A stretch of 64,000 bases of DNA, from the NCBI RefSeq assembly GCF_965641715.1, contig NZ_OZ282453.1. The stretch is one strand, 5' to 3'. The notes beneath the pieces are model-generated. The model searched no databases. It was not told the origin of the DNA and saw only the letters and a list, made by a program, of their open reading frames with translations. Positions 1-64,000 of the stretch are shown here, piece after piece. Numbering within the stretch: position 1 is the first letter of the stretch; each line of letters begins with the position of its first letter. The translations under genes and the position numbers were made by a program. The stretch is from Escherichia coli. Its GTDB lineage: Bacteria; Pseudomonadota; Gammaproteobacteria; Enterobacterales; Enterobacteriaceae.

Positions 1-1137
1 GAAGAAGCGGCTGTAGGGATTAAAAAATCCATCGAAGCCGGAACCTCTAAACTGAACGGTTTACCGGTAGTTAACCACGGCGTCGCAGCTTGCCGTCGCC
101 TCACCGAAACCCTGCAAAAACCGCTACAGATCCGCCACGGCACGCCAGATGCGCGTCTGCTGGCTGAAATCTCAATGGCCAGCGGCTTTACCAGTTATGA
201 AGGCGGTGGCATTTCCTACAACATTCCGTATGCCAAACGCGTAACGCTGGAAAAATCGATCCGCGACTGGCAGTACTGCGACCGTTTAATGGGGATGTAT
301 GAAGAACACGGGATCCGCATCAACCGCGAACCGTTTGGCCCACTAACGGGTACGCTGATCCCGCCGTTTATCTCGCACTCTATCGCGATAATCGAAGGCT
401 TGCTGGCGCTGGAACAGGGTGTGAAATCTATCACCGTTGGTTATGGCCAGGTCGGCAGCCTGACGCAGGATGTTGCGGCGATCCAGTCTCTGCGTGAACT
501 TGCACACGAATATTTTCAGAGCTATGGCTATACCGACTATGAATTGAGTACCGTGTTTCACCAGTGGATGGGCGGCTTTCCGGAAGACGAATCGAAAGCG
601 TTCGCTATTATCTCCTGGGGCGCAGCCGTCGCGGGGATGTCTGGTGCCACCAAAGTCATCACCAAAAGTCCGCACGAAGCCTGGGGCATCCCGACTGCCG
701 CTGCCAACATTCAGGGGCTGAAAGCCTCCCGCCAGATGCTCAACATGGTCAATGAGCAGAAATTCCCGCCGTGCCCTGCGGTTGAACTGGAAATTGAACT
801 GATTAAGAGCGAGGTTCGCGCAGTACTGAATAAAGTGTTCGAACTGGGTAATGGTGATATTGCGCGCGGAACGGTGCTGGCATTTGAAGCGGGCGTACTG
901 GATGTGCCGTTTGCGCCAGCCGCCTGCAACGCGGGCAAAATTCTTCCGGTCCGTGACAACACCGGCGCGATACGCGTACTGGAAGCCGGAGCCGTTCCAT
1001 TGCCAAAAGATATTCTCGACCTCCACCACGATTACGTTGCGGAACGCGCACGCTTTGAAGGACGCCAACCGACATTCCAGATGGTTGTAGATGACATCAA
1101 TGCTGTATCCCACAGTAAATTAATAGGAAGACCATAA
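1..1137 (+). CDS. glmE: glutamate mutase epsilon (E) subunit, 5'-truncated by the window edge
   Basis: Frame 1 is open from nt 1 to the stop at 1135-1137; the translation reads as GlmE/MutE-like (from memory) and is followed directly by methylaspartase, as in mut-mal clusters. Confidence 0.8.
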   Translation, partial: EEAAVGIKKSIEAGTSKLNGLPVVNHGVAACRRLTETLQKPLQIRHGTPDARLLAEISMASGFTSYEGGGISYNIPYAKRVTLEKSIRDWQYCDRLMGMYEEHGIRINREPFGPLTGTLIPPFISHSIAIIEGLLALEQGVKSITVGYGQVGSLTQDVAAIQSLRELAHEYFQSYGYTDYELSTVFHQWMGGFPEDESKAFAIISWGAAVAGMSGATKVITKSPHEAWGIPTAAANIQGLKASRQMLNMVNEQKFPPCPAVELEIELIKSEVRAVLNKVFELGNGDIARGTVLAFEAGVLDVPFAPAACNAGKILPVRDNTGAIRVLEAGAVPLPKDILDLHHDYVAERARFEGRQPTFQMVVDDINAVSHSKLIGRP

Positions 1138-2378
1138 TGAAAATAAAACAGGCTCTGTTCACCGCTGGCTACTCCTCATTCTATTTCGATGACCAGCAGG
1201 CGATAAAAAACGGAGCGGGTCATGACGGCTTTTTTTATACCGGGGAGCCGGTAACACAGGGGTTTAACGCCGTTCGTCAGGCCGGGGAGTGCGTATCGGT
1301 ACAGTTGATTCTGGAAAACGGCGCGGTCGCCGTAGGTGACTGTACTGCCGTACAGTATTCCGGGGCAGGCGGTCGCGATCCACTGTTCCTCGCAGAGCAC
1401 TTTATTCCGTTCCTCAACGACCATATCAAGCCATTACTGGTAGGCCGCGATGTGGATGCTTTCCTGCCGAATGCCCGTTTCTTCGACAAACTGCGTATTG
1501 ACGGCAACTTGCTGCATACCGCCGTGCGCTACGGATTATCACAGGCGCTGCTTGATGCTACCGCGCTGGCAACCGGCCGTCTGAAAACTGAAGTGGTCTG
1601 TGATGAATGGCAGTTGCCACGCGTGGCGGAATCCATTCCATTATTTGGTCAGAGCGGCGACGATCGATATATCGCCGTCGATAAGATGATCCTTAAGGGC
1701 ATCGACGTGCTGCCCCATGCGCTGATTAATAACGTCGAAGAGAAGCTGGGCTTTAAAGGTGAAAAACTGCGCGAATATGTCCGCTGGTTGTCGGATCGCA
1801 TTCTAAGCAAGCGCACCAGCGCACGCTACCACCCTACCCTGCACATCGATGTATACGGCACTATCGGTCTGATCTTCGATATGGATCCGCTTCGCTGTGC
1901 GCAATACATCGCCAGCCTGGAAAAAGAAGCGCAAGGCCTGCCGCTCTACATCGAAGGGCCGGTCGATGCCGGTAACAAGCCCGATCAAATTCGCCTGCTG
2001 ACCGCGATTACCAAAGAGCTGACGCGCCTCGGTTCCGGCGTGAAAATTGTGGCCGATGAATGGTGTAACACCTACCAGGATATTGTTGATTTCACTGATG
2101 CTGCCAGTTGTCACATGGTGCAAATCAAAACCCCGGATCTGGGCAGTATTCACAACATCGTCGATGCGGTTCTTTACTGCAACAGCCACAGCATGGAAGC
2201 GTACCAGGGCGGCACCTGCAATGAAACTGATGTCAGTGCCCGCACCTGTGTCCACGTCGCCCTTGCCGCTCGCCCTATGCGTATGCTGGTAAAACCAGGG
2301 ATGGGCTTTGACGAAGGCCTCGATATTGTCTTCAACGAAATGAATCGTACTATCGCGCTGTTGCAGGCTAAGGATTAA
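1137..2378 (+). CDS. 3-methylaspartate ammonia-lyase (methylaspartase, enolase superfamily)
   Basis: 413 aa ORF; start ATG overlaps the glmE stop (TAATG); length and N-terminus match methylaspartase as recalled. Confidence 0.85.
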   Translation: MKIKQALFTAGYSSFYFDDQQAIKNGAGHDGFFYTGEPVTQGFNAVRQAGECVSVQLILENGAVAVGDCTAVQYSGAGGRDPLFLAEHFIPFLNDHIKPLLVGRDVDAFLPNARFFDKLRIDGNLLHTAVRYGLSQALLDATALATGRLKTEVVCDEWQLPRVAESIPLFGQSGDDRYIAVDKMILKGIDVLPHALINNVEEKLGFKGEKLREYVRWLSDRILSKRTSARYHPTLHIDVYGTIGLIFDMDPLRCAQYIASLEKEAQGLPLYIEGPVDAGNKPDQIRLLTAITKELTRLGSGVKIVADEWCNTYQDIVDFTDAASCHMVQIKTPDLGSIHNIVDAVLYCNSHSMEAYQGGTCNETDVSARTCVHVALAARPMRMLVKPGMGFDEGLDIVFNEMNRTIALLQAKD

Positions 2379-2381
2379 CAA

Positions 2382-3752
2382 ATGGCTCGTTCTTTTAAAG
2401 TCTTATCGCCAACGGCAATCCTCGGGTATGGATTCCCGGAAGAGAGCTTCCGCAAAGCGATGGCAGAATCGCCCGATCTGATCGCCGTTGATGCAGGCTC
2501 TTCCGATCCAGGCCCCCACTACCTCGGGGCAGGCAAACCGTTTACCGATCGCGCAGGGGTCAAGCGCGATCTGCGCTATATGATCACCGCAGGCGTGCAA
2601 AATAATATACCGGTGGTGATCGGAACGGCCGGCGGTTCTGGTGCCGCACCACACCTGGAGTGGTGCCGAGAAATAATTCATGAGATTGCCCAGGAAGAGC
2701 ACCTCTCGTTCTCGATGGCGTTGATCCCGGCAGACGTTGACAAAGCCATCGTCCACCAGGCGCTGGATAACGGCAAAATCACGGCGCTGGAGTTTGTCCC
2801 GCCGTTAACCCACGACGCGATTGACGAAAGTACGTATATCGTCGCGCAAATGGGCATCGAACCCTTCCAGCGGGCGCTGAAAGAAGGCGCGCAAGTGGTG
2901 CTGGGCGGGCGCGCTTACGACCCGGCCTGCTTTGCTGCGCTCCCGATCATGCAAGGCTTTGATGAAGGTCTGGCGCTGCATTGTGGGAAAATCCTTGAGT
3001 GCGCAGCAATCGCCGCAACGCCCGGCTCAGGCTCTGACTGTGCGATGGGCATCATTGATGACAACGGCTTTACGCTGAAGACATTTAATCCGAAGCGTAA
3101 ATTTACCGAAACGTCAGCAGCTGCACACACACTGTATGAGAAATCCGATCCCTACTTCCTGCCAGGACCTGGCGGCGTGTTGAACCTGAAAGGCTGCACA
3201 TTTAAAGCAGTCAATGACGGCGAAGTCTACGTCAGCGGTTCTAAGCATGAAGAAACGCCGTATGCCCTGAAACTGGAAGGTGCACGACGGGTGGGCTTCC
3301 GCTGTCTGACCATCGCCGGAACGCGCGACCCGATTATGATCGCCGGGATCGATAAAATCATCGATGAAGTCAAAACCAGCGTTTCGCGTAACCTGTCGCT
3401 CGACGATGACAGCATTCGCATCAATTTCCACCTGTACGGCAAAAACGGGGTGATGGGAGACCATGAACCGATGCAAACTGCCGGGCATGAGCTGGGGATT
3501 GTCCTTGATGTAGTTGCACCGACCCAGGAAATTGCCAACAGCGTTTGCTCGCTGGTGCGCTCTACCATGCTGCACTACGGCTATGAAAACCGCATCGCTA
3601 CCGCAGGTAATCTGGCGTTCCCGTTCTCCCCTTCTGATATCCAGGGCGGGCCGGTATACGAATTTTCCATATATCACCTGATTGAAGCCAACGACGCTCT
3701 GCGTTTTGATTTCCATATTGAACAGGTGACGCCAGAAGGAGTTCAGGCATGA
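2382..3752 (+). CDS. DUF1446 (AtuA-like) family protein, function unknown
   Basis: 456 aa ORF 3 nt after methylaspartase; family assignment from memory of AtuA-like proteins and needs an HMM check. Confidence 0.65.
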   Translation: MARSFKVLSPTAILGYGFPEESFRKAMAESPDLIAVDAGSSDPGPHYLGAGKPFTDRAGVKRDLRYMITAGVQNNIPVVIGTAGGSGAAPHLEWCREIIHEIAQEEHLSFSMALIPADVDKAIVHQALDNGKITALEFVPPLTHDAIDESTYIVAQMGIEPFQRALKEGAQVVLGGRAYDPACFAALPIMQGFDEGLALHCGKILECAAIAATPGSGSDCAMGIIDDNGFTLKTFNPKRKFTETSAAAHTLYEKSDPYFLPGPGGVLNLKGCTFKAVNDGEVYVSGSKHEETPYALKLEGARRVGFRCLTIAGTRDPIMIAGIDKIIDEVKTSVSRNLSLDDDSIRINFHLYGKNGVMGDHEPMQTAGHELGIVLDVVAPTQEIANSVCSLVRSTMLHYGYENRIATAGNLAFPFSPSDIQGGPVYEFSIYHLIEANDALRFDFHIEQVTPEGVQA

Positions 3753-4066
3753 AACAGTCAATTGTCTCACTGGCGCAAGTCATTCGTTCGAAAAATGCCG
3801 GACCTTACGAACTGGTTTTAGATATTTTATTTAAAACGAAAGAAAACTATGAGCGAGTTAAATCATCAGGGCAATTAACCCCAGAACTGATTGCGCGCTT
3901 ATATCATGTTGAACCAGACTTTATTCATCGTATTGTCTGGTTTGATCCTTCTAACGCAGTAAAAATCGTCATGCCACGAGATATTATCTCCGGGAATGTA
4001 GGTGACAATGATGTCTATGGTGCACAGCAACATGCACCTTTATTAAATATGAGTTTCGATTTGTAA
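3749..4066 (+). CDS. small DUF4387-like protein, usual partner of DUF1446
   Basis: 105 aa ORF whose start overlaps the upstream stop by 4 nt (ATGA), implying translational coupling. Confidence 0.55.
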   Translation: MKQSIVSLAQVIRSKNAGPYELVLDILFKTKENYERVKSSGQLTPELIARLYHVEPDFIHRIVWFDPSNAVKIVMPRDIISGNVGDNDVYGAQQHAPLLNMSFDL

Positions 4067-4149
4067 TAATCCGAATACTTTTAGCCAACTGACATCCCGT
4101 CACTTATTGCAGTTCAACACTTCAGCTATTTGTAAGGTTGTAATAGCAG

Positions 4150-4181
4150 GTAGATGCCTGAATCTCTATTCAGGCATCTAC
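4150..4181 (+). terminator. perfect 14-bp stem hairpin (gtagatgcctgaat-ctct-attcaggcatctac), attenuator or operator candidate
   Basis: Inverted repeat read directly in the sequence between the DUF4387 gene and the transporter gene; downstream tract is only moderately T-rich. Confidence 0.45.
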
Positions 4182-4205
4182 TTCTCCTGATTCTGATTTA
4201 TCGCC

Positions 4206-5507
4206 GTGCACCTGATGGAGGAAAAAATGAAGAAAATAAGTTTAACCACGATGATTCTTTTGGCGCTGGTACTTGGAATGATTATCGGCGTAGTGCTTAA
4301 TAACACTGTTTCACCGGAAACAGCAAAACTCTATGCGCAAGAAATATCGATATTCACGACGATTTTCTTACGACTGATAAAAATGATTATCGCTCCGTTA
4401 GTGGTCTCTACCCTGGTGGTAGGTATTGCTAAAATGGGCGATGCCAAAGCCCTTGGTCGTATTTTTTCTAAAACACTCTTTTTATTTATTTGCGCCTCAT
4501 TGCTGTCAATTGCCTTAGGCTTGATAACGGTAAATTTCTTCATGCCAGGCACAGGAATTAATTTTGTTGCACACGGTGCCGAAACCACAGGAGTGGTCGC
4601 GTCAGAACCCTTTACGCTAAAAGTATTTATTTCGCATGCTTTCCCCACCAGCATTGTCGATGCCATGGCGCACAATGAAATTTTGCAAATCGTGGTGTTC
4701 TCAATTTTCCTCGGCTGTAGCCTGACGGCGATTGGAGAGAAAGGCAGCGCCATCGTTCACGCCTTAGATTCGCTGGCACATGCCATGTTAAAGCTCACTG
4801 GCTACGTCATGCTCTTCGCTCCCCTGACCGTATTCGCTGCTATTTCAGCATTGATTGCTGAACGAGGACTGGCAGTTATGGTGAGCGCCGGGATCTTTAT
4901 GGGTGAATTTTATTTCACCATGTTATTACTTTGGGTGCTGCTTATCGGTCTGGCCATCGTTTATGTCGGCCCCTGCATCAGACGCCTGACCCGCGCCCTT
5001 TCGGAACCCGCCCTGCTGGCATTTACCACATCCAGTTCTGAAGCGGCTTTTCCGGGAACGCTTGAAAAACTGGAGCAATTTGGCGTTTCCCCCAAAATTG
5101 CCAGCTTTGTCTTACCCATTGGCTACTCATTTAATCTCGTTGGATCAATGGCCTACTGCTCCTTCGCCACAGTTTTCATCGCCCAGGCCTGCAATATCCA
5201 TTTATCCATCGGTGAGCAAATCACCATGCTGTTGATCCTGATGTTGACCTCGAAAGGAATGGCTGGCGTACCACGCGCCTCAATGGTGGTTATCGCCGCC
5301 ACGCTCAACCAGTTCAATATTCCGGAAGCGGGGCTGATCTTGCTGATGGGCGTTGATCCGTTCCTTGATATGGGGCGTTCCGCGACAAACGTCATGAGCA
5401 ACGCAATGGGCGCTGCGATGGTGAGTCGGTGGGAAGGCGAACATTTCGGCGAGGGCTGTCGGGGTAAAGCATTAAAACCCAATGAATCGAACGTTGCTCT
5501 GCCCTGA
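4206..5507 (+). CDS. dicarboxylate/amino acid:cation symporter (DAACS, GltP/DctA-like)
   Basis: 433 aa polytopic membrane protein with DAACS-like motifs (…FIAQ…, …GVPRAS…); start may be the internal ATG at 4227 (MKKISLT…). Confidence 0.8.
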   Translation: MHLMEEKMKKISLTTMILLALVLGMIIGVVLNNTVSPETAKLYAQEISIFTTIFLRLIKMIIAPLVVSTLVVGIAKMGDAKALGRIFSKTLFLFICASLLSIALGLITVNFFMPGTGINFVAHGAETTGVVASEPFTLKVFISHAFPTSIVDAMAHNEILQIVVFSIFLGCSLTAIGEKGSAIVHALDSLAHAMLKLTGYVMLFAPLTVFAAISALIAERGLAVMVSAGIFMGEFYFTMLLLWVLLIGLAIVYVGPCIRRLTRALSEPALLAFTTSSSEAAFPGTLEKLEQFGVSPKIASFVLPIGYSFNLVGSMAYCSFATVFIAQACNIHLSIGEQITMLLILMLTSKGMAGVPRASMVVIAATLNQFNIPEAGLILLMGVDPFLDMGRSATNVMSNAMGAAMVSRWEGEHFGEGCRGKALKPNESNVALP

Positions 5508-5614
5508 GGGGGATCTTAAGCAATCAGAAGCCAATGACTACGCATTTTTATAAGCCGGATCAAGAAGTTAGACGGCAATTAAGTAACACTAACGTTTAAG
5601 GTGAAAAGTGAAAT

Positions 5615-7267
5615 ATGTCCAAACCATTTATCTGGCAAGAACCGTTTCTACAAAATAAAGACGGTACAGAATATACATTAATTAGCGATCAACATATTAC
5701 AGTAACGGAATTAGACGGCGAAGAAGTGATAAAAATCGCTCCTGAAGCATTAACGCTGCTTGCCCGGCAGGCATTTTATGAAGCCTCTTTTTTCTTACGT
5801 TCCGCTCATTTGCAACAGGTCGCCAGCATTCTTAACGATCCGCAGGCCAGCAGTAATGATAAATACGTTGCGTTGCAGTTATTACGTAATGCTGAAGTCT
5901 CAGCAAAAGGGGTATTACCCAACTGTCAGGATACCGGCACCGCAACTATTATTGCCAGTAAAGGGCAACAGATATGGACCGGAGGTAACGACGCCGAAGC
6001 CTTAAGCAAAGGCATTTACACCACTTTTCAGGAAAATAATCTGCGCTTTTCACAAAATGCGCCGCTGGATATGTATACCGAAGTCAATACGCAAACCAAT
6101 CTCCCGGCGCAGATTGATATCTGCGCCGTCGCTGGTGATGAGTACCATTTCCTCTGTGTTAATAAAGGAGGCGGCTCTGCCAATAAAGCCGCGCTTTATC
6201 AGGAAACCAAATCCTTATTGCAACCAGAAAAACTGACCGCATTTTTAATCGAAAAAATGAAATCGCTGGGCACCGCTGCCTGCCCGCCTTACCACATCGC
6301 CTTTGTCGTCGGAGGGCTTTCAGCCGATCAAACCTTAAAAATTGCCAAGCTGGCCTCAACGAAATATTACGACAATTTGCCCACCAGCGGAAACGAGCAG
6401 GGACAAGCATTCCGTGATATTGAGCTGGAAAAAGCGTTGCTCGAGGCCAGTCAGCAATTTGGTATTGGTGCACAATTTGGGGGGAAATATTTCGCTCATG
6501 ATATTCGCGTCATTCGTCTGCCGCGTCACGGTGGCTCTTGCCCGATAGCTATGGCGCTCTCCTGTTCTGCCGATCGCAATATCAAAGCAAAAATTAACAA
6601 ACACGGTATCTGGCTGGAAAAACTCGAACACAATCCGGGGCAATATATTCCAGCCTCACTGCGGGAAGAAAATCACGCGCAACATGTACAACTGGATCTA
6701 AACCGTCCGTTGCGTGACGTGATGCTGGATCTCGCCAGATTACCGGTAGGCACCCGCGTGTCGTTAAGTGGTCCCATCGTAGTGGCGCGCGATATCGCCC
6801 ACGCCAAAATAAAAGCGCGGCTGGATAGCGGTGAATCGATGCCGGAGTACCTGAAGCATCATATTGTCTATTACGCTGGCCCGGCGAAAACACCGGAGAA
6901 CATGGCCTGCGGTTCACTGGGTCCAACTACGGGCGGTCGAATGGACGGTTATGTCGATACCTTCCAGGCGGCCGGCGGCAGTCTGGTGATGTTATCGAAA
7001 GGGAACCGCAGCCAGCAGGTCACCGATGCTTGTCACAAACATGGCGGCTTCAATCTGGGAAGTATTGGCGGTGCAGCTGCGTTACTGGCGCAAGAATATG
7101 TCAAAAGTCTGCGTTGCCTGGAATACCCGGAGCTGGGTATGGAAGCGGTGTGGATGATGGAAGTGGAAAATCTGCCCGCATTCATCCTGGTAGATGATAA
7201 AGGCAATAATTTCTTTAGTCTGTTTGAGCAGCAACACCGCTGCGCCAGTTGCCCTGCGGGACATTAA
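5615..7267 (+). CDS. fumD: class I (Fe-S) fumarate hydratase paralog, probable mesaconase/fumarase
   Basis: 550 aa, collinear with and highly similar to E. coli FumA as recalled; context with glutamate mutase and methylaspartase suggests mesaconate hydration. The symbol fumD is from memory of the O157:H7 literature. Confidence 0.8.
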
Positions 7268-7276
7268 GGAAAATGA

Positions 7277-7879
7277 ATGGAAGCGCGAATTTCAACTGAA
7301 CGGCATGTGCAGCGCCAACAGAAATTGAAGGAACAGGTCGATACGCGCGTCGCAGCGGCGATAGAGAAAAAAGGGATCTTGATTGTTTTCACCGGCAACG
7401 GCAAAGGGAAATCCACTGCCGCGTTTGGTACTGTGACGCGCGCGGTGGGTCATGGCAAAACGGTGGGGGTTGCGCAGTACATCAAGGGGCAATGGGACAA
7501 CGGCGAATACAACCTTCTCCAGCCGCTGGGGGTTGAGTTTCATATTATGGGAACCGGTTTTACCTGGGAGACACAGAACCGGCAAGCGGATATCGACGCG
7601 GCGAAAGAGGTCTGGTCGGAAAGCAAACGGATGCTGGCTGACAAGCGTTACGACTTAGTGGTGCTTGATGAGCTGACCTATATGCTGGCTTACCATTATC
7701 TGGATACCGAAGAAGTGATCGCTTCTCTGCAAAACCGCCCGGCACAACAAAGTGTCATTGTCACCGGACGCGGTTGCCACAGTCAGATATTAAAAATGGC
7801 AGATACGGTCAGCGAAATCCGCCCCGTCAAACATGCTTTTGATAACGGCATTCAGGCCCAGCCGGGTATCGACTGGTAA
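7277..7879 (+). CDS. ATP:cob(I)alamin adenosyltransferase (BtuR/CobA/CobO family)
   Basis: 200 aa with a P-loop (GNGKGKSTAAFG) typical of BtuR-type adenosyltransferases; fits the AdoCbl requirement of glutamate mutase. Confidence 0.8.
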   Translation: MEARISTERHVQRQQKLKEQVDTRVAAAIEKKGILIVFTGNGKGKSTAAFGTVTRAVGHGKTVGVAQYIKGQWDNGEYNLLQPLGVEFHIMGTGFTWETQNRQADIDAAKEVWSESKRMLADKRYDLVVLDELTYMLAYHYLDTEEVIASLQNRPAQQSVIVTGRGCHSQILKMADTVSEIRPVKHAFDNGIQAQPGIDW

Positions 7880-7882
7880 TAA

Positions 7883-7914
7883 CTGCGCCTGGCATCCCGC
7901 CAGGCGCAGGTTTT
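7883..7914. terminator. bidirectional intrinsic terminator between convergent genes
   Basis: 11-bp perfect stem (ctgcgcctggc / gccaggcgcag) followed by TTTT, sitting between the adenosyltransferase stop and the LysR stop. Confidence 0.55.
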
Positions 7915-8818
7915 ACATCTCCTGCGGTACGACCGATTTCGCCAGCAACCATTCACGAAATTGCTGCAAGTGCGGTGAGTCAGATTTCTCTTCCTGCCAC
8001 GTCATAATAAAACGATTACCGGTACGAATAGGCACATCACAGGGAATCACCATATCGCCACTATCCAAATCATGTTGAATAGCGAACCGTGGTAACAGCG
8101 CCACGCCGAGATTAGAGCGCACGGCGGCAATCAGCATTGAAAGCAAATCGAAACGTGGTCCGTTGTTGACCAGCGGACTACTAACGCCAGATAAAGCAAA
8201 CCACTCTTCCCAGCCAGTAATACGGGTGCTTTGATGCAGAAGTGGTAACTCAGTAAGCAGTTCTGCCACTGACAGTTTTTGATCGGACATTGCAAGCAAA
8301 CTGCCGCTGCATACCGGCAAAATCTCCTCATCAAAGAGATATTCTACTTCCGCCCAGGGTGCGCAAAAATTTTCGCGCATAATGACAGCATCGTACTCCC
8401 GATTAAGAAAATCGCCGTTATTAGCTAAAGAATGAATATTAACAATAATATCGGGATGTAACTTTGTGAATTCATGTAAATTTGGGATTAACCAGTGGGT
8501 ACTAAAAGTAGGATTAACGGCAAGTTCAATAACCTGAACCGTAGGCTGCCAGGTCATAATGGTATTGGTATCGCGTTCCAGCTTATTTAATGTTTCTTTT
8601 ACTATCCCCAGGTAATACTTCCCTTTATCATTAAGAAAAATGCGTTTTTTAGAGTGTGAAAATAACGGAGTACGTAAAAATTCCTCCAGCGCACTTACTT
8701 GTCTGAATACTGCACTTTGGGTTAACGCTAACTCCTCTGCCGCTCTGGTATAACTTTCATGACGTGCGACGACCTCAAAAGTCACCAGCAGTTCCGTTTT
8801 AGGTATTTTCCCTCGCAT
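7913..8818 (-). CDS. LysR-family transcriptional regulator
   Basis: 301 aa; N-terminal HTH (…FEVVARHESYTRAAEELALTQSAVFRQV…) typical of LysR-type regulators. Confidence 0.85.
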   Translation of the reverse strand: MRGKIPKTELLVTFEVVARHESYTRAAEELALTQSAVFRQVSALEEFLRTPLFSHSKKRIFLNDKGKYYLGIVKETLNKLERDTNTIMTWQPTVQVIELAVNPTFSTHWLIPNLHEFTKLHPDIIVNIHSLANNGDFLNREYDAVIMRENFCAPWAEVEYLFDEEILPVCSGSLLAMSDQKLSVAELLTELPLLHQSTRITGWEEWFALSGVSSPLVNNGPRFDLLSMLIAAVRSNLGVALLPRFAIQHDLDSGDMVIPCDVPIRTGNRFIMTWQEEKSDSPHLQQFREWLLAKSVVPQEM

Positions 8819-9100
8819 AATGCCGTCCCTTAAAAATAGTTTAAACCATCAAAAATACATTACTTATTACGAAGTAATGGTAACCAAAGCAGCAATAAAT
8901 AATTTATAAGAATCATGATTGACATTTATAAACCAGTAAGGCTGGCGTGACAAATATCTTAATCAGATAATAATAATCCGAAAAGCACAGCGCCTTTCGA
9001 ATTATCCGGAATCACATTAAGTGAAAATTATTAAATTGATATCATTTATCATATCTGTGGATATTATGATAAACAATCAACAAAGATTTTATTTTTGATT
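8819..9100. promoter_or_regulatory. AT-rich upstream region of the LysR gene
   Basis: About 280 bp of very AT-rich DNA immediately 5' of the LysR start; no specific motif assigned. Confidence 0.3.
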
Positions 9101-9383
9101 TATAGCATATCCCTCTAAGAATTTTTGCGATGCTGCAATATCCGGGGTAAAGACCCGATCCTGGCTGACAAATGGCACGACTTGACGAAAAGCGGTGAAC
9201 ATCGCTTTTGTTGATTTACTTAACGCTACGGTCAAACGCTGGGAAGCCAGTGCATCAGGTAACGATTCGAAATTCGCCGTCGTTCTTATTCGTGGCTTGC
9301 GGTCGGTTGCGGCAATCCACAGTGGCTGTGGTCATGCAGTCAAGCCTGCAGTCAGATTTCGACCGTGGTTAACCGTTTAAGGC

Positions 9384-9484
9384 ATAAAAAAGGCCATCAT
9401 ACGATGGCCAACCATGTCGAAACCGACAGCCCTTCGCCATTCCTGTAGAGGGAAGCGGCGAGGGCTATTTCTTATTACAGATAT
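9384..9484 (-). ncRNA. sdhX: 3'-UTR-derived sRNA SdhX (RybD) with its intrinsic terminator
   Basis: Lies immediately 3' of the sucD stop on the minus strand; terminator hairpin ggccatcgtatgatggcc followed by a U-run, as at the K-12 sucD 3' end. Confidence 0.6.
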
Positions 9485-10354
9485 TTATTTCAGAACAGTT
9501 TTCAGTGCTTCACCGATATCCGCCAGGCTGCGAACGGTTTTCACGCCTGCGGCTTCCAGAGCAGCGAATTTCTCATCCGCAGTCCCTTTCCCACCGGCAA
9601 TGATGGCACCCGCGTGGCCCATACGTTTGCCTTTCGGCGCAGTCACACCAGCGATGTAACCCACAACTGGCTTGGTAACGTGCTCTTTGATGTACGCAGC
9701 TGCTTCTTCTTCAGCGCTACCGCCGATCTCACCGATCATCACGATCGCTTCGGTCTGCGGATCTTTTTCGAACATTTCAAGAATGTCGATAAAGTTAGAG
9801 CCAGGGATCGGGTCACCGCCGATACCGACACAGGTCGACTGACCGAAACCGTAATCCGTGGTCTGTTTAACCGCTTCATAGGTCAGTGTACCGGAACGGG
9901 AAACGATACCCACTTTACCCGGTTTGTGAATGTGACCCGGCTGAATACCGATTTTGCATTCACCCGGAGTGATAACGCCTGGGCAGTTCGGGCCGATCAT
10001 ACGAACGCCTGCTTCATCCAGCTTCACTTTCACAGTCAGCATATCCAGCGTCGGGATGCCTTCAGTGATGGTGATAATCAGTTTGATGCCTGCGTCGATG
10101 GCTTCCAGAATGGAGTCTTTGCAGAACGGTGCTGGTACGTAGATAACAGAAGCGGTAGCGCCAGTAGCAGCAACAGCTTCACGCACGGTGTTGAACACCG
10201 GCAGGCCGAGGTGGGTAGTACCGCCTTTACCTGGAGTTACGCCACCAACCATTTTGGTGCCGTATGCAATGGCCTGTTCAGAGTGGAAAGTCCCCTGGCT
10301 ACCGGTAAAGCCCTGGCAGATAACCTTGGTGTTTTTATCAATTAAAATGGACAT
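9485..10354 (-). CDS. sucD: succinyl-CoA synthetase alpha subunit
   Basis: 289 aa, [24 protein letters not shown]…. Confidence 0.97.
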
Positions 10355-11520
10355 TATTTCCCCTCCACTGCGGCAACAACCTGCTGAGCTGCATCCGTCA
10401 GACCTTTTGCTGCAATAATATTCAGGCCGCTGTCAGCCAGTTTCTTCGCGCCGAGTTCGGCGTTGTTACCTTCCAGACGTACCACGACCGGTACGTTAAC
10501 ACCCACTTCCGCTACCGCGCCGATGATACCGTCAGCGATCAGGTCGCAACGAACGATACCGCCGAAGATGTTAACCAGAACGGCTTTCACTTTGTCGTCA
10601 GAGAGAATGATTTTGAACGCTTCGGTTACACGTTCTTTGGTTGCGCCGCCGCCAACGTCAAGGAAGTTAGCTGGTTCGCCGCCGTGCAGTTTAACGATGT
10701 CCATCGTACCCATCGCCAGACCTGCGCCGTTAACCATACAACCGATGTTACCGTCCAGCGCAACGTAGTTCAGTTCCCACTGTGCAGCCTGTGCTTCACG
10801 CGGATCTTCCTGCGACTGGTCACGCATTTCGCGCAGATCAGGCTGGCGGAACAGGGCGTTGCCATCAGCGCCCAGTTTGCCGTCGAGGCAAATCAGATCA
10901 CCCTGTTTGGTGATGACCAGCGGGTTGATTTCGATCAGCGCCAGATCGCGTTCCAGGAAAATGGTCGCCAGGCCCATGAAGATTTTGGTGAACTGCTGAA
11001 CCAGTTTACCTTCCAGACCCAGTTTGAACGCCAGCTCGCGTCCCTGATACGGCATCGGGCCAGTCAGTGGATCAAGCGCAACTTTGTGGATCAGATGCGG
11101 AGTTTCTTCCGCCACTTTTTCGATTTCCACGCCGCCTTCGGTGGAGGCCATAAAGACCACGCGACGGGAACTACGGTCTACAACGGCACCGAGGTACAGC
11201 TCTTTAGCGATATCGGTCGCTGCTTCAACCAGAATCTGGTTAACCGGTTGGCCATTAGCATCTGTTTGATACGTTACCAGACGCTTGCCGAGCCAGTTTT
11301 CTGCAAAAGCACGGATGTCTTCTTTGCTGTTTACAACTTTCACACCGCCCGCTTTACCGCGGCCACCAGCGTGAACCTGACATTTCACTACCCACGGACC
11401 GGCACCGATTTTTGAAGCGGCTTCTTCTGCTTCGCGCGGAGTAGTACAGGCATAACCCACCGGTGCTGGTAAGCCATAGCGGGCAAACAGTTGTTTTGCC
11501 TGATATTCATGTAAGTTCAT
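10354..11520 (-). CDS. sucC: succinyl-CoA synthetase beta subunit
   Basis: 388 aa, [18 protein letters not shown]…; overlaps the sucD start by 1 nt. Confidence 0.97.
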
Positions 11521-11559
11521 GTGTTCTGTCCATCCTTCAGTAATCGTTATCTTTTAAAC

Positions 11560-11860
11560 CGTAGACCGAATATTTCGTATCGCTCCCGGGTATTGTCGGT
11601 CACCCGTAGGCCTGATAAGACGTGTAAGCGTCGCATCTGGCATCGCTTGTCGGATGCGGCGCGAGCGCCTTATCCGACCTACATCGGTGCTTCCCGTAGG
11701 CCTGATAAGACGTGTAAGCGTCGCATCAGACATCGCTTGTCGGATGCGGCGCGAGCGCCTTATCCGACCTACATTGGTGGTCCCGTAGGCCTGATAAGAC
11801 GCGTCAGCGTCGCATCAGGCTTCAATTGCCGGAGAAGGCGATAATGCCTTATCCGGTCTA
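11560..11860. repeat. BIME/REP array, three ~95-bp units
   Basis: Three near-identical units containing gcctgataagacg…gcgtcgcatc…cggatgcggcg…ccttatccgacctac palindromes in the sucB-sucC intergenic region. Confidence 0.85.
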
Positions 11861-11883
11861 CAGTGCAGGTGAAACTTAAACTA

Positions 11884-13101
11884 CTACACGTCCAGCAGCA
11901 GACGCGTCGGATCTTCCAGCAACTCTTTGATCGTTACCAGGAAGCCCACGGATTCGCGACCATCGATCAGACGGTGATCGTAGGACAGCGCCAGGTACAT
12001 CATCGGCAGGATCTCAACCTGACCATTCACAGCCATCGGACGATCTTTGATAGCGTGCATACCCAGAATTGCGCTCTGCGGCGGGTTGATGATCGGCGTA
12101 GACATCAGGGAACCGAACACACCACCGTTGGTGATGGTGAAGTTACCACCGGTCAGATCTTCAACCGTCAGCTTGCCGTCACGGCCTTTAACTGCCAGCT
12201 CTTTGATTTTCTTCTCGATGTCTGCCATGCCGAGGGTATCGACATCACGCAGTACCGGCGTCACCAGGCCGCGCGGCGTAGAAACCGCCATGCTGACGTC
12301 GAAATAGTTGTGGTAAACCACGTCATCGCCGTCGATAGAAGCATTCACTTCCGGGTAACGTTTCAGGGCTTCAACCACCGCTTTCACGTAGAAGGACATA
12401 AAGCCCAGACGGATGCCGTGGCGTTTTTCAAACGCTTCACCGTACTGCTTACGCAGATCCATAATCGGCTTCATGTTGACTTCGTTGAACGTGGTCAGCA
12501 TGGCGGTGGAGTTTTTCGCTTCCAGCAGACGCTCTGCCACACGCTTACGCAGGCGAGTCATCGGGACACGTTTTTCACTACGTGCAGCCAGAGCCGGTTG
12601 CGCCGCCGGAGCAGCCGCTGCCGGTGCAGACTCTTTCGCCGGGGATTTCGCCAGATGTTTTTCCACATCTTCACGGGTCAGACGACCACCCACACCGGTG
12701 CCTTTAATGGCGCTGGCGTCGAGGTTATGTTCAGCCAGCAAGCGACGGATCGCCGGGCTTAACGCATCGTTGTTTTGCTCTTCCAGAGACGCCTGCTGGC
12801 GTTGCGCCGGAGTGGACGCTTTCTCTTCAGATTTGGCGCTGGTTTCTTTACCGGCGCTGTTGCCTTCACGCAGGCGACCAAGGATCTGACGAGACGTTAC
12901 CGTTGTACCTTCATCTTTCAGAACCGCATCCAGAATGCCGTCTGCTGATGCCGGTACTTCCAGTACCACTTTGTCAGTTTCGATTTCTACCAGCACTTCA
13001 TCACGTACGACTGCGTCGCCGGGTTTTTTATGCCAGGTTGCGACGGTGGCATCGGCTACGGATTCAGGCAGGTCAGGGACCAGAATATCTACGCTACTCA
13101 T
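11884..13101 (-). CDS. sucB: 2-oxoglutarate dehydrogenase E2 (dihydrolipoyl succinyltransferase)
   Basis: 405 aa, [26 protein letters not shown]…. Confidence 0.97.
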
Positions 13102-13115
13102 TGTGTATCCTTTAT

Positions 13116-15917
13116 TTATTCGACGTTCAGCGCGTCATTAACCAGATCTTGTTGCTGTTTCTGGTGAACGGACATATACCCTACCGCCGGAGAGGCGGAG
13201 GCCGGGCGGCCTGCATAACGCAGAGAAGCCCCAAACGGAATCACTTCACGGAAATGATGCTGGCTGCAGTACCATGCGCCCTGGTTGAGCGGCTCTTCCT
13301 GGCACCAGACAAAATCCTTGACGTGAGCAAACTGCTGCAACACTTCCTGCATCGCTTTATGCGGGAACGGGTAGAGTTGCTCGATACGCACAATGGCGAC
13401 ATCGTGTTGATTGTTCTTACGACGTTGTTCCAGCAGGTCGTAATAAACCTTACCAGAACACATCACTACGCGCTTCACGCCCTTCGGATCAAGCTCGTCG
13501 ATTTCACCGATGGCTGGCAGGAAGGTGCCGTTCGCCAGTTCTTCGAGGCTGGAAACCGCCAGCGGATGACGCAGCAGGGATTTCGGCGACATCACGACCA
13601 GCGGACGACGCATCCCGCGCAGCGCCTGACGACGCAGCATGTGGTAAACCTGTGCCGGGGTAGACGGTACGCACACCTGCATGTTTTGCTCAGCACAAAG
13701 TTGCAGATAACGTTCCAGACGCGCGGAGGAGTGCTCCGGCCCCTGCCCTTCGTAACCGTGCGGCAGCAACATCACCAGACCACACATCCGGCCCCATTTC
13801 TGTTCGCCAGAGGAGATGAACTGGTCGATAACCACCTGCGCACCGTTGGCGAAGTCACCGAACTGCGCTTCCCAGATGGTCAGAGTGCGTGGTTCTGCGG
13901 TGGCATAACCGTATTCAAACGCCAGCACGGCTTCTTCAGACAGTACGGAGTCCCAGACGCGGAACGCGCCCTGCCCGTTATGGATGTGTTGCAGCGGCGT
14001 GTAAGTGGAACCGTTAGACTGGTTGTGGATCACCGCGTGGCGGTGGAAGAAGGTACCGCGACCGGAGTCTTCACCCGACAGGCGAACCGGAATGCCTTCG
14101 TCAACCAGCGTGGCGTAAGCGAGGTTTTCCGCGCCGCCCCAGTCGAACAGTTTCTCACCGGCAGCCATCGCCTGGCGATCGCCATAAATCTTGGCAACGC
14201 GAGACTGCATTTCAACCGCTTCCGGCACCGTACTGATGCGTTTAGCCAGTTCCTGCAGGCGCTTCATCTCAACTTTGTTCGGGTACTCTTCGTCCCATTC
14301 GTGGTTGAGATACGGCGACCAGGTGAAAGAGTGCATGTTCATCGGACGCCACTCTGCCACTACGCAATCGCCAGCATCCAGCGCATCGCGGTACAGGTTA
14401 ACCATCTCGGTGGCATCTTCCAGCGTCGCCACTTTTTCCTGCTCCAGCTTGTCAGCGTAGATTTTGCGCGGTGTCGGATGTTTTTTGATTTTCTGATACA
14501 TCAGCGGCTGGGTTGCGCTCGGCTCGTCGGCTTCGTTGTGGCCGTGACGGCGGTAGCACACCAGGTCGATGAAGACATCACGTTTAAAGGTGTTACGGAA
14601 ATCGAGCGCCAGACGGGTCACAAAGGCAACGGCTTCCGGATCATCCGCGTTAACGTGGAAAATCGGTGCCTGAACCATCTTACCGATATCAGTACAGTAC
14701 GGTGTAGAACGAGCATCCAGCGGATTAGAGGTGGTGAAACCAACCTGGTTGTTGATAACGATACGTACCGTACCGCCAACTTCATAACCACGCGCTTTCG
14801 ACATGTTCAGAGTTTCCTGAACCACGCCCTGCCCGGTCACTGCGGCGTCACCGTGGATGGTGATTGGCAGCACTTTGTTGCTGCTCGGCTCATCAAGTCT
14901 GTCCAGACGGGCACGAACAGAACCGATAACTACCGGGCTTACAATCTCAAGGTGAGACGGGTTAAACGCCAGCGCCAGGTGCACCAGGCCGCCATCGGTC
15001 TGGAAGTCAGACGAGAAGCCCATGTGGTATTTCACGTCACCCGTGCCGAGGTGTTCTTTATGTTTACCGGCAAACTCGTCGAACAAGTCTTGCGGTTTTT
15101 TACCCAGCACGTTCACCAGCACATTCAGACGACCACGGTGCGCCATCCCGAGAACCACTTCGCGGGTGCCGCTGTTGCCGGCATGGCGGATCATCTCTTT
15201 AAGCATCGGGATTAACGCGTCACCGCCTTCCAGCGAGAAGCGTTTTGCGCCAGGGAATTTTGCACCAAGGTAACGTTCAAGGCCTTCAGCGGCGGTCAGT
15301 TCGCTTAAGAAGCGTTTTTTCTCTTCGCTATTGAAAGTCGCGCGACCAGACTCGATACGCTGTTGGATCCAGCGTTTTTCTTCGGTGCTGGTAATGTGCA
15401 TATACTCGGCGCCAATCGGGCCGCAGTAGGTTTGCTTGAGAGCTTCCAGCAGGTCGCCAAGTTTCATGGTTTCTTTGCCGCTGGCAAATGAACCGACGTT
15501 GAAGGTCTCCTGGAAGTCTGCTTCGGTCAGATCGTGGAAAGACGGATCCAGATCGGCCACTTTATCTTGCTGCCACAGTCCCAGCGGATCGAGATTCGCA
15601 TGCTGGTGACCACGGAAGCGGTATGCGTTAATGAGCTGCAGGACTTTTACCTGCTTCACATTGGTGTCAGGGTCGGAGATCGTTGAAGAGTAACGTGAAG
15701 CGTCTTTCGCCAGGCGGCGGAAATATTCACGCGTTTGAGAGTGGAATTGATCCGGTTTGACTCCCGTACCAGGTAACTGCTGGAACGTCGAACGCCAGTT
15801 AGCGTCAACCGAGTCAGGATCGGTTAAGAAGTCTTCATAGAGCTGTTCTATCCAGCTCTGGTTTGCGCCAGAGAGGTAAGAAGAGTCCAACCAGGCTTTC
15901 AAAGCGCTGTTCTGCAT
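13116..15917 (-). CDS. sucA: 2-oxoglutarate dehydrogenase E1 component
   Basis: 933 aa, [31 protein letters not shown]…. Confidence 0.97.
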
Positions 15918-16094
15918 CGTGATCCCTTAAGCATCTTTTTTATGCTTACTTCGCCGTGGATACTACCACGCACAGTGATGTGCGTGCCGGGGTTCACTTG
16001 CGAGCTCTTGTCTACGTAGTGGCTCGCGAAGGAACCTTTAAAAACTGTCTTAGTGTCAGGGGCAGTTTTTAAAGATTTCCTGCATTTCTTTGTT

Positions 16095-16217
16095 ACGCCT
16101 GATGCGCTGCGCTTATCAGGCCTACGGGTAATGACTTGTAGGCCGGATAAGGCGTTCACGCCGCATCCGGCACTGGTTGCCTGATGCGACGCTTGCGCGT
16201 CTTATCAGGCCTACGGT
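16095..16217. repeat. REP elements in the sdhB-sucA intergenic region
   Basis: gcctgatgcg…cttatcaggcctac and gccggataaggcg…gcatccggc palindromes. Confidence 0.8.
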
Positions 16218-16934
16218 TTACGCATTACGTTGCAACAACATCGACTTGATATGGCCGATGGCGCGCGTCGGGTTCAGCCCCTTCGGACATACACTGACGC
16301 AGTTCATGATGCTGTGACAGCGGAATACACTGAATGCATCGCTCAAACCGTCGAGGCGGCTGTCAGTCTCGGTATCACGGCTATCGATCAGGAAACGATA
16401 TGCCGCTAACAAGCCTGCCGGGCCGATAAACTTATCGGGATTCCACCAGAAAGACGGACAAGAGGTTGAACAACATGCGCAGAGAATACATTCATACAGC
16501 CCGTCGAGTTTTTCGCGCTGCTCTGGCATCTGTAAATGCTCGCGAGCTGGCGGATTTTGTTCATTATTCAACAGGTAAGGCTTAATTTTCTCATATTGCG
16601 CATAGAATTGTCCCATGTCTACCACCAAATCGCGGATCACCGGTAAACCTGGCAGAGGGCGAATCACAATCTTCTTGCCCGGCTGGTTGAGTGCCGAAAT
16701 CGGGGTAATACAGGCCAGACCATTCTTGCCGTTCATGTTCAGACCGTCGGAACCGCACACACCTTCACGACAGGAGCGACGGAACGACAGGCTGGGATCT
16801 TTCTCTTTCAGCTGGATAAGCGCATCCAGCAGCATCATGTCGCGACCTTCATCCGCTTCCAGGGTGTAATCCTGCATACGCGGAGCATCATCAACATCCG
16901 GGTTATAGCGATAAATTGAAAACTCGAGTCTCAT
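16218..16934 (-). CDS. sdhB: succinate dehydrogenase iron-sulfur subunit
   Basis: 238 aa, MRLEFSIYRYNPDVDD…. Confidence 0.97.
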   Translation of the reverse strand: MRLEFSIYRYNPDVDDAPRMQDYTLEADEGRDMMLLDALIQLKEKDPSLSFRRSCREGVCGSDGLNMNGKNGLACITPISALNQPGKKIVIRPLPGLPVIRDLVVDMGQFYAQYEKIKPYLLNNEQNPPAREHLQMPEQREKLDGLYECILCACCSTSCPSFWWNPDKFIGPAGLLAAYRFLIDSRDTETDSRLDGLSDAFSVFRCHSIMNCVSVCPKGLNPTRAIGHIKSMLLQRNA

Positions 16935-16949
16935 TTTCCTGTCTCCGCA

Positions 16950-18716
16950 TTAGTAAGTACGAATCTTCGGCGGGAATGCCGGGCGCAGTTTCGGTTCCAT
17001 GTTGACGCTTCGGCGCGTCATGGATTCCGACTCTGGCAGATACAGGGAGTGGCACAGCCAGTTTTCATCATCACGATCCGGGAAGTCGAAGCGGCTATGC
17101 GCGCCACGGCTTTCGGTACGGAAGTTGGCAGAAACAGCCGTTGCATACGCCGTTTCCATCAGGTTATCCAGTTCCAGGCACTCAACGCGCTGGGTGTTGA
17201 ACTCGCTGGAAGTGTCATCCAGACGGGCATTTTTCAGACGCTCGCGGATAACTTTCAACTGCTCAAGCCCTTTCGCCATCGCATCACCTTCACGGAAGAC
17301 CGAGAAGTTATGCTGCATACATTCTTGCAGCGCTTTACGAATCGCCACCGGATCTTCACCGTTACGATTATTGTTCCAGCGGTTCAGACGATCCAGAGAC
17401 GCTTCAACATCAGACTCGCTGGCATCGCGCAGTGCACCCTGCTCGGCGATAGACTCTTGCAGATGCAGACCTGCCGCACGACCAAAGACCACCAGGTCCA
17501 GCAGCGAGTTGCCGCCCAGACGGTTAGCACCGTGTACCGATACGCAGGCAATTTCACCTACCGCGAACAGCCCCGGAACAACCACATCTTCGCCTTTCTC
17601 ATTCACAGTCAGCGCCTGACCGGTCACTTTGGTCGGAATACCGCCCATCATGTAGTGACAGGTTGGGATAACCGGAATCGGCTCTTTCACCGGATCAACA
17701 TGAGCGAAGGTACGGGAAAGCTCCAGGATACCCGGCAGACGGGATTCGAGAACTTCTTTACCCAGGTGATCGAGTTTCAGTTTCGCGTGTGGCCCCCACG
17801 GACCATCACAGCCGCGACCTTCACGGATTTCGATCATGATGGAACGCGCCACCACATCACGGCCCGCCAGGTCTTTGGCGTTCGGCGCATAACGCTCCAT
17901 AAAGCGTTCGCCATGTTTGTTCAGCAGATAACCGCCTTCACCACGGCAACCTTCGGTGACCAGTACACCCGCACCGGCAATGCCGGTCGGGTGGAATTGC
18001 CACATTTCCATATCCTGCACCGGTACGCCTGCGCGGATAGCCATGCCGACGCCGTCGCCGGTGTTAATGTGGGCGTTAGTGGTAGACTGATAAATACGCC
18101 CTGCTCCGCCAGTCGCCAGCACGGTAGCGCGGGCTTTAAAATAAACCACTTCACCGGTTTCGATGCACAGTGCGGTACAACCCACCACCGCACCATCCTG
18201 GTTTTTCACCAGATCCAGCGCATACCACTCGGAGAAAATGGTGGTGTGGTTTTTCAGGTTCTGCTGATAAAGCGTGTGCAACAGTGCGTGACCGGTACGG
18301 TCAGCAGCCGCCGCGGTACGTGCCGCCTGCTCGCCGCCGAAGTTTTTCGACTGACCGCCAAACGGACGTTGATAGATACGACCATCATCGAGACGCGAGA
18401 ACGGCAGGCCCATGTGTTCGAGTTCCAGAATCGCTTCCGGCCCGGTTTTACACATATATTCAATCGCGTCCTGGTCACCGATATAGTCCGACCCTTTTAC
18501 GGTGTCGTACATATGCCATTCCCAGTTATCTTCATGGGTATTACCCAGCGCAACGGTAATGCCGCCTTGCGCAGAAACGGTATGGGAACGGGTCGGGAAG
18601 ACTTTAGAGAGCAGCGCACAGGTCTGGCCGCTCTGGGAAATTTGCAGCGCCGCGCGCATACCTGCGCCGCCGGCACCAATCACAACTGCATCAAATTCTC
18701 TGACTGGCAATTTCAT
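16950..18716 (-). CDS. sdhA: succinate dehydrogenase flavoprotein subunit
   Basis: Canonical start [19 protein letters not shown] taken; the ORF track adds four upstream codons. Confidence 0.95.
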
Positions 18717-19063
18717 CACACACCCCACACCACAACGAATCCATAAATCACGTAAACCACCAGTGCAACGACAATCACCAGTTGCAGCATCAGGCGCAAA
18801 GCCAGCGGTTTAACGTAGTCGGTCAACACCTGCCACATGCCGATCCAGGCATGGATCAAGATAGAAAACAGCGCCAGCAGGGTGAACACTTTGGTGAACG
18901 CAGAGGCGAAGAAACCGATCCAGACTTCATATGTCAGCTCGCCACTGGTGGCGAAAAAACCGACCATATAAATGATGTAGAGCGTCAGGACGATAGCGGT
19001 AGCGCGAACGAGGATGAAATCATGTACGCCATTGCGTCCTAATGCGGAGGCGTTGCTTACCAT
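18716..19063 (-). CDS. sdhD: succinate dehydrogenase membrane anchor subunit
   Basis: 115 aa, [21 protein letters not shown]…. Confidence 0.95.
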
Positions 19064-19446
19064 ACGAGGACTCCTGCGAGAAGTGAAAGCACGACAGTAA
19101 TAACAAAGGAGATTTTGGCGGAGCGTTTACCCGCTTCGAATGTTTCTTCCAGATAGCCAAAATCCATCATCATGTGGCGAATACCTACGACGACGTGATA
19201 CGCCAGAGCGGTAAGGATGCCCCACATGATAAATTTGACGAAGAAGCTGCCCATAATCGCGGAAGCTTGCTCGAAACCTTCAGGGGAAGAGAGGCTGGTA
19301 CCCAGAAGCCACAGCAGGATACCCACTGCAACAAAGGTGATCACACCGGAAACGCGATGGAGAATGGACGCTATCGCCGTGATGGGGAACCGGATGGTCT
19401 GTAGGTCCAGATTAACAGGTCTTTGTTTTTTCACATTTCTTATCAT
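19057..19446 (-). CDS. sdhC: succinate dehydrogenase cytochrome b556 subunit
   Basis: 129 aa from [16 protein letters not shown]…; the ORF track's upstream ATG is rejected. Confidence 0.93.
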
Positions 19447-20154
19447 GAATAACGCCCACATGCTGTTCTTATTATTCCCTGGGGACTACGGGCACAGAGG
19501 TTAACTTTCTGTTACCTGGAGACGTCGGGATTTCCTTCCTCCGGTCTGCTTGCGGGTCAGACAGCGTCCTTTCTATAACTGCGCGTCATGCAAAACATTG
19601 CTTCCAGATGCGAAAACGACACGTTACAACGCTGGGTGGCTCGGGATTGCAGGGTGTTCCGGAGACCTGGCGGCAGTATAGGCCGTTCACAAAATCATTA
19701 CAATTAACCTACATATAGTTTGTCGGGTTTTATCCTGAACAGTGATCCAGGTCACGATAACAACATTTATTTAATTTTTAATCATCTAATTTGACAATCA
19801 TTCAACAAAGTTGTTACAAACATTACCAGGAAAAGCATATAATGCGTAAAAGTTATGAAGTCGGTATTTCACCTAAGATTAACTTATGTAACAGTGTGGA
19901 AGTATTGACCAATTCATTCGGGACAGTTATTAGTGGTAGACAAGTTTAATAATTCGGATTGCTAAGTACTTGATTCGCCATTTATTCGTCATCAATGGAT
20001 CCTTTACCTGCAAGCGCCCAGAGCTCTGTACCCAGGTTTTCCCCTCTTTCACAGAGCGGCGAGCCAAATAACAAACGGGTAAAGCCAGGTTGATGTGCGA
20101 AGGCAAATTTAAGTTCCGGCAGTCTTACGCAATAAGGCGCTAAGGAGACCTTAA
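19447..20154. promoter_or_regulatory. divergent gltA / sdhCDAB-sucABCD promoter-operator region
   Basis: About 700 bp AT-rich intergenic region between divergently transcribed gltA and sdhC; known in E. coli as a multi-regulator control region. Confidence 0.7.
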
Positions 20155-21438
20155 ATGGCTGATACAAAAGCAAAACTCACCCTCAACGGGGACACAGCTG
20201 TTGAACTGGATGTGCTGAAAGGCACGCTGGGTCAAGATGTTATTGATATCCGTACTCTCGGTTCAAAAGGTGTGTTCACCTTTGACCCAGGCTTCACTTC
20301 AACCGCATCCTGCGAATCTAAAATTACTTTTATTGATGGTGATGAAGGTATTTTGCTGCACCGCGGTTTCCCGATCGATCAGCTGGCGACCGATTCTAAC
20401 TACCTGGAAGTTTGTTACATCCTGCTGAATGGTGAAAAACCGACTCAGGAACAGTATGACGAATTTAAAACTACGGTGACCCGTCATACCATGATCCACG
20501 AGCAGATTACCCGTCTGTTCCACGCTTTCCGTCGCGACTCACATCCAATGGCAGTCATGTGTGGTATTACCGGCGCGCTGGCGGCGTTCTATCACGACTC
20601 GCTGGATGTTAACAATCCTCGTCATCGTGAAATTGCCGCGTTCCGCCTGCTGTCGAAAATGCCGACCATGGCAGCGATGTGTTACAAGTATTCCATTGGT
20701 CAGCCATTTGTTTATCCGCGCAACGATCTCTCCTATGCCGGTAACTTCCTGAATATGATGTTCTCCACGCCGTGCGAACCGTATGAAGTTAATCCGATTC
20801 TGGAACGTGCTATGGACCGTATTCTGATCCTGCACGCTGACCATGAACAGAACGCCTCTACCTCCACCGTGCGTACCGCTGGCTCTTCGGGTGCGAACCC
20901 GTTTGCCTGTATCGCAGCAGGTATTGCTTCACTGTGGGGACCTGCTCACGGTGGTGCTAACGAAGCGGCGCTGAAAATGCTGGAAGAAATTAGCTCCGTT
21001 AAACACATTCCGGAATTTGTTCGTCGTGCGAAAGATAAAAATGATTCTTTCCGCCTGATGGGCTTCGGTCACCGCGTGTACAAAAATTACGACCCGCGCG
21101 CCACCGTAATGCGTGAAACCTGCCATGAAGTTCTGAAAGAGCTGGGCACCAAAGATGACCTGCTGGAAGTGGCTATGGAGCTGGAAAACATCGCGCTGAA
21201 CGACCCGTACTTTATCGAGAAGAAACTGTACCCGAACGTCGATTTCTACTCTGGTATCATCCTGAAAGCGATGGGTATTCCGTCTTCCATGTTCACCGTC
21301 ATCTTCGCTATGGCCCGTACCGTTGGCTGGATCGCTCACTGGAGCGAAATGCACAGTGACGGCATGAAGATCGCCCGTCCGCGCCAGTTGTACACCGGCT
21401 ATGAAAAACGAGACTTTAAATCAGATGTTAAACATTAA
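20155..21438 (+). CDS. gltA: citrate synthase
   Basis: 427 aa, [47 protein letters not shown]…. Confidence 0.97.
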
Positions 21439-21466
21439 TTATCTGATTTGAATCATATATCGTTTA

Positions 21467-21497
21467 GCCCGCCTGAATATCTGGCGGGCTTTTTTTT
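21467..21497 (+). terminator. gltA intrinsic terminator
   Basis: gcccgcc-tgaatatc-tggcgggc hairpin followed by TTTTTTTT. Confidence 0.8.
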
Positions 21498-21824
21498 GTT
21501 CGTTAGTTATGTCTATCGACAAAAAAACGTAATCGGACACAAATACATAATTACACGTTACAAGAATACATATCCGATAACTAAATAAAATCCTAATTTT
21601 TCATTCACCACCACCGTTATCCCGCCAATCGATGTAGAATACATTGGGTAGCACCCACAATTAAATAAACTCGTAATAGGATTAATTCACTTTATTTATG
21701 ATTCGAGAGCTTTGAGAAACTCTCAAACATAATGTAGCAACATTAATATTATTACATGAGCAAAAAACCACTATTCTGTCGGAATAATTAGTATACTTTA
21801 TCATAGCCCATGAAGGATTCATGT

Positions 21825-22391
21825 ATGTTTAAAGGACAAAAAACACTGGCCGCCCTGGCCATATCTCTACTATTCGCTTCACCTGTTTTTGCTGCAGATG
21901 AAGGATCTGGTGAAATCCACTTTAAAGGTGAAGTTATTGAAGCACCTTGTGAAATTCACCCTGATGACCTTGATATGAACATTGACCTGGGTGAAGTAAC
22001 CACATCCCACATAAATCGAGAACATCATAGCGAGAAAAAACCTGTCAATATTCGCTTAATCAACTGTGATATTGCAGGCTGGGATGATGGCAACGGTGGC
22101 GTGGTCTCAAAGGTAGGCGTGACCTTCGACAGCACGGCTAAAACGACAGGTGCAACGCCGCTCCTTAGTAACATCAGTGCTGGCGAGGCTACCGGCGTTG
22201 GCGTACGTCTCATGAACAAAGATGAATCATTTGTTGTATTGGGAACAGAAGCGCCAACAATTGACTTATTGGCAAGTTCAACAGAACAAACGTTAAACTT
22301 CTTTGCCTGGATGGAACAGATGGATAACGCAGTTTCGGTTACCGCGGGGGCCGTTACTGCTAACGCAACTTACGTTCTGGATTACCAATAA
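21825..22391 (+). CDS. ybgD: fimbrial major subunit (chaperone-usher fimbriae)
   Basis: Signal peptide MFKGQKTLAALAISLLFASPVFA; the ORF track starts 5 codons earlier at 21810. Confidence 0.85.
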   Translation: MFKGQKTLAALAISLLFASPVFAADEGSGEIHFKGEVIEAPCEIHPDDLDMNIDLGEVTTSHINREHHSEKKPVNIRLINCDIAGWDDGNGGVVSKVGVTFDSTAKTTGATPLLSNISAGEATGVGVRLMNKDESFVVLGTEAPTIDLLASSTEQTLNFFAWMEQMDNAVSVTAGAVTANATYVLDYQ

Positions 22392-22440
22392 TCCTTTTTA
22401 AGGCGGCTGATTAGCCGCCTTTTGCGAATATTGTTCAGGT

Positions 22441-24900
22441 ATGGATGCCGTGAATATTTATCGACTCTCTGTTCTTTCCTGTCTGGCAATGGTAACCCCT
22501 CCTGCGCTGACAGCTGAATTTAACCTTAACGTTCTCGATAAGTCGATTCGGGATAGCGTTGATATTTCGTTGCTCAATCAAAAAGGCGTCGTAGCTCCCG
22601 GCGATTACTTTGTTAGTGTTACGGTTAATAATAATAAAATCAGTAATGGGCAACAAATTCGCTGGCAAAAATCTGGCGATAAAATTATTCCTTGTATCAA
22701 TGAATCGCTGATCGAACTCTTCGGACTTAAATCTGACTTTCGTAAAAAATTACCTGCAATAAAAGAATGTGTCGATTTTAGTGTCTTCCCTGAAATCATC
22801 TTTACTTTCGATCAGGCAAATCAACAGCTCAATATTACAATCCCGCAGGCATGGCTGGCGTGGCATTCAGAAAACTGGACGCCACCCTCAACGTGGAATA
22901 ACGGTATTCCTGGCTTCCTGATGGATTACAACCTGTTTGCCAGCACTTATCGCCCACAAAGCGGCAGCAGCAGCAACAACCTGAACGCCTATGGCACCAC
23001 GGGCCTCAACGCCGGGGCATGGCGTCTGCGCAGCGATTATCAGCTTAGCCAGTCCGATAGCGGCGACAACCGTGAACAATCTGGGGCGATTTCACGGACC
23101 TACCTGTTCCGCCCGTTACCGCAAATAGGTTCCCGATTAACCCTGGGCGAAACCGATTTTAGCTCTAACATTTTTGATGGTTTCTCCTATACCGGTGCGG
23201 CGTTAGCCAGCGACGATCGAATGCTCCCCTGGGAGTTACGCGGCTACGCGCCGCAAATCAGCGGCATCGCACAGACTAACGCCACGGTCACGATAAGCCA
23301 TTCTGGTCGCGTGATTTACCAGAAAAAAGTTCCGCCAGGCCCATTTATTATTGATGACCTGAATCAGTCAGTGCAAGGTACACTGGATGTCAAAGTGAGC
23401 GAAGAAGATGGACGGGTGAATAACTTCCAGGTTTCAGCGGCCTCTACCCCGTTCCTGACGCGTCAGGGCCAGGTGCGCTATAAACTGGCTGCCGGTCGCC
23501 CGCGTTCCTCTATGTCGCACCACACCGAGGATGAAACCTTCATTAGCCATGAAGTCTCCTGGGGGATGCTCTCCAACACTTCACTATATGGCGGCATGCT
23601 TCTCGCAGGCGATGACTATCGTTCCGGCGCGCTGGGTATTGGGCAAAATATGCTCTGGCTGGGGGCGCTGTCGTTTGACGTGACCTGGGCCGACAGCCAT
23701 TTTGATACCCAACAGGATGAGCAGGGTTACAGCTACCGCTTTAACTACAGCAAACAGGTTGATGCGACCAACAGCACCATCTCATTGGCAGCCTATCGCT
23801 TCTCCGATCGCCATTTTCACAGCTACGCTAACTACATTGATCACAAATACAATGACGCCGACGCGCAGGATGAAAAGCAAACCATCAGCCTCTCCTTCGG
23901 TCAGCCTATTACTCCGCTGAATCTTAATCTCTACGCCAACATCCTGCATCAGAGCTGGTGGAATGCGGATACCTCCACCACGGCCAACATTACCGCCGGT
24001 TTTAACGTCGACATTGGCGACTGGAAAGATATTTCTGTCTCGACCTCGTTCAACACCACCCATTATGAAGATAAAGATCGCGACAACCAGATTTACTTTT
24101 CGATCTCCTTACCGATTGGGGAAAGTGGTCGACTGGGTTATGACATGCAGAACAACAGTAATACTACCACCCACCGCATGTCGTGGAACGATACCCTGGA
24201 TGAACGAAACAGTTGGGGAATGTCGGCTGGAATACAATCCGATCGCCCGGATAACGGTGCGCAGGTCAGCGGCAATTACCAACACCTCAGTTCGGCGGGG
24301 GAATGGGATCTGACCGGAACCTATGCCGCCAATGATTACACTTCCGCCAGTGCCAGTTGGAGCGGCTCGTTTACCGCGACTCAACATGGCGCGGCATTCC
24401 ATCGCCGCAGTTCCACCAATGAACCACGCCTGATGGTCAGCACCGACGGCGTGGGCGATATTCCGATTCAGGGCAATATTGACTACACCAACCGCTTTGG
24501 TATTGCCGTGGTACCGTTTGTTTCCAGCTACCAGCCTACGACGGTGGCGGTCAATATGAACGACTTGCCTGACGGCGTTACCGTTTCCGAAAACGTGGTG
24601 AAAGAAACCTGGACCGAAGGCGCCATCGGCTTTAAATCGCTGGCGTCCCGCGCCGGGAAAGATCTCAACGTCATTATCAGCGATGCTAACGGGCATTTCC
24701 CGCCGCTCGGTGCCGATGTTCGCCAGGCTGAAGGCGGTGTCAGCGTCGGGATGGTTGGCGAAAACGGTCACGCATGGCTGAGTGGGGTCGATGAAAATCA
24801 ACAATTTACCGTGCACTGGGGCGACCAGAAAACGTGTGCCATTCATCTGCCGGAACATCTGGAAGATGTGACTAATCGCCTGATTTTACCCTGTCATTAA
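22441..24900 (+). CDS. ybgQ: fimbrial outer-membrane usher
   Basis: 819 aa usher-like protein; small hairpin (aaggcggctgattagccgcctt, 22399-22420) upstream, as often found after major subunit genes. Confidence 0.85.
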   Translation: MDAVNIYRLSVLSCLAMVTPPALTAEFNLNVLDKSIRDSVDISLLNQKGVVAPGDYFVSVTVNNNKISNGQQIRWQKSGDKIIPCINESLIELFGLKSDFRKKLPAIKECVDFSVFPEIIFTFDQANQQLNITIPQAWLAWHSENWTPPSTWNNGIPGFLMDYNLFASTYRPQSGSSSNNLNAYGTTGLNAGAWRLRSDYQLSQSDSGDNREQSGAISRTYLFRPLPQIGSRLTLGETDFSSNIFDGFSYTGAALASDDRMLPWELRGYAPQISGIAQTNATVTISHSGRVIYQKKVPPGPFIIDDLNQSVQGTLDVKVSEEDGRVNNFQVSAASTPFLTRQGQVRYKLAAGRPRSSMSHHTEDETFISHEVSWGMLSNTSLYGGMLLAGDDYRSGALGIGQNMLWLGALSFDVTWADSHFDTQQDEQGYSYRFNYSKQVDATNSTISLAAYRFSDRHFHSYANYIDHKYNDADAQDEKQTISLSFGQPITPLNLNLYANILHQSWWNADTSTTANITAGFNVDIGDWKDISVSTSFNTTHYEDKDRDNQIYFSISLPIGESGRLGYDMQNNSNTTTHRMSWNDTLDERNSWGMSAGIQSDRPDNGAQVSGNYQHLSSAGEWDLTGTYAANDYTSASASWSGSFTATQHGAAFHRRSSTNEPRLMVSTDGVGDIPIQGNIDYTNRFGIAVVPFVSSYQPTTVAVNMNDLPDGVTVSENVVKETWTEGAIGFKSLASRAGKDLNVIISDANGHFPPLGADVRQAEGGVSVGMVGENGHAWLSGVDENQQFTVHWGDQKTCAIHLPEHLEDVTNRLILPCH

Positions 24901-24914
24901 TTAAGGAAAAGACG

Positions 24915-25646
24915 ATGACATTTGTTAAAGGATTCCCTTTGATTCTTCTGGTTGCCAGTATGTGCAGCCACGGCGCAGTGCAGCCTGACCGCACGCGCAT
25001 CATCTTTAATAGCAAAGATAAAGCAACCAGCCTGCGCGTGGAAAACCGCAGCGATAAACTCCCCTACCTCGCCTATTCATGGATAGAAAATGAAAAGGGA
25101 GAGAAAAGCGATGAATTTCTCGTCGCCCTGCCGCCTATCCAGCGACTGGAGCCAAAAGCGACTTCGCAGGTTCGGATCATGAAACAAGCCGCCACCGCGA
25201 AATTACCCACCGATCGCGAATCTCTCTTTTACTATAACCTGCGTGAAATTCCGCCTGTCCCGGAAGGCAGCGAGGGCCATGCGATCCTGCAAGTCGCCGT
25301 CCAAAGTCGCATTAAGCTATTCTGGCGACCCGCCGCATTACGCAAAAAAATGGGCGATCATGTTGAGCAACAGCTACAGGTTAGCCAGCAGAATAACCAG
25401 CTTACCCTGAAAAACCCGACCGGATACTATCTGACTATTGCCTATCTTGGGCGGGATGAGAAAGGCGTGCTGCCTGGCTTTAAAAGCACGATGGTCGCAC
25501 CGTTCAGTTCGGTCACCACCAGCACGGGCAGCTATAGCGGCAAGCAGTTTTATCTTGGCTACATGGACGACTACGGCGCATTGCGTATGAACACGCTCTC
25601 CTGCCAGCGGCAATGCCGCCTGCAGCCGGTGGAGAATAAAAAATGA
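24915..25646 (+). CDS. ybgP: fimbrial periplasmic chaperone
   Basis: 243 aa with signal peptide, PapD-like. Confidence 0.85.
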
Positions 25647-26704
25647 GATTCGCCAAAGGCGTGTTGCTCGCCATCTGTCTGATTTTTTTGCCGCTAAAAG
25701 CGGCGCTGGCGCTGAACTGCTATTTTGGTACCGCAAACGGCGCTGTAGAAAAATCGGAAGCTATTATGCCCTTCGCCGTTCCGGCCAATTCCAAACCCGG
25801 CGATAAAATCTGGGAATCTGACGATATAAAAATTCCGGTCTACTGTGACAACAACACAAACGGTAATTTTGAAAGCGAGCACGTCTACGCCTGGGTAAAC
25901 CCTTACCCCGGTATTCAGGATCCCTATTATCAATTGGGCGTAACCTATGAAGGCGTGGACTATGACGCAAGCCTTGGGAAAAGCCGCATCGACACGAATC
26001 AGTGCATCGACAGTAAGAATATTGATATTTACACCCCGGAGCAGATCATTGCGATGGGCTGGCAAAATAAACTTTGCTCCGGCGATCCAACCGTTATGCA
26101 CAAATCGCGGACGTTTGTGGCGCGTATGCGGCTTTACGTTAAAGTTCGCGCCATGCCGCCCCATGATTATCAGAGCAAACTCAGCGATTACATCGTCGTA
26201 CAGTTTGATGGCGCAGGCAGCGTGAACGAAGACCCTACCGCGAAGAATCTGAAATATCACATTACCGGTCTGGAAAATATCCGCGTGCTGGATTGCAGCG
26301 TCAACTTTGCTATCTCACCTGAAACCCAGGTCGTTGATTTTGGCCGATTTAACGTGCTGGATATTCGTCGCCATACGATGTCGCAGCAATTTAAAATAAC
26401 TACAACCAAATCACAAAACGACCAGTGTACCGACGGTTTTAAAGTCAGCTCTTCGTTTTATACCGATAAAACCCTTATCGACGAAGATAAATCACTGCTC
26501 ATTGGCAATGGCCTGAAGCTTCGATTGTTGGATGAAAATGCCTCACCCTATACTTTCAACAAATACAGTGAGTATGCCGATTTTACCAGCGACCTGTTAG
26601 TGTATGAAAAAACCTACACGGCAGAATTGTCATCCACGCCGGGTACGCCCATCGACGTTGGTCCCTTTGATACAGTGGTACTTTTCAAAATTAACTACAA
26701 CTGA
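25643..26704 (+). CDS. ybgO: fimbrial adhesin-like protein
   Basis: 353 aa with signal peptide; start overlaps the ybgP stop. Confidence 0.8.
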
Positions 26705-26852
26705 TTTAGCCTATTGCCCTTTCCAGCCGGAGAGGGCTTCTTCGGTTAATTGCCAATTTTCCGGCTTTTATTGATTACCGTTATTTTTTCCATGCCCGGC
26801 ATTCTTTATGCTGTATCGATACACCAAAGAGTAAATAATGAGGGAGCAAAGG

Positions 26853-27899
26853 ATGCCAGTTTTGCAGTGGGGAATGTTATGTGTGCTATCACTTCTCCTT
26901 TCTATTGGTTTCCTCGCGGTACATCTCCCGGCGGCATTATTACTTGGGCCGATGATCGCCGGGATCATCTTCAGTATGCGCGGGGTTACCCTGCAACTCC
27001 CCCGCTCCGCTTTTCTCGCCGCGCAGGCCATTCTTGGCTGCATGATTGCGCAAAACTTGACCGGTTCGATCCTGACCACGCTGGCGGTTAACTGGCCGAT
27101 TGTGTTAGCTATTTTACTGGTGACGTTGCTTTCCAGCGCTATCGTGGGATGGCTACTGGTGCGCTATAGCTCACTGCCCGGAAATACTGGTGCCTGGGGC
27201 TCCTCGCCTGGCGGGGCGGCGGCAATGGTCGCGATGGCGCAGGATTACGGCGCAGATATCCGCCTGGTGGCGTTTATGCAGTATCTGCGAGTGCTGTTTG
27301 TCGCGGGGGCCGCAGTTCTGGTCACGCGAATGATGCTGGGCGATAACGCTGAAGCGGTTAACCAGCATATCGTCTGGTTCCCGCCAGTGAGCATTAATCT
27401 CCTGCTTACTATTTTGCTCGCGGTCGTTGCCGGTACAGTGGGATGCCTGCTGCGTCTTCCTTCCGGCACGATGCTCATCCCGATGCTGGCGGGCGCAGTG
27501 CTCCAGTCTGGTCAGCTCATCACCATCGAACTACCGGAATGGCTGCTGGCGATGGCGTATATGGCAATTGGCTGGCGGATTGGTCTTGGTTTCGATAAAC
27601 AAATCTTACTGCGGGCACTACGCCCGCTACCACAAATCCTGCTGTCGATTTTTGCTCTGCTGGCTATTTGTGCGGGTATGGCGTGGGGACTGACACGGTT
27701 TATGCACATTGATTTTATGACTGCCTACCTCGCCACCAGCCCCGGCGGGCTTGATACCGTGGCGGTCATCGCCGCAGGGAGCAATGCCGATATGGCGCTC
27801 ATTATGGCGATGCAAACCCTGCGCCTGTTCAGTATTTTGCTGACAGGGCCTGCCATTGCGCGGTTTATTTCAACCTATGCGCCGAAACGTACGGCCTAG
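26853..27899 (+). CDS. abrB: AbrB-family membrane protein (putative regulator of aidB)
   Basis: Start taken at [21 protein letters not shown]…; 3' end overlaps the convergent nei stop. Confidence 0.85.
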
Positions 27900-28687
27900 T
27901 GCTGGCAGCCCGGACACCAGTAAAACGGGCGAGATGACAGCGTGGTTTTCTCAATGATGCCGCCACAGCGTTCGCACAGTTCGCCATCACGATGAAAAAC
28001 CTTAAAGCGAAACAGCGCCCCATGATGCTTATTCTCATCCACCTGCCCCCGCGTAGCGTAAGAAAACCGAGGAATATCCAGTAACGCGTGTGCGAGTGCA
28101 TCCAGTTGCGCCGCATTGAGGTCTTTCGCTTTATGATTTGCAGTCAACCCAACCTGCCAGAGGATCTCCACCCGCAAATAATTGCCAAGTCCTGCCAGAA
28201 ACGCCTGATCGAGCAGTAATCCAGCAAACTGACGGTTACGAAAGCGCGGCGACAATAATCGTTCCTTTACCACCTCCGGCGTCAGATTCGGATCCAGCAC
28301 ATCGGGACCAACGCGTTGTAAAAACGGATGCGTGGTCAGTTGTTCCGGGGTCAACATCTCAATATCCGAGGCACTATAAAGCAGAATGGTTTTGTCAGCC
28401 GTTTGCAGTTTTACCCGCAATACTCGCGTGGTCTGCGACTCTTCGCCGGTATCAACCACGCGCCAGACGCCATAAAGCTGATTATGGCTGTAGAGCGTTA
28501 AGTCGTTGGAAAAATGAGTTAACAACGCCTTACCACGCGTTTCCACATGGGTAACGTGTTGACCGATAAGTTGTGATTGATAAGTTTTTAACTGCGGGAA
28601 GGCAAACCAGACATCAGTTAGTGGTTTGCCTTTGATCGCCGCCTCCAGGTTATCCGCTGCACGGCGGATCTCCGGGCCTTCAGGCAT
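27896..28687 (-). CDS. nei: endonuclease VIII (DNA glycosylase/AP lyase)
   Basis: 263 aa, [26 protein letters not shown]…; C-terminal zinc finger CPGCQ. Confidence 0.95.
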
Positions 28688-28722
28688 GGTGATATCCTTT
28701 TTTCATTCTTTATTAAACGGGG

Positions 28723-29457
28723 TTATGCTGCGACAACAATCCCCTTTTCGGCAAATGTAGAGCGTAGTCGGCGGGCGAATGCCAGTGCGTGCTCGCCGTC
28801 GCCATGCAGGCAGACCGTTTGCGCCGTGACCGTTGCCCATTCGCCGGTGATACTTTTGACTCTGCCGTGTTGCACCATCTCCAACGTTTGCGCAAGCGCC
28901 TGTTCTTCGTCTTCAATCAGCGCGCCTGACTGGCTTCGCGGCACCAGCGAGCCGTCAGCCTGATAACCGCGATCGGCAAACACTTCCTCGCGCGTTGTCA
29001 GGCCATATTGCTTGCCTGCACGAATCAGCTCGCTTCCTGCCAGCCCAACGAGAACCAATGCTGGATCGCAAGCGTATACCGCTCTGGCGATGGCGTCAGC
29101 CAGTTGTGCCTCTTTCGCCGCCTGGTTGTATAACATGCCGTGCGGTTTGACATGACGCATTACACCGCCTTGCGCACGGGTAATCGTTGCCAGCGCGCCA
29201 ATTTGATACAGCGTCTGGGCGTAAACGGTTTCTGGCGGCAGCTGCATAGCGCTGCGACCAAAATTTTCCCTGTCGGGAAAACTCGGATGAGCGCCAATCG
29301 CGACACCATTTTTTATTGCTTCACGCACGCAAGCTTGCATGGTTTGCGCATCGCCTGCATGAAATCCACAGGCAATATTGGCAGAGGAAACCAGCGTTAA
29401 TAGCTCTGCGTCGCTGGTGCAGCCTTCGCCCAGATCGGCGTTCAGGTCAATTTTCAT
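28723..29457 (-). CDS. pxpA: 5-oxoprolinase subunit A (LamB/YcsF family)
   Basis: 244 aa, [36 protein letters not shown]…; formerly ybgL. Confidence 0.9.
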
Positions 29458-30379
29458 TGTGCAGTCGCCACGCTAATTGTTCAAAATAACGTTGCTGATC
29501 TTGCCGCGCTTTCAGTGCCTCTTCCAGTGAACACTGGACAAAATGAATCGGCTGACCGAGCGGAATTTGCGCCAGATGGTACATATCAGCCTCAATGATA
29601 CAGGCAATACGTGGATAACCACCGGTGGTCTGTGCGTCGTTCATCAACACAATGGGCTGCCCGTTATGCGGCACCTGCACCACGCCCGGTAACAAACCGT
29701 GAGATAACAGTTCGCGATCGGTGGTGCGTTTTAAAATTTGCCCCTGTAAGCGATAGCCCATGCGGTTACTTTGCGGGCTAAGCTGCCAGGGCGAACGCCA
29801 GAATGCATCCTGCGAGGCGCGATCGAACTCATGATATTCCGGCCCCGGCAAGGCGCGAATGCGGTTGCCCCACAGCAGCTGTTTAACGCCCTGCGCTTCC
29901 ATAAAATCACGCTTCGATTTGCCAATCGGGAGTCGGTCACCATCCTTCAGTAAACGGCCTTCCAGCCCGCCAATCCCCACTTTGAGATCGGTGCTGCATG
30001 ACCCCATTACCGGCGGAACATCAATACCACCCGCGACCGCCAGATAACTGCGCATCCCGTGCTGCGGGCGTTTAAGCGTTAAACGCTGGCCTGCTTTCAT
30101 CGGCAATCGCCAGCCGGTCCAGACGGCATTATCATCCAGCAGCGCTTCGCAACCGGCACCCGTCAGAGCAAACCACCCATCAGTTTCGAACTCAACCGTT
30201 AACTGACCGAGCGTGATCTCCAGCGCGGGGGCATTGGCGTCATTACCCACCAGCAGGTTAGCAATGCGTAACGCAGGCATATCCAGTGCGCCGCAGTGGC
30301 TGATACCCGACTGGCGAAAACCGTGACGACCGCCATCTTGCACAGTGGTATACATGCCCGCACGAATAATCTTCAGCAT
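29447..30379 (-). CDS. pxpC: 5-oxoprolinase subunit C
   Basis: 310 aa; formerly ybgK; overlaps its neighbours. Confidence 0.9.
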
Positions 30380-31029
30380 ACTCCCTCCTTTTGCGGTACA
30401 AAGCGCACGCTGTCTCCCGGACGTAATAAGATGGGTTCGTCACGCGCCGGATCAAACAGGCTGAGTGAGGTATGACCAATCAACTGCCAGCCACCCGGCG
30501 TTGCCAGCGGATAAACACCAGTCTGCGGCCCGCCGATCCCGACAGAACCTGCCGGAACGAGCAAGCGCGGTTCAGCGCGCCGTGGCGTGTGTAGTTGTTC
30601 CGGCAAACTCCCGAGATACGGGAAGCCCGGTTGAAAACCTAAGAACCAGACCACGTATTCCACGGAGGAGTGCAATTCAACAACCTGTTTTTCGCTCAAC
30701 CCGCAATGCGCCGCGACCACCGCCAAATCCGGTCCGCCTGCACCACCGTAAACCACCGGAATTTCAATAAAGCGAGACTCAGGTTCCAGGGCCTCGCTCT
30801 CCTCCCACCAGCGTTGCAAACGCTCTATGGCATCCAGCGCCAGCGACTCAGGATTACGCAAAATCACCGTGATATTGTTCATGCCGGGAATGGCTTCAAC
30901 CACATTCGGCATATCCACCAGACGCTGCGCCAGTCGCCAGATCCGTTTCTGGCTAGCCAGCGTCACCGGCGGTTCCAGTTCCAGCACTACCGCCGTTTCA
31001 CCTATCAGATAACAACGCGCTCGTTGCAC
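30373..31029 (-). CDS. pxpB: 5-oxoprolinase subunit B
   Basis: 218 aa; formerly ybgJ. Confidence 0.9.
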
Positions 31030-31051
31030 TTTCGATCCCTCTGATTATTCG

Positions 31052-31795
31052 TTATGCAGGATTAGGAATATCAATAAAGGTCACATCAAGATCGGTATTT
31101 TCGTTCAGCCACTCGCTCAATGCGCGAATACCACCACGTTCAGTGGCATGGTGACCTGCAGCATAAAAATGCAATCCCTGCTCGCGGGCTGAATGAATGG
31201 TCTGTTCAGAAACTTCGCCAGTAATAAAAGCATCCACGCCAAAACGCGCGGCACTATCGATAAAACTTTGCCCGCCGCCCGTGCACCAGGCAACACGCTG
31301 GACCACCTCAGGTCCGGTATCGCCACACCATAACGGCTTACGTCCCAGGCGCGCTTCAATCCAGGAAGCCAGCTCCAGTCCCGGCACAGGCATGGTCAGC
31401 TCTCCCCACGGCACCAACGGCTCAATTTCGCCCATGACCGTGATCCCCAGTAACGCCGCCAGCTGTGCGTTATTGCCCAGCTCAGGATGTGCGTCAAGCG
31501 GCAAATGCCAGCCATACAGGTTGATATCATTCGCCAGCAACGTTTTTAAACGGTTACGCTTCATGCCGCGAATGACCGGAGATTCGCCTTTCCAGAAGTA
31601 GCCATGATGCACAATGACCGCATCCGCGCCCAGACGCACTGCCTCATCGAGCAAAGCCTGGCTGGCGGTGACACCGGTAACAATTTTTTGCACCGTCTCT
31701 TTGCCTTCCACCTGCAAACCATTCGGCGCGTAATCACTAATCGCCGCGCTGTTCAGTTTTTCGTTAATCAGTTGTTCCAGTTCGGTGTTTTTCAT
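31052..31795 (-). CDS. ybgI: Nif3-family metal-binding protein (GTP cyclohydrolase 1 type 2 homolog)
   Basis: 247 aa, MKNTELEQLINEKLNSAAISDYAPNGLQVEG…. Confidence 0.9.
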   Translation of the reverse strand: MKNTELEQLINEKLNSAAISDYAPNGLQVEGKETVQKIVTGVTASQALLDEAVRLGADAVIVHHGYFWKGESPVIRGMKRNRLKTLLANDINLYGWHLPLDAHPELGNNAQLAALLGITVMGEIEPLVPWGELTMPVPGLELASWIEARLGRKPLWCGDTGPEVVQRVAWCTGGGQSFIDSAARFGVDAFITGEVSEQTIHSAREQGLHFYAAGHHATERGGIRALSEWLNENTDLDVTFIDIPNPA

Positions 31796-31882
31796 CTTCG
31801 CGCCTTCCGTATTCTGATAGCTACACCGTTAACATAGCGTTACCTCGCCTGTTCGTCGATAGCCAATCTTTTGACATATTAA

Positions 31883-33547
<1,665 letters not shown>

Positions 33548-33559
33548 TAGGCCAGCACC

Positions 33560-33675
33560 GATGCCTGATGCGACGCTTGACGCGTCTTATCAGGCCTACG
33601 TATTTCCTGCAATTTATTGAATTTGCACAAATTTGTAGGCTGGATAAGGCGTTCACGCCGCATCCGGCATCTGGG
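33560..33675. repeat. REP elements between dtpD and phr
   Basis: gcctgatgcgacgcttgacgcgtcttatcaggcctac and ggctggataaggcgttcacgccgcatccggc. Confidence 0.8.
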
Positions 33676-33696
33676 CTCGATTGCCTGACGCGTCTG

Positions 33697-35115
33697 TTAT
33701 TTCCCCTTCCGCGCCGCCTCATACGCTGCCAACGTTTGTACTCTCGCCTCTTTGTGCTCGACTATCGGTTGCGGATAATCCAGCTTCACACCTGCTTTCT
33801 GCGCCCACTTCCACGGCTCATGCACCGATTTCCCCGGTACATTGCGTAGTTCCGGTAGCCACTGGCGGATAAACTCGCCTTCGCGGTCAAATTTCTCGCC
33901 CTGGGTTGTCGGGTTGAAAATACGAAAATACGGCGCTGCATCAGTACCCGTAGAAGCCGCCCACTGCCAGCCACCGTTATTAGCTGCCAAATCACCATCA
34001 ATCAGCTGCGACATGAAATATCGCTCGCCTTCGCGCCAGTCGATCAATAAATCTTTCACCAGAAAACTGGCTGTAATCATCCGTAGCCGGTTATGCATCC
34101 AGCCAGTGCTATTAAGCTGACGCATGGCAGCATCGACAATCGGGTATCCCGTTTTGCCTTCCTGCCAGGCCTGTAAATGTGCGGGATTGCTCTGCCACTG
34201 CACACGATCCGTCCAGGCAATAAACGGACAATGTTTACACAACGAGGGGTGATACGTTATCAGGTGACGGTAAAACTCGCGCCAGATCAGCTCACTAAGC
34301 CAGACACTACCGGCCCCACCGTCCAGCGCCTGCGGCTGTTCCGCCAACAAGCGATGCAAACACTGGCGAGGCGATAACCCGCCCGTTGCCAGGCTGGCGG
34401 ACAAACGACTGGTGCCTTCCACTGCCGGAAAATCTCGTTGTTGCTCATATTCTCCGGCACCGTTCTGGCAAAACTGGCGTAATTGCGCAATCGCCGCTTT
34501 TTCTTCCACCGGGAAATGCGCAGTATCGAAAGACTGACGAGGATAATTCAGCGTAATGGATGGCGCGGGCTTTATCGATCCGCTACTACGAACTTTTGGT
34601 GCAGCGACGCACTCCGGCATCCCTTCCCGCAGCCGTTTCAGCCAGGCATTCTTAAAAGGCGTAAAGACTTTGTACATCTCATGATTGCCGGTCATCACCG
34701 CGCCAGGCGGCAGGATCACGCTGTCATCAAATCCTTCACACACCACGTTACGCAGCGTTCTCTCAACCTGCACATCCCGCGCCCGCTCATTCACCTCATA
34801 CTGATAGTTATAAAAAAGATGAGTAACGCTGTTTTCCGCGCACACCTGTTTAACTATTTCGACGCTGGCGGCAAAGTCATCCACTTCACGGAACAATAAA
34901 GGAATGCCTTTTTCCGCCAGCGCGATTTGTAGCCCGTTCAGTTGAGCATTGATAAGTTCAGCCTGACGCGGCGACATATTATGCGCCGCCCACTGGCGTG
35001 GTGTAGCGATATACAACGCCAGCACGCGTGCAGACGAATTGCGGCAGGCGGCAGCCAGCGCGAGATTATCATGCAGACGTAAATCCTGGCGAAACCAGAC
35101 CAGATGGGTAGTCAT
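33697..35115 (-). CDS. phr: deoxyribodipyrimidine photolyase
   Basis: 472 aa, MTTHLVWFRQDLRLHDNLALAAAC…. Confidence 0.95.
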   Translation of the reverse strand: MTTHLVWFRQDLRLHDNLALAAACRNSSARVLALYIATPRQWAAHNMSPRQAELINAQLNGLQIALAEKGIPLLFREVDDFAASVEIVKQVCAENSVTHLFYNYQYEVNERARDVQVERTLRNVVCEGFDDSVILPPGAVMTGNHEMYKVFTPFKNAWLKRLREGMPECVAAPKVRSSGSIKPAPSITLNYPRQSFDTAHFPVEEKAAIAQLRQFCQNGAGEYEQQRDFPAVEGTSRLSASLATGGLSPRQCLHRLLAEQPQALDGGAGSVWLSELIWREFYRHLITYHPSLCKHCPFIAWTDRVQWQSNPAHLQAWQEGKTGYPIVDAAMRQLNSTGWMHNRLRMITASFLVKDLLIDWREGERYFMSQLIDGDLAANNGGWQWAASTGTDAAPYFRIFNPTTQGEKFDREGEFIRQWLPELRNVPGKSVHEPWKWAQKAGVKLDYPQPIVEHKEARVQTLAAYEAARKGK

Positions 35116-35621
35116 AAAACTCCTGAATGGCGCAAGTTAATCACACGCGGCCAAAGTTCGAAATAACGCTGCCCTGAAAGCCAGGCGTCAGGATAAAGCG
35201 CCATATAGTGTTTGATACGCATCAGCGGCGCAAGAAGCGGTTGCTCGCCACGGCGATAACTGTCGATAAGCGCCGCCAGCTGCTGGCGTTCTGTGGCATC
35301 AATATGCGGGCGAAAATACCCCTGAACGTGCATCAAAACGTTGGTGTGATCGCGCGGGTTGGCGGGATGAGAAAGCAAAACAATTACGCGTTGGCGGTAC
35401 TGGCTGTAAAAATCATCCAGATTTTGCCACTGGTGAATATCAGCCACGAACGGGCCAAGTTTGCGGTATTCCGGCTGGGAATGAGCCAGAAAGACGAGTT
35501 TATAGCGGCTGTGATAATCGAGAAGCGCCCCGCGCGTTAAGCCATGTTCTTTCAGTCGATGTAACTCATGAAGGGCGAAGATACGGATTAGGGTGCTGTC
35601 ATCAAATCGTTGCTGATTCAT
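35112..35621 (-). CDS. ybgA: DUF1722-family protein YbgA
   Basis: Start taken at MNQQRFDDSTLIRIF… (169 aa); the ORF track's longer form to 35711 is less likely. Overlaps phr by 4 nt. Confidence 0.8.
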   Translation of the reverse strand: MNQQRFDDSTLIRIFALHELHRLKEHGLTRGALLDYHSRYKLVFLAHSQPEYRKLGPFVADIHQWQNLDDFYSQYRQRVIVLLSHPANPRDHTNVLMHVQGYFRPHIDATERQQLAALIDSYRRGEQPLLAPLMRIKHYMALYPDAWLSGQRYFELWPRVINLRHSGVL

Positions 35622-35721
35622 TACTGCTCCTGAACGGTTTACAGGAGTAAGTGTAGACGGCGAAAAGAAAAAACCGCCAGCGTTTCCACTAGCGGTTTTC
35701 AATGTATTCAAAACTCAGCAA

Positions 35722-35928
35722 TCAGTAAAAATCACCGGTTGCCTTTTCGGCCTGATCCATCCAAACCGGTTTATCGCTGGTTTTCGACCAGACGCGATGC
35801 AGGTAGCTGTAAAAGCGGGCGCGGTCTTTCCAGAAAAGCATGAAAGGCAGCGCCAGAACGCCCGCTGCAACCGCATAAGTACGGCGTAAAAAGATAAGCC
35901 ATGCAGGATATTCTCTGTAGAGTTCCAT
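35722..35928 (-). CDS. ybfA: small membrane-associated protein YbfA (DUF2517)
   Basis: 68 aa, [33 protein letters not shown]…. Confidence 0.85.
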
Positions 35929-36129
35929 ACTTTTCTCCCCCTTTTGTATCTACCCGGTGAATGGCACCGGAAAATGAATTTGTTTATCTGATGAAAATAG
36001 TACCGCCTTTTGTGTAATTTCACTACTCATCCGACCACTTATTTTTGCTTATTGATGGTTTATTTACATTCACCCTGTAATTAAGTTACACAAAAGTTAA
36101 ATTAATACTAAACATTAGTTAAATCATGG

Positions 36130-36239
36130 CTTTTGCCATTTTTATACTTTTTTTACACCCCGTCCGCAGATTTTTGCGAAATCTTTGCAGCCAGAATTCT
36201 ACCCTTCCGGTATCACTTTTAGGCCACTGGAGGTGCACT
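36130..36239 (+). promoter_or_regulatory. kdpFABC promoter with KdpE-binding T-rich direct repeat
   Basis: catttttatactttttttacaccccg at about 36137-36162, upstream of ttgcga; matches the K-12 kdp promoter/operator as recalled. Confidence 0.6.
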
Positions 36240-36329
36240 GTGAGTGCAGGCGTGATAGCCGGCGTGTTGCTGGTGTTTTTATTACTGGGTTATCTGGTTT
36301 ATGCCCTGATCAATGCGGAGGCATTCTGA
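36240..36329 (+). CDS. kdpF: K+-transporting ATPase subunit F
   Basis: 29 aa (M)[28 protein letters not shown] with a GTG start; the stop overlaps the kdpA start. Confidence 0.85.
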
Positions 36330-38002
36330 TGGCTGCGCAAGGGTTCTTACTGATTGCCACGTTTTTACTGGTATTAATGGTGCTGGCGCGTCCTTTAGGC
36401 AGCGGGCTGGCGCGGCTGATTAATGACATTCCTCTTCCAGGTACAGCGGGCGTTGAACGTATACTCTTTCGTTTACTTGGCGTCTCTGACCATGAGATGA
36501 ACTGGAAGCAATATCTTTGTGCCATTCTCGGCCTGAACATGCTGGGGCTGGCGGTGCTGTTTTTTATGTTGCTCGGTCAGCACTATCTGCCGCTTAATCC
36601 ACAGCAGTTGCCGGGGCTGTCGTGGGATCTGGCGCTCAATACCGCCGTCAGCTTTGTCACGAATACCAACTGGCAATCTTATAGCGGTGAAACCACGTTG
36701 AGCTATTTCAGCCAGATGGCGGGCTTAACGGTGCAAAACTTTCTTTCTGCCGCCAGCGGGATTGCGGTGATTTTTGCCCTCATTCGTGCATTTACCCGCC
36801 AGAGCATGAGCACACTCGGGAATGCCTGGGTCGATCTGCTACGCATCACGTTATGGGTGCTCGTCCCTGTGGCGTTGGTGATCGCACTGTTTTTTATTCA
36901 ACAAGGTGCGCTGCAAAACTTTCTGCCCTATCAGGCAGTGAATACCGTTGAAGGAGCGCAACAGCTGTTACCAATGGGTCCGGTGGCTTCTCAGGAAGCG
37001 ATCAAGATGCTCGGTACTAACGGCGGTGGCTTCTTTAATGCCAACTCGTCGCATCCGTTTGAAAACCCAACCGCACTGACCAACTTCGTGCAGATGCTGG
37101 CGATCTTCTTGATCCCAACAGCGCTGTGCTTTGCCTTTGGTGAAGTGACGGGCGATCGCCGCCAGGGGCGCATGTTGCTGTGGGCGATGTCAGTGATTTT
37201 TGTCATCTGCGTAGGCGTGGTGATGTGGGCAGAAGTTCAGGGTAATCCTCATCTGCTGGCGCTCGGCGCAGACAGCAGCATCAATATGGAAGGTAAAGAG
37301 AGCCGTTTCGGCGTGCTGGTCAGTAGCCTGTTTGCGGTCGTGACTACGGCGGCGTCCTGTGGCGCGGTGATTGCGATGCATGATTCGTTTACCGCTCTCG
37401 GTGGCATGGTGCCGATGTGGCTGATGCAAATTGGTGAAGTGGTATTCGGCGGTGTCGGTTCTGGTCTTTACGGCATGATGCTGTTTGTCCTGCTGGCGGT
37501 GTTTATTGCCGGGCTGATGATTGGTCGTACACCGGAATATCTGGGTAAAAAAATCGACGTACGTGAGATGAAACTGACTGCACTGGCGATTCTGGTCACC
37601 CCGACGCTGGTGCTGATGGGCGCGGCGCTGGCAATGATGACCGACGCCGGACGTAGCGCCATGCTCAACCCTGGCCCGCATGGTTTTAGCGAAGTGCTGT
37701 ACGCCGTGTCATCCGCCGCTAACAACAACGGCAGCGCCTTTGCCGGATTAAGCGCCAACTCTCCGTTCTGGAACTGTTTACTGGCGTTCTGCATGTTTGT
37801 CGGTCGCTTCGGAGTGATTATCCCGGTGATGGCAATTGCCGGTTCGCTGGTAAGTAAAAAGAGCCAACCCGCCAGCTCCGGCACGCTGCCAACGCACGGC
37901 CCGCTGTTTGTTGGCCTGTTAATCGGCACCGTGTTGCTGGTTGGCGCACTGACCTTTATCCCTGCCCTGGCGCTTGGTCCGGTGGCGGAATATCTCTCCT
38001 GA
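36329..38002 (+). CDS. kdpA: K+-transporting ATPase subunit A
   Basis: 557 aa from [24 protein letters not shown]…. Confidence 0.95.
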
Positions 38003-38024
38003 TGATATTGAGTGAGCACTGAAT

Positions 38025-40073
38025 ATGAGTCGTAAACAACTGGCGCTATTCGAACCAACACTTGTCGTTCAGGCGCTGAAAGAAGCGGTGAAAAAATTAA
38101 ACCCGCAGGCGCAATGGCGCAATCCGGTGATGTTTATCGTCTGGATCGGCAGTCTGCTGACCACCTGTATTAGCATCGCGATGGCAAGCGGCGCGATGCC
38201 TGGCAATGCGCTGTTTAGCGTGGCCATTAGCGGCTGGCTGTGGGTCACCGTACTGTTCGCTAATTTCGCCGAGGCGCTGGCAGAAGGCCGCAGTAAAGCG
38301 CAGGCCAACAGCCTGAAAGGGGTGAAAAAAACTGCTTTTGCTCGCAAGCTGCGCGAACCGAAATATGGCGCTGTGGCAGACAAAGTTCCTGCCGATCAAC
38401 TGCGTAAAGGTGACATCGTGCTGGTAGAAGCTGGCGATATTATCCCCTGCGATGGTGAAGTCATTGAAGGCGGCGCATCGGTCGATGAAAGCGCCATCAC
38501 CGGGGAATCGGCACCGGTGATCCGTGAATCCGGTGGCGATTTTGCCTCCGTCACTGGCGGCACGCGTATTCTTTCTGACTGGCTGGTGATTGAGTGTAGC
38601 GTTAACCCCGGCGAGACATTTCTGGATCGGATGATCGCGATGGTGGAAGGCGCACAGCGACGTAAAACGCCGAACGAGATTGCCCTGACCATCCTGCTGA
38701 TTGCCCTGACTATCGTCTTTTTACTGGCAACCGCCACGCTGTGGCCGTTTTCCGCGTGGGGCGGTAATGCAGTCAGTGTAACGGTACTGGTGGCGCTGCT
38801 GGTCTGTCTGATCCCAACCACTATTGGCGGCCTGTTGTCAGCGATCGGCGTCGCCGGGATGAGTCGGATGCTGGGCGCGAATGTGATTGCCACCAGCGGA
38901 CGTGCAGTTGAAGCGGCGGGTGACGTTGACGTCCTGCTGCTGGATAAAACCGGCACCATCACACTCGGTAACCGTCAGGCGTCGGAGTTTATCCCCGCGC
39001 AGGGCGTGGATGAAAAAACGCTGGCTGACGCCGCACAACTGGCTTCGCTGGCTGATGAAACGCCGGAAGGCCGCAGTATTGTGATCCTCGCCAAGCAGCG
39101 TTTTAACCTGCGCGAGCGCGATGTGCAGTCGCTCCATGCCACCTTTGTACCGTTTACTGCGCAAAGCCGGATGAGCGGGATCAACATCGACAACCGCATG
39201 ATCCGTAAAGGTTCTGTCGATGCCATTCGCCGCCATGTTGAGGCTAACGGTGGTCACTTCCCTGCCGATGTTAATCAAAAAGTCGATCAGGTTGCGCGTC
39301 AGGGGGCCACGCCGCTGGTGGTGGTGGAAGGTTCTCGTGTGCTGGGCGTTATTGCGCTGAAAGATATCGTTAAAGGCGGCATTAAAGAACGCTTCGCGCA
39401 ACTGCGCCAAATGGGCATTAAAACGGTGATGATTACCGGCGATAACCGTCTGACTGCCGCCGCCATTGCCGCGGAAGCGGGTGTCGATGATTTTCTCGCC
39501 GAAGCGACACCAGAGGCCAAGCTGGCATTGATCCGTCAGTATCAGGCGGAAGGCCGTTTGGTGGCGATGACCGGCGATGGCACCAACGATGCTCCGGCGC
39601 TGGCGCAAGCAGATGTCGCGGTGGCGATGAACTCTGGTACTCAGGCGGCGAAAGAAGCGGGCAATATGGTGGATCTCGACTCTAACCCGACCAAGTTGAT
39701 CGAGGTGGTGCATATTGGCAAACAGATGCTGATGACCCGTGGCTCGCTGACCACCTTCAGCATTGCCAACGATGTGGCGAAATACTTCGCCATTATTCCG
39801 GCGGCGTTCGCGGCAACGTATCCGCAGTTAAATGCGCTGAACATCATGCGCCTGCATTCGCCCGACTCCGCCATTCTCAGTGCGGTGATTTTCAACGCCT
39901 TGATTATCGTCTTTTTGATTCCCCTGGCGTTAAAAGGCGTGAGTTATAAACCGCTTACCGCTTCTGCCATGTTGCGCCGTAACTTATGGATTTACGGTCT
40001 GGGTGGGCTGCTGGTGCCGTTTATTGGTATCAAAGTCATTGATTTACTGCTGACCGTTTGCGGTCTGGTGTGA
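38025..40073 (+). CDS. kdpB: K+-transporting P-type ATPase subunit B
   Basis: 682 aa; P-type ATPase motifs DKTGT and [11 protein letters not shown] present. Confidence 0.97.
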
Positions 40074-40081
40074 GGTTTACC

Positions 40082-40654
40082 ATGAGTGGATTACGTCCGG
40101 CATTATCGACATTTATCTTTCTGTTATTGATTACTGGCGGCGTTTACCCGCTGCTGACCACCGCGCTGGGGCAATGGTGGTTTCCCTGGCAGGCCAACGG
40201 TTCGTTGATCCGTGAAGGTGATACGGTGCGCGGTTCGGCATTAATCGGGCAGAATTTTACCGACAACGGCTATTTTCAGGGTCGCCCGTCGGCAACGGCA
40301 GAAATGCCCTATAATCCACAGGCTTCTGGCGGGAGCAATCTGGCAGTCAGTAACCCCGAGCTGGATAAACAGATAGCCGCACGCGTTGCCGCATTACGGG
40401 CCGCTAACCCGGATGCCAGCACGAGCGTTCCGGTTGAACTGGTGACGGCATCGGCAAGCGGGCTGGACAATAACATCACCCTACAAGCGGCGGCCTGGCA
40501 GATCCCACGCGTAGCGAAAGCGCGTAATCTCAGCGTTGAACAGCTCACGCAACTGATCGCAAAATACAGCCAACAACCACTGGTGAAATATATCGGCCAG
40601 CCGGTCGTCAACATTGTCGAACTCAATCTGGCGCTGGATAAACTTGATGAATAA
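40082..40654 (+). CDS. kdpC: K+-transporting ATPase subunit C
   Basis: 190 aa from [25 protein letters not shown]…. Confidence 0.93.
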
Positions 40655-43331
40655 CGAACCCTTACGTCCCGACCCCGATCGTCTGCTGGAACAAACTGCC
40701 GCGCCGCATCGGGGGAAGCTGAAAGTTTTCTTCGGTGCCTGCGCAGGCGTCGGGAAGACCTGGGCGATGCTGGCAGAAGCCCAGCGACTGCGGGCGCAAG
40801 GGCTGGATATTGTGGTTGGCGTGGTAGAAACCCACGGGCGGAAAGATACCGCCGCCATGCTGGAAGGGCTGGCTGTTCTGCCGCCAAAACGCCTGGCGTA
40901 CCGTGGGCGGCACATCAGCGAGTTTGATCTCGATGCCGCCCTCGCCCGCCGTCCGGCGCTGATCTTAATGGACGAACTGGCGCACAGTAATGCGCCAGGT
41001 TCTCGTCATCCTAAACGCTGGCAGGATATCGAAGAACTGCTGGAAGCTGGCATTGATGTTTTCACAACCGTCAACGTTCAGCATCTGGAAAGTCTGAATG
41101 ATGTGGTCAGCGGCGTCACCGGAATTCAGGTACGGGAAACCGTGCCCGATCCTTTTTTCGATGCCGCCGACGACGTGGTGCTGGTGGACTTGCCCCCGGA
41201 CGATCTGCGCCAGCGGCTGAAAGAAGGCAAAGTCTATATTGCCGGGCAGGCGGAGCGCGCCATTGAACATTTTTTCCGCAAAGGCAATCTGATCGCCCTG
41301 CGCGAACTGGCACTGCGCCGTACTGCCGATCGCGTTGATGAGCAAATGCGCGCCTGGCGGGGGCATCCTGGCGAAGAGAAAGTGTGGCACACGCGCGACG
41401 CGATCCTTTTATGCATCGGCCATAACACCGGCAGCGAAAAACTGGTCCGCGCGGCGGCGCGGCTGGCGTCACGGCTGGGGAGCGTCTGGCACGCGGTGTA
41501 TGTTGAAACCCCTGCCCTGCATCGCTTACCGGAGAAAAAACGTCGGGCAATTCTCAGCGCCTTACGTCTGGCGCAGGAGCTGGGCGCGGAGACGGCAACA
41601 CTTTCTGATCCAGCGGAAGAGAAAGCGGTAGTGCGTTATGCCCGTGAACATAATCTCGGCAAGATTATTCTCGGTCGCCCAGCCTCGCGCCGCTGGTGGC
41701 GTCGGGAAACGTTTGCTGACCGACTGGCGCGCATCGCCCCCGATCTCGATCAGGTGCTGGTCGCGCTTGATGAACCACCCGCCCGCACGATTAACAACGC
41801 GCCGGATAGCCGCTCTTTTAAAGACAAGTGGCGGGTACAGATTCAGGGATGCGTGGTTGCCGCCGCGTTATGCGCCGTTATCACCTTAATTGCCATGCAG
41901 TGGCTGATGGCGTTTGATGCCGCCAACCTGGTGATGCTGTATCTACTTGGCGTGGTGGTGGTGGCGCTATTTTATGGACGCTGGCCTTCGGTGGTTGCTA
42001 CCGTCATTAATGTGGTGAGTTTCGATCTCTTTTTTATCGCCCCACGCGGCACGCTCGCCGTCTCTGATGTGCAATATCTGCTGACCTTCGCGGTGATGTT
42101 AACCGTCGGGCTGGTGATCGGGAACCTTACTGCTGGCGTGCGTTATCAGGCGCGGGTAGCCCGTTACCGCGAACAACGCACACGGCACTTATATGAAATG
42201 TCGAAAGCTCTGGCTGTGGGCCGCAGTCCGCAGGACATCGCCGCCACCAGCGAACAATTTATTGCCTCCACGTTTCATGCCCGCAGTCAGGTGTTGTTGC
42301 CCGATGACAACGGTAAATTGCAGCCGTTAACACATCCGCAAGGAATGACGCCGTGGGACGATGCCATCGCGCAGTGGAGTTTTGATAAAGGCCTGCCTGC
42401 GGGTGCGGGCACCGACACGTTACCCGGCGTGCCGTACCAGATTTTGCCGTTAAAAAGCGGTGAGAAAACCTACGGGCTGGTGGTGGTGGAACCGGGGAAT
42501 CTGCGTCAGTTGATGATCCCGGAACAGCAGCGCCTGCTGGAGACGTTTACGCTGTTAGTCGCCAATGCGCTTGAGCGGCTGACGCTGACCGCCAGCGAAG
42601 AACAGGCGCGGATGGCAAGCGAACGTGAACAGATCCGCAACGCCCTGCTGGCGGCGCTTTCGCATGATTTACGCACTCCGCTTACGGTGCTGTTTGGTCA
42701 GGCAGAAATCTTAACGCTCGATCTGGCAAGCGAAGGATCACCCCACGCCCGCCAGGCCAGCGAGATTCGTCAGCATGTGCTGAACACTACCCGACTGGTG
42801 AATAATCTACTGGATATGGCGCGAATTCAGTCCGGCGGCTTTAATTTGAAGAAAGAGTGGTTAACGCTGGAAGAAGTAGTCGGCAGCGCGCTGCAAATGC
42901 TGGAACCGGGTTTATCGTCGCCCATCAATCTTTCTCTGCCAGAACCGCTGACCTTAATCCACGTTGACGGGCCACTCTTTGAACGGGTGCTGATTAATCT
43001 GCTGGAGAACGCGGTGAAATATGCGGGTGCGCAGGCCGAAATTGGTATCGATGCCCACGTTGAGGGCGAAAATCTACAACTGGATGTCTGGGATAACGGC
43101 CCCGGTCTTCCGCCAGGCCAGGAGCAGACGATATTTGATAAGTTTGCTCGCGGGAATAAAGAGTCGGCAGTACCGGGGGTAGGGCTTGGACTGGCAATTT
43201 GTCGGGCGATAGTGGATGTACACGGGGGCACTATTACCGCGTTCAACCGACCGGAAGGTGGTGCCTGTTTTCGTGTTACACTTCCCCAGCAAACTGCCCC
43301 TGAACTTGAAGAATTTCATGAGGATATGTGA
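40647..43331 (+). CDS. kdpD: sensor histidine kinase KdpD
   Basis: 894 aa from [16 protein letters not shown]…; contains the H-box (LSHDLRTPL) and ATPase domain; overlaps kdpC by 8 nt. Confidence 0.95.
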
Positions 43332-44005
43332 CAAACGTTCTGATTGTTGAAGATGAACAGGCTATTCGTCGCTTTCTGCGCACGGCGCTGGAGGGCGACG
43401 GGATGCGCGTCTATGAGGCCGAAACGCTGCAACGCGGCTTGCTGGAAGCGGCTACCCGTAAGCCAGATTTGATTATTCTCGATCTCGGCCTGCCCGATGG
43501 TGATGGGATTGAGTTTATCCGCGACCTGCGCCAGTGGAGCGCGGTGCCGGTGATTGTGCTTTCCGCACGCAGCGAAGAGAGCGACAAAATCGCCGCGCTG
43601 GATGCCGGAGCGGATGATTATCTAAGTAAGCCGTTTGGCATTGGCGAATTGCAGGCCCGTCTGCGCGTCGCTTTACGCCGCCACTCCGCCACCGCCGCGC
43701 CCGATCCGCTGGTGAAATTTTCCGATGTTACCGTCGATTTAGCCGCCCGCGTGATTCACCGGGGTGAGGAAGAGGTGCATCTCACCCCGATTGAGTTTCG
43801 CCTGCTGGCAGTGCTGCTCAACAACGCCGGAAAAGTGCTCACCCAGCGCCAACTCCTTAACCAGGTGTGGGGGCCAAACGCGGTCGAACACAGTCATTAT
43901 TTGCGTATTTATATGGGGCATCTGCGACAAAAACTGGAGCAGGATCCCGCCCGCCCCCGCCATTTCATTACCGAAACCGGTATTGGGTATCGGTTTATGC
44001 TTTAG
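43328..44005 (+). CDS. kdpE: response regulator KdpE (OmpR family)
   Basis: 225 aa, [31 protein letters not shown]…. Confidence 0.95.
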   Translation: MTNVLIVEDEQAIRRFLRTALEGDGMRVYEAETLQRGLLEAATRKPDLIILDLGLPDGDGIEFIRDLRQWSAVPVIVLSARSEESDKIAALDAGADDYLSKPFGIGELQARLRVALRRHSATAAPDPLVKFSDVTVDLAARVIHRGEEEVHLTPIEFRLLAVLLNNAGKVLTQRQLLNQVWGPNAVEHSHYLRIYMGHLRQKLEQDPARPRHFITETGIGYRFML

Positions 44006-44288
44006 GGGTTGAAATGCCGGATGCGGCGTAAACGCCTTATCCAGCCTACTCATCGTCCCGTAGGCATGATAAGACGCGTCAGCGTCGCATCAGGCATGGC
44101 TCTGTGAATAACGTCGGCAAAAACTGGAAAAAGACCCCGCCCTCGCCATTTCATTACCGAAACCGGTATTGGGTATCGGTTTATGCTTTAGGGGCTGACT
44201 TGCCGGATGCGGCGTGAACGCCTTATCCAGCCTACTCATCGTCCCGTAGGCATGATAAGACGCGTCAGCGTCGCATCAGGCATTGGCA
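43927..44288. repeat. tandem direct duplication (~190-bp period, 2 copies) of the kdpE 3' end plus a REP pair
   Basis: Copy 1 at 43927-44098 and copy 2 at 44117-44288 are near-identical; each carries the last ~80 nt of kdpE followed by gccggatgcggcg…ccttatccagcctac and gcctgatgcgacgctgacgcgtcttatcatgcctac palindromes. Confidence 0.85.
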
Positions 44289-44304
44289 CTCATGGCTAAA
44301 TATT

Positions 44305-44799
44305 TTAATGTGTATTTATCGCTTTCAACTCTTGCTGGCATTTTTCTGACTGGCAGCGTCGCAACTCAATAATCCCGACATGCATCATCGAGCCAATAAA
44401 GCCGCTTTCGCTGACATAATCCTCATTAACTATCGGTCGAGTGCCGGGCTTGCCCTGGCAAACCAGCATAAAAAATGAGGTGTAGCACTGCCAGCCGGGA
44501 TTTAAACCGGCTTTTTCTTGTGCTGACATATCGTGAAGATAAATAAGTTCTTTTTCGTTCCCGCCTGACAACTGCCAGCGGCGGGTATTATCAGGTAAGT
44601 TATCGCTACAACAATTTGTCTTACACCGGGAAGGCGCAATATTTACCGCAATGCTACCCTTTAACCCTCTGGTTTTATCTTTAGGGGTCAGTAACCAGTC
44701 GCCAGCTAATGATGATTGTTCAGGTTGGGCACATGCAGTCAGCAGTAGTGTGGCGGCAATGAATGTTACTCTTACGACCAGACTCCTTTTGGTCTTCAT
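44305..44799 (-). CDS. ybfP: lipoprotein YbfP
   Basis: 164 aa with a lipoprotein signal (…LLLTAC…). Confidence 0.85.
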   Translation of the reverse strand: MKTKRSLVVRVTFIAATLLLTACAQPEQSSLAGDWLLTPKDKTRGLKGSIAVNIAPSRCKTNCCSDNLPDNTRRWQLSGGNEKELIYLHDMSAQEKAGLNPGWQCYTSFFMLVCQGKPGTRPIVNEDYVSESGFIGSMMHVGIIELRRCQSEKCQQELKAINTH

Positions 44800-44849
44800 T
44801 TTGAATTCCCTTGAGCTATTCAGTTTGTTGGCAAAGTGCGCGTTGTTTT

Positions 44850-44885
<36 letters not shown>

Positions 44886-44931
44886 AAATGATGCAAATTC
44901 AATATATTGCACCATCAGGCAGTCATACGTA

Positions 44932-44966
44932 AAAAAGGGCGATCTTGCGACCGCCCTTTTTTTATT
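44932..44966. terminator. intrinsic terminator 3' of pgm, bidirectional-looking
   Basis: aaaaaagggcgatcttgcgaccgccctttttttatt: GC stem flanked by an A-run and a T-run. Confidence 0.75.
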
Positions 44967-44974
44967 AAATGTGT

Positions 44975-46615
44975 TTACGCGTTTTTCAGAACTTCGCTAA
45001 CAATCTCAACCGCTTCTTTCTCAATCTGCTTGCGATGTTCTTCACCGAGGAAGCTTTCGCAGTAGATCTTATATGCGTCTTCCGTGCCTGACGGACGCGC
45101 GGCGAACCAGCCGTTGTCAGTCATCACTTTCAGACCGCCAATAGAAGCACCGTTGCCCGGAGCAGCTGTCAGGCGCGCGGTGATCGGGTCACCTGCCAGG
45201 GTGCTGGCGCTCACCATTTCCGGAGACAGCTTAGACAGCGCCGCTTTTTGTGCGGAAGTCGCAGCTGCCTGCAAACGGTTGTAGCTCGGCGCACCAAAGC
45301 GTTTTGCCAGTTCGTTGTAGTGTTCCTGCGGGTTCTTACCGGTGACAGCGGTGATTTCCGCCGCGAGCAGACACATGATGATGCCGTCTTTGTCGGTGGA
45401 CCACGGCGTGCCGTCGAAACGCAGGAAGGAAGCCCCTGCGCTCTCTTCGCCGCCAAAGCCGAAGCTGCCGTCGAACAGACCATCAACAAACCATTTGAAA
45501 CCTACCGGGACTTCTACCAGTTTACGGCCCAAGTCGTTGACCACACGGTCGATCATCGCAGATGAAACCAGCGTTTTACCGACGGCAACATCTTTGCCCC
45601 ACTGCGGACGATGCTGGAACAGGTAATTGATCGCCACCGCCAGGTAGTGGTTCGGATTCATCAAACCTGCCGGAGTGACGATACCGTGACGGTCATAATC
45701 CGGGTCGTTAGCAAACGCCAGATCGAACTTATCACGCAGTGCCAGCAGGCCTGCCATTGCACACTCAGAGGAGCAGTCCATACGGATCGCGCCGTCTTTA
45801 TCAAGGTGCATAAAGCGGAAGGTTTGATCGACCTGATCGTTAACGATAGTCAGGTTGAGGTTGTAATACTCGCCAATACGCTTCCAGTATTCGATACCGG
45901 AACCGCCCAGCGGATCAACGCCAAGCGTCAGGCCCGCTTTCTGAATCGCCGCCATATCAACGATATCGGCCAGCCCTTCCACGAACGGCTGCACCAGATC
46001 CTGCTCTTTCACATGACCGGATGCCATCGCTTCGTCGAGGGAGATACGCTTCACGCCTTTCAGGCCATCGGCCAGCAGTGCGTTGGCACGATCTTCCACC
46101 ACTTTAGTGACGTTGGTATCAGCCGGGCCACCATTTGGCGGATTGTACTTGATACCACCATCTTCCGGCGGGTTATGGGACGGTGTAATAACGATACCGT
46201 CTGCCAGCGGGCCACCTTTTTTATTGTGAACCAGGATGGCATTGGAAACGGCAGGCGTCGGGGTGAAGCCATTGTTTTCCTGCACAATAACATCTACGCC
46301 GTTCGCTGCCAGCACTTCCAGAACGGAAATAAATGCAGGTTCGGACAGGGCGTGAGTATCTTTACCCACATAGCAAGGGCCAGTGATGCCGTTTTTCGCA
46401 CGTTCTTCAGCAATTGCCTGAGCGATCGCCAGAATGTGCGGCTCGTTAAAGCTGTGGCGCGCTGCACTGCCACGGTGACCGGAAGTACCGAATTTCACCG
46501 CGTGCTCCGCATTCCCTGCTTCTGGTTTCAGTACATAATATTGCGCCGTCAGTTGGGCGACGTTAATCAAATCACTCTGTTGTGCAGGTTGGCCTGCACG
46601 ATTGTGGATTGCCAT
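44975..46615 (-). CDS. pgm: phosphoglucomutase
   Basis: 546 aa from [22 protein letters not shown]…; active-site TSGHRG motif (read as GTSGHRGS) present. Confidence 0.95.
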
Positions 46616-46640
46616 TGCTTTGTCCTTTGTCTGCAACGTT

Positions 46641-47186
46641 TTAGATAGTTCCGCAAACCTTCTCAATCAATTCCGCCGGGAATTGCATCGACTGCATGAT
46701 GTGTTCGATCATGCTGCATTTACGGCCGGTGTTGGTGTTGGTGATCACCCAATACGGCGTGCCTGGCACATGTTTCGGCTTGGTCTGATTACCATTTTTC
46801 AGCAGCGTTTGTTCATCTGCCGCAAAGTAAACGCGTGTACGACCGTGCAACGATTCCGTTGCTTCGGCAAACGCCTGGGCGTCAAGAGAATATAGTGTAG
46901 ACAACAGCAGCATAAAGCGATTGACCGCTCGCTTTTGCTCTGCGTATTCATCCGAAAGCAGAAGTTCACGCATTGCGCGAACCTTGTCTTTAATCGTTTT
47001 GACCGGCTTCGCTTCGACGATAGCAGGTGACGCAACGCGAACCTCTTTCGTCACCGGAGCAGCAGGCTGTGATGCGGCGGAAAATTTCAACATACGCCGT
47101 AAAATGTCGGATGCGCTCTCGCCGATATGCTTAGTGTGGCTGGCAATATAGCTGTAGAGTTCATCATCAACTTCAATCGTTTTCAT
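46641..47186 (-). CDS. seqA: replication initiation negative regulator SeqA
   Basis: 181 aa from [33 protein letters not shown]…. Confidence 0.95.
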
Positions 47187-47370
47187 CTTAATCCAGTGCA
47201 GTGTCTTAGCTGAATACAAGTCGCCAGGAGTATATGAATAAATCCCGGCAGCGGATAGCGTCAAGCCTGGCTTGCAGAAAAACTCGGAATAAACCTTATT
47301 TGTTGCAGCCCTGTGGCACAATGGTCAACATAATACCCTAACCCGACAACGCGAAAAAAAGAACTTTGCC

Positions 47371-48135
47371 ATGAAATTGAATATCCGCGCGCAAACTGCA
47401 CAAAACCAGCACAATAATTCTCCCATCGTTCTTGTCCATGGTCTGTTTGGCAGCCTCGACAACCTTGGCGTACTGGCTCGCGATCTGGTAAACGATCACA
47501 ATATCATCCAGGTTGATATGCGTAACCACGGTCTTTCACCGAGAGATCCGGTAATGAATTACCCGACGATGGCGCAGGATCTTGTTGATACCCTGGATGC
47601 ACTGCAGATCGACAAAGCAACATTTATCGGTCACTCCATGGGCGGTAAAGCGGTAATGGCACTTACTGCACTGGCCCCCGATCGCATCGATAAACTGGTG
47701 GCGATCGATATCGCACCGGTCGACTATCACGTACGCCGTCATGATGAGATTTTCTCGGCTATCAACGCGGTCAGTGAATCGGACGCACAAACTCGCCAGC
47801 AAGCAGCAGCAATAATGCGCCAGCATCTTAATGAAGAAGGGGTGATTCAGTTTCTGTTGAAATCTTTTGTTGACGGGGAGTGGCGCTTTAACGTGCCGGT
47901 ATTGTGGGATCAGTATCCGCATATTGTGGGTTGGGAGAAAATCCCGGCATGGGATCACCCTGCCCTGTTTATCCCTGGTGGTAATTCTCCGTATGTTAGC
48001 GAGCAGTACCGTGATGATTTACTGGCACAATTTCCACAGGCACGGGCGCATGTGATTGCAGGCGCGGGTCACTGGGTCCATGCTGAAAAACCGGATGCGG
48101 TATTACGCGCTATCCGTCGCTATCTCAATGATTAA
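47371..48135 (+). CDS. ybfF: alpha/beta-hydrolase esterase YbfF
   Basis: 254 aa with a GHSMGG nucleophile elbow. Confidence 0.9.
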   Translation: MKLNIRAQTAQNQHNNSPIVLVHGLFGSLDNLGVLARDLVNDHNIIQVDMRNHGLSPRDPVMNYPTMAQDLVDTLDALQIDKATFIGHSMGGKAVMALTALAPDRIDKLVAIDIAPVDYHVRRHDEIFSAINAVSESDAQTRQQAAAIMRQHLNEEGVIQFLLKSFVDGEWRFNVPVLWDQYPHIVGWEKIPAWDHPALFIPGGNSPYVSEQYRDDLLAQFPQARAHVIAGAGHWVHAEKPDAVLRAIRRYLND

Positions 48136-48274
48136 CGCAACTGATTAAAAACCCAGCGTCCGCGTCGCTTTCCGCGCGTGGGCGTTGGCGTGACTCATCG
48201 CGCTGATGTATTATGGCGCGCTATCCATCCGGGCAGAGGCCTGGCTGATTGTTTCCCCCGAAGTCACCAAGATC

Positions 48275-48568
48275 ATGGCCAAAGAACAAACGGACCGTAC
48301 GACATTAGATCTGTTCGCGCACGAGCGTCGACCGGGACGACCGAAAACTAATCCGCTTTCGCGCGATGAACAGCTGCGTATTAATAAACGCAACCAACTA
48401 AAACGCGACAAAGTACGTGGCCTTAAGCGTGTCGAACTGAAGCTGAACGCGGAAGCTGTCGAGGCGCTGAACGAGCTGGCGGAATCGCGCAATATGAGCC
48501 GTAGCGAACTGATCGAAGAGATGTTAATGCAGCAACTGGCGGCGCTGCGTAGTCAGGGCATCGTTTAA
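48275..48568 (+). CDS. ybfE: LexA-regulated small protein YbfE
   Basis: 97 aa from MAKEQTDRTTLDLFAHERRPGRPK…. Confidence 0.85.
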   Translation: MAKEQTDRTTLDLFAHERRPGRPKTNPLSRDEQLRINKRNQLKRDKVRGLKRVELKLNAEAVEALNELAESRNMSRSELIEEMLMQQLAALRSQGIV

Positions 48569-48706
48569 ATTTCCACTTTCATGTAGCACAGTGTGCAGTC
48601 CTGCTCGTTTGCTGATTCCGCAAGACTGCCTGTTCTGCTATGATTGCCTTTATCCGTGGGCAATTTCCCCCCCCATTTCAATAAGTTTCAAGAGGTTATT
48701 TCACTC

Positions 48707-49237
48707 ATGGCTATCACTGGCATCTTTTTCGGCAGCGACACCGGTAATACCGAAAATATCGCAAAAATGATTCAAAAACAGCTTGGTAAAGACGTTGCCG
48801 ATGTCCATGACATTGCAAAAAGCAGCAAAGAAGATCTGGAAGCTTATGACATTCTGCTGCTGGGCATCCCAACCTGGTATTACGGCGAAGCGCAGTGTGA
48901 CTGGGATGACTTCTTCCCGACTCTCGAAGAGATTGATTTCAATGGCAAACTGGTTGCGCTGTTTGGTTGTGGTGACCAGGAAGATTACGCCGAATATTTC
49001 TGCGACGCATTGGGCACCATCCGCGACATCATTGAACCGCGCGGTGCAACCATCGTTGGTCACTGGCCAACTGCGGGCTATCATTTCGAAGCATCAAAAG
49101 GTCTGGCAGATGACGACCACTTTGTCGGTCTGGCTATCGACGAAGACCGTCAGCCGGAACTGACCGCTGAACGTGTAGAAAAATGGGTTAAACAGATTTC
49201 TGAAGAGTTGCATCTCGACGAAATTCTCAATGCCTGA
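48707..49237 (+). CDS. fldA: flavodoxin 1
   Basis: 176 aa from [23 protein letters not shown]…. Confidence 0.95.
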
Positions 49238-49245
49238 TGTGATGC

Positions 49246-49272
49246 GGCGTAGACTCATGTCTACGCCGTATT
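49246..49272 (+). terminator. fldA intrinsic terminator
   Basis: ggcgtagac-tcat-gtctacgcc hairpin followed by T-rich sequence. Confidence 0.6.
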
Positions 49273-49279
49273 AATAGAT

Positions 49280-49446
49280 AATGCCAATCAAAATAATTGC
49301 TACAAATTTGTAACTTTTGCTGTTGTACCTGTACAATGTCCCGGTGTTCAAGTGGCCTTGCCGTTGTAAATGTAAGCTGTGCCACGTTTTTATTAACAAT
49401 ATTTGCCAGGGACTTGTGGTTTTCATTTAGGCGTGGCAATTCTATA
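49280..49446 (+). promoter_or_regulatory. fur promoter region with Fur-box-like AT-rich repeats
   Basis: gataatgccaatcaaaataattgctacaaatttgtaac upstream of uof-fur; fur is known to be autoregulated. Confidence 0.55.
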
Positions 49447-49533
49447 ATGATACGCATTATCTCAAGAGCAAATTCTGTCACTTCTTCTAATGAAGTGAAC
49501 CGCTTAGTAACAGGACAGATTCCGCATGACTGA
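49447..49533 (+). CDS. uof: fur leader peptide Uof
   Basis: 28 aa MIRIISRANSVTSSNEVNRLVTGQIPHD; overlaps the fur start, implying translational coupling. Confidence 0.8.
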   Translation: MIRIISRANSVTSSNEVNRLVTGQIPHD

Positions 49534-49972
49534 TAACAATACCGCCCTAAAGAAAGCTGGCCTGAAAGTAACGCTTCCACGTTTAAAAATCCTGGAAGTT
49601 CTTCAGGAGCCGGACAACCATCACGTCAGTGCGGAAGATTTATACAAACGTCTGATCGATATGGGTGAAGAAATTGGTCTGGCTACGGTATATCGCGTAC
49701 TGAACCAGTTTGACGACGCTGGTATCGTCACCCGCCACAATTTTGAAGGCGGTAAATCCGTATTTGAACTGACACAGCAACATCACCACGATCACCTGAT
49801 CTGCCTCGACTGCGGCAAGGTTATCGAATTTAGTGATGATTCCATCGAAGCGCGTCAGCGTGAAATTGCCGCAAAACATGGCATTCGCCTGACTAACCAC
49901 AGTCTCTATCTTTACGGTCACTGTGCCGAAGGCGATTGCCGCGAAGATGAGCACGCGCACGAAGGCAAATAA
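49526..49972 (+). CDS. fur: ferric uptake regulator
   Basis: 148 aa, MTDNNTALKKAGLKVTLPRLKILEVLQEP…. Confidence 0.97.
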   Translation: MTDNNTALKKAGLKVTLPRLKILEVLQEPDNHHVSAEDLYKRLIDMGEEIGLATVYRVLNQFDDAGIVTRHNFEGGKSVFELTQQHHHDHLICLDCGKVIEFSDDSIEARQREIAAKHGIRLTNHSLYLYGHCAEGDCREDEHAHEGK

Positions 49973-49990
49973 GCCAGTCTGAACGAGAAA

Positions 49991-50018
49991 AGCCAACCTG
50001 CGGGTTGGCTTTTTTATG
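49991..50018 (+). terminator. fur intrinsic terminator
   Basis: agccaacc-tgcg-ggttggct hairpin followed by TTTTTT. Confidence 0.7.
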
Positions 50019-50055
50019 CAAGGGAAATAAGAAAAGCGAGAGTTACAGCTCTCAC

Positions 50056-50382
50056 TTATTTGTTATTACTGCGAATTTCCTGCCAGACCTTATCACAATC
50101 GGCTTTCACCGCCTGATCATTTCCGGTTTGCGTTGCACGCAGACACTGCTGATAATCCAGTACGCGGACACTTTCCTGGTCGGCAAACTGCTGATGTTGT
50201 TTCTCTTTCTTCAGCACGTTTAACACGCTCTGGCAGGCTTCAATTTTTTCCGGCGAACCTTGCGCGGTGTTGATACAGGCGCTGTATGCCTCTTTCAGAC
50301 GACTGTCTTCCTGTGGCGCGGTTGATTGCGCACAAGCTACCAGCCCCGATGCCATCATGGCGATGAGAATCAGTTTTTTCAT
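50056..50382 (-). CDS. chiQ: chitobiose-operon lipoprotein ChiQ
   Basis: 108 aa with a lipoprotein signal (…GLVAC…). Confidence 0.85.
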   Translation of the reverse strand: MKKLILIAMMASGLVACAQSTAPQEDSRLKEAYSACINTAQGSPEKIEACQSVLNVLKKEKQHQQFADQESVRVLDYQQCLRATQTGNDQAVKADCDKVWQEIRSNNK

Positions 50383-50431
50383 AGCAAATTCCTCAAACGT
50401 GCGGCAGGCACAAAACCTGCCGCGTCGGGCA

Positions 50432-51838
50432 TCAGAAGATGGTGAATGGTGCGATTACCATAAATTTCACGTCGCGCTCATCCTGGAAGATGTTACCGTA
50501 ACCGCCACCCCAGCTTGGGATGTCGGAGTGGTTGTCGTATTCGGTGAAGTGCAGTTTGAACATCGTGCCTTTGGCGCGACCGTCCTGAATGGTGTAGACC
50601 GCATCCAGGCTGTATGCAGACTCTTCAATAGTCCGGTTTTTGTCGTAGTACGCATCCGGATTGCTCTGCCAAGTCGCAGGTTTAGCATCCCATGCGTAAA
50701 CGTAGGAAGCGCCGATGGCGAAGCCTGGAAGATTCCAGTTTTTCAGGTCATACATCGCACCGAAGAAGACCGCTTTTTCGCCGTTGGCGTTGAAGTCAGA
50801 ACGGTTATCCCACCAGATATCCAGGCGGCCGTTGGAAGAAGCGTAGGTTGGAGTCATACGTTGCAGGAAGTATCCCTGCTGACCTTCAGCCTTAACCCAG
50901 GTGCCTTCGAGGCGCAAATCCACTACGTCAGCCGCCCGGTAACCAAAGGTCAACGCTTGCAGCCAGGCGGTGCCGTCATAAAGATCGTTGACGCTGCGAT
51001 CGTCAACTTTATCGCGCGTACCGTAGAACTGGTAGCTGGTGGTTAACGGGCTACCGGCGATATCAAATTTGTAGCTGGCTTTGGCAAAGTATTGATCGAT
51101 ATACCCTTCCGCCTGACCAAATGCCGCTTCCAGTACGAAGTTATTTTTGAAGTCGTATTTCGCACCAAGGGAGTGCAGATAATCAACTTTGGTGGTTTTA
51201 TCGTTCTGATAAAACTCATCCATTTCCAGATGCCACGGTGCTTTGTATTCGTTGGTCCACATGTAGGAGAAACTCAACGCACCAGCATCGCCGTAATCAA
51301 AATTCGCTCCGGCTTCCGCACCCTGATAAGTACCCGGCATAAAGCTCCAGTGAGGCGCTAACAGCGTCTGACCGGTTGGCTGAATATAACCTGCCCTCGC
51401 CCAAACCGGACCGTATTTAAATTTGGCCGCAGCTTTATACAGGCTTATACCGCTTTTGTCGCCGGACCAGTCTTCGTCATAGGCTTTATTACTTTTTGAA
51501 AACGCGATTTCGTTCGGGTGAGAGCTGTCGCCGTTTTCCGCCATTTCAATCGCCGTAAACGCAGCAATATCAAGGCCGAACATATCAGCAGCATAACCGG
51601 ACTGAAAATCGAGGTTGGCATTCCAGGTGGAGTGAGAAAGGTTGGTTTTGTATTTGTCGCCGTCGGTAACATCTTTACGGTCGCGTTCACGCTGCCAGTA
51701 ATATATACCGCCGGTTAAGGTTGAATCGTCGATGAATCCTTCGGCGCGAGCCTCCGGCATTGCCATAAAGCCCGACATTGCTGTAACACCGGCGATAGCC
51801 AGCGCCAGCGTACTACGTTTGCCACTAAACGTACGCAT
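50432..51838 (-). CDS. chiP: chitoporin (OprD-family outer-membrane porin)
   Basis: 468 aa with signal peptide, ending in a C-terminal aromatic residue (…APFTIF). Confidence 0.9.
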
Positions 51839-52150
51839 GGGTTAATCCTCTTTGACGTATAAATTGCTGCACCAAAGGTGAACAGCGAAAAAAAATAAAA
51901 ATTAAAAAAGTAGCGTTGAGAAAAGTCTCGCTGACTACAGGAACAGACTATTTTTCGCGACGCGAATTATCAATCTCTTTCTGTAACCAGAATGTAAGAA
52001 CATGAGCAACCGCACATATTTTGATGATTTTTGTTACAAGGCTTAAGTTTGCGGTTGAAAGGCTTGCAGAAGAATAAAAGCGTGAATTTCCAGCAAGATG
52101 AAAGCGGTTACATTTTATTTAATTATGTTTTGTTATTTTAAATTTATTTT
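51839..52150 (-). promoter_or_regulatory. chiPQ promoter and 5' leader
   Basis: AT-rich region upstream of chiP; in E. coli this leader is the known ChiX sRNA / NagC target region. No motif verified here. Confidence 0.4.
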
Positions 52151-52227
52151 ATGGATAAATTGCGAAGCGGAATTAATTCGCGAAGAAAAGCAGAAAAAAC
52201 GCCGCTGAACGCGGCGTTTTGGATTGT

Positions 52228-52412
52228 TTGCATATTTCTTGCCGGATGCGGCGTGAACGCCTTATCCGGCCTACAAAAGCACGCAAACTCAATATATTGC
52301 AGAGATCATGTAGGCCTGATAAGCGTAGCGCATCAGGCAATTTAGCGTTTGAAACTGTTTGTCTGTTCCTTGCCGGATGCGACGTAAACGCCCCATCCGG
52401 CATAGCGAAACT
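52228..52412. repeat. REP/BIME cluster between glnS and chiP
   Basis: Three REP palindromes: gccggatgcggcgtgaacgccttatccggcctac, gtaggcctgataagcgtagcgcatcaggc and gccggatgcgacgtaaacgccccatccggc. Confidence 0.8.
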
Positions 52413-52417
52413 TAAAA

Positions 52418-54082
52418 TTACTCGCCAACTTTCGCCCAGGTATCACGCAGCCCAACGGTGCGGTTAAATACCGGTTTTTCGGCAGTGGAATGGCGGCTAT
52501 CGAGGCAGAAGTAACCTTCACGCTCAAACTGGAATGCTTTACCCGCAACCGCATCTTTCAGCGACGGTTCAGCAAAGCCCTGTTTGATCACCAGCGATTC
52601 CGGGTTAATCACCGACAGGAAATCATCCGCAGCACCAGGGTTCGGCACACTGAACAGACGGTCATACAAACGGATTTCAACCGGCAGCGCATGTGCCGCG
52701 CTCACCCAGTGAATAACACCTTTGACTTTACGACCATCTGCCGGATCTTTACTTAAGGTATCGGCGTCATAAGTACAGAAGATGGTGGTGATATTACCTT
52801 CGGCATCTTTCTCGACGCGTTCTGCCTTAATCACATAAGCATTACGCAGACGCACTTCTTTACCGAGCACCAGACGTTTGTACTGCTTGTTAGCTTCTTC
52901 GCGGAAATCGGCGCGATCGATCCAAATCTCACCGCTAAACGGCACCTGACGGCTCCCCATTTCCGGTTTGTTCGGATGGTTCGGCATGGTGACCATTTCG
53001 CCTTCGCCCTGATAGTTTTCGATAACCAGTTTCACCGGATCGATAACCGCCATTGCGCGCGGCGCATTTTCGTTGAGATCTTCACGGATGCAGGATTCCA
53101 GCGACGCCATCTCAATGGTGTTGTCCTGCTTGGTCACGCCGATGCGTTTGCAGAACTCACGAATAGAAGCCGCAGTGTAACCACGACGACGCAGACCGGA
53201 AATGGTCGGCATTCGCGGGTCATCCCAGCCTTCAACGTGCTTGTCGGTCACCAGCAGGTTCAGCTTACGCTTGGACATCACAGTGTATTCCAGATTCAGG
53301 CGCGAGAATTCGTACTGGCGCGGGTGAACAGGAATGGTGATGTTGTCCAGCACCCAGTCGTACAGGCGACGGTTGTCCTGGAACTCAAGCGTACACAGAG
53401 AGTGCGTAATACCTTCCAGCGCATCGCTGATGCAATGGGTGAAGTCGTACATCGGGTAGATGCACCACTTGTTGCCAGTCTGGTGGTGTTCAGCAAATTT
53501 AATGCGGTACAGCACCGGATCGCGCATTACGATAAATGGCGACGCCATGTCGATTTTCGCACGCAGGCAGGCTTTACCTTCTTCAAAACCGCCGGTACGC
53601 ATTTTCTCGAACAGCGCCAGGTTCTCTTCAACGCTACGGTCGCGGTACGGGCTGTTTTTACCAGGCTGCGTCAGGGTGCCGCGGTATTCGCGGATCTGTT
53701 CCGGCGTCAGTTCATCAACGTACGCCAGGCCTTTATTGATCAGTTCGATCGCATAGGCGTGGAGCTGATCAAAATAATCGGAGGAGTAACGGACGTTACC
53801 AGACCAGTGAAAACCTAACCACTCAACGTCGTTTTTGATCGAATCGACATACTCGATATCTTCTTTTACCGGGTTAGTGTCGTCGAAACGCAGGTTGCAC
53901 TGGCCTTTATAGTCCTGGGCGATCCCGAAGTTCAGGCAGATAGATTTCGCATGGCCAATATGCAGATAGCCATTCGGCTCCGGCGGGAAACGGGTGTGTA
54001 CTGTGGTGTGCTTACCACTGGCCAGATCTTCATCGATGATCTGACGAATAAAGTTAGTCGGGCGGGCTTCTGCCTCACTCAT
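52418..54082 (-). CDS. glnS: glutaminyl-tRNA synthetase
   Basis: 554 aa, [24 protein letters not shown]…; class I HIGH motif (HIGH). Confidence 0.97.
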
Positions 54083-54301
54083 CGTGGATTCCTCAAAGCG
54101 TAAACAACGTATAACGGCGTATGATCTTATAAGCGGGACAGGCTGACAACTGTTAGTTAGCGAAAAAGTGGTTTTGCGTAAGATATTGGGGCGTTTTCTG
54201 CGCTACAGCCAGCAGATCCTCGCGCTGGAGACGTAAGGCCAAACGTCGCCAGCCTGACGCGTTTATTAAATTTCCGGATGAGCTGGCCGCAGAGTCGTAG
54301 A

Positions 54302-55063
54302 TTAATCCGCTATGATTAAACGCGTCGACAAGGACGCCAGCGTTTTGCGCGTCTGCCCATCAAGCTGATTATCCGTAATAATCTCTGTCAGTTCATTAAG
54401 ATGCGCGATATTAAACAGCGACCATGAACCGTATTTTGAGCTGTCAGCCAGGAGAATTTTGCGCGAAGCATGCGCGATAAGATCGCGTTTTAGTGCGGCT
54501 TTCTCTTCCGTGGGTGCTGTAATACCCTTTTCAAGATCCCAGCTGTTACAGCTTAAAAATGCCACGTCCGGCCAGGTATTTTGCAGCATTTTACGACCAT
54601 GTTCGCCAATGCAGGACTGGCTGGAGTCGTCGATACGTCCGCCGATAATCGTCACTTCAATCTGCTTGAATTCAGCCAAAAAAAGCGCGATATGCAGGTC
54701 GCTGGTGATCACGCGAAGCGGTAAATGGGTAATCTGCCGCGCAAGTTCAATCATTGTCGTACCGGCATCAAGGACGACGGAATCCCCCGCTTTGACCATT
54801 GACGCCGCTGCGCTGGCGATGGCATGTTTTTCCGCCAGGCTGCGCTGCATTTTCTCATGGGTAGTCGGTTGGGTAGGAATAAACCGGTTGAGGGTCACAC
54901 CGCCGTGTGTACGGCTGATAACACCCTGCTCATCGAGTTTTATCAGGTCTCGACGAATCGTGGCCGGCGACGCATTGGTTACCGCCACCAGCTCATCAAC
55001 GGTGACCAGATTATGGCTTTTCAGGTAATCCATGATCTGCTCTAACCGGTTATATCCCTTCAT
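54302..55063 (-). CDS. DeoR/GlpR-family transcriptional regulator
   Basis: 253 aa; N-terminal HTH …[21 protein letters not shown]… typical of DeoR; last gene of the minus-strand kinase-dehydrogenase-regulator operon. Confidence 0.85.
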
Positions 55064-55064
55064 T

Positions 55065-56051
55065 TTATTCTCGCGAAATCTGCATTGCTAACTGGATGGA
55101 AACTGCCATGCTCTCAGACTTGGCTTTTCCTGTCCAGGCAATATCAAATGCGGTGCCGTGGTCGGCAGAAGTACGAATAAATGGCAACCCGGCGGTGATA
55201 TTCACCCCATCATAAAATCCAAGCAGTTTTAAAGGGATATGCCCCTGATCGTGGTACATAGCCACCACCATATCGAATAGCCCTTCATGGCACTGCATGA
55301 ACACGGTATCTGGCGGGCACGGGCCAGTAACATCAATATCTTCGGCCTGCATTGCTTCAATCGCAGGTGCGATAATCTCGATTTCCTCAGTGCCGAATAA
55401 ACCGTGTTCCCCTGCATGTGGATTTACACCCGCCACGGCAATACGCGGACGCTCAATACCGACACGTTTCAGGAAGTGGTTCGCAACTCGAATAACCGTT
55501 TTGACCCTTTCACCGTTCAATGTATCCAGGAATTTACGCAGTGAGATGTGAGTCGAAATATGGATAACCTTGAGCTTATCGGTATAGAGCACCATCGCGT
55601 ACTCTTTGCTGCCGGTAAGATGGGCCAGCAATTCCGTATGGCCAGGATAGTTATGCCCGCCAAGATGCAGCGCTTCTTTATTCAACGGCGCAGTGGCTAT
55701 GGCTTTCACCTCGCCTGATAAGGCCAGGGCCGTTGCACGTTTGATACAGCGATACGCTAAATCGCCTGCCGCAGCCTGTACCACTCCGGGTGTCAGCGCA
55801 TCGGGGTTAGCCAGCGGCTCATCCATCACGTTAATCACGCCGGGAGCAAAGTGGGCGTCGCACACCTTTTGAATGACGCGTAACTCTGTCTGCGGCGTGA
55901 TATTCATCGCCATAATACGTCGTAACGTGCGCACACAGCCCACCACCACCACCGGGGCACCAGCAAGCCCGGCTTCGCTCAGGGATTTAATAATGATCTC
56001 CGGGCCAATACCCGCCGGATCGCCCATCGTTACCGCAATAATATTATTCAC
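55065..56051 (-). CDS. PdxA-family NAD-dependent dehydrogenase (PdxA2-like)
   Basis: 328 aa with a PdxA-type N-terminus (…[14 protein letters not shown]…); adjacent to a DUF1537 kinase. Confidence 0.8.
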
Positions 56052-57282
56052 TACGCTTCTCCTCGATAAAATTCAGAACCTGATGCAACGTGGTCTCATC
56101 GCCAAACCCACCGGCTTTCGTCATCACCGAACGGGACCAGACGCCGCCCAGAAAGTGACCGTATGGAACGCACTGCGCCACCTTCCCCGTAATACGAAAC
56201 CCGGTCGCACCTAACGCACTGGCTGTTGCCATTGCGACATCGCCACCAGAGAGATAAAGGGCATCAGGGGTGACACGAAGCAGAACTTGCCGGGTAAGTT
56301 CGCCAAGAAACCGGCAAATTTTTTCCCCAAGCGCAGCGCGACTCATCTGCCAACGCTGGCAAAGGGTGTCGATATGGTGCCTTGCTTCAGAATCGGTACA
56401 GGTGTGGACAATGCAGTGGTCCCCTTTCTGTAAGGCCTGCACAATACGCGCGTCATAGCCCCTGGCGTTGCCTGCCAGAATGTGTTCAACATCGACGTAT
56501 ATCTGTGTGATACGTGAGTGTGAATGCAGTGTGGCGATCTGCCGTTGAGCGATTTCGCTCATTGAACCAATAATGGCCAGCACGGTGGGTGGCGGCATAA
56601 TCGCCGAGCGCCGGGCAACGGCATCACAAATACCAGCGGAGCCGACCAGCAGCAGCGGTTGTTTAGCCTGCATCACAGCGGCAGCGATGCAATCCAGGTC
56701 GCTGTCCGTCTGCGCATCCATCACCCCAATCCACGGTTGCTCACGAGACAAATGGCTGAGCTCAGAAACTGTAACGGGCTGGCATGGAATGGCCGTCTGC
56801 AACCGAATGATGTCCGCAATTCGTGCGCTCATTACCGGGGTTTTTGGATCGCTGGCAAACTCGGTTTCCGTTAGCCGCACGCCGTTTACCCGACACTCAC
56901 CGTCCACCGTGGTCCTTCCCACCTGGGGAAATGCGGGGGCAACCACTGCGCCCGTTATGCCGCATGCCTGCATCAGGGCTTCAATTTCTGCGCCGATATT
57001 CCCTCGCAGCGTGGAATCTATCTTTTTAATCATGAGCGGCGGGTTATTCGCCAGAGGGAGATGACTCATCAGCGAGGTCATTTTCATCGCGGCCTGCTTA
57101 GGATCCATCGCCCGACTGTCGCTATTAATCACCCATACGCTTGCATCACCGTGATAAGGCGTTGCAAAGGCCACATCAACCGTATGTCCCACCTGCGCCA
57201 GGCTTACTCCTGCGTCGTTGGCCCCTGTGAAATCATCGGCAACGACGAGAATGCTCGGCTTAGTGATTCCCTTTTCCATCAT
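56044..57282 (-). CDS. four-carbon acid-sugar kinase family protein (DUF1537; DtnK/OtnK/DenK-like)
   Basis: N-terminal …ILVVADDFTGANDAG… motif; start ambiguous (57282, 57279 or 57321); overlaps the PdxA-family gene by 8 nt. Confidence 0.75.
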   Translation of the reverse strand: MMEKGITKPSILVVADDFTGANDAGVSLAQVGHTVDVAFATPYHGDASVWVINSDSRAMDPKQAAMKMTSLMSHLPLANNPPLMIKKIDSTLRGNIGAEIEALMQACGITGAVVAPAFPQVGRTTVDGECRVNGVRLTETEFASDPKTPVMSARIADIIRLQTAIPCQPVTVSELSHLSREQPWIGVMDAQTDSDLDCIAAAVMQAKQPLLLVGSAGICDAVARRSAIMPPPTVLAIIGSMSEIAQRQIATLHSHSRITQIYVDVEHILAGNARGYDARIVQALQKGDHCIVHTCTDSEARHHIDTLCQRWQMSRAALGEKICRFLGELTRQVLLRVTPDALYLSGGDVAMATASALGATGFRITGKVAQCVPYGHFLGGVWSRSVMTKAGGFGDETTLHQVLNFIEEKRSE

Positions 57283-57299
57283 CACTCCAGGTTGTTTTA

Positions 57300-57448
57300 T
57301 GATGACAATGATTATATTCAATCACGATTGATTAAATGTGAGCAAGTTCAAGTTATTAATCACTCGAATAAATTATAAAATTAGGCCATGTTACGTAGAC
57401 AACGGTATTTTGAATGATTGATTTCAATCACGAGAAGAGAGGTTATTT
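57300..57448. promoter_or_regulatory. divergent promoter/operator region with repeated TTCAATCACGA motifs
   Basis: Motif at 57318-57328 and 57423-57433, each next to a gattgatt half-site; lies between the divergent kinase and alcohol-dehydrogenase operons. Confidence 0.45.
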
Positions 57449-58606
57449 GTGGTAATTATCAATAGCACGATACTGAGCGGCGCAGGCGCTATCCCTTCCC
57501 TGACGTCGCTCTTACCCGGCGTCAGAAAATTGCTGCTGGTCACAGACAGCAATATTGCGCAGCTTAACGGAGTGCAGCAGATTCGCGCCTTACTGGAAAA
57601 GCACTGCCCGCAGGTGAGCGTTATCGATAATGTGCCTGCAGAGCCTACGCATCATGATGTGCGCCAGCAAATGGCGACCCTCGGCAACGCGTCGTTTGAT
57701 GTAGTAGTGGGCGTCGGCGGCGGCAGCGTGCTGGATGTCGCAAAACTGTTGTCGGTGCTTTGTCACCCCGATTCACCGGGGCTGGATGCGCTGCTTGCCG
57801 GTGAAAAACCGACGCAGCGGGTGCAATCATGGTTGATTCCTACAACCGCCGGTACCGGCTCAGAAGCCACGCCAAATGCGATTCTGGCGATCCCTGAACA
57901 AAGCACGAAGGTGGGTATTATTTCTCCGGTGCTGCTACCGGATTATGTGGCACTTTTCCCCGAGCTGACCACCAGCATGCCCGCACATATTGCAGCGTCT
58001 ACGGGCATTGATGCGCTTTGTCACTTACTGGAGTGTTTTACCGCGACCGTGGCAAATCCGGTCAGCGATAACGCGGCGCTAACCGGGTTAAGTAAGCTTT
58101 TCCGGCATATTCAACCCGCCGTGAACGATCCTCAGGATCTGCGCGCAAAACTGGAAATGCTGTGGGCGTCTTACTATGGCGGCGTAGCGATAACCCATGC
58201 GGGCACGCACCTGGTCCATGCGCTCTCCTACCCGTTAGGCGGCAAATATCACCTGCCGCACGGTGTGGCGAATGCCATCTTGCTGGCACCGTGCATGGCG
58301 GTTGTTCGCCCCTGGGCGGTCGAGAAATTTGCCCAGGTCTGGGATTGCATTCCCGATGCGGATACATCCTTGAGCGCGGAAGAGAAATCTCACGCTCTGG
58401 TGGCCTGGCTACAGGCATTAGTCAATCAACTCAAGCTGCCCAACAATCTCGCGGATCTTGGCGTACCGCCAGATGATATTACGTCTCTTAGCGCGGCGGC
58501 ACTGAACGTGAAGCGCCTGATGAACAATTCCCCCTGCCAACTGAATCAGCGGGACGTGCAGGCCATTTACCAAACGCTGTTTCCGCAACATCAATTTAAG
58601 GAGTAA
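57449..58606 (+). CDS. iron-containing (group III) alcohol dehydrogenase family oxidoreductase
   Basis: 385 aa with GTG start and upstream RBS gagaagagagg; GGGSVLD nucleotide-binding motif. Confidence 0.8.
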   Translation: MVIINSTILSGAGAIPSLTSLLPGVRKLLLVTDSNIAQLNGVQQIRALLEKHCPQVSVIDNVPAEPTHHDVRQQMATLGNASFDVVVGVGGGSVLDVAKLLSVLCHPDSPGLDALLAGEKPTQRVQSWLIPTTAGTGSEATPNAILAIPEQSTKVGIISPVLLPDYVALFPELTTSMPAHIAASTGIDALCHLLECFTATVANPVSDNAALTGLSKLFRHIQPAVNDPQDLRAKLEMLWASYYGGVAITHAGTHLVHALSYPLGGKYHLPHGVANAILLAPCMAVVRPWAVEKFAQVWDCIPDADTSLSAEEKSHALVAWLQALVNQLKLPNNLADLGVPPDDITSLSAAALNVKRLMNNSPCQLNQRDVQAIYQTLFPQHQFKE

Positions 58607-58609
58607 ATC

Positions 58610-59497
58610 ATGCCAAAAACCATTGAAGGTGTATTAACCGCCATCGTCACCCCGTTTACCGCGACCGGCGTCCTGAATCTCCCGGCGTTAAAAGTGCAGG
58701 TTAATCGCCAACTGGAAGCCGGTAACGCGATTTTTTGCGGCGGCACCAACGGCGAGTTTTTTGTGTTGAACGAACAGGAGAAGCTCAGCGTTACGCAAAC
58801 CTGCGTGGATGAAGTGGCTGGCCGCGCACCGGTCGTGGCGCACATTGGTGAGATCTCGACGCGCGAAACCATTCGTCTGGGTCAGCAGATTGAAAAACTG
58901 GGCGTTGATGCGGTATCGGTCATTACCCCGTACTTTGTACCGCTAAAACAGGAAGAGCTGATTGCCCATTACACCGCAATTGCCGACGCACTAAGCATTC
59001 CCATGTTTCTCTATAACATCCCGGCCCGCACCGGCAATACGATTCAGCCGGAAACCGCGCGCGCTCTGGCGTCGCATCCCAATATCATTGGGATTAAAGA
59101 CAGCGCCGGAAGCTACGAAAGCCTGAAGGGTTTTCTCGATGCTGTGCGCAACATTGACGGCTTTAATGTGCTCAACGGCCCGGATTCGCTGATCCATAAA
59201 GGGTTTGTCGAGGGGTGTTCAGCCTGTATTTCCGGGCTCGCCAACGTCGCGCCGCGAGAAATCAATGCCATCTGGTCTCGCTTCCATGCCGGTGATATTG
59301 AAGGATCGTATCAGGCACAGGAGAGTGTGACTGGCCTGCGTACCGATCTTTATAAAGTAGCATTCTCCCCAGCTGCGGTGAAAAAAGCGTTGCAGCTTAT
59401 GGGGCATGATGTTGGTGATAGCCGCTACGCGGTTAATTTCACGCCTGAACAGATCAGCGAGATTCAACAAATTATTCGTCATTATCACATTAATTAA
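58610..59497 (+). CDS. DapA/NanA-family class I aldolase (dihydrodipicolinate synthase-like lyase)
   Basis: 295 aa with GTNGE motif, a Tyr in ITPYF and a Schiff-base Lys candidate in IIGIKDS (Lys163); 3 nt after the dehydrogenase gene. Confidence 0.8.
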   Translation: MPKTIEGVLTAIVTPFTATGVLNLPALKVQVNRQLEAGNAIFCGGTNGEFFVLNEQEKLSVTQTCVDEVAGRAPVVAHIGEISTRETIRLGQQIEKLGVDAVSVITPYFVPLKQEELIAHYTAIADALSIPMFLYNIPARTGNTIQPETARALASHPNIIGIKDSAGSYESLKGFLDAVRNIDGFNVLNGPDSLIHKGFVEGCSACISGLANVAPREINAIWSRFHAGDIEGSYQAQESVTGLRTDLYKVAFSPAAVKKALQLMGHDVGDSRYAVNFTPEQISEIQQIIRHYHIN

Positions 59498-59556
59498 ATT
59501 AACTCTATTATCCAGCCCGCTATAACGTATAGATAAAGAGAATAAAGGATTACCCC

Positions 59557-60315
59557 ATGTTTTTGTGGTTTATGCAGCCAGATATCTGGCTCACTTTAAT
59601 TACCCTCACCTTTCTGGAAATTATTCTCGGGGTGGATAATATTATTTTTCTTTCACTGGTGGTGGCAAAACTTCCGTTATCACAACAAAATATGGCGCGT
59701 AAACTGGGTTTAAGCTGCGCGATGATTATGCGGATATTATTGCTGATATCCATTGCGTGGCTTTCACATATTACCCAGCCGCTTTTTACCGTGCTGGCGC
59801 TGGAGATTTCGTTCCGCACGTTGATTCTACTCGGGGGCGGGCTGTTCCTGATTTATAAAGCGATACAGGAGATACGCGAAGAGTTGTCGCCCGCGCAGGA
59901 AGACGCGCATGGCAGCGGGTCGCGGCAGCTGTCGCTGTGCGGTGCTATCGTACAGATAATGCTGCTGGATATTGTGTTCAGCCTGGACTCGGTGATCACC
60001 GCCGTCGGCCTTTCTCAGCATATATTTATTATGATTGCTGCCGTCATGATTGCCGTTGGCATCATGATGTTTGCGGCGAAAACCATTGGTGACTTCGTGA
60101 ACGCGACGCCATCGATAAAAATACTGGCGTTAACCTTTTTATTATTTGTCGGCGTATTGTTGGTTGCCGATAGCCTCAATATTCATATTGCCAAAGAGTA
60201 TCTCTACTTCGCGATATTTTTCTCATTAAGCGTGGAGACACTCAATATTTTCCGTGAAAGAAGACATAAAAAAGTTTCGACATCGATCGAAACGCATGAA
60301 TCGAACTCGCATTAA
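59557..60315 (+). CDS. TerC-family integral membrane protein
   Basis: 252 aa polytopic protein with a TerC-like …LEIILGVDNIIFLSLV… motif. Confidence 0.7.
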   Translation: MFLWFMQPDIWLTLITLTFLEIILGVDNIIFLSLVVAKLPLSQQNMARKLGLSCAMIMRILLLISIAWLSHITQPLFTVLALEISFRTLILLGGGLFLIYKAIQEIREELSPAQEDAHGSGSRQLSLCGAIVQIMLLDIVFSLDSVITAVGLSQHIFIMIAAVMIAVGIMMFAAKTIGDFVNATPSIKILALTFLLFVGVLLVADSLNIHIAKEYLYFAIFFSLSVETLNIFRERRHKKVSTSIETHESNSH

Positions 60316-60350
60316 TAAATCTATTACCGACTTTAAGATGGAGTCTAACT

Positions 60351-61520
60351 ATGTCTGTAGCTCTTATTCGTGACGGCGTCATCCGTCCGTCCGAAAATGA
60401 TTCGCATGTGCTTACCGCCATGCTGCCCTCGTCCTGCCCGCAAAACCACGCGGCGAATATTCTGCCTTTGCCGGATGGCGCGTTAATGTGCGTCTGGTTT
60501 GCGGGAACGCAGGAAGGTATTGCCGATATTTCCGTCTGGGGATCGCGGCTGCCCGCTGGCGGAACGCAGTGGAGCGATGCGGTCAAACTGTCCCACGATG
60601 ACACGCGTTCAGAGCAGAACCCGGTACTGTTTCTCGCACCGGATAACGTGCTGTGGCTGCTATGGACCGCACAAATATCCGGTAATCAGGACACCGCCAT
60701 CGTCCGCTACCGTAAGTCAGACGACCTCGGACAAACCTGGGGCGAGATTGCCACGCTGCTCGATAAACCCGGCACGTTCATTCGCCAGCCGATCACGGTG
60801 CTTGATAACGGCAACTGGCTGCTGCCCGTCTTTTATTGCCGTACCCAACCCGGTGAAAAATGGGTCGGCAATGATGATATCAGCGCAGTGAAAATTTCCG
60901 CTGACGGTGGTCACTCATGGCGCGATGTCGAGGTGCCGCAAAGTCTCGGCTGCGTTCATATGAATATCACAATGCTGCACGACGGTACGTTGGCTGCTCT
61001 CTTTCGCAGCCGTTGGGCAGACAACATCTATATCAGCCATTCTGCGGACCACGGCGAGAGCTGGTCGGTGCCGCAAGCAACCGAACTGCCCAACAACAAT
61101 TCGTCTATTCAGGTGACGACGCTTGCCAGCGGTGAGCTGGCGCTGGTGTACAACGCAATGAGTGCGGCAGGCGCAGTAGAACGTCGCGCGTCGCTGTATG
61201 ACGAAATCGACGATGGCGACGACAGTCGCAAAGAACCCACAGCCGTTGGACGCTCCGCTTTCTGGGGTGCCCCGCGCGCGCCGATGACGGTAGCGATTTC
61301 TGCCGATGGCGGGAAAAGCTGGCCGTGGCGGCGCAATCTCGATGAAGGCGATGGCTACTGCATGACCAACAATTCGCTGGAAAAGCTAAATCGCGAGTTC
61401 TCCTACCTCAGTATCAAACAAAGCCCGGACGGTACGCTGCATATCGCTTACACCTGGTGGCGTCAGGCCATCAAGTACGTGCGCATCTCCCCCGAGTGGG
61501 TTAAGGGGCAGGCATTATGA
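60351..61520 (+). CDS. BNR/Asp-box repeat protein, sialidase-superfamily beta-propeller, predicted cytoplasmic
   Basis: Four Asp-boxes: SDDLGQTW (60717-60740), SADGGHSW (60897-60920), SADHGESW (61041-61064), SADGGKSW (61299-61322); N-terminal IRP resembles the sialidase RIP motif; no signal peptide apparent. Confidence 0.75.
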   Translation: MSVALIRDGVIRPSENDSHVLTAMLPSSCPQNHAANILPLPDGALMCVWFAGTQEGIADISVWGSRLPAGGTQWSDAVKLSHDDTRSEQNPVLFLAPDNVLWLLWTAQISGNQDTAIVRYRKSDDLGQTWGEIATLLDKPGTFIRQPITVLDNGNWLLPVFYCRTQPGEKWVGNDDISAVKISADGGHSWRDVEVPQSLGCVHMNITMLHDGTLAALFRSRWADNIYISHSADHGESWSVPQATELPNNNSSIQVTTLASGELALVYNAMSAAGAVERRASLYDEIDDGDDSRKEPTAVGRSAFWGAPRAPMTVAISADGGKSWPWRRNLDEGDGYCMTNNSLEKLNREFSYLSIKQSPDGTLHIAYTWWRQAIKYVRISPEWVKGQAL

Positions 61521-61987
61521 TTATCGGGAATCTCAACCATTTGTCACAGGCGGGGCTTCCCGCTGGCGTGAAAAATATTCTGCTGCGCCCGGAATGTTCG
61601 TTACGGGCGTTATCCGCCAGAGAGGACGGTCGCTGGCAACTGGAAGGATGCCGGTGGTTCTGCACGCTGGGCCTTTCAGACACGCAGCCCGCCGATCTCC
61701 GGCATACGGAGTATCACCATCTGTGGGCCGATATTCAGGTGGTGATTGCCGGTTGTGAGGGCATTAATGCGGGGACGCGGCCCGTAGCGCAGGAAAGCGA
61801 TGAAGAACGTAAGCCCGATCTGTTTATCGCCCCATCCCCTGAAAACAGTGTCGCAATCACCTTACACCCCGGTGATTTCGCCGTCTTTATGCCAGAAGAA
61901 CCCCATCAGGCGCTGTGCGCGGTTGGCGCGGCCACGTCAGTACGTAAAGCGGTCTTTAAGGTACCGCGCGACATGCTGGAAGCCTAA
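61517..61987 (+). CDS. YhcH/YjgK/YiaL-family (DUF386) protein, putative ulosonic-acid anomerase
   Basis: 156 aa resembling E. coli YhcH (…GDFAVFMPEEPH… versus YhcH …GMFAVFMPGEPH…); overlaps the upstream gene by 4 nt. Confidence 0.75.
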   Translation: MIIGNLNHLSQAGLPAGVKNILLRPECSLRALSAREDGRWQLEGCRWFCTLGLSDTQPADLRHTEYHHLWADIQVVIAGCEGINAGTRPVAQESDEERKPDLFIAPSPENSVAITLHPGDFAVFMPEEPHQALCAVGAATSVRKAVFKVPRDMLEA

Positions 61988-62000
61988 AAGGAGAGAAAAA

Positions 62001-63281
62001 ATGACAATGGAAATGATCCTGGCATTAGGAATACTGGTCCTGATGATCGTGCTGATCATGTCGGACAAAATGCCCTTTGGCGCACCGCCACTGCTTGCGT
62101 GTTTATTGCTGGTTGTCTCGGGGCTGTCGACGGTTCAACAGGCTTTTGCCGGATTCGTCAATCCAAGCGTGGTGATGATTGCAGGGTTTATGGTGGTGAT
62201 GGCTGCGCTACAAAAAACCCGGCTTATCAGCAACGTTAAATCTGCGATGATAAGCCTGGTCAATAAAGGCAGTTACCGCAGTTATGGGCTGTTGTTAGTC
62301 ATCGTTATGCTGGGCGCCAGTCTTGCCGGCACCGGCGCGACGGGTTATTACGTGCTGATTCTGTCTCTGGTATCCACCATTCCGTACAGTAAAAAGCTAC
62401 CAACATCGAAATTGATGATGCCACTGGGATTTGCCACCAACCATCCGCTTCTTCCTATCAATCTCGCGCTTCTCTTTGGCGTCACGGCGACCGTACTCGA
62501 AACAGCCGGTTTTCATCAGGAGATTTCGATGGGGCGCTTTGCGCTGGTGAATCTCGTCATGTCAGCGGCTTTTCTGGCGTGGAGTCTGATTGCCTACCGT
62601 TTTCTTCCGGATCATCCCATTGCGGATGCTTCCGAGGATGCGCTGGCCGCACGCGAAGAAACGTTTAACGCCCTTCCTGCCTGGAAAGAGTATTGCACCA
62701 TCGCCGCATTCGCCGTCAGCGTTATCGGCATGATGCTGATGAATATGCTGGGTAATATCGCCTTCGTTATTCCAGGCCTTGCGGGTGCGTTTGTTCTGAT
62801 GATCGATGTACTGGACTTTAAAGAAGTTCGCGATCATATGGGGGCACCGGTCATTTTAATGATGGCGGGGGTGATCGGTGTGGCTGATGCGCTGGCTGGC
62901 ACCGGCTTTACGGCAATGGTAGGCGATGCCGTTGCAGGTGTGCTCGGGTCTGGCGTCTCACCGTTTGTATTTATTGTCGCCTTTGCTTTACTTACCAGTA
63001 CCTGCGCCACCTTCACGGGTTCGAATATGGGGTCAGTCTATATTTTTGCCCCCATCGCCATTGCCGCCTGTACTAGCCTTGGGCTTAACCCGACCGCTGC
63101 CGCGATTGCGGTGGTGATTTCTGGCTGGAATGGCGGCTATATGCCTATTGACGGAATGCCAGCCATGATCCTCGGAATGGGGAAATACAAACTTCCCGAA
63201 TTCTGGGTGTTCTCTGTACCAATGTATCTCATCCGCATTCTGGCGCTTTGTGCAGGCGCTGTTTTTATCTTCCCAATGTAA
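62001..63281 (+). CDS. ion-transporter superfamily permease (DASS/CitMHS/ArsB-like), putative organic anion transporter
   Basis: 426 aa polytopic membrane protein; start taken at the ATG 7 nt after the aaggaga RBS (MTMEMILALGIL…), not the ORF-track start at 61800 which overlaps the upstream gene. Confidence 0.7.
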   Translation: MTMEMILALGILVLMIVLIMSDKMPFGAPPLLACLLLVVSGLSTVQQAFAGFVNPSVVMIAGFMVVMAALQKTRLISNVKSAMISLVNKGSYRSYGLLLVIVMLGASLAGTGATGYYVLILSLVSTIPYSKKLPTSKLMMPLGFATNHPLLPINLALLFGVTATVLETAGFHQEISMGRFALVNLVMSAAFLAWSLIAYRFLPDHPIADASEDALAAREETFNALPAWKEYCTIAAFAVSVIGMMLMNMLGNIAFVIPGLAGAFVLMIDVLDFKEVRDHMGAPVILMMAGVIGVADALAGTGFTAMVGDAVAGVLGSGVSPFVFIVAFALLTSTCATFTGSNMGSVYIFAPIAIAACTSLGLNPTAAAIAVVISGWNGGYMPIDGMPAMILGMGKYKLPEFWVFSVPMYLIRILALCAGAVFIFPM

Positions 63282-63290
63282 TCTCAGACA

Positions 63291-63327
63291 AAAAAAGCGG
63301 CAGAGAAGATCCCTGCCGCTTTTTATT
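63291..63327. terminator. bidirectional intrinsic terminator between the convergent permease gene and nagE
   Basis: aaaaaaa-gcggcag-agaagatcc-ctgccgc-ttttt. Confidence 0.75.
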
Positions 63328-63366
63328 GTTGAATGCGACGCTGCCGTGTCGCATCAGGCATGAAGC
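63328..63366. repeat. REP-like palindrome at the nagE 3' flank
   Basis: gaatgcgacgctgccgtgtcgcatcaggc resembles a REP core. Confidence 0.5.
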
Positions 63367-63369
63367 AGA

Positions 63370-64000
63370 TTACTTTTTGATTTCATACAGCGGTGTTTGA
63401 CCCGCCACAACATGGCCCTGAGCTTTAATGATCAAGCCACTGAAATCGTCGATATTACTGCAAACCACTGGGCTAATCATCGAGCGGGCGTTAGCGTTCA
63501 GGTAATCCAGATCCATTTCCAGAATCGGTTGTCCTGCGCTTACCTGCGCGCCCTCTTCCACCAGACGTTTAAAGCCTTTACCTTCCAGCGCTACGGTATC
63601 GATACCCATATGGACGACGATCTCCGCGCCTTTTTCGGTTTCCAGGCAGAACGCGTGGTTGGTGTTGAAGATTTTCACGATTGTCCCTGCGGCTGGTGAT
63701 ACGACGATTTTATCTGTCGGTTTCACCGCCACACCGTCACCCACTGCTTTGCTGGCGAATGCTTCGTCAGGAACCTGATCCAGTGCCACGACATCACCGG
63801 TAATCGGCGATACCAGCTCCGCGATAGATACCGCGTTTGGTACAGCCTGCGGTTTTGCTACAGGAGCGGCAGTTGCCGGAGTTGCTTCAGCAGAGGCAGC
63901 TGCTACCGGGCCACGGGCAACGACTTTCTTCATCGCATCGCCGATGGATTCTGCTTTCGCGCCAACAATCACCTGAATAGTCTGTTTGTTCAGTTTTACT
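63370..64000 (-). CDS. nagE: PTS N-acetylglucosamine-specific EIICBA component, C-terminal part (5' end lies beyond the window)
   Basis: Translation ends …GQTPLYEIKK; EIIA-Glc-type domain with the GIDTVALEGKGF region; the frame stays open towards the window edge. Confidence 0.85.
   Translation of the reverse strand, partial: VKLNKQTIQVIVGAKAESIGDAMKKVVARGPVAAASAEATPATAAPVAKPQAVPNAVSIAELVSPITGDVVALDQVPDEAFASKAVGDGVAVKPTDKIVVSPAAGTIVKIFNTNHAFCLETEKGAEIVVHMGIDTVALEGKGFKRLVEEGAQVSAGQPILEMDLDYLNANARSMISPVVCSNIDDFSGLIIKAQGHVVAGQTPLYEIKK

Follow-up and report, generated by a model that had tools for sequence, protein, structure and literature searches.

A predicted methylaspartate route of glutamate degradation, with a CmlAB-type citramalate lyase, in an accessory island beside sucD of Escherichia coli

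Next to sucD, this E. coli genome carries genes of the methylaspartate (mesaconate) route of glutamate catabolism, and the locus raises the question of whether the encoded route is complete, in particular whether it includes an enzyme that cleaves citramalate. The window analyzed here is the whole stretch of 64,000 nucleotides. An earlier note on its sequence had recognized the route as known accessory biology, in agreement with the literature (Kronen and Berg 2015, PMC4682846), but held that a citramalate-cleaving step was not obviously encoded. This last statement was wrong, as two open reading frames between the ammonia-lyase and transporter genes had been overlooked; we identify them as cmlA and cmlB. 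We conclude that the island very probably encodes a complete and self-sufficient pathway that turns glutamate into pyruvate, acetate and NH3. The island itself has been described before (Kronen and Berg 2015, PMC4682846), and the finding is known biology.

Positions 1–9378 of the window are the sucD-proximal two thirds of an E. coli accessory island of ~14 kb. This part encodes GlmE, methylaspartate ammonia-lyase (MAL), CmlA, CmlB, a DAACS transporter, FumD, a CobA-type adenosyltransferase, and a LysR regulator (Table 1); all of these except CmlA and CmlB had been named in the earlier note, each at its correct place. The island adjoins sdhX-sucD, so the cluster does lie directly after these genes, and the region end chosen previously (9383) is essentially the true junction, with K-12 homology ending at ~9378–9380 by BLAST and alignment. 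The spacer that precedes this junction is strain-variable, with matches ending at either 8836 or 9217. At the same locus, K-12 has sdhX-mngR-mngA-mngB-cydA. The position given for mngR-mngAB in the earlier note was therefore right, but a simple replacement does not hold since E686 carries both the island and mngB. In some strains, hut genes (histidine to glutamate) are found directly beside the island.

Table 1. Coordinates of the island genes, RNA structures, and flanking features in the window.
Feature	Position	Strand	Remarks
glmE, glutamate (methylaspartate) mutase E subunit	1–1137	+	C-terminal 378 of ~481 codons; 5′ end beyond window
mal, 3-methylaspartate ammonia-lyase, 413 aa	1137–2378	+	start overlaps glmE stop (TAATG)
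cmlA, large AtuA/DUF1446-type citramalate lyase subunit (predicted), 456 aa	2382–3752	+	omitted in earlier note
cmlB, small DUF4387 citramalate lyase subunit (predicted), 105 aa	3749–4066	+	omitted in earlier note
perfect 16-bp hairpin, cmlB-transporter spacer	4148–4183	+	centroid fold −23.7 kcal/mol
DAACS-family dicarboxylate/amino acid:cation symporter, 426 aa	4227–5507	+	ATG at 4227 (the PGAP start) after GGAGGA; alternative GTG at 4206
fumD, class I (Fe-S) fumarase/mesaconase, 550 aa	5615–7267	+	NF011921, 1273 bits (cut-off 1060)
cobO/cobA-type ATP:cob(I)alamin adenosyltransferase, 200 aa	7277–7879	+	NF004637, 296 vs 185 bits; TIGR00708, 247 vs 168
GC-rich 11-bp hairpin between convergent cobO and lysR	7883–7909		terminator scan; −28.1 kcal/mol, z = −5.0
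LysR-type (GcvA-like) transcriptional regulator, 301 aa	7913–8818	−	best match NF008352, 221 bits (cut-off 288)
AT-rich spacer, lysR promoter region and island right junction	8819–9378		GC 0.38–0.43
sdhX small RNA (sucD 3′ UTR), core genome	9384–9484	−	100/101 identical to K-12 b4764; marks island outer edge
sdhX terminator hairpin	9392–9409		terminator scan
sucD	9485–10354	−	

The comparison with O157:H7 that the earlier note proposed gave 99.3–99.4% identity to Sakai/EDL933 over the island part in the window. In Sakai (99.3% nucleotide identity), the island occupies the same sucD-cydA locus with the same gene order, and its proteins are 0–9 residues apart from those of the window (e.g., 377/378 residues are the same for GlmE and 105/105 for CmlB), with no structural difference. 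In the Sakai record, cmlA is wrongly annotated as another "3-methylaspartate ammonia-lyase", and cmlB carries the wrong label "acyl-CoA synthetase". Outside the island, the sucB-sucC spacer contains a REP pair in the window that is absent in Sakai. The S-subunit and chaperone genes expected upstream of glmE were found there in the nearest genomes, with glmS and glmL directly preceding glmE in ETEC6335, O157:H7 Sakai, and RIVM_C037134; this evidence comes from relatives, the strain's own upstream DNA lying beyond the window start. In the near-identical genome L001, the family assignments of glmS and glmL are above the curated cut-offs.

Profile searches bore out the identification of the first ORFs as glutamate mutase and methylaspartase, with 703 bits for GlmE against TIGR01503 (cut-off 390, profile positions 103–480) and 543 bits for MAL against TIGR01502 (cut-off 286). 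GlmE aligns to residues 106–482 of the Clostridium GlmE (6H9E/1CCW, 511 bits), to which it is ~60% identical as judged by eye from the alignment. The substrate and catalytic residues R149, E171, and Y181 (literature numbering) are conserved. GlmE is the catalytic E subunit of a B12-dependent glutamate mutase, whose B12-binding S subunit would be GlmS, identified next to glmE in the three relatives above (NF002612, 253 bits). MAL matches the Citrobacter amalonaticus enzyme (1KKO) over its full length without gaps (897 bits, ~93% identical) and that of C. tetanomorphum (1KCZ) with 500 bits. Residues H194, D238, E273, D307, Q329, and K331 are all present, including the Mg site of the enolase superfamily and the catalytic Lys331/His194 pair. 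In the proposed pathway, the adenosylcobalamin-dependent mutase, composed of GlmE and GlmS and served by the GlmL reactivase, would convert glutamate to (2S,3S)-3-methylaspartate, which MAL would then deaminate to mesaconate and ammonia.

The cofactor and substrate of the mutase would be provided by two other island proteins. The adenosyltransferase is of the CobA/BtuR type, its translation showing the P-loop GNGKGKST, and would make adenosylcobalamin from salvaged corrinoid. The transporter was named GltP by Kronen and Berg (PMC4682846). Here, it scored 303 bits against the NCBIfam model for GltP (cut-off 638) and 314 bits against that for DctA (cut-off 513), hence under both cut-offs; we did not retain it as a GltP equivalog, and DctA is equally close. 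By these scores the protein is a distinct DAACS member, and it is presumed to import glutamate.

The FumA paralog was correctly proposed to be FumD: it is identical at 541/550 positions (98.4%) to Sakai ECs_0757 (ECs0757), a characterized mesaconase/fumarase with published mesaconase kinetics and a kcat/Km that is 2–3 fold higher for mesaconate (PMC4682846). Against the FumA model NF011919 it scores 924, under the cut-off of 1105. The protein is a single-chain fusion of the N- and C-terminal fumarase domains with the three cluster cysteines, Cys104, Cys223, and Cys317. Based on the biochemistry of the Sakai protein, this Fe-S enzyme would hydrate mesaconate to (S)-citramalate.

The chemistry of the pathway, from glutamate through methylaspartate, mesaconate, and (S)-citramalate to pyruvate and acetate, is shared with clostridia, where the cluster (C. 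tetanomorphum/C. tetani) reads glmS-mutL-glmE-mal-mesAB-citDEF, with citCXG. Some of the enzymes differ. The clostridial mesaconase has two subunits, MesAB, whereas that of the window is a class I fumarase fused into a single chain. The clostridial lyase is of the CitDEF type and includes an acyl carrier protein, whereas that of the window is of the AtuA/DUF4387 type. In addition, the window island brings an adenosyltransferase of its own, and its regulator belongs to the LysR family, while the clostridial cluster has GntR. No ORF for CitDEF-type alpha, beta, or gamma (ACP) subunits or for CitC/CitX/CitG was found in positions 1–9400 of the window or in the whole L001 island, and the citrate lyase of E. 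coli does not act on citramalate (Kronen and Berg 2015, PMC4682846).

The candidates for this step are CmlA and CmlB, which match, from end to end and with ~92% identity, the "citramalate lyase subunits CmlA/CmlB" of PDB entries 9ERQ and 9EVF, an enzyme from another enterobacterial species of which the window proteins are the E. coli orthologue. CmlB matches chain B of these entries, "Citramalate lyase, subunit B (cmlB)", with 193.5 bits over residues 1–104, and scores 134 bits against PF14330. The match of CmlA to PF07287 (AtuA) is weak (68.6 bits, residues 63–393). Both ORFs are intact, and the ATGA overlap at 3749–3752 couples their translation, so that an AtuA-family large subunit adjoins and is co-translated with a DUF4387 small subunit, with the same fold as, and near-identical sequence to, the solved enzyme. 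The entries, released in October 2025, contain AMPPNP-citramalate (9ERQ) and ADP-pyruvate (9EVF). According to a preprint, the Raoultella CmlAB can be used in vivo to split citramalate into pyruvate and acetate, growth on mesaconate is cmlAB-dependent, and label flows from mesaconate to acetyl-CoA in cmlAB-expressing strains; its cmlAB genes were obtained as a gift (bioRxiv 10.64898/2026.01.16.699985). From the shared name cmlAB, 9ERQ/9EVF are probably the Raoultella planticola enzyme of the Berg laboratory used in that preprint. The citramalate lyase assignment is based on the titles of the PDB deposits and this one preprint, our literature search having found no primary biochemical paper on CmlAB. 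By sequence, then, the cleavage of citramalate to pyruvate and acetate is ascribed to a non-classical enzyme.

The gene context of distant homologues agrees with this assignment. A cmlA and cmlB homologue pair was found in 7/7 contexts, adjacent in six and three genes apart in L006. The order glmS-(mutL)-glmE-mal-cmlA-cmlB was found in 6/7, including Riflebacteria and Lentisphaerae, and three of these six ordered loci (L005, L007, and L010) also have a class I fumarase. The remaining context, in Accumulibacter (L004), has cmlAB with no glm or mal nearby. No citDEF-type Pfam family occurred among the called genes of these loci. It is in light of these data that a truncated pathway, the view of the earlier note and of the 2015 paper, must be judged. 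In this view, glutamate would be carried only as far as (S)-citramalate, which would be cleaved by enzymes from outside the island or remain uncleaved, and the DUF1446/DUF4387 pair would be unrelated passengers. We consider this highly improbable. Citramalate lyase activity was indeed absent from extracts of citrate-, acetate-, and propionate-grown E. coli, and DUF1446 was without known function in 2015 (PMC4682846), but these extracts came from cells not expressing the island. Moreover, the similarity of both ORFs to structures with bound citramalate or pyruvate, the in vivo conversion of mesaconate to acetyl-CoA supported by cmlAB, and the tight synteny of cmlAB with mal across phyla, where CitDEF genes are absent, all speak against truncation.

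In the preferred reading of a complete route, CmlAB would split citramalate into pyruvate and acetate and, in contrast to the clostridial CitDEF-type lyase, have no need for an acyl-carrier subunit or CoA. Judging from the names of the bound ligands, ATP may serve to convert the acetate-side carboxylate to an activated acyl phosphate, and cleavage would then release pyruvate together with acetyl phosphate or acetate. The Pseudomonas AtuA (acyclic terpene utilization) belongs to the same Pfam family as CmlA and is the source of the PGAP name; however, in the window DUF4387 is encoded as a polypeptide of its own, and the context is the catabolism of glutamate and not of terpenes. We know of no function for AtuA proper. 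The haloarchaeal methylaspartate cycle also forms mesaconate with glutamate mutase and MAL, but there a CoA-transferase activates mesaconate and mesaconyl-CoA is hydrated, in the service of acetate assimilation. Genes for the CoA-transferase and the mesaconyl-CoA hydratase are absent from the window.

The island is present in 1134/5426 complete E. coli genomes (~21%), and in 1118 genomes 80% or more of the region is found with an identity of 98–99% or better. Its absence from the other ~79%, and two low-GC stretches (0.38–0.39 at 4001–4500 and 8501–9000), might suggest a cryptic relic, that is, a silent and decaying remnant of horizontal transfer that has no function in E. coli. The laboratory data could be read in the same way, as no expression or activity was seen under laboratory conditions: in the single published attempt, with O157:H7 ATCC 700728, no MAL activity was detected and no glutamate-dependent anaerobic growth was observed under any condition tried (Kronen and Berg 2015, PMC4682846). 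We nevertheless regard decay as quite unlikely, given that all eight island ORFs in the window are intact and that the region is so well conserved in the genomes that carry it. The pooled pN/pS against a 98.3% identical allele is 0.056 (126 synonymous vs 23 nonsynonymous), comparable to sucD, and the dS values of the island (0.03–0.09) are close to that of the neighboring sucD (0.083). The low pN/pS and sucD-like dS point to long residence under purifying selection, which indirectly argues for use of the pathway in the organism.

Another possibility is that the transporter, FumD, and CmlAB mainly serve the uptake and B12-independent use of external mesaconate, citramalate, or methylaspartate, from the host or the microbiota for instance, with glutamate mutase as only one feeder. 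The near-equal DctA and GltP scores of the transporter are compatible with such a C5-dicarboxylate module, and so are the strong hairpin that parts cmlB from the transporter-fumD-cobO block and the Accumulibacter locus. In addition, CmlAB and a fumarase suffice for mesaconate growth of engineered E. coli (bioRxiv 10.64898/2026.01.16.699985). This alternative is very unlikely, as the transporter-fumD block includes cobO, whose product is of use to the B12 enzyme alone, while cmlAB is translationally coupled to mal and not to fumD and follows glm-mal in 6/7 contexts. The hut genes next to the island in some strains also point to glutamate as the substrate. The TAATG and ATGA overlaps and the 3-nt spacer indicate co-translation of glmE-mal-cmlA-cmlB. 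A broader proposal has two parts: that the transporter and FumD with CmlAB allow B12-independent uptake and use of exogenous mesaconate or citramalate, for example of host or microbial origin, in island-positive, largely pathogenic E. coli, and, separately, that CmlAB conserves energy via acetyl phosphate, in which case the AtuA family would be a general class of C-C lyases that depend on ATP and form acyl phosphates. We hold the two together to be unlikely.

If the route is complete, as we favor, the CmlAB reading closes the gap that made the pathway of Enterobacteriaceae seem incomplete, and "AtuA family protein/DUF4387" annotations beside mal, as well as the two labels of the Sakai record, should be changed to citramalate lyase CmlAB. 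About a fifth of complete E. coli genomes, including O157:H7 strains among the matches listed (Sakai, EDL933, and others), would have the genetic means to convert gut glutamate to pyruvate, acetate, and ammonia, given corrinoid. Strains with adjacent hut genes could use histidine likewise.

The convergent lysR gene presumably regulates the island, switching its genes on in response to a signal. The same gene is annotated as LysR in relatives, and a LysR regulator also flanks two distant clusters. GcvA itself was ruled out as its product, the NF008352 score being below the cut-off, and the assignment is to the LysR family. The hairpin at 4148–4183, for which the whole surrounding 76-nt segment gives z = −4.45 relative to shuffles, may be an internal terminator, an attenuator, or a structure for mRNA processing or stabilization. 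Finally, the hairpin between cobO and lysR is a probable bidirectional terminator.

The first 9400 nt of the window hold eight ORFs, in the same direction or convergent, followed by sucD. Gene identities were assigned by comparing scores against curated NCBIfam models with the model cut-offs, and these scores, together with the catalytic residues, bear out the genes and positions listed in the earlier note. The methylaspartate ammonia-lyase (MAL) aligns without gaps to the solved Citrobacter amalonaticus enzyme at ~93% identity, with H194, D238, E273, D307, Q329 and K331 all kept. GlmE was aligned to residues 106-482 of the Clostridium protein and keeps R149, E171 and Y181, while FumD, identical to the Sakai protein at 541 of 550 positions, keeps Cys104, Cys223 and Cys317. 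A few substitutions are strain-specific: Cys170 and Leu536 in FumD (Ser and Gln in both reference strains) and Phe at window residue 352 of GlmE (Cys in both).

Features of the island and of related loci (coordinates refer to the window unless a locus is named; L001, near-identical E. coli locus; L005 to L010, distant contigs with CmlA homologues)
Feature	Position	Strand	Evidence
glmE, methylaspartate (glutamate) mutase subunit E, C-terminal 378 residues	1-1137		TIGR01503, 703 bits, cut-off 390
mal, methylaspartate ammonia-lyase	1137-2378		TIGR01502, 543 bits
cmlA, AtuA/DUF1446, 456 aa	2382-3752		Pfam, weak 68.6 bits
cmlB, DUF4387, 105 aa	3749-4066		Pfam
Inverted-repeat hairpin	4148-4183		Folding
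DAACS symporter	4227-5507		DctA and GltP models matched equally, both under cut-off
fumD, class I fumarase, FumD equivalog	5615-7267		NF011921, 1273 bits, cut-off 1060; FumA model under its cut-off
CobA/CobO-type adenosyltransferase	7277-7879		NF004637, 296 bits, cut-off 185
GC-rich hairpin	7883-7909		Terminator scan, folding
LysR/GcvA-like regulator	7913-8818	-	NF008352, 221 bits, under cut-off 288
sdhX	9384-9484	-	Direct alignment to K-12 b4764, 100/101 identical
Hypothetical gene, 314 aa	L001:3841-4785		
Hypothetical gene, 140 aa	L001:4866-5288		
Walker A protein	L005:10712-11665		
Walker A protein	L006:14269-15201		
Walker A protein	L007:10677-11618		
Walker A protein	L008:10698-11654		
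Walker A protein	L009:10698-11621		
Walker A protein	L010:10706-11629		

The earlier note had seen no obvious citramalate-cleaving step. This was a mistake, because two intact ORFs had been skipped: cmlA, starting 3 nt past the mal stop, and cmlB, overlapping cmlA by ATGA. No NCBIfam model matched either product, but a PDB sequence search aligned them over their full length (973 and 193.5 bits) with chain A and chain B of entries 9ERQ and 9EVF, which were deposited under the names 'Citramalate lyase, subunit A (cmlA)' and 'subunit B (cmlB)'. Growth on mesaconate has been reported to be cmlAB-dependent, with label from mesaconate reaching acetyl-CoA in cmlAB-expressing strains (bioRxiv 10.64898/2026.01.16.699985). 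The deposited enzyme is probably the one used in that preprint. Our literature search for a primary paper on CmlAB, DUF1446 or DUF4387 found none, and turned up nothing beyond the FumD paper of 2015 and the preprint of 2026. According to the former, annotations frequently and wrongly give the DUF1446 gene that follows mal as another MAL (PMC4682846). In Sakai the equivalents of window 2382-4066 are named '3-methylaspartate ammonia-lyase' (ECs_0760, cmlA) and 'acyl-CoA synthetase' (ECs_0759, cmlB), and in PGAP annotation they appear as 'AtuA family protein' and 'DUF4387'; either naming masks the citramalate lyase function.

In the proposed pathway, glutamate, the presumed substrate, would be imported by the DAACS symporter, labelled GltP by Kronen & Berg (PMC4682846). 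GlmSE, with GlmL as accessory protein and with adenosylcobalamin from the adenosyltransferase that the island encodes, would convert glutamate to methylaspartate, which MAL would deaminate to mesaconate. FumD would then hydrate mesaconate to (S)-citramalate; the Sakai enzyme has a kcat/Km of 2x10^6 M-1 s-1 for mesaconate versus 7.5x10^5 for fumarate (PMC4682846). CmlAB would cleave citramalate to pyruvate and acetate. The nucleotide ligands named in the deposit titles suggest that ATP takes part in the CmlAB reaction. In the mechanism proposed from these titles, the acetate-side carboxylate would be activated as an acyl phosphate, making C-C cleavage chemically feasible without a thioester. 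Glutamate as the substrate is supported by some strains, such as EC200461, which carries adjacent histidine-utilisation genes (histidine to glutamate) for a HAL-family ammonia-lyase and hutG beyond lysR, before the core genome (L012:11589-14217).

This gene cluster was already described in 2015 (PMC4682846), and the earlier note was correct in recognizing a known accessory pathway; nothing in the window departs from the published picture. Kronen & Berg left the fate of citramalate open (PMC4682846), and CmlAB, with the PDB release in 2025 and the preprint in 2026, now accounts for this last step. The clostridial pathway uses a two-subunit MesAB and an ACP-containing CitDEF-type lyase, while the island encodes a fused FumD and CmlAB; the in-cluster adenosyltransferase and the LysR regulator are also features of the island.

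Tracing CmlA homologues of 62-68% identity led to seven long contigs. The gene order glmS-(mutL)-glmE-mal-cmlA-cmlB was found in six of these, including Candidatus Rifleibacterium and a Lentisphaerae MAG, with unrelated genes interspersed in L006; a class I fumarase gene was also present in three of the six (L005, L007 and L010). No citDEF-type Pfam family was detected among the called genes of these distant loci. Such conserved synteny is expected of a dedicated terminal pathway enzyme and gives independent support for the role of CmlAB. In an Accumulibacter MAG (L004:9001-10679), cmlAB stands alone (CmlA 68% identical): its neighbours are rpoBC and an RND efflux operon, and glm, mal and fumarase genes are absent from the surrounding 9 kb; thus, the lyase may also serve other citramalate-producing routes.

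In each of the six non-enterobacterial methylaspartate clusters examined, the gene after cmlB encodes a protein of ~307-318 aa that carries a Walker A motif (GAEGAGKSTL). This protein matched no Pfam or NCBIfam family, and its PDB matches were at the P-loop level only. By tblastn, no counterpart was found in the window or the E. coli island. It may be an accessory pathway NTPase, perhaps one that handles B12, at the position taken by cobO in E. coli. The 314-aa hypothetical protein of the island was considered as a counterpart and rejected (17-25% spurious identity, Walker A absent).

At 99.3-99.4% identity, the region matches E. coli chromosomes, O157:H7 Sakai and EDL933 among them; of 5426 complete E. 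coli genomes, 1134 carry it. The expected glmS and glmL were both present upstream of glmE in ETEC6335, Sakai and RIVM_C037134, in the order glmL, glmS, two hypothetical genes, then cydA when read outward from glmE, and the GlmS and GlmL of a near-identical relative score well over the cut-offs. The two hypothetical genes, at the cydA-proximal island end, also occur in the island of E686; they gave no Pfam, NCBIfam or PADLOC match. By comparison with K-12, the right island junction lies at window ~9378, just outside sdhX, which went unreported in an Rfam gathering search and was identified by alignment. The island occupies 13,966 bp in ETEC6335, and its K-12 counterpart is 5,929 bp of mngR-mngA-mngB, as the earlier note had stated. 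mngRAB is found in 3887 of the 5426 genomes. A strict rule by which island and mngRAB exclude each other at one site was considered and rejected: E686 (L013:13408-16836) carries the island, an RtcB-family gene and mngB, so both can coexist at the sucD-cydA locus. The lysR-sdhX stretch (window 8837-9383) differs among strains.

In O157:H7 ATCC 700728, neither MAL activity nor glutamate-dependent anaerobic growth was found (PMC4682846). The idea that the island is a decaying relic is countered by its ORFs, which are all intact, by the 126 synonymous versus 23 nonsynonymous differences of its genes from a 98.3% identical allele (pN/pS 0.056), and by a dS like that of sucD. These observations fit long residence under purifying selection.

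The GC-rich hairpin between the operon and the convergent lysR probably terminates both. The 160-bp spacer that separates cmlB from the transporter gene contains a perfect inverted repeat of 16 bp, closed by a loop of 4 nt; its centroid fold has -23.7 kcal/mol, and the 76-nt segment around it has z = -4.45. The repeat may split the island into two units, and could be an internal terminator or attenuator, an mRNA stabiliser or a protein-binding palindrome. An E-value search of the DNA ahead of glmS in L001 detected no cobalamin riboswitch or other known RNA, and none was detected in window 1-12000. Beyond the island, the sucB-sucC spacer holds a 284-bp stretch (window 11570-11853), present in ETEC6335 and absent from Sakai, which contains a pair of REP-derived naRNA4 elements on the minus strand (11609-11679 and 11699-11769). 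Elsewhere in the window are a third copy of naRNA4 (16141-16211) and one ES036 element (33592-33634).

Follow-up and report, generated by a model that had tools for sequence, protein, structure and literature searches.

The window, a stretch of 64,000 nucleotides of Escherichia coli DNA, carries close to its start a pair of genes that very probably encodes the two subunits of a citramalate lyase, CmlA and CmlB, which would cleave (S)-citramalate to pyruvate and acetate with neither CoA nor an acyl-carrier prosthetic group. The citramalate lyase role of cmlAB is already known and the structure has been solved by others; we infer from sequence that the E. coli CmlAB has the same activity as its named orthologues. 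The features of the glutamate-breakdown island in which the pair lies are as follows.

1–1137, + strand: glmE, for subunit E of glutamate/methylaspartate mutase, 3' portion only, truncated at the window edge (RefSeq annotation of locus L001; ORF 175–1137)
1137–2378, + strand: mal, methylaspartate ammonia-lyase (542.7 bits with the NCBIfam equivalog TIGR01502, cut-off 286; RefSeq)
2370–2384, + strand: junction of the mal stop and the cmlA start, with AAGGA at 2370–2374, TAA at 2376–2378 and ATG at 2382–2384 (sequence)
2382–3752, + strand: cmlA, very probable large subunit of citramalate lyase, 456 aa, ATG start (ORF list; Pfam AtuA/DUF1446)
3735–3752, + strand: cmlA/cmlB junction, with the Shine-Dalgarno motif GAAGGAG at 3735–3741 and ATGA at 3749–3752 (read from the sequence)
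3749–4066, + strand: cmlB, very probable small subunit of citramalate lyase, 105 aa, ATG start (ORF list; Pfam DUF4387)
4150–4181, + strand: inverted repeat of 14 bp, perfect and with a loop of 4 nt, between cmlB and the transporter gene, a possible attenuator or RNA-stabilising hairpin
4227–5507, + strand: dicarboxylate/amino acid:cation symporter, GltP/DctA-like (RefSeq start at 4227; below the NCBIfam equivalog cut-offs)
5615–7267, + strand: fumD, class I fumarase/mesaconase making (S)-citramalate (NCBIfam NF011921 equivalog, 1272.6 bits; PMC4682846)
7277–7879, + strand: cobO, cob(I)yrinic acid a,c-diamide adenosyltransferase, for the B12 coenzyme of the mutase (RefSeq; NCBIfam)
7913–8818, - strand: divergent gene of a LysR-type regulator, kept together with the island in Enterobacterales

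The first 9 kb of the window match 1135 records in 1134 of the 5426 complete E. coli genomes at 95–99.5% identity, which means that roughly one complete E. coli genome in five has the island. For a chromosome that is 99.5% identical, RefSeq gives the order cydAB, two hypothetical genes, glmS, glmL, glmE and mal, followed by an 'AtuA family protein', a 'DUF4387 domain-containing protein', the symporter, a class I fumarate hydratase and cobO; glmS to cobO lie on one strand, and beyond cobO come the divergent LysR gene and sucDCBA. At the equivalent sucD-cydA site K-12 carries mngR-mngAB in place of the island. RefSeq thus agrees with the earlier note in placing the pair between methylaspartase and the transporter in a glutamate (methylaspartate) cluster. 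Its statement that these genes run in the same operon direction stands as far as their common + strand is concerned, but has to be qualified by the hairpin in front of the transporter gene. The arms of this repeat (4150–4163 and 4168–4181) lie in a spacer of 160 nt with a fold energy z-score of -3.3 and no sigma-70-like site. Because the hairpin precedes the transporter gene, transcription may be attenuated or processed after the pair, and the repeat may serve as an attenuator or as a stabiliser of the transcript.

The two open reading frames have the coordinates, the lengths of 456 and 105 aa and the 4-nt overlap first reported for them. The mal stop codon is separated from the cmlA start by 3 nt, while the cmlB start (3749–3751) overlaps the cmlA stop TGA (3750–3752) in the motif ATGA, with the GAAGGAG of cmlB sitting within the 3' end of cmlA. 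This overlap suggests translational coupling of cmlA and cmlB, which would yield CmlA and CmlB in matched amounts. That these are real genes rather than chance open reading frames is indicated by the 6595 homologues returned at E ≤ 1e-5 by a homologue search, together with a pairing that is kept in 77 of 77 testable loci. The proposed assignment to DUF1446 and DUF4387 was reproduced by Pfam, in which CmlA gives a partial match to AtuA (PF07287, E 6.1e-19, residues 63–393) and CmlB matches DUF4387 (PF14330, E 2.9e-39, residues 6–101). None of Pfam, NCBIfam and RefSeq gives either protein a citramalate lyase function, and no NCBIfam model (June 2026) matches CmlA or CmlB. A role in a defence system was rejected, as PADLOC returned no match for either protein.

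The evidence for function comes foremost from a sequence search of the PDB, in which both proteins match chains A and B of entries 9erq and 9evf from end to end and ungapped. CmlA is identical to chain A at 421 of 456 positions (92.3%, E 1.3e-292) and CmlB to chain B at 88 of 104 (84.6%, E 5.2e-57). The label of chain A reads 'Acyclic terpene utilization AtuA family protein | Citramalate lyase, subunit A (cmlA)', that of chain B 'DUF4387 domain-containing protein | Citramalate lyase, subunit B (cmlB)', and 9erq, released on 2025-10-22, is entitled 'Citramalate lyase - AMPPNP - citramalate complex'. The earlier description of the pair as having no established function is therefore outdated, given that these entries name CmlA and CmlB and that a 2026 preprint puts the Raoultella planticola pair to use. 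Window CmlA and crystallised chain A fall into one 90%-identity cluster, and the exact chain A sequence is on record in Klebsiella michiganensis genomes. There are 35 substitutions in CmlA and 16 in CmlB relative to the crystal chains; none of the 35 affects any of the 144 columns that are invariant or almost so in alignment A2 (the narrower of two alignments), and the large subunit has the same fold as in the crystal. The window pair further has the gene order that CmlAB calls for, large then small, and a place in a cluster with mal and a mesaconase producing (S)-citramalate. Owing to the 92% identity and the common island, we consider the function transferable to the window pair. The enzyme name itself goes back to the title given by the PDB depositors and to the preprint employing the enzyme as a tool; a full-text literature search returned this preprint and no primary biochemical paper on CmlAB.

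The assignment fills a gap that has been documented before. Kronen and Berg described the island in 2015 and characterised FumD as a mesaconase/fumarase, with kinetics for mesaconate, leaving the fate of (S)-citramalate 'still unclear' (PMC4682846). Extracts of E. coli O157:H7 lacked citramalate lyase activity, as did cells grown on citrate, in which citrate lyase was highly active, and cells grown on acetate or propionate, conditions which covered E. coli citrate lyase, isocitrate lyase and methylisocitrate lyase as candidates; conditions for expression of the island were not found (PMC4682846). The same authors noted that the gene following mal in enterobacteria and Dictyoglomus encodes a DUF1446 protein of unknown function, often mis-annotated as methylaspartase, and that clostridial clusters contain citDEF-type genes instead (PMC4682846). 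The lack of an obvious citramalate-processing step, pointed out in the earlier note, is thus real, since no citramalate lyase activity was recorded in E. coli in that study, and the pair suggested there as a candidate for this step is the one now named citramalate lyase in 9erq and 9evf.

Function in living cells is reported for the R. planticola cmlAB, which was expressed with one ribosome-binding site per subunit and used as a working citramalate lyase (bioRxiv 10.64898/2026.01.16.699985). In that work carbon flow from mesaconate to acetyl-CoA was plasmid-dependent and verified by isotopes: an evolved E. coli acetyl-CoA auxotroph lost growth on mesaconate when cured of the cmlAB plasmid, mesaconate label was recovered in leucine, and up-regulation of Acs fits free acetate as the product. 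There was at first no growth with the enzyme and laboratory evolution was required, RS-citramalate never supported growth, and the reaction is regarded there as reversible and inhibited by acetate (bioRxiv 10.64898/2026.01.16.699985).

These observations also bear on the other role that had been suggested for the pair, that of an auxiliary protein, or a factor in the maturation of glutamate mutase or methylaspartase, instead of a pathway enzyme, which we regard as highly improbable. Tight linkage to glmS-glmL-glmE-mal is in keeping with such a role, as are the many records that name the large protein 'methylaspartate ammonia-lyase' and an in-frame fusion of DUF4387 to GlmS, although the latter was seen in a single metagenome-assembled genome (MAG, L081) and could reflect a lost stop codon. 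The ligand in the crystal, however, is citramalate, a pathway intermediate two steps downstream of the mutase, and not a partner protein; GlmL, the mutase accessory protein, and CobO are already present in the cluster; and the R. planticola cmlAB is functional in E. coli with citramalate derived from mesaconate, where neither mutase nor methylaspartase is present. Moreover, nine loci have the pair with no mutase or Mal nearby, and Pfam shows no MAAL domain in the large protein. A chaperone of the mutase was rejected on the grounds that GlmL is present and the enzyme works without mutase, and a second methylaspartase because Pfam finds AtuA only, with no MAAL_N or MAAL_C, and the true Mal is the upstream gene.

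Comparison across genomes supports CmlAB as a component of the methylaspartate pathway. A scan with alignment A2, taking one genome per species, yielded 80 loci with CmlA homologues 54–92% identical to the window protein, spanning Enterobacterales, Betaproteobacteria, Riflebacteria, Aminicenantes/Acidobacteriota, Spirochaetes, Planctomycetes, Bacillota and others, and these loci were searched by tblastn with the island proteins and E. coli CitCDEFXG. A CmlB gene lies directly downstream of the CmlA homologue in all 77 loci with enough sequence. The co-occurrence with mutase and methylaspartase that had been proposed as a check proved strong, Mal being found within 63 of 74 loci (directly upstream of cmlA in 58) and GlmE in 38 of the 45 loci that extend for 5 kb or more in both directions. 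Among the A-B junctions an overlap of 4 nt occurs most often (32 of 78 loci), in a count for which the choice of start codons favoured short distances. In all 17 of the family members of at least 560 aa that were examined, a DUF4387 domain is fused C-terminally to the AtuA-like domain. By the Rosetta-stone argument this is consistent with a physical complex of the two proteins; the long fused members are 34–47% identical to CmlA.

The classical citramalate lyase of Clostridium tetanomorphum, CitDEF, catalyses the same reaction at the same place at the end of the pathway (PMC4682846). Neither CitDEF nor CitC, CitX and CitG, which are also encoded by E. coli citCDEFXG, has any sequence relationship to CmlAB, and CitDEF differs from CmlAB in having an acyl-carrier subunit with phosphoribosyl-dephospho-CoA, an acetyl-thioester cycle and three maturation genes; the citrate lyase of E. 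coli showed no citramalate lyase activity (PMC4682846). CitD and CitF were absent from all 80 cmlAB loci in tblastn searches, and E. coli CitC, CitD, CitF, CitG and CitX found no match within 10 kb of cmlAB in any of the 80; two weak CitE-like matches (24–30% identity) are confined to loci without Mal. The classical lyase therefore never accompanies cmlAB here and holds the equivalent place in clostridial clusters, the clostridial side of this statement resting on Kronen and Berg (PMC4682846), as our search for Mal homologues returned only relatives at least 71% identical.

A second family of relatives is represented by AtuA of acyclic terpene utilisation in Pseudomonas and Thauera, which combines a large domain homologous to CmlA with a DUF4387 domain and whose tentative reaction resembles that of CmlAB in that a tertiary beta-hydroxy acid loses acetate (PMC4847356). 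In AtuA-type proteins the two domains are fused into one chain of about 600 aa (615 aa in Thauera; PMC4847356), whereas CmlAB is split into 456 and 105 aa. If its assignment holds, AtuA acts on a CoA ester and has geranyl-CoA carboxylase genes for neighbours, in contrast to CmlAB, which would act on a free acid and has mutase, methylaspartase and mesaconase genes beside it. One might then read the window pair as a 3-hydroxy-3-alkylglutaryl-CoA:acetate lyase of the AtuA type, or as another branched hydroxy-acid enzyme, with an incidental position in the island. Membership of the large protein in the Pfam AtuA family speaks for this, as does a 57%-identical homologue beside acyl-CoA carboxylase genes (L060, below). 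We nevertheless give it very little credence: the partial Pfam match is weak (E 6e-19, residues 63–393) against 92% identity to a protein crystallised with citramalate, the island contains no atu or liu genes and no acyl-CoA carboxylase or CoA ligase according to RefSeq and NCBIfam, and Mal adjoins cmlA in 58 of 74 species.

With CmlAB as citramalate lyase, glutamate would be converted to (2S,3S)-3-methylaspartate by GlmSE, with GlmL and CobO, methylaspartate to mesaconate by Mal, and mesaconate to (S)-citramalate by FumD, and CmlAB would split the latter into pyruvate and acetate as the final step of the island. We posit that a retro-aldol-type cleavage between C2 and C3 would release the acetate arm of citramalate. 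A net reaction that dispenses with CoA and acyl carrier is suggested by the preprint in combination with the absence of cit genes. Chemical precedent for a CoA-independent cleavage is given by two members of the PEP mutase superfamily, isocitrate lyase and methylisocitrate lyase, which cleave free hydroxy acids via a carbanion next to a carboxylate and use no thioester.

The AMPPNP in 9erq shows that a nucleotide site exists in the crystallised CmlAB, and the window CmlA retains glycine-rich invariant loops; the window CmlAB may bind an adenine nucleotide as well. An effector, a structural ligand and a catalytic co-substrate are all conceivable roles for ATP. It has to be considered whether ATP is a catalytic co-substrate, such that the C4 carboxylate of citramalate would be phosphorylated and the acyl phosphate cleaved, with pyruvate and acetyl phosphate as immediate products and the latter losing its phosphate on the enzyme or going on to acetate kinase. 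We think this quite unlikely, and favour a nucleotide that acts as cofactor or effector and is not consumed over stoichiometric hydrolysis of ATP, because those who employ the enzyme regard its reaction as reversible and acetate-inhibited.

Exceptions to the linkage with Mal are found among the more distant homologues. Mal is missing from 11 of the 74 loci with upstream sequence (homologues at least 54% identical). The pair is surrounded by unrelated genes in Shewanella (L061, L065) and Accumulibacter (L021), has a CitE/RipC-like lyase gene nearby in a Magnetococcales MAG (L086), and is divergent from acyl-CoA carboxylase genes, an Atu-like setting, in a Haliea MAG (L060, the 57%-identical homologue). 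The loci lacking Mal and the Atu-like context of L060 indicate that the family is not mono-functional at about 54% identity, and at about 55% identity the function of citramalate lyase should not be transferred automatically.

With CmlAB the methylaspartate pathway becomes complete in E. coli and in other Enterobacterales, and a family of about 2,400 cluster representatives gains its first anchored function, which also makes the tentative assignment of AtuA more credible. Thousands of labels in RefSeq, Pfam, NCBIfam and UniRef ('AtuA family', 'DUF4387', 'methylaspartate ammonia-lyase', 'acyl-CoA synthetase') would need to be corrected. Pathway engineering can profit, too, from a citramalate lyase that is independent of CoA and encoded by two genes, and the 2026 preprint is an example of this. 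The residual value of the present analysis lies in the correction of annotations, the role of the nucleotide and a further protein of the clusters, here called protein X, which we regard as the most interesting loose end met here.

A bolder proposal combines the last two: the nucleotide would enter the catalytic cycle through an acyl-phosphate or acyl-adenylate intermediate, and the enzyme or pathway outside Enterobacterales would need protein X. Although we hold this combination to be unlikely, ATP or phosphate would then replace the thioester of CitDEF, which would define a mechanistically new class of C-C lyase and concern the whole AtuA/DUF4387 family. Protein X was rejected as a component of the E. 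coli island, tblastn against the window giving nothing below E 0.6. It has about 315 aa and a Walker A motif (P-loop), belongs to no Pfam family on record and goes by varying names in the databases. Outside Enterobacterales its gene follows cmlB or lies elsewhere in the cluster, and it occurs in none of 13 enterobacterial loci, in one of nine loci lacking Mal and in 38 of 39 Mal-linked loci.

Outside the Enterobacterales, the citramalate lyase genes cmlA and cmlB are accompanied by protein X, a conserved P-loop protein of about 313-318 aa with the Walker A motif GVIGAEGAGKST, which is represented in three of the comparison loci as follows:

L004:11677-12618, protein X gene, outside the window
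L006:11712-12665, protein X gene, outside the window
L002:11698-12654, protein X gene, outside the window

In these bacteria protein X occurs alongside cmlAB in 38 of the 39 loci linked to methylaspartate ammonia-lyase (Mal), compared with one of the nine loci lacking Mal, and appears to be a near-obligate component of the glutamate cluster in non-enteric bacteria. It is absent from all 13 enterobacterial cmlAB loci and was not found in the 64,000-nt window. Pfam has no family on record for the protein, and database names of its homologues vary, including 'alanine-tRNA synthetase second additional domain-containing protein', 'TsaE' and 'GTPase SAR1 family'.

A different gene context surrounds a pair with 57% identity to CmlA in a Haliea MAG (L060):

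L060:5184-9766, minus strand, acyl-CoA carboxylase genes adjoining the CmlA-like gene at 9944-11344

More specifically, genes for the carboxyltransferase of an acyl-CoA carboxylase and for biotin carboxylase/BCCP are divergent from the CmlA-like pair, and both Mal and the mutase are missing. This Atu-like setting shows that the CmlA clade is functionally diverse.

An apparent fusion of the small lyase subunit to GlmS occurs in a Wohlfahrtiimonas MAG (L081), a locus with its mutase genes on the downstream side of cmlA:

L081:11365-12117, single ORF of 250 aa, DUF4387/CmlB-GlmS fusion

The DUF4387/CmlB domain (residues 1 to ~103) is in frame with GlmS (residues 116-249), the latter matching TIGR01501 with an E value of 4e-61. 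Because the fusion was seen in this one MAG only, it may have arisen through loss of a stop codon or through misassembly.

The E. coli genes belong to an island at the site flanked by sucD and cydA:

Window 1-8818 plus flanks, with L001 (a 99.5%-identical E. coli chromosome) and L088 for comparison, glm-mal-cmlAB-fumD-cobO-LysR island

Together with two hypothetical genes upstream of glmS the island fills this site, whereas E. coli K-12 carries mngR-mngAB in its place. A total of 1134 genomes among 5426 complete ones of E. coli have the island, one of the matches being located on a plasmid.

Naming of identical CmlA and CmlB sequences is inconsistent across public records. The window CmlA is listed as 'AtuA family', 'DUF1446' or 'putative 3-methylaspartate ammonia-lyase, glutamate mutase', and CmlB as 'DUF4387' or as 'Acyl-CoA synthetase', the latter in a UniRef cluster that comprises 21 Enterobacteriaceae entries; 'citramalate lyase' is not among these names.

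Two intergenic repeats were also noted in the window:

4150-4181, plus strand, inverted repeat in the cmlB/transporter gene spacer
11521-11844, between sucC and sucB/odhB, ORF artefact with a repeated peptide, present in the ORF list only

The former is a perfect 14-bp repeat with a 4-nt loop (arms GTAGATGCCTGAAT / ATTCAGGCATCTAC), and the spacer folds better than its shuffles (z -3.3). No clear T-run follows the repeat, which could act as an attenuator, stabilise the RNA as a hairpin or serve as a palindromic site for protein binding. In the latter, the peptide …RRPDKTCKRRI.HRLSDAARAPYPTYIG… is present twice within the ORF artefact, and this internal repetition indicates a putative intergenic element in tandem copies, probably a REP/BIME-type sequence, as known among E. 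coli intergenic repeats.

Follow-up and report, generated by a model that had tools for sequence, protein, structure and literature searches.

A covarying hairpin between the DUF4387 and transporter genes of the methylaspartate island is a selected structure of the sense RNA

In the methylaspartate (glutamate fermentation) island of the Escherichia coli genome analyzed here, a perfect hairpin lies between the gene of a DUF4387 protein and that of a transporter. The original prediction, made from the sequence, was that it could be an atypical terminator or attenuator, an RNA processing site, or a site bound by a dimeric regulator, for instance the LysR-type protein of the island. Which of these functions does the structure serve, if any? 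The window (the whole 64-kb stretch of DNA under analysis) encodes methylaspartate (glutamate) mutase E, methylaspartate ammonia-lyase, an AtuA-family protein, the DUF4387 protein, an SDF-family symporter, a class I fumarase, a corrinoid adenosyltransferase and a convergently oriented LysR-family protein. The genes are ordered glmS-glmL-glmE-mal-atuA-DUF4387, followed by the spacer with the hairpin and by gltP-like transporter-fumD-cobO. The LysR gene is convergent with the operon 3′ end, ~3.7 kb from the hairpin. About a fifth of E. coli (1124 of 5426 complete genomes), including most O157:H7 strains, carry the island, as do many opportunistic Enterobacteriaceae. In strain Sakai it is located between sucCD and cydAB. 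The methylaspartate-pathway cluster was described by Kronen and Berg, who assigned mesaconase activity to the fumarase FumD (ECs0757) and found methylaspartate ammonia-lyase activity to be undetectable under the conditions tried (PMC4682846). Because that activity was not detected, the island transcript may be low in laboratory conditions and might fall outside standard datasets. A literature search by locus tag found no relevant paper for ECs0758, ECs0759 and their Z-numbers, and the RNase E-CLASH tables hold nothing at the spacer, the only nearby entry being one rRNA chimera in ECs0760.

The DUF4387 gene (positions 3749 to 4066, + strand; orthologue of ECs_0759), identified by its ORF, its match to Pfam PF14330 (E 2.6e-39) and the RefSeq annotation, is the last cistron of the enzyme block. 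The transporter gene (4227 to 5507, + strand; orthologue of ECs_0758) codes for a GltP-like dicarboxylate/amino acid:cation symporter (PF00375, SDF, E 2.7e-102; RefSeq start). It is preceded by a GGAGG Shine-Dalgarno (SD) sequence (4217 to 4221, + strand), and (A/C)GATGGAG is nearly invariant among the aligned orthologous spacers. The cistrons overlap or are 3–18 nt apart, with the exception of the 160-nt spacer that contains the hairpin (4067 to 4226, + strand) and of the 107-nt spacer following the transporter gene. A search for the σ70 consensus, whose reach does not extend to weak or activator-dependent promoters, gave no match on the + strand of the hairpin spacer of E. coli or Citrobacter braakii. 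Enzyme and transporter genes are probably co-transcribed as one operon, as judged from the tight spacing of the cistrons and from the lack of a promoter-like site or terminator in the spacer. The other spacer flanking the transporter gene (5508–5614) shows no structure (z = +1.7).

Direct reading of the sequence confirms that positions 4150 to 4181 form a perfect palindrome, with arms of 14 bp (GTAGATGCCTGAAT at 4150–4163 and ATTCAGGCATCTAC at 4168–4181) and a CTCT loop (4164–4167). A4148 and G4149 pair further with T4182 and T4183, adding one A-U and one G·U pair, so that the complete hairpin (P3; 4148 to 4183, + strand) has 16 pairs. The computed energy of this 16-bp stem is −23.1 kcal/mol. 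The original prediction placed the hairpin between the DUF4387 and transporter genes, about 45 nt from the transporter start, and both the ORF ends and the RefSeq start agree with it: P3 lies 83 nt after the DUF4387 stop codon and 45 nt before the transporter ATG (4227). It also called for the calculation of the RNA folding energy, which for the hairpin in a context of 111 nt is −35.7 kcal/mol (z = −3.4), a stability that none of 200 dinucleotide shuffles equaled. An exhaustive scan showed P3 to be the longest perfect hairpin of the window. A stem of at least 14 bp was observed once, while 200 first-order Markov simulations gave a mean of 0.005 per window.

Orthologous loci were sampled by DUF4387 protein alignment, which yielded 80 loci with one genome per species. 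The same transporter gene is found 161–170 nt after the DUF4387 gene in Citrobacter, Klebsiella, Raoultella, Enterobacter, Lelliottia, Pluralibacter and Buttiauxella, and the arrangement is shared by Salmonella enterica subsp. arizonae and diarizonae. Most of these spacers, from about 30 species, have a hairpin of 13–17 bp at the equivalent site, 81–91 nt after the DUF4387 stop codon and 39–52 nt before the ATG. Stem sequences vary (e.g., GGCGUGCGCCUGAGCU and GGCUCAGGCGCACGCC separated by 8 nt) and energies range from −20 to −38 kcal/mol. Hairpins are also found after the DUF4387 gene where the spacer is not homologous. Escherichia marmotae, E. whittamii and Escherichia sp. E1V33, which do not have the transporter gene, carry a strong hairpin ~35 nt past the DUF4387 stop codon; in E. 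fergusonii, Yokenella and Enterobacter sp. ENT03 the hairpins at this place are unrelated and measure 9–12 bp; and in Yersinia, Hafnia, Budvicia and strain B14 the DUF4387 gene is followed by a hairpin and U-run that resemble a canonical terminator, only CCCUACUUAUAAAUGGAAU being kept ahead of the start codon. A stable hairpin after DUF4387 is thus a recurrent solution, reached with non-homologous sequences.

A total of 31 spacers was aligned with MAFFT (alignment A3). This program used sequence alone and the alignment is therefore not fitted to any structure. RNAalifold predicted in it a consensus with three well-supported helices: P1, an upstream hairpin (A3 columns 27–35/55–63); P2, formed by GGUUGGU and ACCARCC (columns 75–81/151–157), which encloses P3; and P3, the reported hairpin (columns 90–104/116–130). 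A further helix of the consensus fold, P0, pairs UUCAUG with CAUGAA at the start codon. It is invariant and so has no covariation support. Standard pairs occupy 94.5% of the alignment cells at paired positions, a proportion that drops to 30–42% when the 3′ partner is slid by 1–3 columns. Double-sided changes are found in 19 of the 31 pairs, among them 13 of the 15 P3 pairs and 6 of the 9 P1 pairs, and the observed pairing and covariation values were not reached in any of 500 column shuffles. On the + strand, G·U cells number 133 and occur at 26 of the 31 pair positions, versus 14 A·C cells. Both kinds of cell arise from transitions, hence the pairing was selected in the + strand RNA; neither duplex DNA nor an antisense transcript would produce this excess. 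Selection has thus acted on the hairpin as a structure of the sense RNA, where P3 is one stem within a conserved intercistronic spacer of ~165 nt. The compensatory pairs on the transcribed strand are those expected of a conserved cis-acting RNA. The earlier reading of this DNA had overlooked the larger structured spacer around the hairpin.

The sequence of this RNA is not under uniform constraint. Mean pairwise identities in A3 were compared to those at the third codon positions of the two flanking genes in the same genomes, 0.66 and 0.63. Identity is 0.61 in the P3 loop and 0.48 in the tract between the tail and P2 (columns 141–150), and rises to 0.70 in the P1 stem and 0.73 in the P3 stem. 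Much higher values characterize the 5′ CA-rich block (0.83), the ACCCUACAC tail located 3′ of P3 (0.84), the P1/P2 junction (UUAUUCAUGC; 0.86), the SD region (0.86), the P2 stem (0.89) and the CACAAC junction between P2 and P3 (0.89). Judged from these figures, the P3 loop and the tract of columns 141–150 drift freely, and the other non-stem blocks and P2 are clearly constrained in sequence. The P1 and P3 stem sequences change at a rate only slightly below that of third positions, with their pairing maintained. The identities of the P3 stem and loop, close to the third-position level, point to selection on pairing and stability rather than on sequence. P3 is thus selected as a stable helix of arbitrary sequence and loop, inside a leader that is otherwise selected for its sequence. 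Pseudescherichia retains P1 and P2, P3 being replaced by an unstructured A-rich stretch, which shows that P3 is dispensable to the conserved leader. A conserved ATG in UUCAUGCGG was considered as the start of a small ORF and rejected: it opens three different frames with internal stops, and the start codon is missing in E. coli, Pluralibacter and C. sedlakii.

Within E. coli, the 76-nt allele of the window, with its perfect stem, is present in 609 of 1124 records (54%). In 315 of these 1124 records (28%) the sole stem change is an A>G substitution in the 3′ arm, which converts a U-A into a U·G pair in the + strand RNA and would give a C·A mismatch on the opposite strand. An A>T allele that creates a stem mismatch is limited to 30 of the 1124 records (2.7%), and one more allele differs only by the U·G wobble and by a loop change from CUCU to UUUU. 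The E. albertii stem (GGUGGAUGCCUGA...UCAGGCAUCCAC) shows a compensatory exchange of A-U for G-C relative to E. coli and has a larger loop. These observations bear directly on the proposal of a DNA operator, in which the palindrome would be bound by a dimeric regulator, for instance the LysR-type protein. The perfect 32-bp palindrome of E. coli and the presence of a LysR-family gene in the island speak for an operator, but what is conserved is the complementarity and not the half-site sequence (stem identity 0.73), the ratio of 133 G·U to 14 A·C cells is a signature of single-stranded sense RNA, and the common U·G allele breaks the DNA palindrome. Moreover, the site has no promoter nearby and lacks the T-N11-A layout of a LysR box, and it is absent at the glmS promoter. 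The proposal of a regulator site is thus not sustained, and we regard a role as operator as very improbable. The variant in which an operator would be shared with the glmS promoter was also discarded, as the occurrence there of the conserved blocks is not beyond chance. One complementary 10-mer of the E. coli sequence is found at the glmS promoter, outside any palindrome.

A palindrome of this kind could also be the relic of a mobile or repetitive sequence (REP/BIME-like or the end of a MITE), or a chance palindrome devoid of function. The E. coli stem begins with GTAG and ends with CTAC, an arrangement that we take to be reminiscent of the REP layout. In the orthologues CTAC is found 3–4 nt past the stem. 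Furthermore, one strain has an IS1 insertion in the 5′ arm of the hairpin. The GTAG/CTAC arrangement is a resemblance only, and E. albertii has GTGG...CCAC. A 76-nt query centered on the hairpin detected a single locus per genome in 1123 E. coli genomes (the "second place" reported in many records is the self-match of the palindrome on the other strand), and the Citrobacter-type stem has no match in any E. coli genome. The window has no copy within 3 mismatches beyond chance expectation. A dispersed repeat such as REP or MITE was rejected on the basis of this single copy per carrier genome and of the absence of a near copy in the window. The covariance model R1, built from A3, gave 154 bits for the full element of K. 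oxytoca, weak or marginal scores for Escherichia sp. MOD1-EC7003 (34 bits) and Pseudescherichia (18–23 bits), and no second copy in any of the ~170 loci scanned. In a metagenome scan using the most invariant block, 79 of 80 screened loci were chance matches; the true one, a contig with the same gene context, scored 187 bits with R1. According to these scans, the element is known solely upstream of this transporter gene. The orthologous position, conserved flanks and compensatory evolution, together with the chance expectation of 0.005, make the relic or chance explanation highly unlikely.

The E. coli spacer, identified as a version of the conserved RNA by A3, the consensus fold, the model R1 and block conservation, departs from the consensus. 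It retains the SD block and P3, which has all 15 consensus pairs and is longer, perfect and closed by a tetraloop. P1 and P2 survive in part. A possible weak counterpart of P1 (4087 to 4114, + strand), whose assignment is uncertain, pairs AACTG (4087–4091) with CAGTT (4110–4114) across an 18-nt loop, and 4 of the 9 consensus P1 pairs are broken in the E. coli row. The ACCCUACAC block of the other genera is absent, its place being taken by a predicted single-stranded tail, CTCCTGATTCTGATTTATCGCCGTGCACCTGAT, that extends from the hairpin to the SD sequence (4184 to 4216, + strand). Escherichia sp. MOD1-EC7003 is intermediate, with a shorter P3 followed by CCCUACGCC and then by the E. coli-like UGAUUUAUCGC...GAUGGAGGAAAAAUG. 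We regard the spacer of E. coli as a derived form, simplified and lengthened, whose 3′ arm appears to have taken up the tail CUAC, with GUAG as its match in the 5′ arm.

The sequence downstream from P3 bears on the proposal of a weak intrinsic (Rho-independent) terminator or attenuator that would let a fraction of transcripts enter the transporter genes. P3 has the stem and loop of a terminator (14–16 bp, 4 nt, −23 kcal/mol), contains G+C pairs and is intercistronic, but is not followed by a U-rich tract. The tail had been described as T-poor, which CTTCTCCT bears out: although CUUCUCCU has 4 U in 8 nucleotides, a terminator scan that required at least 5 T in 8 gave no call for the hairpin. 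In 30 orthologous spacers the stem is directly followed by ACCCUACAC or GCCCUACAC, with a single U, so that the conserved element does not include a U-tract. The stem of 14–17 bp also exceeds those of typical terminators, which have about 5–14 bp and loops of 3–8 nt. The terminator-like hairpins with a U-run of Yersinia, Hafnia and Budvicia leave room for a recurrent down-tuning of read-through at this junction. Termination or attenuation is nonetheless not upheld as the conserved function of P3, and we consider this explanation unlikely, although termination might occur weakly and in part in E. coli itself.

A different role for a stem selected on its pairing rather than on its sequence would be that of an insulator, which keeps the upstream mRNA off the transporter ribosome binding site and makes initiation efficient whatever the sequence context. 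The SD sequence of E. coli and E. albertii is predicted to be more open than in 98–100% of controls with shuffled upstream sequence. However, the effect is missing in most leaders of Citrobacter, Klebsiella and Salmonella, the prediction is a thermodynamic one relying on mononucleotide shuffles only, and the conserved unpaired blocks are left unexplained. Insulation is accordingly given little probability.

These unpaired blocks are better explained if the spacer is a sensor or structured leader, i.e., a riboswitch-like, protein-binding or sRNA-binding RNA that controls translation of, or read-through into, the transporter gene and in which P3 serves as scaffold stem. The response would be to a signal of the pathway, such as glutamate, methylaspartate, mesaconate or B12 status. 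This is the main rival of the reading that we prefer, and we give it chances well below even. Stems that covary while their sequence drifts are a feature of structured regulatory RNAs, the distance to the start codon is constant, the element is confined to this transporter gene, and identities of 0.84–0.91, versus 0.63–0.66 at third positions, characterize P2, its two junctions, the tail ACCCUACAC and the surroundings of the SD sequence. P0 could in addition pair with the start codon region. No expression platform is evident, however. P3 is not followed by a terminator, and the predicted accessibility of the SD sequence and AUG is not below that of shuffled controls, being higher in E. coli and E. 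albertii. That P0 would sequester the start codon is not supported: the helix is invariant and partition-function accessibilities reveal no consistent occlusion. Perfect stems of 15–17 bp are unusual for aptamers and the phylogenetic breadth is narrow, one family. The unpaired blocks (0.84–0.91) are conserved in leaders of the type found in Citrobacter, Klebsiella and Salmonella, whereas E. coli itself has lost most of them, and its degenerate version is a poor fit to a sensor. Rfam 15 has no credible match for the E. coli or Citrobacter spacer (best E-values 1.8 and 6.6); the best scores, for rli41 (16 bits versus 55) and SAM-SAH (10.8 versus 40), are far below the gathering thresholds. Compared with Rfam riboswitches and leaders, the spacer has in common the covarying helices, the conserved junctions and the fixed site upstream from a transporter gene, and differs by the lack of a family match and of a detected expression platform, by its restriction to Enterobacteriaceae and by the long perfect stem. 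That it represents a previously undescribed regulatory RNA, be it an orphan riboswitch or a leader that responds to a protein or sRNA, with a derived form in E. coli, is a doubtful but still tangible prospect. In that case the leader would tune the uptake of glutamate or C5-dicarboxylates to the state of the B12-dependent methylaspartate pathway.

Our preferred reading, held tentatively and short of an even chance, is that P3 is a post-transcriptional stability or processing determinant at the junction between the enzyme and transporter genes. It is favored because compensatory pairing and the G·U excess show selection on the sense RNA, and it fits P3 because of the high stability of the stem, its free sequence and loop and the recurrence of unrelated hairpins at this junction. 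Cleavage would take place in the tail, where the RNA is single-stranded, or else within the stem through RNase III. The tail of E. coli has two CUGAUU repeats that we take to resemble the RN|WUU preference of RNase E. The stem would then block 3′-to-5′ exonucleases and shield the upstream enzyme cistrons, while the transporter-fumD-cobO segment would gain its own 5′ end and fate. In this way the level of the membrane transporter could be set apart from that of the enzymes without a separate promoter or terminator. A role specific to the junction also agrees with the lack of any promoter-like site in this spacer and of structure in the other transporter spacer, and with the hairpins that follow DUF4387 in lineages whose spacers are non-homologous or that have no transporter gene. 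On the other side, a generic barrier to decay would not account for the identities of 0.84–0.91 of P2, the junctions and the ACCCUACAC tail, which point to sequence-specific recognition, and the Pseudescherichia leader does without P3.

Stable intercistronic stem-loops set the differential stability of mRNA segments in the malEFG (REP), pap and puf transcripts. P3 resembles the REP sequences of malE-malF, the puf hairpins of Rhodobacter and papBA in being a very stable hairpin in an operon spacer, between cistrons that are needed in unequal amounts, and in that pairing and stability, not sequence or loop, are what selection maintains. A stable stem-loop is indeed found here in the spacer of an operon whose co-transcription is inferred. 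P3 differs from those elements by its single copy, with neither a REP consensus nor a dispersed family, and by its location in a larger leader with conserved P2, junctions and ACCCUACAC in most genera. With RNase III sites (T7 R1.1-type, adhE and rpsO-pnp leaders) it shares a long, near-perfect intercistronic double-stranded stem. The 16 bp of the E. coli stem are short for a classical site of this nuclease, which takes ~20 bp or more of near-continuous double-stranded RNA, and lie below the ~20–22 bp usual for efficient cleavage. In the other genera, the 7 bp of P2, an asymmetric internal loop and the 15–17 bp of P3 form a Citrobacter-type rod of ~22–24 bp that recalls the T7 sites, although its internal loop (8/20 nt) is far larger. 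Intrinsic terminators are alike in their G+C-containing stem and short loop past a stop codon, most closely in the Yersinia and Hafnia spacers; E. coli and the 30 orthologues are set apart from them by the missing U-tract and the longer stem. Another relevant case is SroC, an sRNA processed out of the spacer between gltI and gltJ in the operon for glutamate/aspartate transport. An RNA released at the present junction would likewise come from an intercistronic spacer of an operon linked to glutamate transport, and SroC is a precedent for stable functional fragments from such spacers. The DUF4387-transporter spacer has no sequence relation to SroC and no terminator-type 3′ end with an Hfq-binding U-tail.

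Intercistronic structured RNAs are thus a known kind of element, of which the one described here is absent from Rfam and from the annotations examined, and we found no description of it. With 31 sequences, 19 covarying pairs and a strong strand asymmetry, it is a well-supported candidate for addition to the enterobacterial structured RNAs outside Rfam. An RNA structure at the boundary between enzyme and transporter genes also provides a testable handle on the balance between uptake and catabolism in the island. For genome annotation, it illustrates that neither a terminator nor an operator should be the default reading of a perfect palindrome whose tail is T-poor. Note that the island and its spacer are also carried by a conjugative IncFIB megaplasmid of Salmonella Macclesfield, in which a U-to-C change in P2 turns a U·G into a C-G pair.

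The AtuA-family and DUF4387 genes (window positions 2382-4066) form a pair that is kept across Enterobacterales within the glutamate-fermentation cluster, and the two are also paired in Betaproteobacteria, Spirochaetes and other groups. The reference annotation of E. coli O157:H7 Sakai looks wrong at NC_002695.2 846933-848617: ECs_0759 is DUF4387 yet is labelled "acyl-CoA synthetase", and ECs_0760 belongs to the AtuA family yet is labelled "3-methylaspartate ammonia-lyase". In addition, ECs_0757, which encodes the mesaconase FumD, carries the name fumA. A 7.3-kb contig (JAIJJM010000101.1) binned in a "Collinsella sp." MAG (Actinomycetota) matches the E. coli island near-exactly, with 100% identity for the DUF4387 protein, 99.8% for the transporter and an identical spacer hairpin. 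It is almost certainly mis-binned E. coli DNA.

The transporter gene is missing from the islands of Escherichia sp. E1V33, E. whittamii and E. marmotae (loci L008, L009, L088 and L089), in which DUF4387 is followed after 270-285 nt by the mesaconase gene fumD. These islands keep a strong hairpin ~35 nt past the DUF4387 stop codon. Its loop holds AUUUAUUCAUG, which in spacers of the Citrobacter type separates P1 from P2. The position of this intervening block within a loop suggests that the hairpin arose by a deletion followed by formation of a new stem. E. coli strain 100416 (NZ_CM128593.1, 3426439-3427287) is a naturally occurring "hairpin-disrupted" mutant: an IS1 element lies within the 5′ arm of the hairpin, at the equivalent of window position ~4158 (junction ...GGCAGCATCACC|CTGAATCTCT). 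No DUF4387 side was found within 400 nt of the interrupted hairpin, so that the operon of this strain has been either split or deleted in part.

In Yersinia, Hafnia, Budvicia and Enterobacteriaceae B14 (loci L042-L058) a canonical terminator-like hairpin (CGGUGCA...UGCACCG followed by a U-run) is found 3′ of DUF4387. The block AAAGGTACTGTTTTTCTT is common to Hafnia, Budvicia and B14, and CCCTACTTATAAATGGAATCATT immediately precedes the transporter ATG in the group. The transporter of these bacteria may have a separate promoter of its own. The complete methylaspartate island with its structured spacer is also carried by a plasmid of Salmonella Macclesfield (NZ_CP022118.1, 230210-244356), a 416-kb conjugative IncFIB megaplasmid in which transposase genes adjoin the island and the glutaminase gene glsA is interposed between the transporter gene and fumD.

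Other perfect hairpins are present in the window. One with an 11-bp stem (CTGCGCCTGGC-ATCCC-GCCAGGCGCAG; 7883-7909) occupies the 33-nt gap between the convergent corrinoid adenosyltransferase gene cobO (end at 7879) and LysR-family gene (end at 7913), and is probably a bidirectional terminator. The remaining ones with a stem of at least 10 bp are located at 6105-6128, within the fumD coding region, at 49245-49268, and at 49988-50013 and 52196-52220, the last two being flanked by the A-run and T-run typical of bidirectional terminators.

Follow-up and report, generated by a model that had tools for sequence, protein, structure and literature searches.

Among B12-dependent operons, and thus for an adenosylcobalamin (AdoCbl)-dependent one, a built-in adenosyltransferase gene is nothing unusual. 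The eut operon follows this logic with a dedicated adenosyltransferase, EutT. The pdu operon follows it with PduO, which is encoded beside a reactivation/accessory factor and takes part with PduS in cofactor recycling (PMC2982820). PduO and EutT belong to protein families unrelated to the CobA type, whereas the island enzyme considered here, CobO, is CobA-type. Salmonella CobA and Escherichia coli BtuR share a fold family and a length with the island CobO and are 68-69% identical to it over 196 residues, but the gene for CobO belongs to a catabolic operon and not to the yciK-btuR locus. The gene that follows cobO encodes a LysR-type regulator that likewise has known relatives. Members of the GcvA subfamily, such as GcvA, AmpR and DsdC, have an N-terminal HTH_1 domain and a LysR substrate-binding domain, as does the island protein. 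Relatives are divergent from their target operon and have a T-N11-A box nearby, whereas in E. coli and closely related species the island gene has been relocated to the operon's 3' end and converges on it.

The locus itself has been described. The glutamate fermentation cluster of Kronen & Berg 2015 (PLoS One 10:e0145098) is the same locus, CobA and the regulator are already drawn in it (Fig 5), and the feature discussed here is no different. The same study characterised FumD from this locus biochemically, reported that 26.5% of E. coli genomes and 90.6% of O157:H7 strains carry fumD, and found no condition under which O157:H7 expressed the cluster. RefSeq annotates both cobO and lysR, and a literature search with Sakai locus tags for work on the two genes returned only Kronen & Berg 2015. 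The arrangement of cobO and lysR is already known and annotated, and neither gene is surprising in itself. Our additions are figures for the paralogy of cobO, the turnover of the hairpin between the two genes across species, four arrangements that document relocation of the regulator, and a conserved box upstream of glmS as an operator prediction.

We analyzed a stretch of 64,000 nucleotides from E. coli (RefSeq assembly GCF_965641715.1, contig NZ_OZ282453.1), hereafter the window. Its list of open reading frames contains frames at exactly 7277-7879 (+ strand, 200 aa) and 7913-8818 (- strand, 301 aa), and these lie among the following features.

175-1137, + strand: C-terminal part of glmE, cut by the window edge (Pfam/NCBIfam matches)
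1137-2378, + strand: mal (Pfam/NCBIfam matches)
2382-3752, + strand: AtuA-like gene (Pfam/NCBIfam matches)
3749-4066, + strand: DUF4387 gene (Pfam/NCBIfam matches)
4206-5507, + strand: GltP/DctA-like transporter (Pfam/NCBIfam matches)
5615-7267, + strand: fumD, class I fumarase/mesaconase (Pfam/NCBIfam matches; FumD biochemistry in Kronen & Berg 2015)
175-7267, + strand: upstream part of the operon within the window, glmE to fumD (same locus annotated by RefSeq in O157:H7)
7266-7270, + strand: Shine-Dalgarno sequence AAGGA of cobO, 6 nt before the ATG (read from the sequence)
7277-7879, + strand: cobO, predicted CobA/BtuR-type ATP:co(I)rrinoid adenosyltransferase, 200 aa (family models, alignments)
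7883-7914, both strands: palindrome plus GTTTT, putative terminator common to the convergent cobO and lysR transcripts (folding, terminator scan)
7913-8818, - strand: LysR-family regulator of the GcvA subfamily, 301 aa (HTH_1 and LysR_substrate domains)
8819-9089, - strand: AT-rich region upstream of lysR, presumed lysR promoter (extents of similarity between strains)

The genes glmS and glmL and the operon promoter lie beyond the window.

As the final gene after glmSLE-mal-atuA-DUF4387-gltP-fumD, cobO starts 9 nt past the fumD stop codon (TAA, 7265-7267), which its Shine-Dalgarno sequence overlaps. Because the gap is so short, we infer that fumD and cobO are co-transcribed and that their translation is probably coupled. 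The two larger internal gaps of the operon contain no strong terminator and no consensus promoter. Given the 9-nt gap, the overlapping Shine-Dalgarno sequence and the terminator-free internal gaps, cobO is most simply read as the last cistron of the glm-mal-fumD transcript, in agreement with the first-pass annotation, which had placed it at the end of the mutase operon. The cluster encodes no microcompartment and no dedicated corrin reductase. A search of the window, and of the loci in E. coli, Yersinia and Yokenella, for a cobalamin riboswitch or any other Rfam family gave only REP-derived matches, to naRNA4 and ES036.

The locus sits in the interval between sucD and cydA, which differs between E. 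coli strains. On its 3' side, sucD and sucC follow on the - strand, together with the remainder of the suc-sdh region. In O157:H7 and in this window the glm block abuts sucD directly; at other E. coli junctions the glm block is followed either by a hut operon plus rtcB or by rtcB plus mngRAB. In all three junction variants lysR remains joined to cobO, and an identical CobO protein accession is found in divergent E. coli lineages.

Sequence comparisons place CobO in the CobA family. The protein matches Pfam PF02572 (CobA_CobO_BtuR) over profile positions 1-172 of 172 (E=4.7e-64, 216.2 bits, cutoff 25.7) and passes the cutoffs of NCBIfam PRK05986 (295.6 bits, cutoff 185) and TIGR00708 cobA (246.6 bits, cutoff 167.75). 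Both NCBIfam models describe cob(I)yrinic acid a,c-diamide adenosyltransferase. CobO can also be aligned over its full length to the Salmonella CobA structures 1G5R and 4HUT (E=2.5e-88), relative to which it carries a 4-residue N-terminal extension. Its P-loop, GNGKGKST (residues 40-47), corresponds to GNGKGKTT (residues 36-43) in CobA, the sole change being the conservative replacement of Thr42 (CobA numbering) by Ser. Phe95 and Trp97 of CobO align with Phe91 and Trp93 of CobA and are invariant across all five aligned sequences. The title of Moore et al. 2012 names these two CobA residues as critical, in connection with four-coordinate cob(II)alamin and displacement of the lower ligand. Equivalents of CobA Arg9, Arg51, Glu128 and Arg161 are conserved as well, so that the P-loop and the catalytic residues, whose absence had been named in advance as evidence against the assignment, are present. 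CobO has Ser in place of CobA Arg165, a putative flavodoxin-docking residue whose role the literature that we consulted did not confirm. Overall, the comparisons identify cobO as the gene for a predicted full-length CobA/BtuR-type ATP:co(I)rrinoid adenosyltransferase. With the Arg165 equivalent lost, the island enzyme may be specialized in its reductant partner or in direct hand-over of AdoCbl to GlmS. Our literature search found no published activity or complementation test of the island cobO paralogue.

The genome comparison bears out the suggestion that the island encodes a second BtuR-type adenosyltransferase besides btuR. A search with cobO recovered a btuR-like locus, at about 68-69% nucleotide identity, from 5422 of the 5426 complete E. 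coli genomes, and the island copy, at an identity of at least 95%, from 1122 of them; the records with the island copy show two places. The more distant locus is btuR (annotated cobO), which adjoins yciK at its own yciK-btuR locus in K-12. The cobO-lysR pair occurs in about 1120 of the 5426 genomes, where the housekeeping btuR is also kept. At the protein level, CobO is 68.9% identical to Salmonella CobA (1G5R) and 67.9% identical to K-12 BtuR over 196 aa, compared to 81% for the Salmonella island copy and 63.8% for the Yersinia cluster copy, and is about equidistant (64-69%) from the housekeeping enzymes and the Yersinia cluster copy. Relative to other genera, dN is 0.10-0.13 and dS is saturated for cobO and lysR alike; dN/dS for cobO is 0.055-0.078 where dS could be computed. 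Both genes are under purifying selection, which is strong for cobO. Because dS is saturated, cobO is old rather than a recent duplicate, and it represents a separate paralogue lineage of btuR. BtuR could also supply the cofactor, and cobO may be useful only quantitatively.

A survey of one genome per species, with methylaspartase as the query, yielded 80 loci. In the gene order that we refer to as type A, glmSLE-mal-atuA-DUF4387-gltP-(extra gene)-fumD-cobO is followed by a converging lysR. Besides E. coli, 11 further loci have the type A order with cobO and then the converging lysR; type A hosts are Klebsiella oxytoca, Citrobacter (five loci in four species), Buttiauxella, Lelliottia, Raoultella and Salmonella arizonae. 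The locus of Escherichia sp. MOD1 has the same order on a sequence that ends before any lysR could show. Three other arrangements were observed. In Yersinia, lysR-fumD-cobA is divergent from sumT, a GHMP kinase gene, glmS and the genes that follow. Yokenella and Enterobacter ENT03 have lysR diverging from an uptake system with ABC and TonB-receptor components, after which comes glmS. In Paludibacterium and Azoarcus, a lysR homologue with 45% identity and glmS diverge directly from one another. Through all four architectures the regulator accompanies the glm genes, which is strong comparative evidence that it regulates them.

The cobO gene occupies the same place in the operon at 13 loci, and in Yersinia it is present in another arrangement. 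In Pseudescherichia vulneris and Escherichia sp. ESNIH1 the cluster is complete apart from cobO, and there fumD abuts lysR. No CobA-type gene was found within 10 kb of the clusters outside Enterobacterales, and clostridial and other distant glm clusters have no detectable homologue of either lysR or cobO within 10 kb. We conclude that cobO is, on this comparison, a frequent but dispensable accessory confined to Enterobacterales. The first-pass annotation had proposed that the island functions as a unit. The persistence of lysR orthologues beside glm genes in four architectures and the presence of cobO in most enterobacterial clusters favor that view, in which the LysR protein would control the operon.

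In the LysR protein (301 aa), HTH_1 spans residues 9-66 (63.1 bits) and LysR_substrate spans residues 96-293 (98.6 bits). Among the NCBIfam models the GcvA subfamily matches it best, and because the score of 221.5 bits is under the cutoff of 288 we consider the protein to be a GcvA-like member of the subfamily and not GcvA. The closest solved structure is likewise of GcvA (8Y6U, E=5e-43). Truncated lysR variants exist, in clusters of 189-279 aa. Percent identity alone does not define orthology for this regulator, because a 69%-identical paralogue in Citrobacter portucalensis lies away from any glm cluster and a 45% relative in Pseudogulbenkiania adjoins fumarases without glm genes. In E. coli, lysR converges on the operon at a distance of about 10 kb from glmS, which is not the divergent layout usual in the LysR family. 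The region upstream of lysR (8819-9089) has no consensus sigma-70 promoter on the - strand; it is common to strains with a neighboring hut operon, and in PT62-type strains it is replaced from 18 bp before the ATG. Based on its genomic company, the protein is probably a dedicated regulator of the glm operon.

A candidate target for this regulator is found upstream of glmS. When 600 bp upstream of glmS were aligned for 12 type A species, a 19-bp block, TTGAAAATAGATCAATTGC, was recovered with 0-1 mismatches in these 12 enterobacterial species, within a region that is otherwise largely unalignable. This box starts about 120-135 bp before the glmS ATG, beyond the window, and contains a TGA-N7-TCA (T-N11-A) dyad of the kind bound by LysR-type regulators. 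A relaxed pattern, T[G/T]A-N7-TC[A/G][A/T]TTG[C/T], is matched exactly upstream of glmS in Yersinia, Morganella, Paludibacterium and Azoarcus, while Yokenella and Enterobacter ENT03 deviate from it by one mismatch; the pattern was derived from the same sequences in which it is counted here, and only the invariance in 12 species is independent evidence. In Paludibacterium and Azoarcus, no more than about 35-95 bp separate the box from the start of the divergent lysR. Morganella has the box and no lysR within 10 kb. A sequence related to the box precedes fumD in Yersinia. Because related forms of the box occur wherever the regulator does, we propose it as the candidate operator. In E. coli, glmS is not preceded by a consensus sigma-70 promoter, which fits a promoter that depends on an activator.

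Other readings of the box and other copies of it were considered and rejected. A search of the window for a second copy, including the regions upstream of lysR, gltP and fumD, gave six one-mismatch matches compared to 17 expected by chance. The sole such match within the island (5575-5592, opposite strand) is not significant, and E. coli lysR is not preceded by a copy of the box. Read as an FNR site, TTGAA-N5-ATCAA would have one base too many between the half-sites (TTGAT-N4-ATCAA), and TTGA is missing from the box in the beta-proteobacteria. Another conserved block, GATCACAA, which lies upstream of the box at a distance of about 135 bp, resembles half of a CRP site.

Between them, cobO and lysR leave a spacer of 33 nt (7880-7912) that is nearly filled by a 27-nt hairpin (7883-7909) with an 11-bp stem, including 9 G-C pairs, and a 5-nt loop. 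Its folding energy is -28.3 kcal/mol for the + strand and -27.4 kcal/mol for the - strand, with z-scores of -5.45 and -4.40, respectively, and 0 of 200 shuffles fold as well. The + strand tail after the stem, GUUUUACAU, includes a GUUUU U-tract and passes a terminator scan, compared to the - strand tail, UUAUUACC, in which UUAUUA is weak and fails it; the + strand alone was flagged. In E. coli, 1122 records from 1121 genomes match the palindrome, 1043 of them at an identity of at least 99%. It is single-copy, and we rejected the possibility that it is a dispersed repeat. A hairpin is present at the same position in all 11 type A spacers examined. In the 10 species other than E. coli with this gene order it is always a strong one, with sequences that are unrelated and in several cases are REP-like GCCGGATAA...TTATCCGGC elements. 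What is kept in these spacers is structure, not sequence. These results support part of the earlier proposal of a shared bidirectional terminator, namely the convergence of the two genes across a strong hairpin that is stable on both strands. Given the weak U-tract on the - strand, its bidirectional action is putative and termination of the lysR transcript at the hairpin plausible.

One alternative interpretation is that the palindrome is not bidirectional and serves instead as a one-way operon terminator, an RNA 3'-end stabilizer or a REP-like spacer, with the lysR transcript ending elsewhere or by Rho. The outcome of the terminator scan, passed on the + strand only, and the UUAUUA tail on the other strand speak for this interpretation, and the REP-like nature of the equivalent hairpin in several relatives and the distance of only 3 nt between the stem and the lysR stop codon also fit it. 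However, the stem is very stable in both orientations, the TAATAA before it and the GTTTT after it form the A-tract/T-tract layout of bidirectional terminators, and a hairpin has been retained at this site in all 11 type A spacers despite complete turnover of its sequence. We consider a one-way palindrome rather unlikely and a terminator shared by both transcripts the better reading.

Two further alternatives concern the genes that flank the hairpin. The island cobO could be a redundant passenger, a duplicate housekeeping adenosyltransferase kept by linkage while btuR supplies all of the AdoCbl. The presence of btuR in essentially every E. coli genome is compatible with this scenario, as are the clean loss of cobO in P. 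vulneris and Escherichia sp. ESNIH1, whose clusters retain fumD and lysR, and the lack of a CobA-type gene within 10 kb of clusters outside Enterobacterales. Against it stand the strong purifying selection seen in cobO (dN/dS of 0.055-0.078 where computable, with dS saturated), its constant operon position in 13 loci alongside the other arrangement in Yersinia, the same protein accession across divergent E. coli lineages and tight coupling to fumD, and we judge this scenario improbable. Still less probable, in our assessment, is that lysR does not regulate the glm operon and is instead an orphan or part of a neighboring module such as hut, brought to its present position by an accident in a rearrangement hotspot. 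In E. coli strain 20, lysR is directly downstream of hutH, of which the window retains a remnant; its convergent position 10 kb from the glmS promoter is atypical for the family, no matching box precedes lysR itself, and the 69% Citrobacter paralogue sits elsewhere. Nevertheless, orthologues in Salmonella, Klebsiella, Citrobacter, Yersinia, Yokenella, Paludibacterium and Azoarcus lie beside glm genes at loci where hut genes were neither detected nor annotated, the canonical divergent position is taken in four of these seven genera, lysR stays with cobO in the three E. coli junction variants, and the glmS promoters share the T-N11-A box.

The explanation that we consider best, and likely to be correct, is that this region is the 3' end of the enterobacterial glutamate mutase/methylaspartase/mesaconase cluster with a functional CobA-type CobO that supplies AdoCbl, a dedicated LysR regulator acting at the box, and a hairpin terminator. 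In this model cobO would be transcribed last in the operon and give rise to an adenosyltransferase that is active in vivo. When the operon is on, CobO would raise the capacity for AdoCbl for glutamate mutase (GlmS/GlmE), using salvaged or inactivated cobalamin that has been reduced to cob(I)alamin, and would work alongside the accessory protein GlmL/MutL. The GC-rich hairpin would end the operon transcript and would probably end the lysR transcript too, keeping the two converging transcription units apart. The GcvA-like regulator would most likely act about 10 kb away, at the glmS promoter via TTGAAAATAGATCAATTGC, in response to some co-inducer.

The glm cluster, whose product is citramalate, is carried by about a fifth of the complete E. 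coli genomes considered here. We tentatively suggest, as a possibility of slightly less than even standing, that the convergent GcvA-like regulator, acting through TTGAAAATAGATCAATTGC some 120 bp ahead of glmS, serves as the switch by which the glutamate mutase cluster is kept silent in the laboratory. If so, this would explain why the cluster has resisted induction in O157:H7, and the co-inducer would reveal the natural signal of the cluster, which is possibly host- or microbiota-derived. The regulator and its predicted operator could provide a concrete handle for switching on the silent operon.

The place beside the LysR-type regulator gene lysR (window 7913-8818, minus strand), held in the window by the adenosyltransferase gene cobO (7277-7879, plus strand), is occupied by other B12-related accessories in two further genera. 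These are a FecCD/ABC/TonB-receptor/periplasmic-binding uptake system in Yokenella (locus L009, 5190-9772), and a uroporphyrinogen methyltransferase-type gene with a GHMP kinase in Yersinia (locus L007, 7661-9346). A search of the Yokenella and Yersinia loci for a cobalamin riboswitch detected none. In the clusters of Pseudescherichia vulneris (L024) and Escherichia sp. ESNIH1 (L030), cobO is absent and tblastn found no remnant of it; the stop codons of fumD and lysR are nearly adjacent at approximately 15990-16015. Where cobO is present, its product can be compared with Salmonella CobA at Arg165, a putative flavodoxin-docking residue. According to the protein alignment, the equivalent residue 169 of CobO (codon at window 7781-7783) is Ser, and this position is Ala in the Salmonella island copy and Arg in both the Yersinia cluster copy and the housekeeping enzymes.

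Insertion-sequence damage at the cobO-lysR end of the island was observed in some E. coli strains. Strain 14EC033 (L002, 7762-9100) has an IS1 element in place of the 3' end of gltP plus fumD, cobO and the greater part of lysR, and strain 7CC carries an IS200 element inside the fumD-cobO-lysR stretch. Protein clusters of truncated lysR products of 189-279 amino acids also exist.

An alignment of the DNA upstream of glmS revealed two conserved blocks, located in the O157:H7 locus L001, outside the window:
L001 2705-2723: 19-bp block TTGAAAATAGATCAATTGC, ~120 bp upstream of glmS
L001 2570-2577, and the corresponding positions of other species in the alignment: second block GATCACAA, ~135 bp upstream of the 19-bp block

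The 19-bp block, a candidate operator for the regulator, has 0-1 mismatches across 12 enterobacterial species, while the remaining intergenic DNA is divergent. Within it is a TGA-N7-TCA (T-N11-A) dyad, and Yersinia, Yokenella, Morganella, Paludibacterium and Azoarcus have related forms of the block upstream of their glmS genes. The second block, preceded by AAAATAAGAT in most species aligned, looks like a CRP half-site (TCACA).

The lysR-sucD spacer, on the far side of lysR, is a patchwork of deletion scars, and REP-derived elements were found farther on, in the suc region:
Window 9090-9382: lysR-sucD spacer
Window 9090-9282 (-): remnant of a hutH-type ammonia-lyase gene, last ~50 codons
Window 9286-9382: two short rtcB 3' fragments
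Window 11609-11769: two REP-derived naRNA4 matches, between sucC and sucB
Window 16141-16211: one REP-derived naRNA4 match, upstream of sucA

The hutH-type remnant and rtcB fragments indicate that the O157-type junction is a deletion product of a hut/rtcB-bearing arrangement. In PT62-type strains (L004, 13820-14410), lysR is divergent from rtcB and similarity to the window stops 18 bp before the start codon of lysR; the lysR promoter region therefore differs between E. coli lineages. The length of the sucC-sucB spacer also varies between strains.

Directly after the methylaspartase gene mal, the operon carries a further gene pair:
Window 2382-4066: AtuA-like (DUF1446) and DUF4387 genes

The same order, mal followed by this pair, was found in Lentisphaerota, Spirochaetes, Aminicenantes, Riflebacteria, Planctomycetes and others, often with a class I fumarase as the next gene. 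The clostridial clusters are without the pair. The AtuA-like and DUF4387 genes may bear on the fate of mesaconate or citramalate.

Follow-up and report, generated by a model that had tools for sequence, protein, structure and literature searches.

The stretch of DNA considered here, called the window below, is 64,000 nucleotides of Escherichia coli (assembly GCF_965641715.1, contig NZ_OZ282453.1). It carries sucD, the last gene of the sdhCDAB-sucABCD operon, with sucC, sucB, sucA and sdhBADC upstream in the order known from annotated genomes, and the 3′ UTR of this operon is the small RNA SdhX (Table 1). Beyond SdhX come fragments of two genes, and then the first intact gene, that of a LysR-family regulator, which lies 565 nt past the 3′ end of the sRNA and is read in the direction of sucD. 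Behind it glutamate mutase, methylaspartate ammonia-lyase and an extra class I fumarase are clustered; glmL and glmS lie past the window start, and the names of glmE, glmL and glmS are those given by PGAP in matching genomes.

Table 1. Features around sdhX in the window, with the matches to strain W4
Feature	Position	Strand	Basis or remark
Methylaspartate (glutamate fermentation) cluster	1..7879	+	Pfam, PGAP; continues past window start
glmE, 3′ part	1..1137	+	
Methylaspartate ammonia-lyase	1137..2378	+	Pfam MAAL_N, MAAL_C
AtuA-like gene	2382..3752	+	
DUF4387 gene	3749..4066	+	
Dicarboxylate symporter	~4206..5507	+	
fumD, class I fumarase/mesaconase	5615..7267	+	Pfam Fumerase, Fumerase_C
cobO	7277..7879	+	
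W4 match: hutH 3′ end through LysR	7802..9226		95%
LysR-family regulator	7913..8818	-	ORF; Pfam HTH_1, LysR_substrate; PGAP
Two hutH (histidine ammonia-lyase) fragments	9089..9282	-	C-terminal 46 aa = aa 511-556 (9092-9229, stop codon below), aa 378-397 (9221-9280); blastn, tblastn vs W4
W4 match: internal hutH piece	9221..9282		87%
Two RtcB-family gene fragments	9286..9381	+	Convergent with sucD; ~aa 376-398 (9287-9355), C-terminal aa 451-462 (9339-9374); blastn, tblastn vs W4
W4 match: internal rtcB piece	9286..9342		91%
W4 match: rtcB 3′ end, sdhX, sucD	9345..9600		97%
sdhX (SdhX/RybD small RNA)	9384..9484	-	101 nt starting right after sucD stop codon; identity to K-12 b4764
Rho-independent terminator	9386..9409	-	Stem-loop 9409-9392, U-run 9391-9386; terminator scan, fold
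Seed UUCGACAUGGU	9411..9421	-	SdhX positions 64-74, core CGACAU 9414-9419; just 5′ of terminator; same as seed in PMC6393394
G62	9423	-	fdoG pairing (PMC6393394); present
5′ hairpin of full-length SdhX	9428..9466	-	SdhX positions 19-57; fold; includes C34
C34	9451	-	In Escherichia-specific katG-pairing region (PMC6393394); present
sucD	9485..10354	-	ORF; Pfam CoA_binding, Ligase_CoA, Succ_CoA_lig; PGAP in matching genomes

What kind of strain does the window come from? It is 100% identical to O157:H7 over 201 bp, yet 99.2-99.4% identical (Sakai, PV15-279) over about 26 kb, which rules out that it is O157:H7 itself. No complete E. coli genome exceeds 99.1% identity to it over 8 kb, so that the lineage is poorly represented among complete genomes. 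Compared with O157:H7, kdpE stands beside pgm without speF-potE-speFL and a segment of about 7.8 kb with the rhsC core, ybfC and ISEc1 is missing (~44003-44929 and ~35659-35668); the kdpE-pgm arrangement is common to 248 complete genomes. Within the operon, the sucB-sucC spacer (11521-11883) holds two tandem REP pairs at 11570-11853, which match Rfam naRNA4 on the minus strand at 11609-11679 and 11699-11769. Since they take up about 284 bp here against 14 bp in O157:H7, the number of REP copies at this place differs from strain to strain. A further naRNA4/REP match (16141-16211) is located in the spacer past the operon's sucA end, and farther away the minus strand of 33592-33634 is a full-length match to the sRNA ES036 (CssrF) of Rfam, scoring 75.1 bits where 37.6 is the gathering score.

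Read from 9484 to 9384, the window is identical to the K-12 ncRNA b4764 (NC_000913.3, 765050-765150) at 100 of 101 positions in a gapless alignment. Positions 1-99 are the same, and the sole mismatch, at position 100 (A in the window, G in K-12), is 3′ of the U-tract and outside both the seed and the terminator. The RefSeq annotation of K-12 places sdhX straight after sucD, and the earlier note, which had recognized SdhX at the sucD 3′ end, had drawn its limits exactly as this annotation does. Rfam 15 gave no SdhX match, either at gathering thresholds over the whole window or at E<=10 over 8800-9700, and the family appears to be absent from it. The assignment to SdhX therefore relies on identity to the curated gene of K-12 together with the published defining features. 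A hit to isrD was discarded as a chance match to the terminator only (17.3 bits, gathering score 37). Nor does PGAP annotate anything under the sdhX match in any of the non-K-12 genomes inspected, and with neither PGAP nor Rfam covering it, scans will keep "rediscovering" SdhX. It is to be noted that SdhX here is an already known and characterized regulator, ordinary in E. coli, so that the value of the present results is mostly one of annotation and what is known of its mechanism is unchanged by them. A literature search for SdhX in O157 specifically found no paper. A 2019 article in PNAS by de Mets and coworkers is said to deal with E. coli SdhX.

SdhX, or RybD, has been described as an Hfq-dependent sRNA that arises when RNase E cuts the 3′ end of the sdhCDAB-sucABCD mRNA; its seed, UUCGACAUGGU, sits 5′ of the terminator, and a terminal form of 38 nt suffices for regulation (Miyakoshi et al., 2019 NAR; PMC6393394). 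All the corresponding sequences are found in the window. A terminator scan of the minus strand gave the hairpin GGCCATCGTATGATGGCC followed by TTTTTTAT at 9409-9392, that is, a GC-rich stem of 7 bp, a loop of 4 nt and six U, the type of module that is bound by Hfq. The 101-nt RNA folds at -41.3 kcal/mol, compared with -25 +/- 3.5 for shuffled sequences (z = -4.67, with none of 200 shuffles as stable), and its predicted structure consists of the 5′ hairpin, a weak hairpin of 4 bp over the seed, and the terminator. The scan, the fold and the identity to K-12 thus bear out the earlier statement that the terminator hairpin and the upstream 3′ UTR are intact; divergence was looked for in the seed as well, and the seed is exact from 9421 to 9411. 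A GG/UUU site occurs where one is expected, at 9423/9422. No promoter-like site was found on the minus strand of 8700-9700, which fits biogenesis of SdhX by processing. A role of the same hairpin as a bidirectional terminator for a convergent gene is unlikely, because on the opposite strand it precedes AACCATG and no T-run.

How is sdhX distributed, and what follows it in other genomes? The 101-nt query is present in 5425 of the 5426 complete E. coli genomes, whatever comes after it, and in 4225 of them at >=99% identity. Its retention in the window is therefore to be expected and is not peculiar to this arrangement, so that the earlier note rates its significance too high. Four alternative blocks fill the stretch from sucD and sdhX to cydA, whose right end lies outside the window, and their counts, obtained by separate searches requiring coverage of at least 80% each, add up to all 5426 genomes: mngR-mngA-mngB of the K-12 type (3883 genomes), the scar and methylaspartate arrangement of the window (839), a tetratricopeptide-repeat (TPR) gene and then cydA (547), and an intact convergent RtcB-family gene followed by hut genes (rtcB-hut-methylaspartate, 157). 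Aligned with each other, the four types are identical through the U-tract and diverge 1-3 nt later, at about 9382-9385 of the window, so that the sdhX terminator marks the edge of this four-block locus almost to the nucleotide. Convergent neighbours abut the sRNA: the stop codon of K-12 mngR lies 2 nt past sdhX, and in rtcB-type strains that of rtcB overlaps the last two U of the SdhX tail. The earlier note was thus right that a block different from that of K-12 follows, gene fragments, a LysR gene and the methylaspartate cluster standing where K-12 has convergent mngR. It was right also in putting the junction of core and accessory DNA beyond the sRNA terminator, but not in placing it at ~9100-9380. 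Its term "foreign island" is open to doubt. Both Escherichia whittamii and Escherichia sp. E1V33 have the rtcB-type junction and similar scars at this very site, so the genus has had the block here for a long time, and the G+C content of the block (40-56%) is not strikingly atypical.

Among representatives of all the downstream arrangements, only positions 36, 45-46 and 83 of sdhX vary. Position 83, the loop base of the terminator, is G, A or T among E. coli types while the terminator stem is invariant, and the seed and both stems are invariant in nine sequences covering the four block types. Nearly identical copies with an invariant seed are found in E. albertii, E. whittamii and Escherichia sp. 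E1V33. Within the species, however, the identity of sdhX (97-100%) is not above that of the flanking DNA (99.1-99.4% to the closest genomes), and because the flanks are about equally conserved, intactness alone shows no selection for coupling to acetate metabolism. A natural disruption exists in E. coli FDAARGOS_944, where an IS1 has entered sdhX (locus 5090-5866, at about window 9412). Its 9-bp target duplication, TCGACATGG, is the seed itself, and the element parts the operon transcript from a copy of the seed plus terminator.

The interval between sdhX and the LysR gene can be understood by comparison with strain W4, whose full block reads sucD-sdhX-rtcB-hutU-permease-hutD-hutI-hutG-hutH-LysR-cobO-fumD-symporter-DUF4387-AtuA-like-methylaspartate ammonia-lyase-glmE-glmL-glmS-two hypotheticals-cydA, and whose intact RtcB protein matches Pfam RtcB at 6.7e-95. 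Four pieces of the interval 9089-9381 have their homologues in the hutH and rtcB genes of W4. The interval is therefore debris of the accessory side, and its breaks are internal deletions, of 9,081, 342 and 175 bp or about 9.6 kb in total, the last separating the two RtcB fragments. Judged from these alignments, 9089-9381 is a deletion scar within the accessory block, here a decayed rtcB-hut-methylaspartate block; it lies wholly on the accessory side and holds no core/accessory junction. The same scar is common to the 839 complete E. coli genomes of this arrangement, including the O157:H7 genomes examined. That of Escherichia sp. E1V33 is similar and has the same rtcB-side breakpoint (W4 coordinate 29892), while E. 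whittamii shows a different, independent decay in which a fragment of hutU is kept. A small ORF over the scar (9195-9380, plus strand) was read as a fragment or spurious, and so was an 84-aa "hypothetical protein" that PGAP annotates in strain ECO_1_S on the strand opposite to the rtcB relic. Thus the 300 bp or so left unannotated beside sdhX in strains with the methylaspartate cluster are remains of hutH and rtcB, which show that the fumD cluster was formerly linked to a histidine-utilization module. Degradation of histidine yields glutamate, so such a link between hut and methylaspartate genes would make metabolic sense. The neighbour of sdhX is co-directional with sucD in the window and convergent in K-12 and in rtcB-type strains. 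In the window orientation, read-through of the sdhX terminator would enter the gene of the methylaspartate cluster's regulator.

The target through which SdhX is connected with acetate metabolism is ackA. SdhX UUCGACAUGG can pair with CCAUGUCGAG of K-12 ackA at -2 to +8, giving ten contiguous pairs over the start and second codons (AUG UCG). As ackA lies outside the window, the integrity of this site was read from other E. coli genomes: over -100 to +100, 5407 of 5424 genomes match K-12 at 99% identity or more, and all the genomes listed as far as about nine-tenths down the ranking match it at 100%. Crude duplex energies of -15.7 (target -30 to +21) and -16.7 (longer target) are not discriminating against a background of -11.1 +/- 2.2. 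Since the target site is conserved across E. coli, it may reasonably be inferred that the coupling of TCA-cycle expression to acetate metabolism by SdhX is kept here. We consider it very highly probable that the feature is SdhX, the sucD 3′ UTR, working by the published mechanism; identity, structure, position, seed and ackA site are read from sequence, and processing, Hfq binding and regulation are carried over from K-12 and Salmonella. SdhX would form the tail of the sdhCDAB-sucABCD transcript and end at its own intrinsic terminator (9392-9409 with the U-run). RNase E would then free two species, one of about 101 nt and a short form of some 38 nt starting near the GG/UUU site, to which Hfq would bind via the terminator and U-tail, and pairing of the seed with the start-codon region of ackA mRNA would lower the synthesis of acetate kinase. 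In E. coli, G62 pairs with fdoG, and pairing with katG involves an upstream region that is specific to Escherichia and includes C34 (Miyakoshi et al., 2019); both would act in the same way from the present allele.

Could sdhX be kept here simply as the terminator of the operon and a stabilizing 3′ end of its mRNA, with the regulatory role lost or irrelevant in this strain? The terminator is under constraint on its own, as bacteria from which all of the 3′ UTR is deleted have less SucD and grow less well on acetate (Miyakoshi et al., 2019), and the within-species identity given above, being no higher than that of neighbouring DNA, speaks in the same direction. Against it stand the unchanged seed, G62 and C34 and the conservation of the ackA site across the species, and the allele differs from the experimentally active one of K-12 only by the base after the U-tract; we regard this explanation as very unlikely. 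Another thought is that retention is functional because the adjacent block contains a local target of SdhX, for instance fumD, by analogy with fumB, a class I fumarase gene that Salmonella SdhX represses at the same place (Miyakoshi et al., 2019). The start region of fumD, UAUGUCCAAACC (window 5613-5626), indeed forms 11 of 12 pairs with SdhX GGUUUCGACAUG (positions 61-72) across the start codon. The energy of -12.4 kcal/mol, however, falls within the background of 63 ORF starts of the window (mean -11.1, sd 2.2), at about the 15th best. Base +6 is moreover C, which puts a C:C mismatch into the core seed where a change at +6 abolishes the regulation of fumB (Miyakoshi et al., 2019), and as the short form starts in the middle of the paired stretch, half of the pairs are missing from it. 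Pairing with the start regions of the block genes was in no case above this background, and a local target is highly improbable.

As to the edge of the block, a boundary between the core and a foreign island somewhere within 9100-9380 might be suggested by megablast homology with K-12-type genomes, which ends near 9378, the upper edge of that range, and by the AT-rich character of the region, where no gene is annotated. Such a boundary is extremely improbable against the divergence of all four blocks at the U-tract and the four-piece homology of the scar to W4. One may go further and picture sucD-cydA as a replaceable locus with four states and an exact left edge at the sdhX U-tract, in which the block of the window is an eroded, old Escherichia block leading from histidine to glutamate to mesaconate, and where terminator read-through or SdhX itself could couple transcription of the TCA operon to regulation of the block. 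This whole picture we hold to be unlikely; if it were true, the coupling of the TCA operon and the block would be a link that is absent in K-12.

How does the locus compare with systems already described? Its methylaspartate part is the published FumD/glutamate-fermentation cluster of O157:H7 (Kronen and Berg, 2015; PMC4682846), a paper in which sucD is unmentioned. The window has the same genes in the same order beside sucD, at the identity to Sakai and PV15-279 given above, and its hutH and rtcB relics show it to be a shortened form of the longer rtcB-hut-methylaspartate block. With SdhX of K-12 (b4764; Miyakoshi et al., 2019) the element agrees in position, length, seed, G62, C34, terminator stem and U-tract, and differs in A instead of G at position 100 and in being followed by hutH/rtcB debris and a co-directional LysR gene, not by convergent mngR at a distance of 2 nt. 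With SdhX1 (87 nt) and SdhX2 (38 nt) of Salmonella it would share the origin from the sucD 3′ UTR, release by RNase E, dependence on Hfq and the use of the seed on the first codons of ackA. The window has the Escherichia-type upstream region for katG and G62 for fdoG, which Salmonella does not have, while fumB and yfbV are regulated in Salmonella but not in E. coli. More widely, CpxQ, NarS, GlnZ and MalH are also sRNAs from mRNA 3′ UTRs, built of an operon terminator with a seed upstream of it and released by RNase E, by which transcription of an operon is linked to other mRNAs; they differ from SdhX in their parent genes, seeds and targets.

Follow-up and report, generated by a model that had tools for sequence, protein, structure and literature searches.

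A three-unit BIME-2 array in the sucB-sucC spacer of an Escherichia coli sucABCD operon

The REP stabilizer between malE and malF is the classical model of REP-mediated mRNA stability. REPs are dispersed, high-copy elements tied to a dedicated transposase (PMC3333891), and in BIME-2 elements y and z2 REPs stand in inverse orientation with a short linker, in tandem copies that vary between strains (Ton-Hoang et al., PMC3333891). BIME-1 elements join y to z1 through a long L linker with an IHF site and occur as a single copy (PMC3333891), and units of the REP325 type have been implicated in HU-dependent nucleoid condensation (PMC4550694). The sucB-sucC locus of K-12 has itself been called a BIME-2 in print and is one of two BIME-2 elements that DNA gyrase cleaves at multiple sites in vivo; at this locus, gyrase cleavage prefers y REPs, and its signal rises rather than falls with rifampicin (PMC6379681). 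A REP-containing mRNA decay intermediate from sucB-sucC, with the two-unit allele of K-12, accumulates in rhlB pcnB mutants, according to PMC4372235, which cites Khemici & Carpousis 2004. The experiments on the decay intermediate and on gyrase concern this two-unit K-12 allele, not the three-unit one. The element class, its presence at the locus, gyrase cleavage, mRNA-decay behavior, and BIME copy-number variation are all already published, and the array is an ordinary, textbook BIME-2 of small discovery value.

We analyzed a 64,000-nucleotide stretch of E. coli DNA (the window), in which the suc genes all lie on the minus strand and an untranslated spacer of 363 bp (11521-11883) separates sucB from sucC inside the sdhCDAB-sucABCD operon. 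The sucB stop codon, TAG at 11886-11884, is followed by a second in-frame TAG (TAG TAG; window 11881-11886), and the Pfam domains Biotin_lipoyl, E3_binding, and 2-oxoacid_dh were found on a protein identical to SucB. An earlier note on this DNA had described a triple BIME/REP array within the operon, in the gap from sucB to sucC, and the ORF list together with the RefSeq annotation (minus strand) bears this location out. In the direction of the mRNA, the features are as follows.

13116-15917, minus strand: sucA (ORF list)
11884-13101, minus strand: sucB (odhB), 2-oxoglutarate dehydrogenase E2 (ORF list; RefSeq annotation under near-identical matches)
11862-11883, minus strand: gap of 22 nt from the sucB stop codon to the GTAG head of the first REP (sequence read directly)
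11828-11861, minus strand: REP 1, degenerate y, GTAG head on the mRNA strand (GTAGACCGGATAAGGCATTATCGCCTTCTCCGGC; head match 11848-11861; hairpin -16.4 kcal/mol)
11821-11827, minus strand: tail-to-tail linker of 7 nt between REP 1 and REP 2
11785-11820, minus strand: REP 2, z2 (GCCTGATGCGACGCTGACGCGTCTTATCAGGCCTAC; inverted repeat, head motif, Rfam; hairpin -21.6 kcal/mol, z -4.9)
11773-11784, minus strand: head-to-head linker of 12 nt between REP 2 and REP 3
11739-11772, minus strand: REP 3, y (GTAGGTCGGATAAGGCGCTCGCGCCGCATCCGAC; inverted repeat, head motif, Rfam; hairpin -19.2 kcal/mol)
11732-11738, minus strand: linker of 7 nt between REP 3 and REP 4
11696-11731, minus strand: REP 4, z2 (head motif, Rfam; hairpin -15.2 kcal/mol)
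11683-11695, minus strand: head-to-head linker of 13 nt between REP 4 and REP 5
11649-11682, minus strand: REP 5, y, identical to REP 3 (inverted repeat, head motif, Rfam; hairpin -19.2 kcal/mol)
11642-11648, minus strand: linker of 7 nt between REP 5 and REP 6
11606-11641, minus strand: REP 6, z2 (head motif, Rfam; hairpin -12.8 kcal/mol)
11561-11601, minus strand: degenerate REP-like remnant ending in CGGTCTAC (inverted repeat, arms 11558-11572 and 11850-11864)
11521-11560, minus strand: conserved sucC leader and ribosome-binding region, 40 nt (GGTTTAAAAGATAACGATTACTGAAGGATGGACAGAACAC; alignment)
10354-11520, minus strand: sucC, succinyl-CoA synthetase beta subunit (ORF list; RefSeq annotation under near-identical matches)
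9485-10354, minus strand: sucD (ORF list)

Two programs confirmed the array, which consists of three tandem units. Tandem Repeats Finder returned a single array in the spacer (11603-11820; period 90, 2.4 copies, 93% matches), and the repeat search resolved three 90-nt copies in register, the first at 11603-11692, the second (11693-11782) matching it at 94%, and the third at 11782-11871 (76%). The copies are spaced by 90 and 89 bp, giving a unit period of 89-90 bp; the earlier note thus had the number of units right but not their length, which it put at ~95 bp, and its span of 11560-11860 fits only roughly, the REPs beginning ~45 bp after that start and the repeat running slightly past that end. 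The six REPs occupy 11606-11861, and the repeat extends to 11871 when the trailing linker is included. Read along the mRNA, each unit consists of a y REP with GTAG first (34 nt), a 7-nt linker, a z2 REP ending in CTAC (36 nt), and a linker of 12-13 nt. The divergent unit is the sucB-proximal one, whose y palindrome is degenerate. The REP head motif CTTATCMGRYCTAC matches six times in the spacer on alternating strands (-,+,-,+,-,+) and 18 times across the whole window, against 0.08 matches expected by chance and none of 100 shuffles reaching 18. The CGGTCTAC end of the remnant forms an inverted repeat with the GTAGACCG head of REP 1, and the two thus frame the whole array with a GTAG and a CTAC; taken alone, the remnant folds no better than shuffles (z -0.3).

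The element is a BIME-2, made of three tandem units in the sucB-sucC spacer, each with a y and a z2 REP in inverse orientation. All six palindromes are 34-36 nt long, within the 30-40 nt of the imperfect, stem-loop-forming palindromes that define REPs, all six carry the GTAG foot (CTAC on the other strand), and the sequence is both extragenic and multicopy, the query matching a median of 10 places per E. coli genome. In the Rfam alignment, a y REP (CCGGAUAAGGCG...CGCCGCAUCCGG) is followed by an inverted z2 REP (CCUGAUGCGACGC...GCGUCUUAUCAGG) in alternation, a typing that follows the published consensus of the two types. Linkers of 7 nt and tandem copies that vary between strains (0, 2, or 3 units) agree with the BIME-2 class as well. 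The BIME/REP identity given in the earlier note is upheld by the six head motifs and by the Rfam alignment of the units, but the regularity that it called unusual is the defining habit of BIME-2 (PMC3333891). A BIME-1 (RIP/RIB) was ruled out by the 7-nt linkers, the tandem repetition, and the lack of an IHF consensus, WATCAANNNNTTR having no match in 11521-11883. A REPtron was likewise rejected, as the adjoining genes are sucB and sucC, with no neighboring tnpA-REP/RAYT gene for a Y1 transposase, and the element is a dispersed BIME.

Single REP hairpins fold at -12.8 to -21.6 kcal/mol, with z <= -3.3 in five of the six, and the whole spacer folds at -158.6 kcal/mol (z -8.5 vs shuffles). Every unit can be aligned over the full length of naRNA4 (RF02564), a two-hairpin Rfam model of 77 positions that was built from the BIME-2 cluster REP325 and has a gathering score of 59.5 bits. 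The units at 11699-11769 (67.7 bits) and 11609-11679 (64.9 bits) pass this score; the sucB-proximal unit at 11788-11858 (56.4 bits) falls below it because its y stem, that of REP 1, has six non-standard pairs in the Rfam alignment. We read the naRNA4 match as one of REP325-like sequence and fold, and it is not evidence of nucleoid function. A 107-aa ORF on the plus strand (11521-11844) runs antisense to the operon across most of the REP array and was treated as spurious; such ORFs and sRNA-model matches arise from the array, and annotators should disregard them.

REPs were also identified elsewhere in the window. The sdhB-sucA intergenic region (16112-16214) holds three, namely, a long z2-like, a y, and a short z1-like REP, and gives the best naRNA4 match of the window (88.4 bits); this match is on the plus strand, so that, with respect to transcription, its y and z REPs come in the reverse of the order found in the sucB-sucC array. 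A REP pair at 33586-33648 overlaps a match to the Rfam sRNA ES036/CssrF (33592-33634, minus strand, 75.1 bits vs a gathering score of 37.6), which suggests that this Rfam family is itself REP-derived. At 44020-44290, four variant REP heads (CTTATCCAGCCTAC, CTTATCATGCCTAC) form two head-to-head pairs 186 bp apart, in a tandem duplication of ~186 bp that comprises a BIME and roughly 110 bp of non-REP sequence. E. coli genomes also carry BIME-2 units closely related to those of the array next to prpE and ruvB, and in some genomes such units make up long unannotated arrays, about 700-745 bp in length (matches H125 and H157-H159). Downstream of sucD, the window carries genes for a class I fumarate hydratase and a dicarboxylate/amino acid:cation symporter (4206-8818; RefSeq annotation of matches). 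K-12 presumably has mngR there instead, in which case 4206-8818 would be an accessory insertion.

The number of units differs between strains, as the earlier note had claimed, with 0, 2, or 3 units found at the locus across the 5,426 complete E. coli genomes compared. We counted the array-free allele with a specific 68-nt probe and took genomes in which the spacer and its flanks were covered at >=80% as array-bearing. The former was identified in 3,402 of the 5,426 genomes (63%) and the latter in 2,011, so that 5,413 genomes are accounted for. Unit number was read from a systematic sample of 60 rows down the ranking and extrapolated to the 2,011 array-bearing genomes. On this basis, a span of 565 bp (three units) in 14 sampled rows scales to ~1,280 genomes; one of 474 bp (two units, as in J53 derivatives and other K-12-type genomes) in 7 rows scales to ~640; and one of 461 bp, a variant with an internally deleted z2, in 1 row scales to ~90. 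Among about 40 sampled array-bearing rows, no span longer than 565 bp and no allele with one unit or with four or more was seen; a synthetic 10-unit query cannot rank copy number, as its BLAST pieces reuse the same subject units. The variant with the deleted z2 comes from E. coli EC67 (L004; NZ_CM128672.1, spacer 401-661), where the second z2 of a 261-bp allele is internally deleted (GTCTGATGCGACATCAGGCCTAC) and the first unit is only 90% identical to that of K-12, far more divergent than typical E. coli core sequence.

Three units were found in strains ATCC 11303 and T7Express, both of the E. coli B lineage, two units in a 274-bp spacer in K-12-type genomes, and no array in W, IAI1, and O157:H7 EDL933. 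The array-free spacer measures 93 bp and contains CTGTAGACCGACGTGGATAGGGTGTCGGTCTACGG, a GTAG-stem-loop-CTAC hairpin of about -22.5 kcal/mol; in these genomes, the two outer arms pair into one hairpin. The exact allele of the window is absent from the complete-genome set, the best match being 98.2% identical over the spacer and flanks, and window positions 4000-20000 are at most 99.2% identical over 16 kb to any of the 5,426 genomes; an identical stretch of 4,218 bp was found in a contig of the draft assembly GCA_910705265.1. The window thus comes from an Escherichia/Shigella lineage that has no close counterpart among the complete E. coli genomes. O157:H7 strains, which themselves lack the array, match its short flanks at 100% identity. 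The sucB-proximal unit of the window is 100% identical to that of K-12, and its distal unit matches that of strain TUM13936 exactly. In each of the two three-unit lineages, the middle unit is closer to its own distal unit (93%) than to the middle unit of the other lineage (89%), a pattern that points to independent duplication or to concerted evolution of the units, either of which would fit the copy-number instability of BIME-2.

Such variation raises a serious rival explanation, namely, that the array is a selfish or neutral repeat tolerated in a permissive spacer, its copy number drifting with no selected effect on suc expression. We regard this as possible, though on the doubtful side. The array is dispensable in most strains, so that any effect it has is non-essential and could be neutral, and any tuning of the sucAB:sucCD ratio must be dispensable too, because 3,402 of 5,426 genomes do without it. 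This absence favors neutrality, as do the occurrence of 0-, 2-, and 3-unit alleles in healthy laboratory lineages, the independent duplication of units in separate lineages, the allele with a broken z2 (L004), and the dispersed, high-copy, transposase-linked nature of REPs (PMC3333891). Against neutrality stand the decay intermediate and the gyrase cleavage documented at the sucB-sucC locus, and the presence of a REP or another stable hairpin at this position across the whole order, which argues for some structural requirement just downstream of sucB.

This last point comes from a pattern scan of species-representative genomes, in which 117 usable Enterobacterales sucB-sucC spacers were obtained among the matches listed. 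Their median length is 114 bp (range 56-354 bp), and their folding z-scores against shuffles have a median of -3.7, lying below -2 in 88% of these 117 spacers, a set that includes non-REP GC hairpins and the terminator-like hairpins with a T-run of Rosenbergiella. We aligned ten spacers from 10 species of five genera (Escherichia, Citrobacter, Salmonella, Klebsiella, and Enterobacter) and found conserved flanks, an invariant GTAG and CTAC, and, between these two, a hypervariable interior of half a REP, one REP, or a y/z pair; the sucC leader (11521-11560) is nearly invariant in all five genera. Salmonella, Citrobacter, Klebsiella, and Enterobacter all carry a REP or a REP pair at the position between the invariant GTAG and CTAC. 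From these comparisons, the site just downstream of sucB has long carried a stable stem-loop, a REP in the Escherichia-Salmonella-Citrobacter group, and the two- or three-unit BIME-2 appears to be an expansion of that stem-loop site in part of E. coli. The site in some Citrobacter species has a y-like REP with GGTCTAC, a hint that a deletion may have given rise to the array-free allele of E. coli. For E. albertii and E. fergusonii, the matches listed included no sucB-sucC locus. In two Rosenbergiella loci (L011 and L013), spacers of 56-57 bp hold a GC hairpin followed by TATTTTTT(T), resembling an intrinsic terminator, where E. coli has REPs.

Taking these results with the published experiments, we consider it highly probable that the array acts as a BIME-2 that blocks 3' exonucleases on the sucAB mRNA and serves as a gyrase site, with turnover by duplication and deletion of units. 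In the mRNA of the two-unit K-12 allele, the REP hairpins survive as small decay intermediates whose removal depends on the RhlB helicase and poly(A) polymerase, and they thus act as barriers to 3'-to-5' exonucleases. In the three-unit allele, six hairpins in a row would then protect the sucAB segment after endonucleolytic cuts downstream. The sucAB mRNA would thereby be favored over sucCD, on top of repression by small RNAs at the sucC ribosome-binding site. GcvB represses sucC translation by targeting the conserved sucC leader (PMC9299463), and Spot42 likewise targets the leader and ribosome-binding region, according to work cited in PMC6393394. The array itself probably originated and changed in copy number by duplication and deletion of units at a site where REPs have been present from a time before the split of the enteric genera, either through slippage or unequal recombination between the 90-bp units or through TnpA-REP strand exchange at the GTAG/CTAC heads.

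The earlier note had proposed that such elements can stabilize upstream mRNA or act as partial terminators, and that the array may in this way tune the sucAB:sucCD expression ratio. Stabilization accords with the published REP decay intermediate at sucB-sucC (PMC4372235), whereas the array shows no intrinsic-terminator signature. Partial termination, either intrinsic or through Rho acting on the lengthened untranslated gap, would attenuate transcription and lower read-through into sucCD; the gap is indeed 363 nt as compared with 93 nt in the array-free allele, and some Erwiniaceae carry a terminator-like hairpin with a T-run in the spacer (L011, L013). BIME-associated attenuation was reportedly described by Espeli and colleagues in J Mol Biol in 2001. 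We searched the array for a hairpin followed by a T-run and found no such site, and the mRNA strand of the spacer has no run of four or more T. The spacer RNA makes a poor Rho loading site because it is heavily structured and nearly equal in G and C (98 G and 97 C, with the C/G ratio of 78-nt windows peaking at only 1.47). No sigma-70-like promoter was found in or around the spacer, by which an internal sucCD promoter there was rejected, and strong termination would starve an enzyme of an essential pathway, since the spacer supplies sucCD with no separate promoter. A literature query on a described sucAB terminator or a REP in sucABCD returned nothing useful. A terminator-type role is therefore less likely than the exonuclease barrier, and we judge it decidedly improbable in its own right. 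Ribosomes are stalled by a REP only when it lies no more than about 15 nt from the stop codon; the first REP here is 22 nt from the stop codon of sucB.

The gyrase-site role at the DNA level is shown at this locus (PMC6379681) and had been absent from the earlier note. In the DNA of the two-unit K-12 allele, the element is a strong, transcription-independent gyrase cleavage site. A further alternative makes this role the main one, the array being a gyrase-binding, cruciform-capable site that absorbs the positive supercoils of a heavily transcribed 10-kb operon or organizes the nucleoid, with the RNA effects as by-products. The multiple in vivo cleavage sites at sucC-sucB, the rise of their signal with rifampicin, and the preference for y REPs (PMC6379681) fit this account, as does the part played by REP325-type units in HU-dependent nucleoid condensation (PMC4550694); yet most E. 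coli genomes have no array at the locus, and a DNA-level role is compatible with the RNA role, both being documented. As the primary function, we find it unlikely.

Under the combined reading of exonuclease barrier and gyrase site, more units would mean more barrier and more gyrase sites, so that the alleles would differ only quantitatively. Tuning of the sucAB:sucCD ratio by the array is plausible, though unproven. A single stem-loop may already saturate the barrier function, as the array-free allele keeps a hairpin of -22.5 kcal/mol. At the far end of the range lies a reading to which we give very little credence, in which a stem-loop downstream of sucB is selected across Enterobacterales as a 3'-end barrier or attenuator separating sucAB from sucCD, and the 0/2/3-unit polymorphism is a heritable, stepwise rheostat of the ratio or of local supercoiling; if true, it would explain part of the differences in TCA-cycle expression between the K-12, B, and W lineages. 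E. coli offers a natural allelic series here, with 2 units in K-12, 3 in the B lineage, and 0 in W and O157:H7, and existing RNA-seq and proteomics data from those lineages could cheaply test BIME copy number against the sucAB:sucCD ratio.

Among known systems, the malE-malF stabilizer is likewise an intercistronic REP cluster, which stops 3' exonucleases on a polycistronic mRNA and so shields the cistron upstream of it; it lies in a different operon and has a different REP composition, and for suc the upstream:downstream effect is one that we infer. BIME-1 elements share with the suc array their inverted pairs with y REPs, whereas the suc array lacks z1, the long L linker, and an IHF consensus and is tandem rather than single-copy. 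The likeness to REP325/naRNA4 is closer, each suc unit aligning over the full 77-position model and two of the three passing the gathering score, although REP325 is a six-unit cluster at another locus, the suc array lies inside an operon, and the two hairpins of a suc unit are joined by a linker that is 6 nt shorter. The sucB-sucC BIME-2 of K-12 has the same locus, the same flanks, the same y/z2 pairs, and the same 7-nt tail-to-tail linkers; it differs in having two units in a 274-bp spacer where the window has three in 363 bp, and the distal units of the window represent another sequence variant, with CTCGCG as the loop of y and CTTACACG as that of z2, and share 88-91% identity with the distal unit of K-12.
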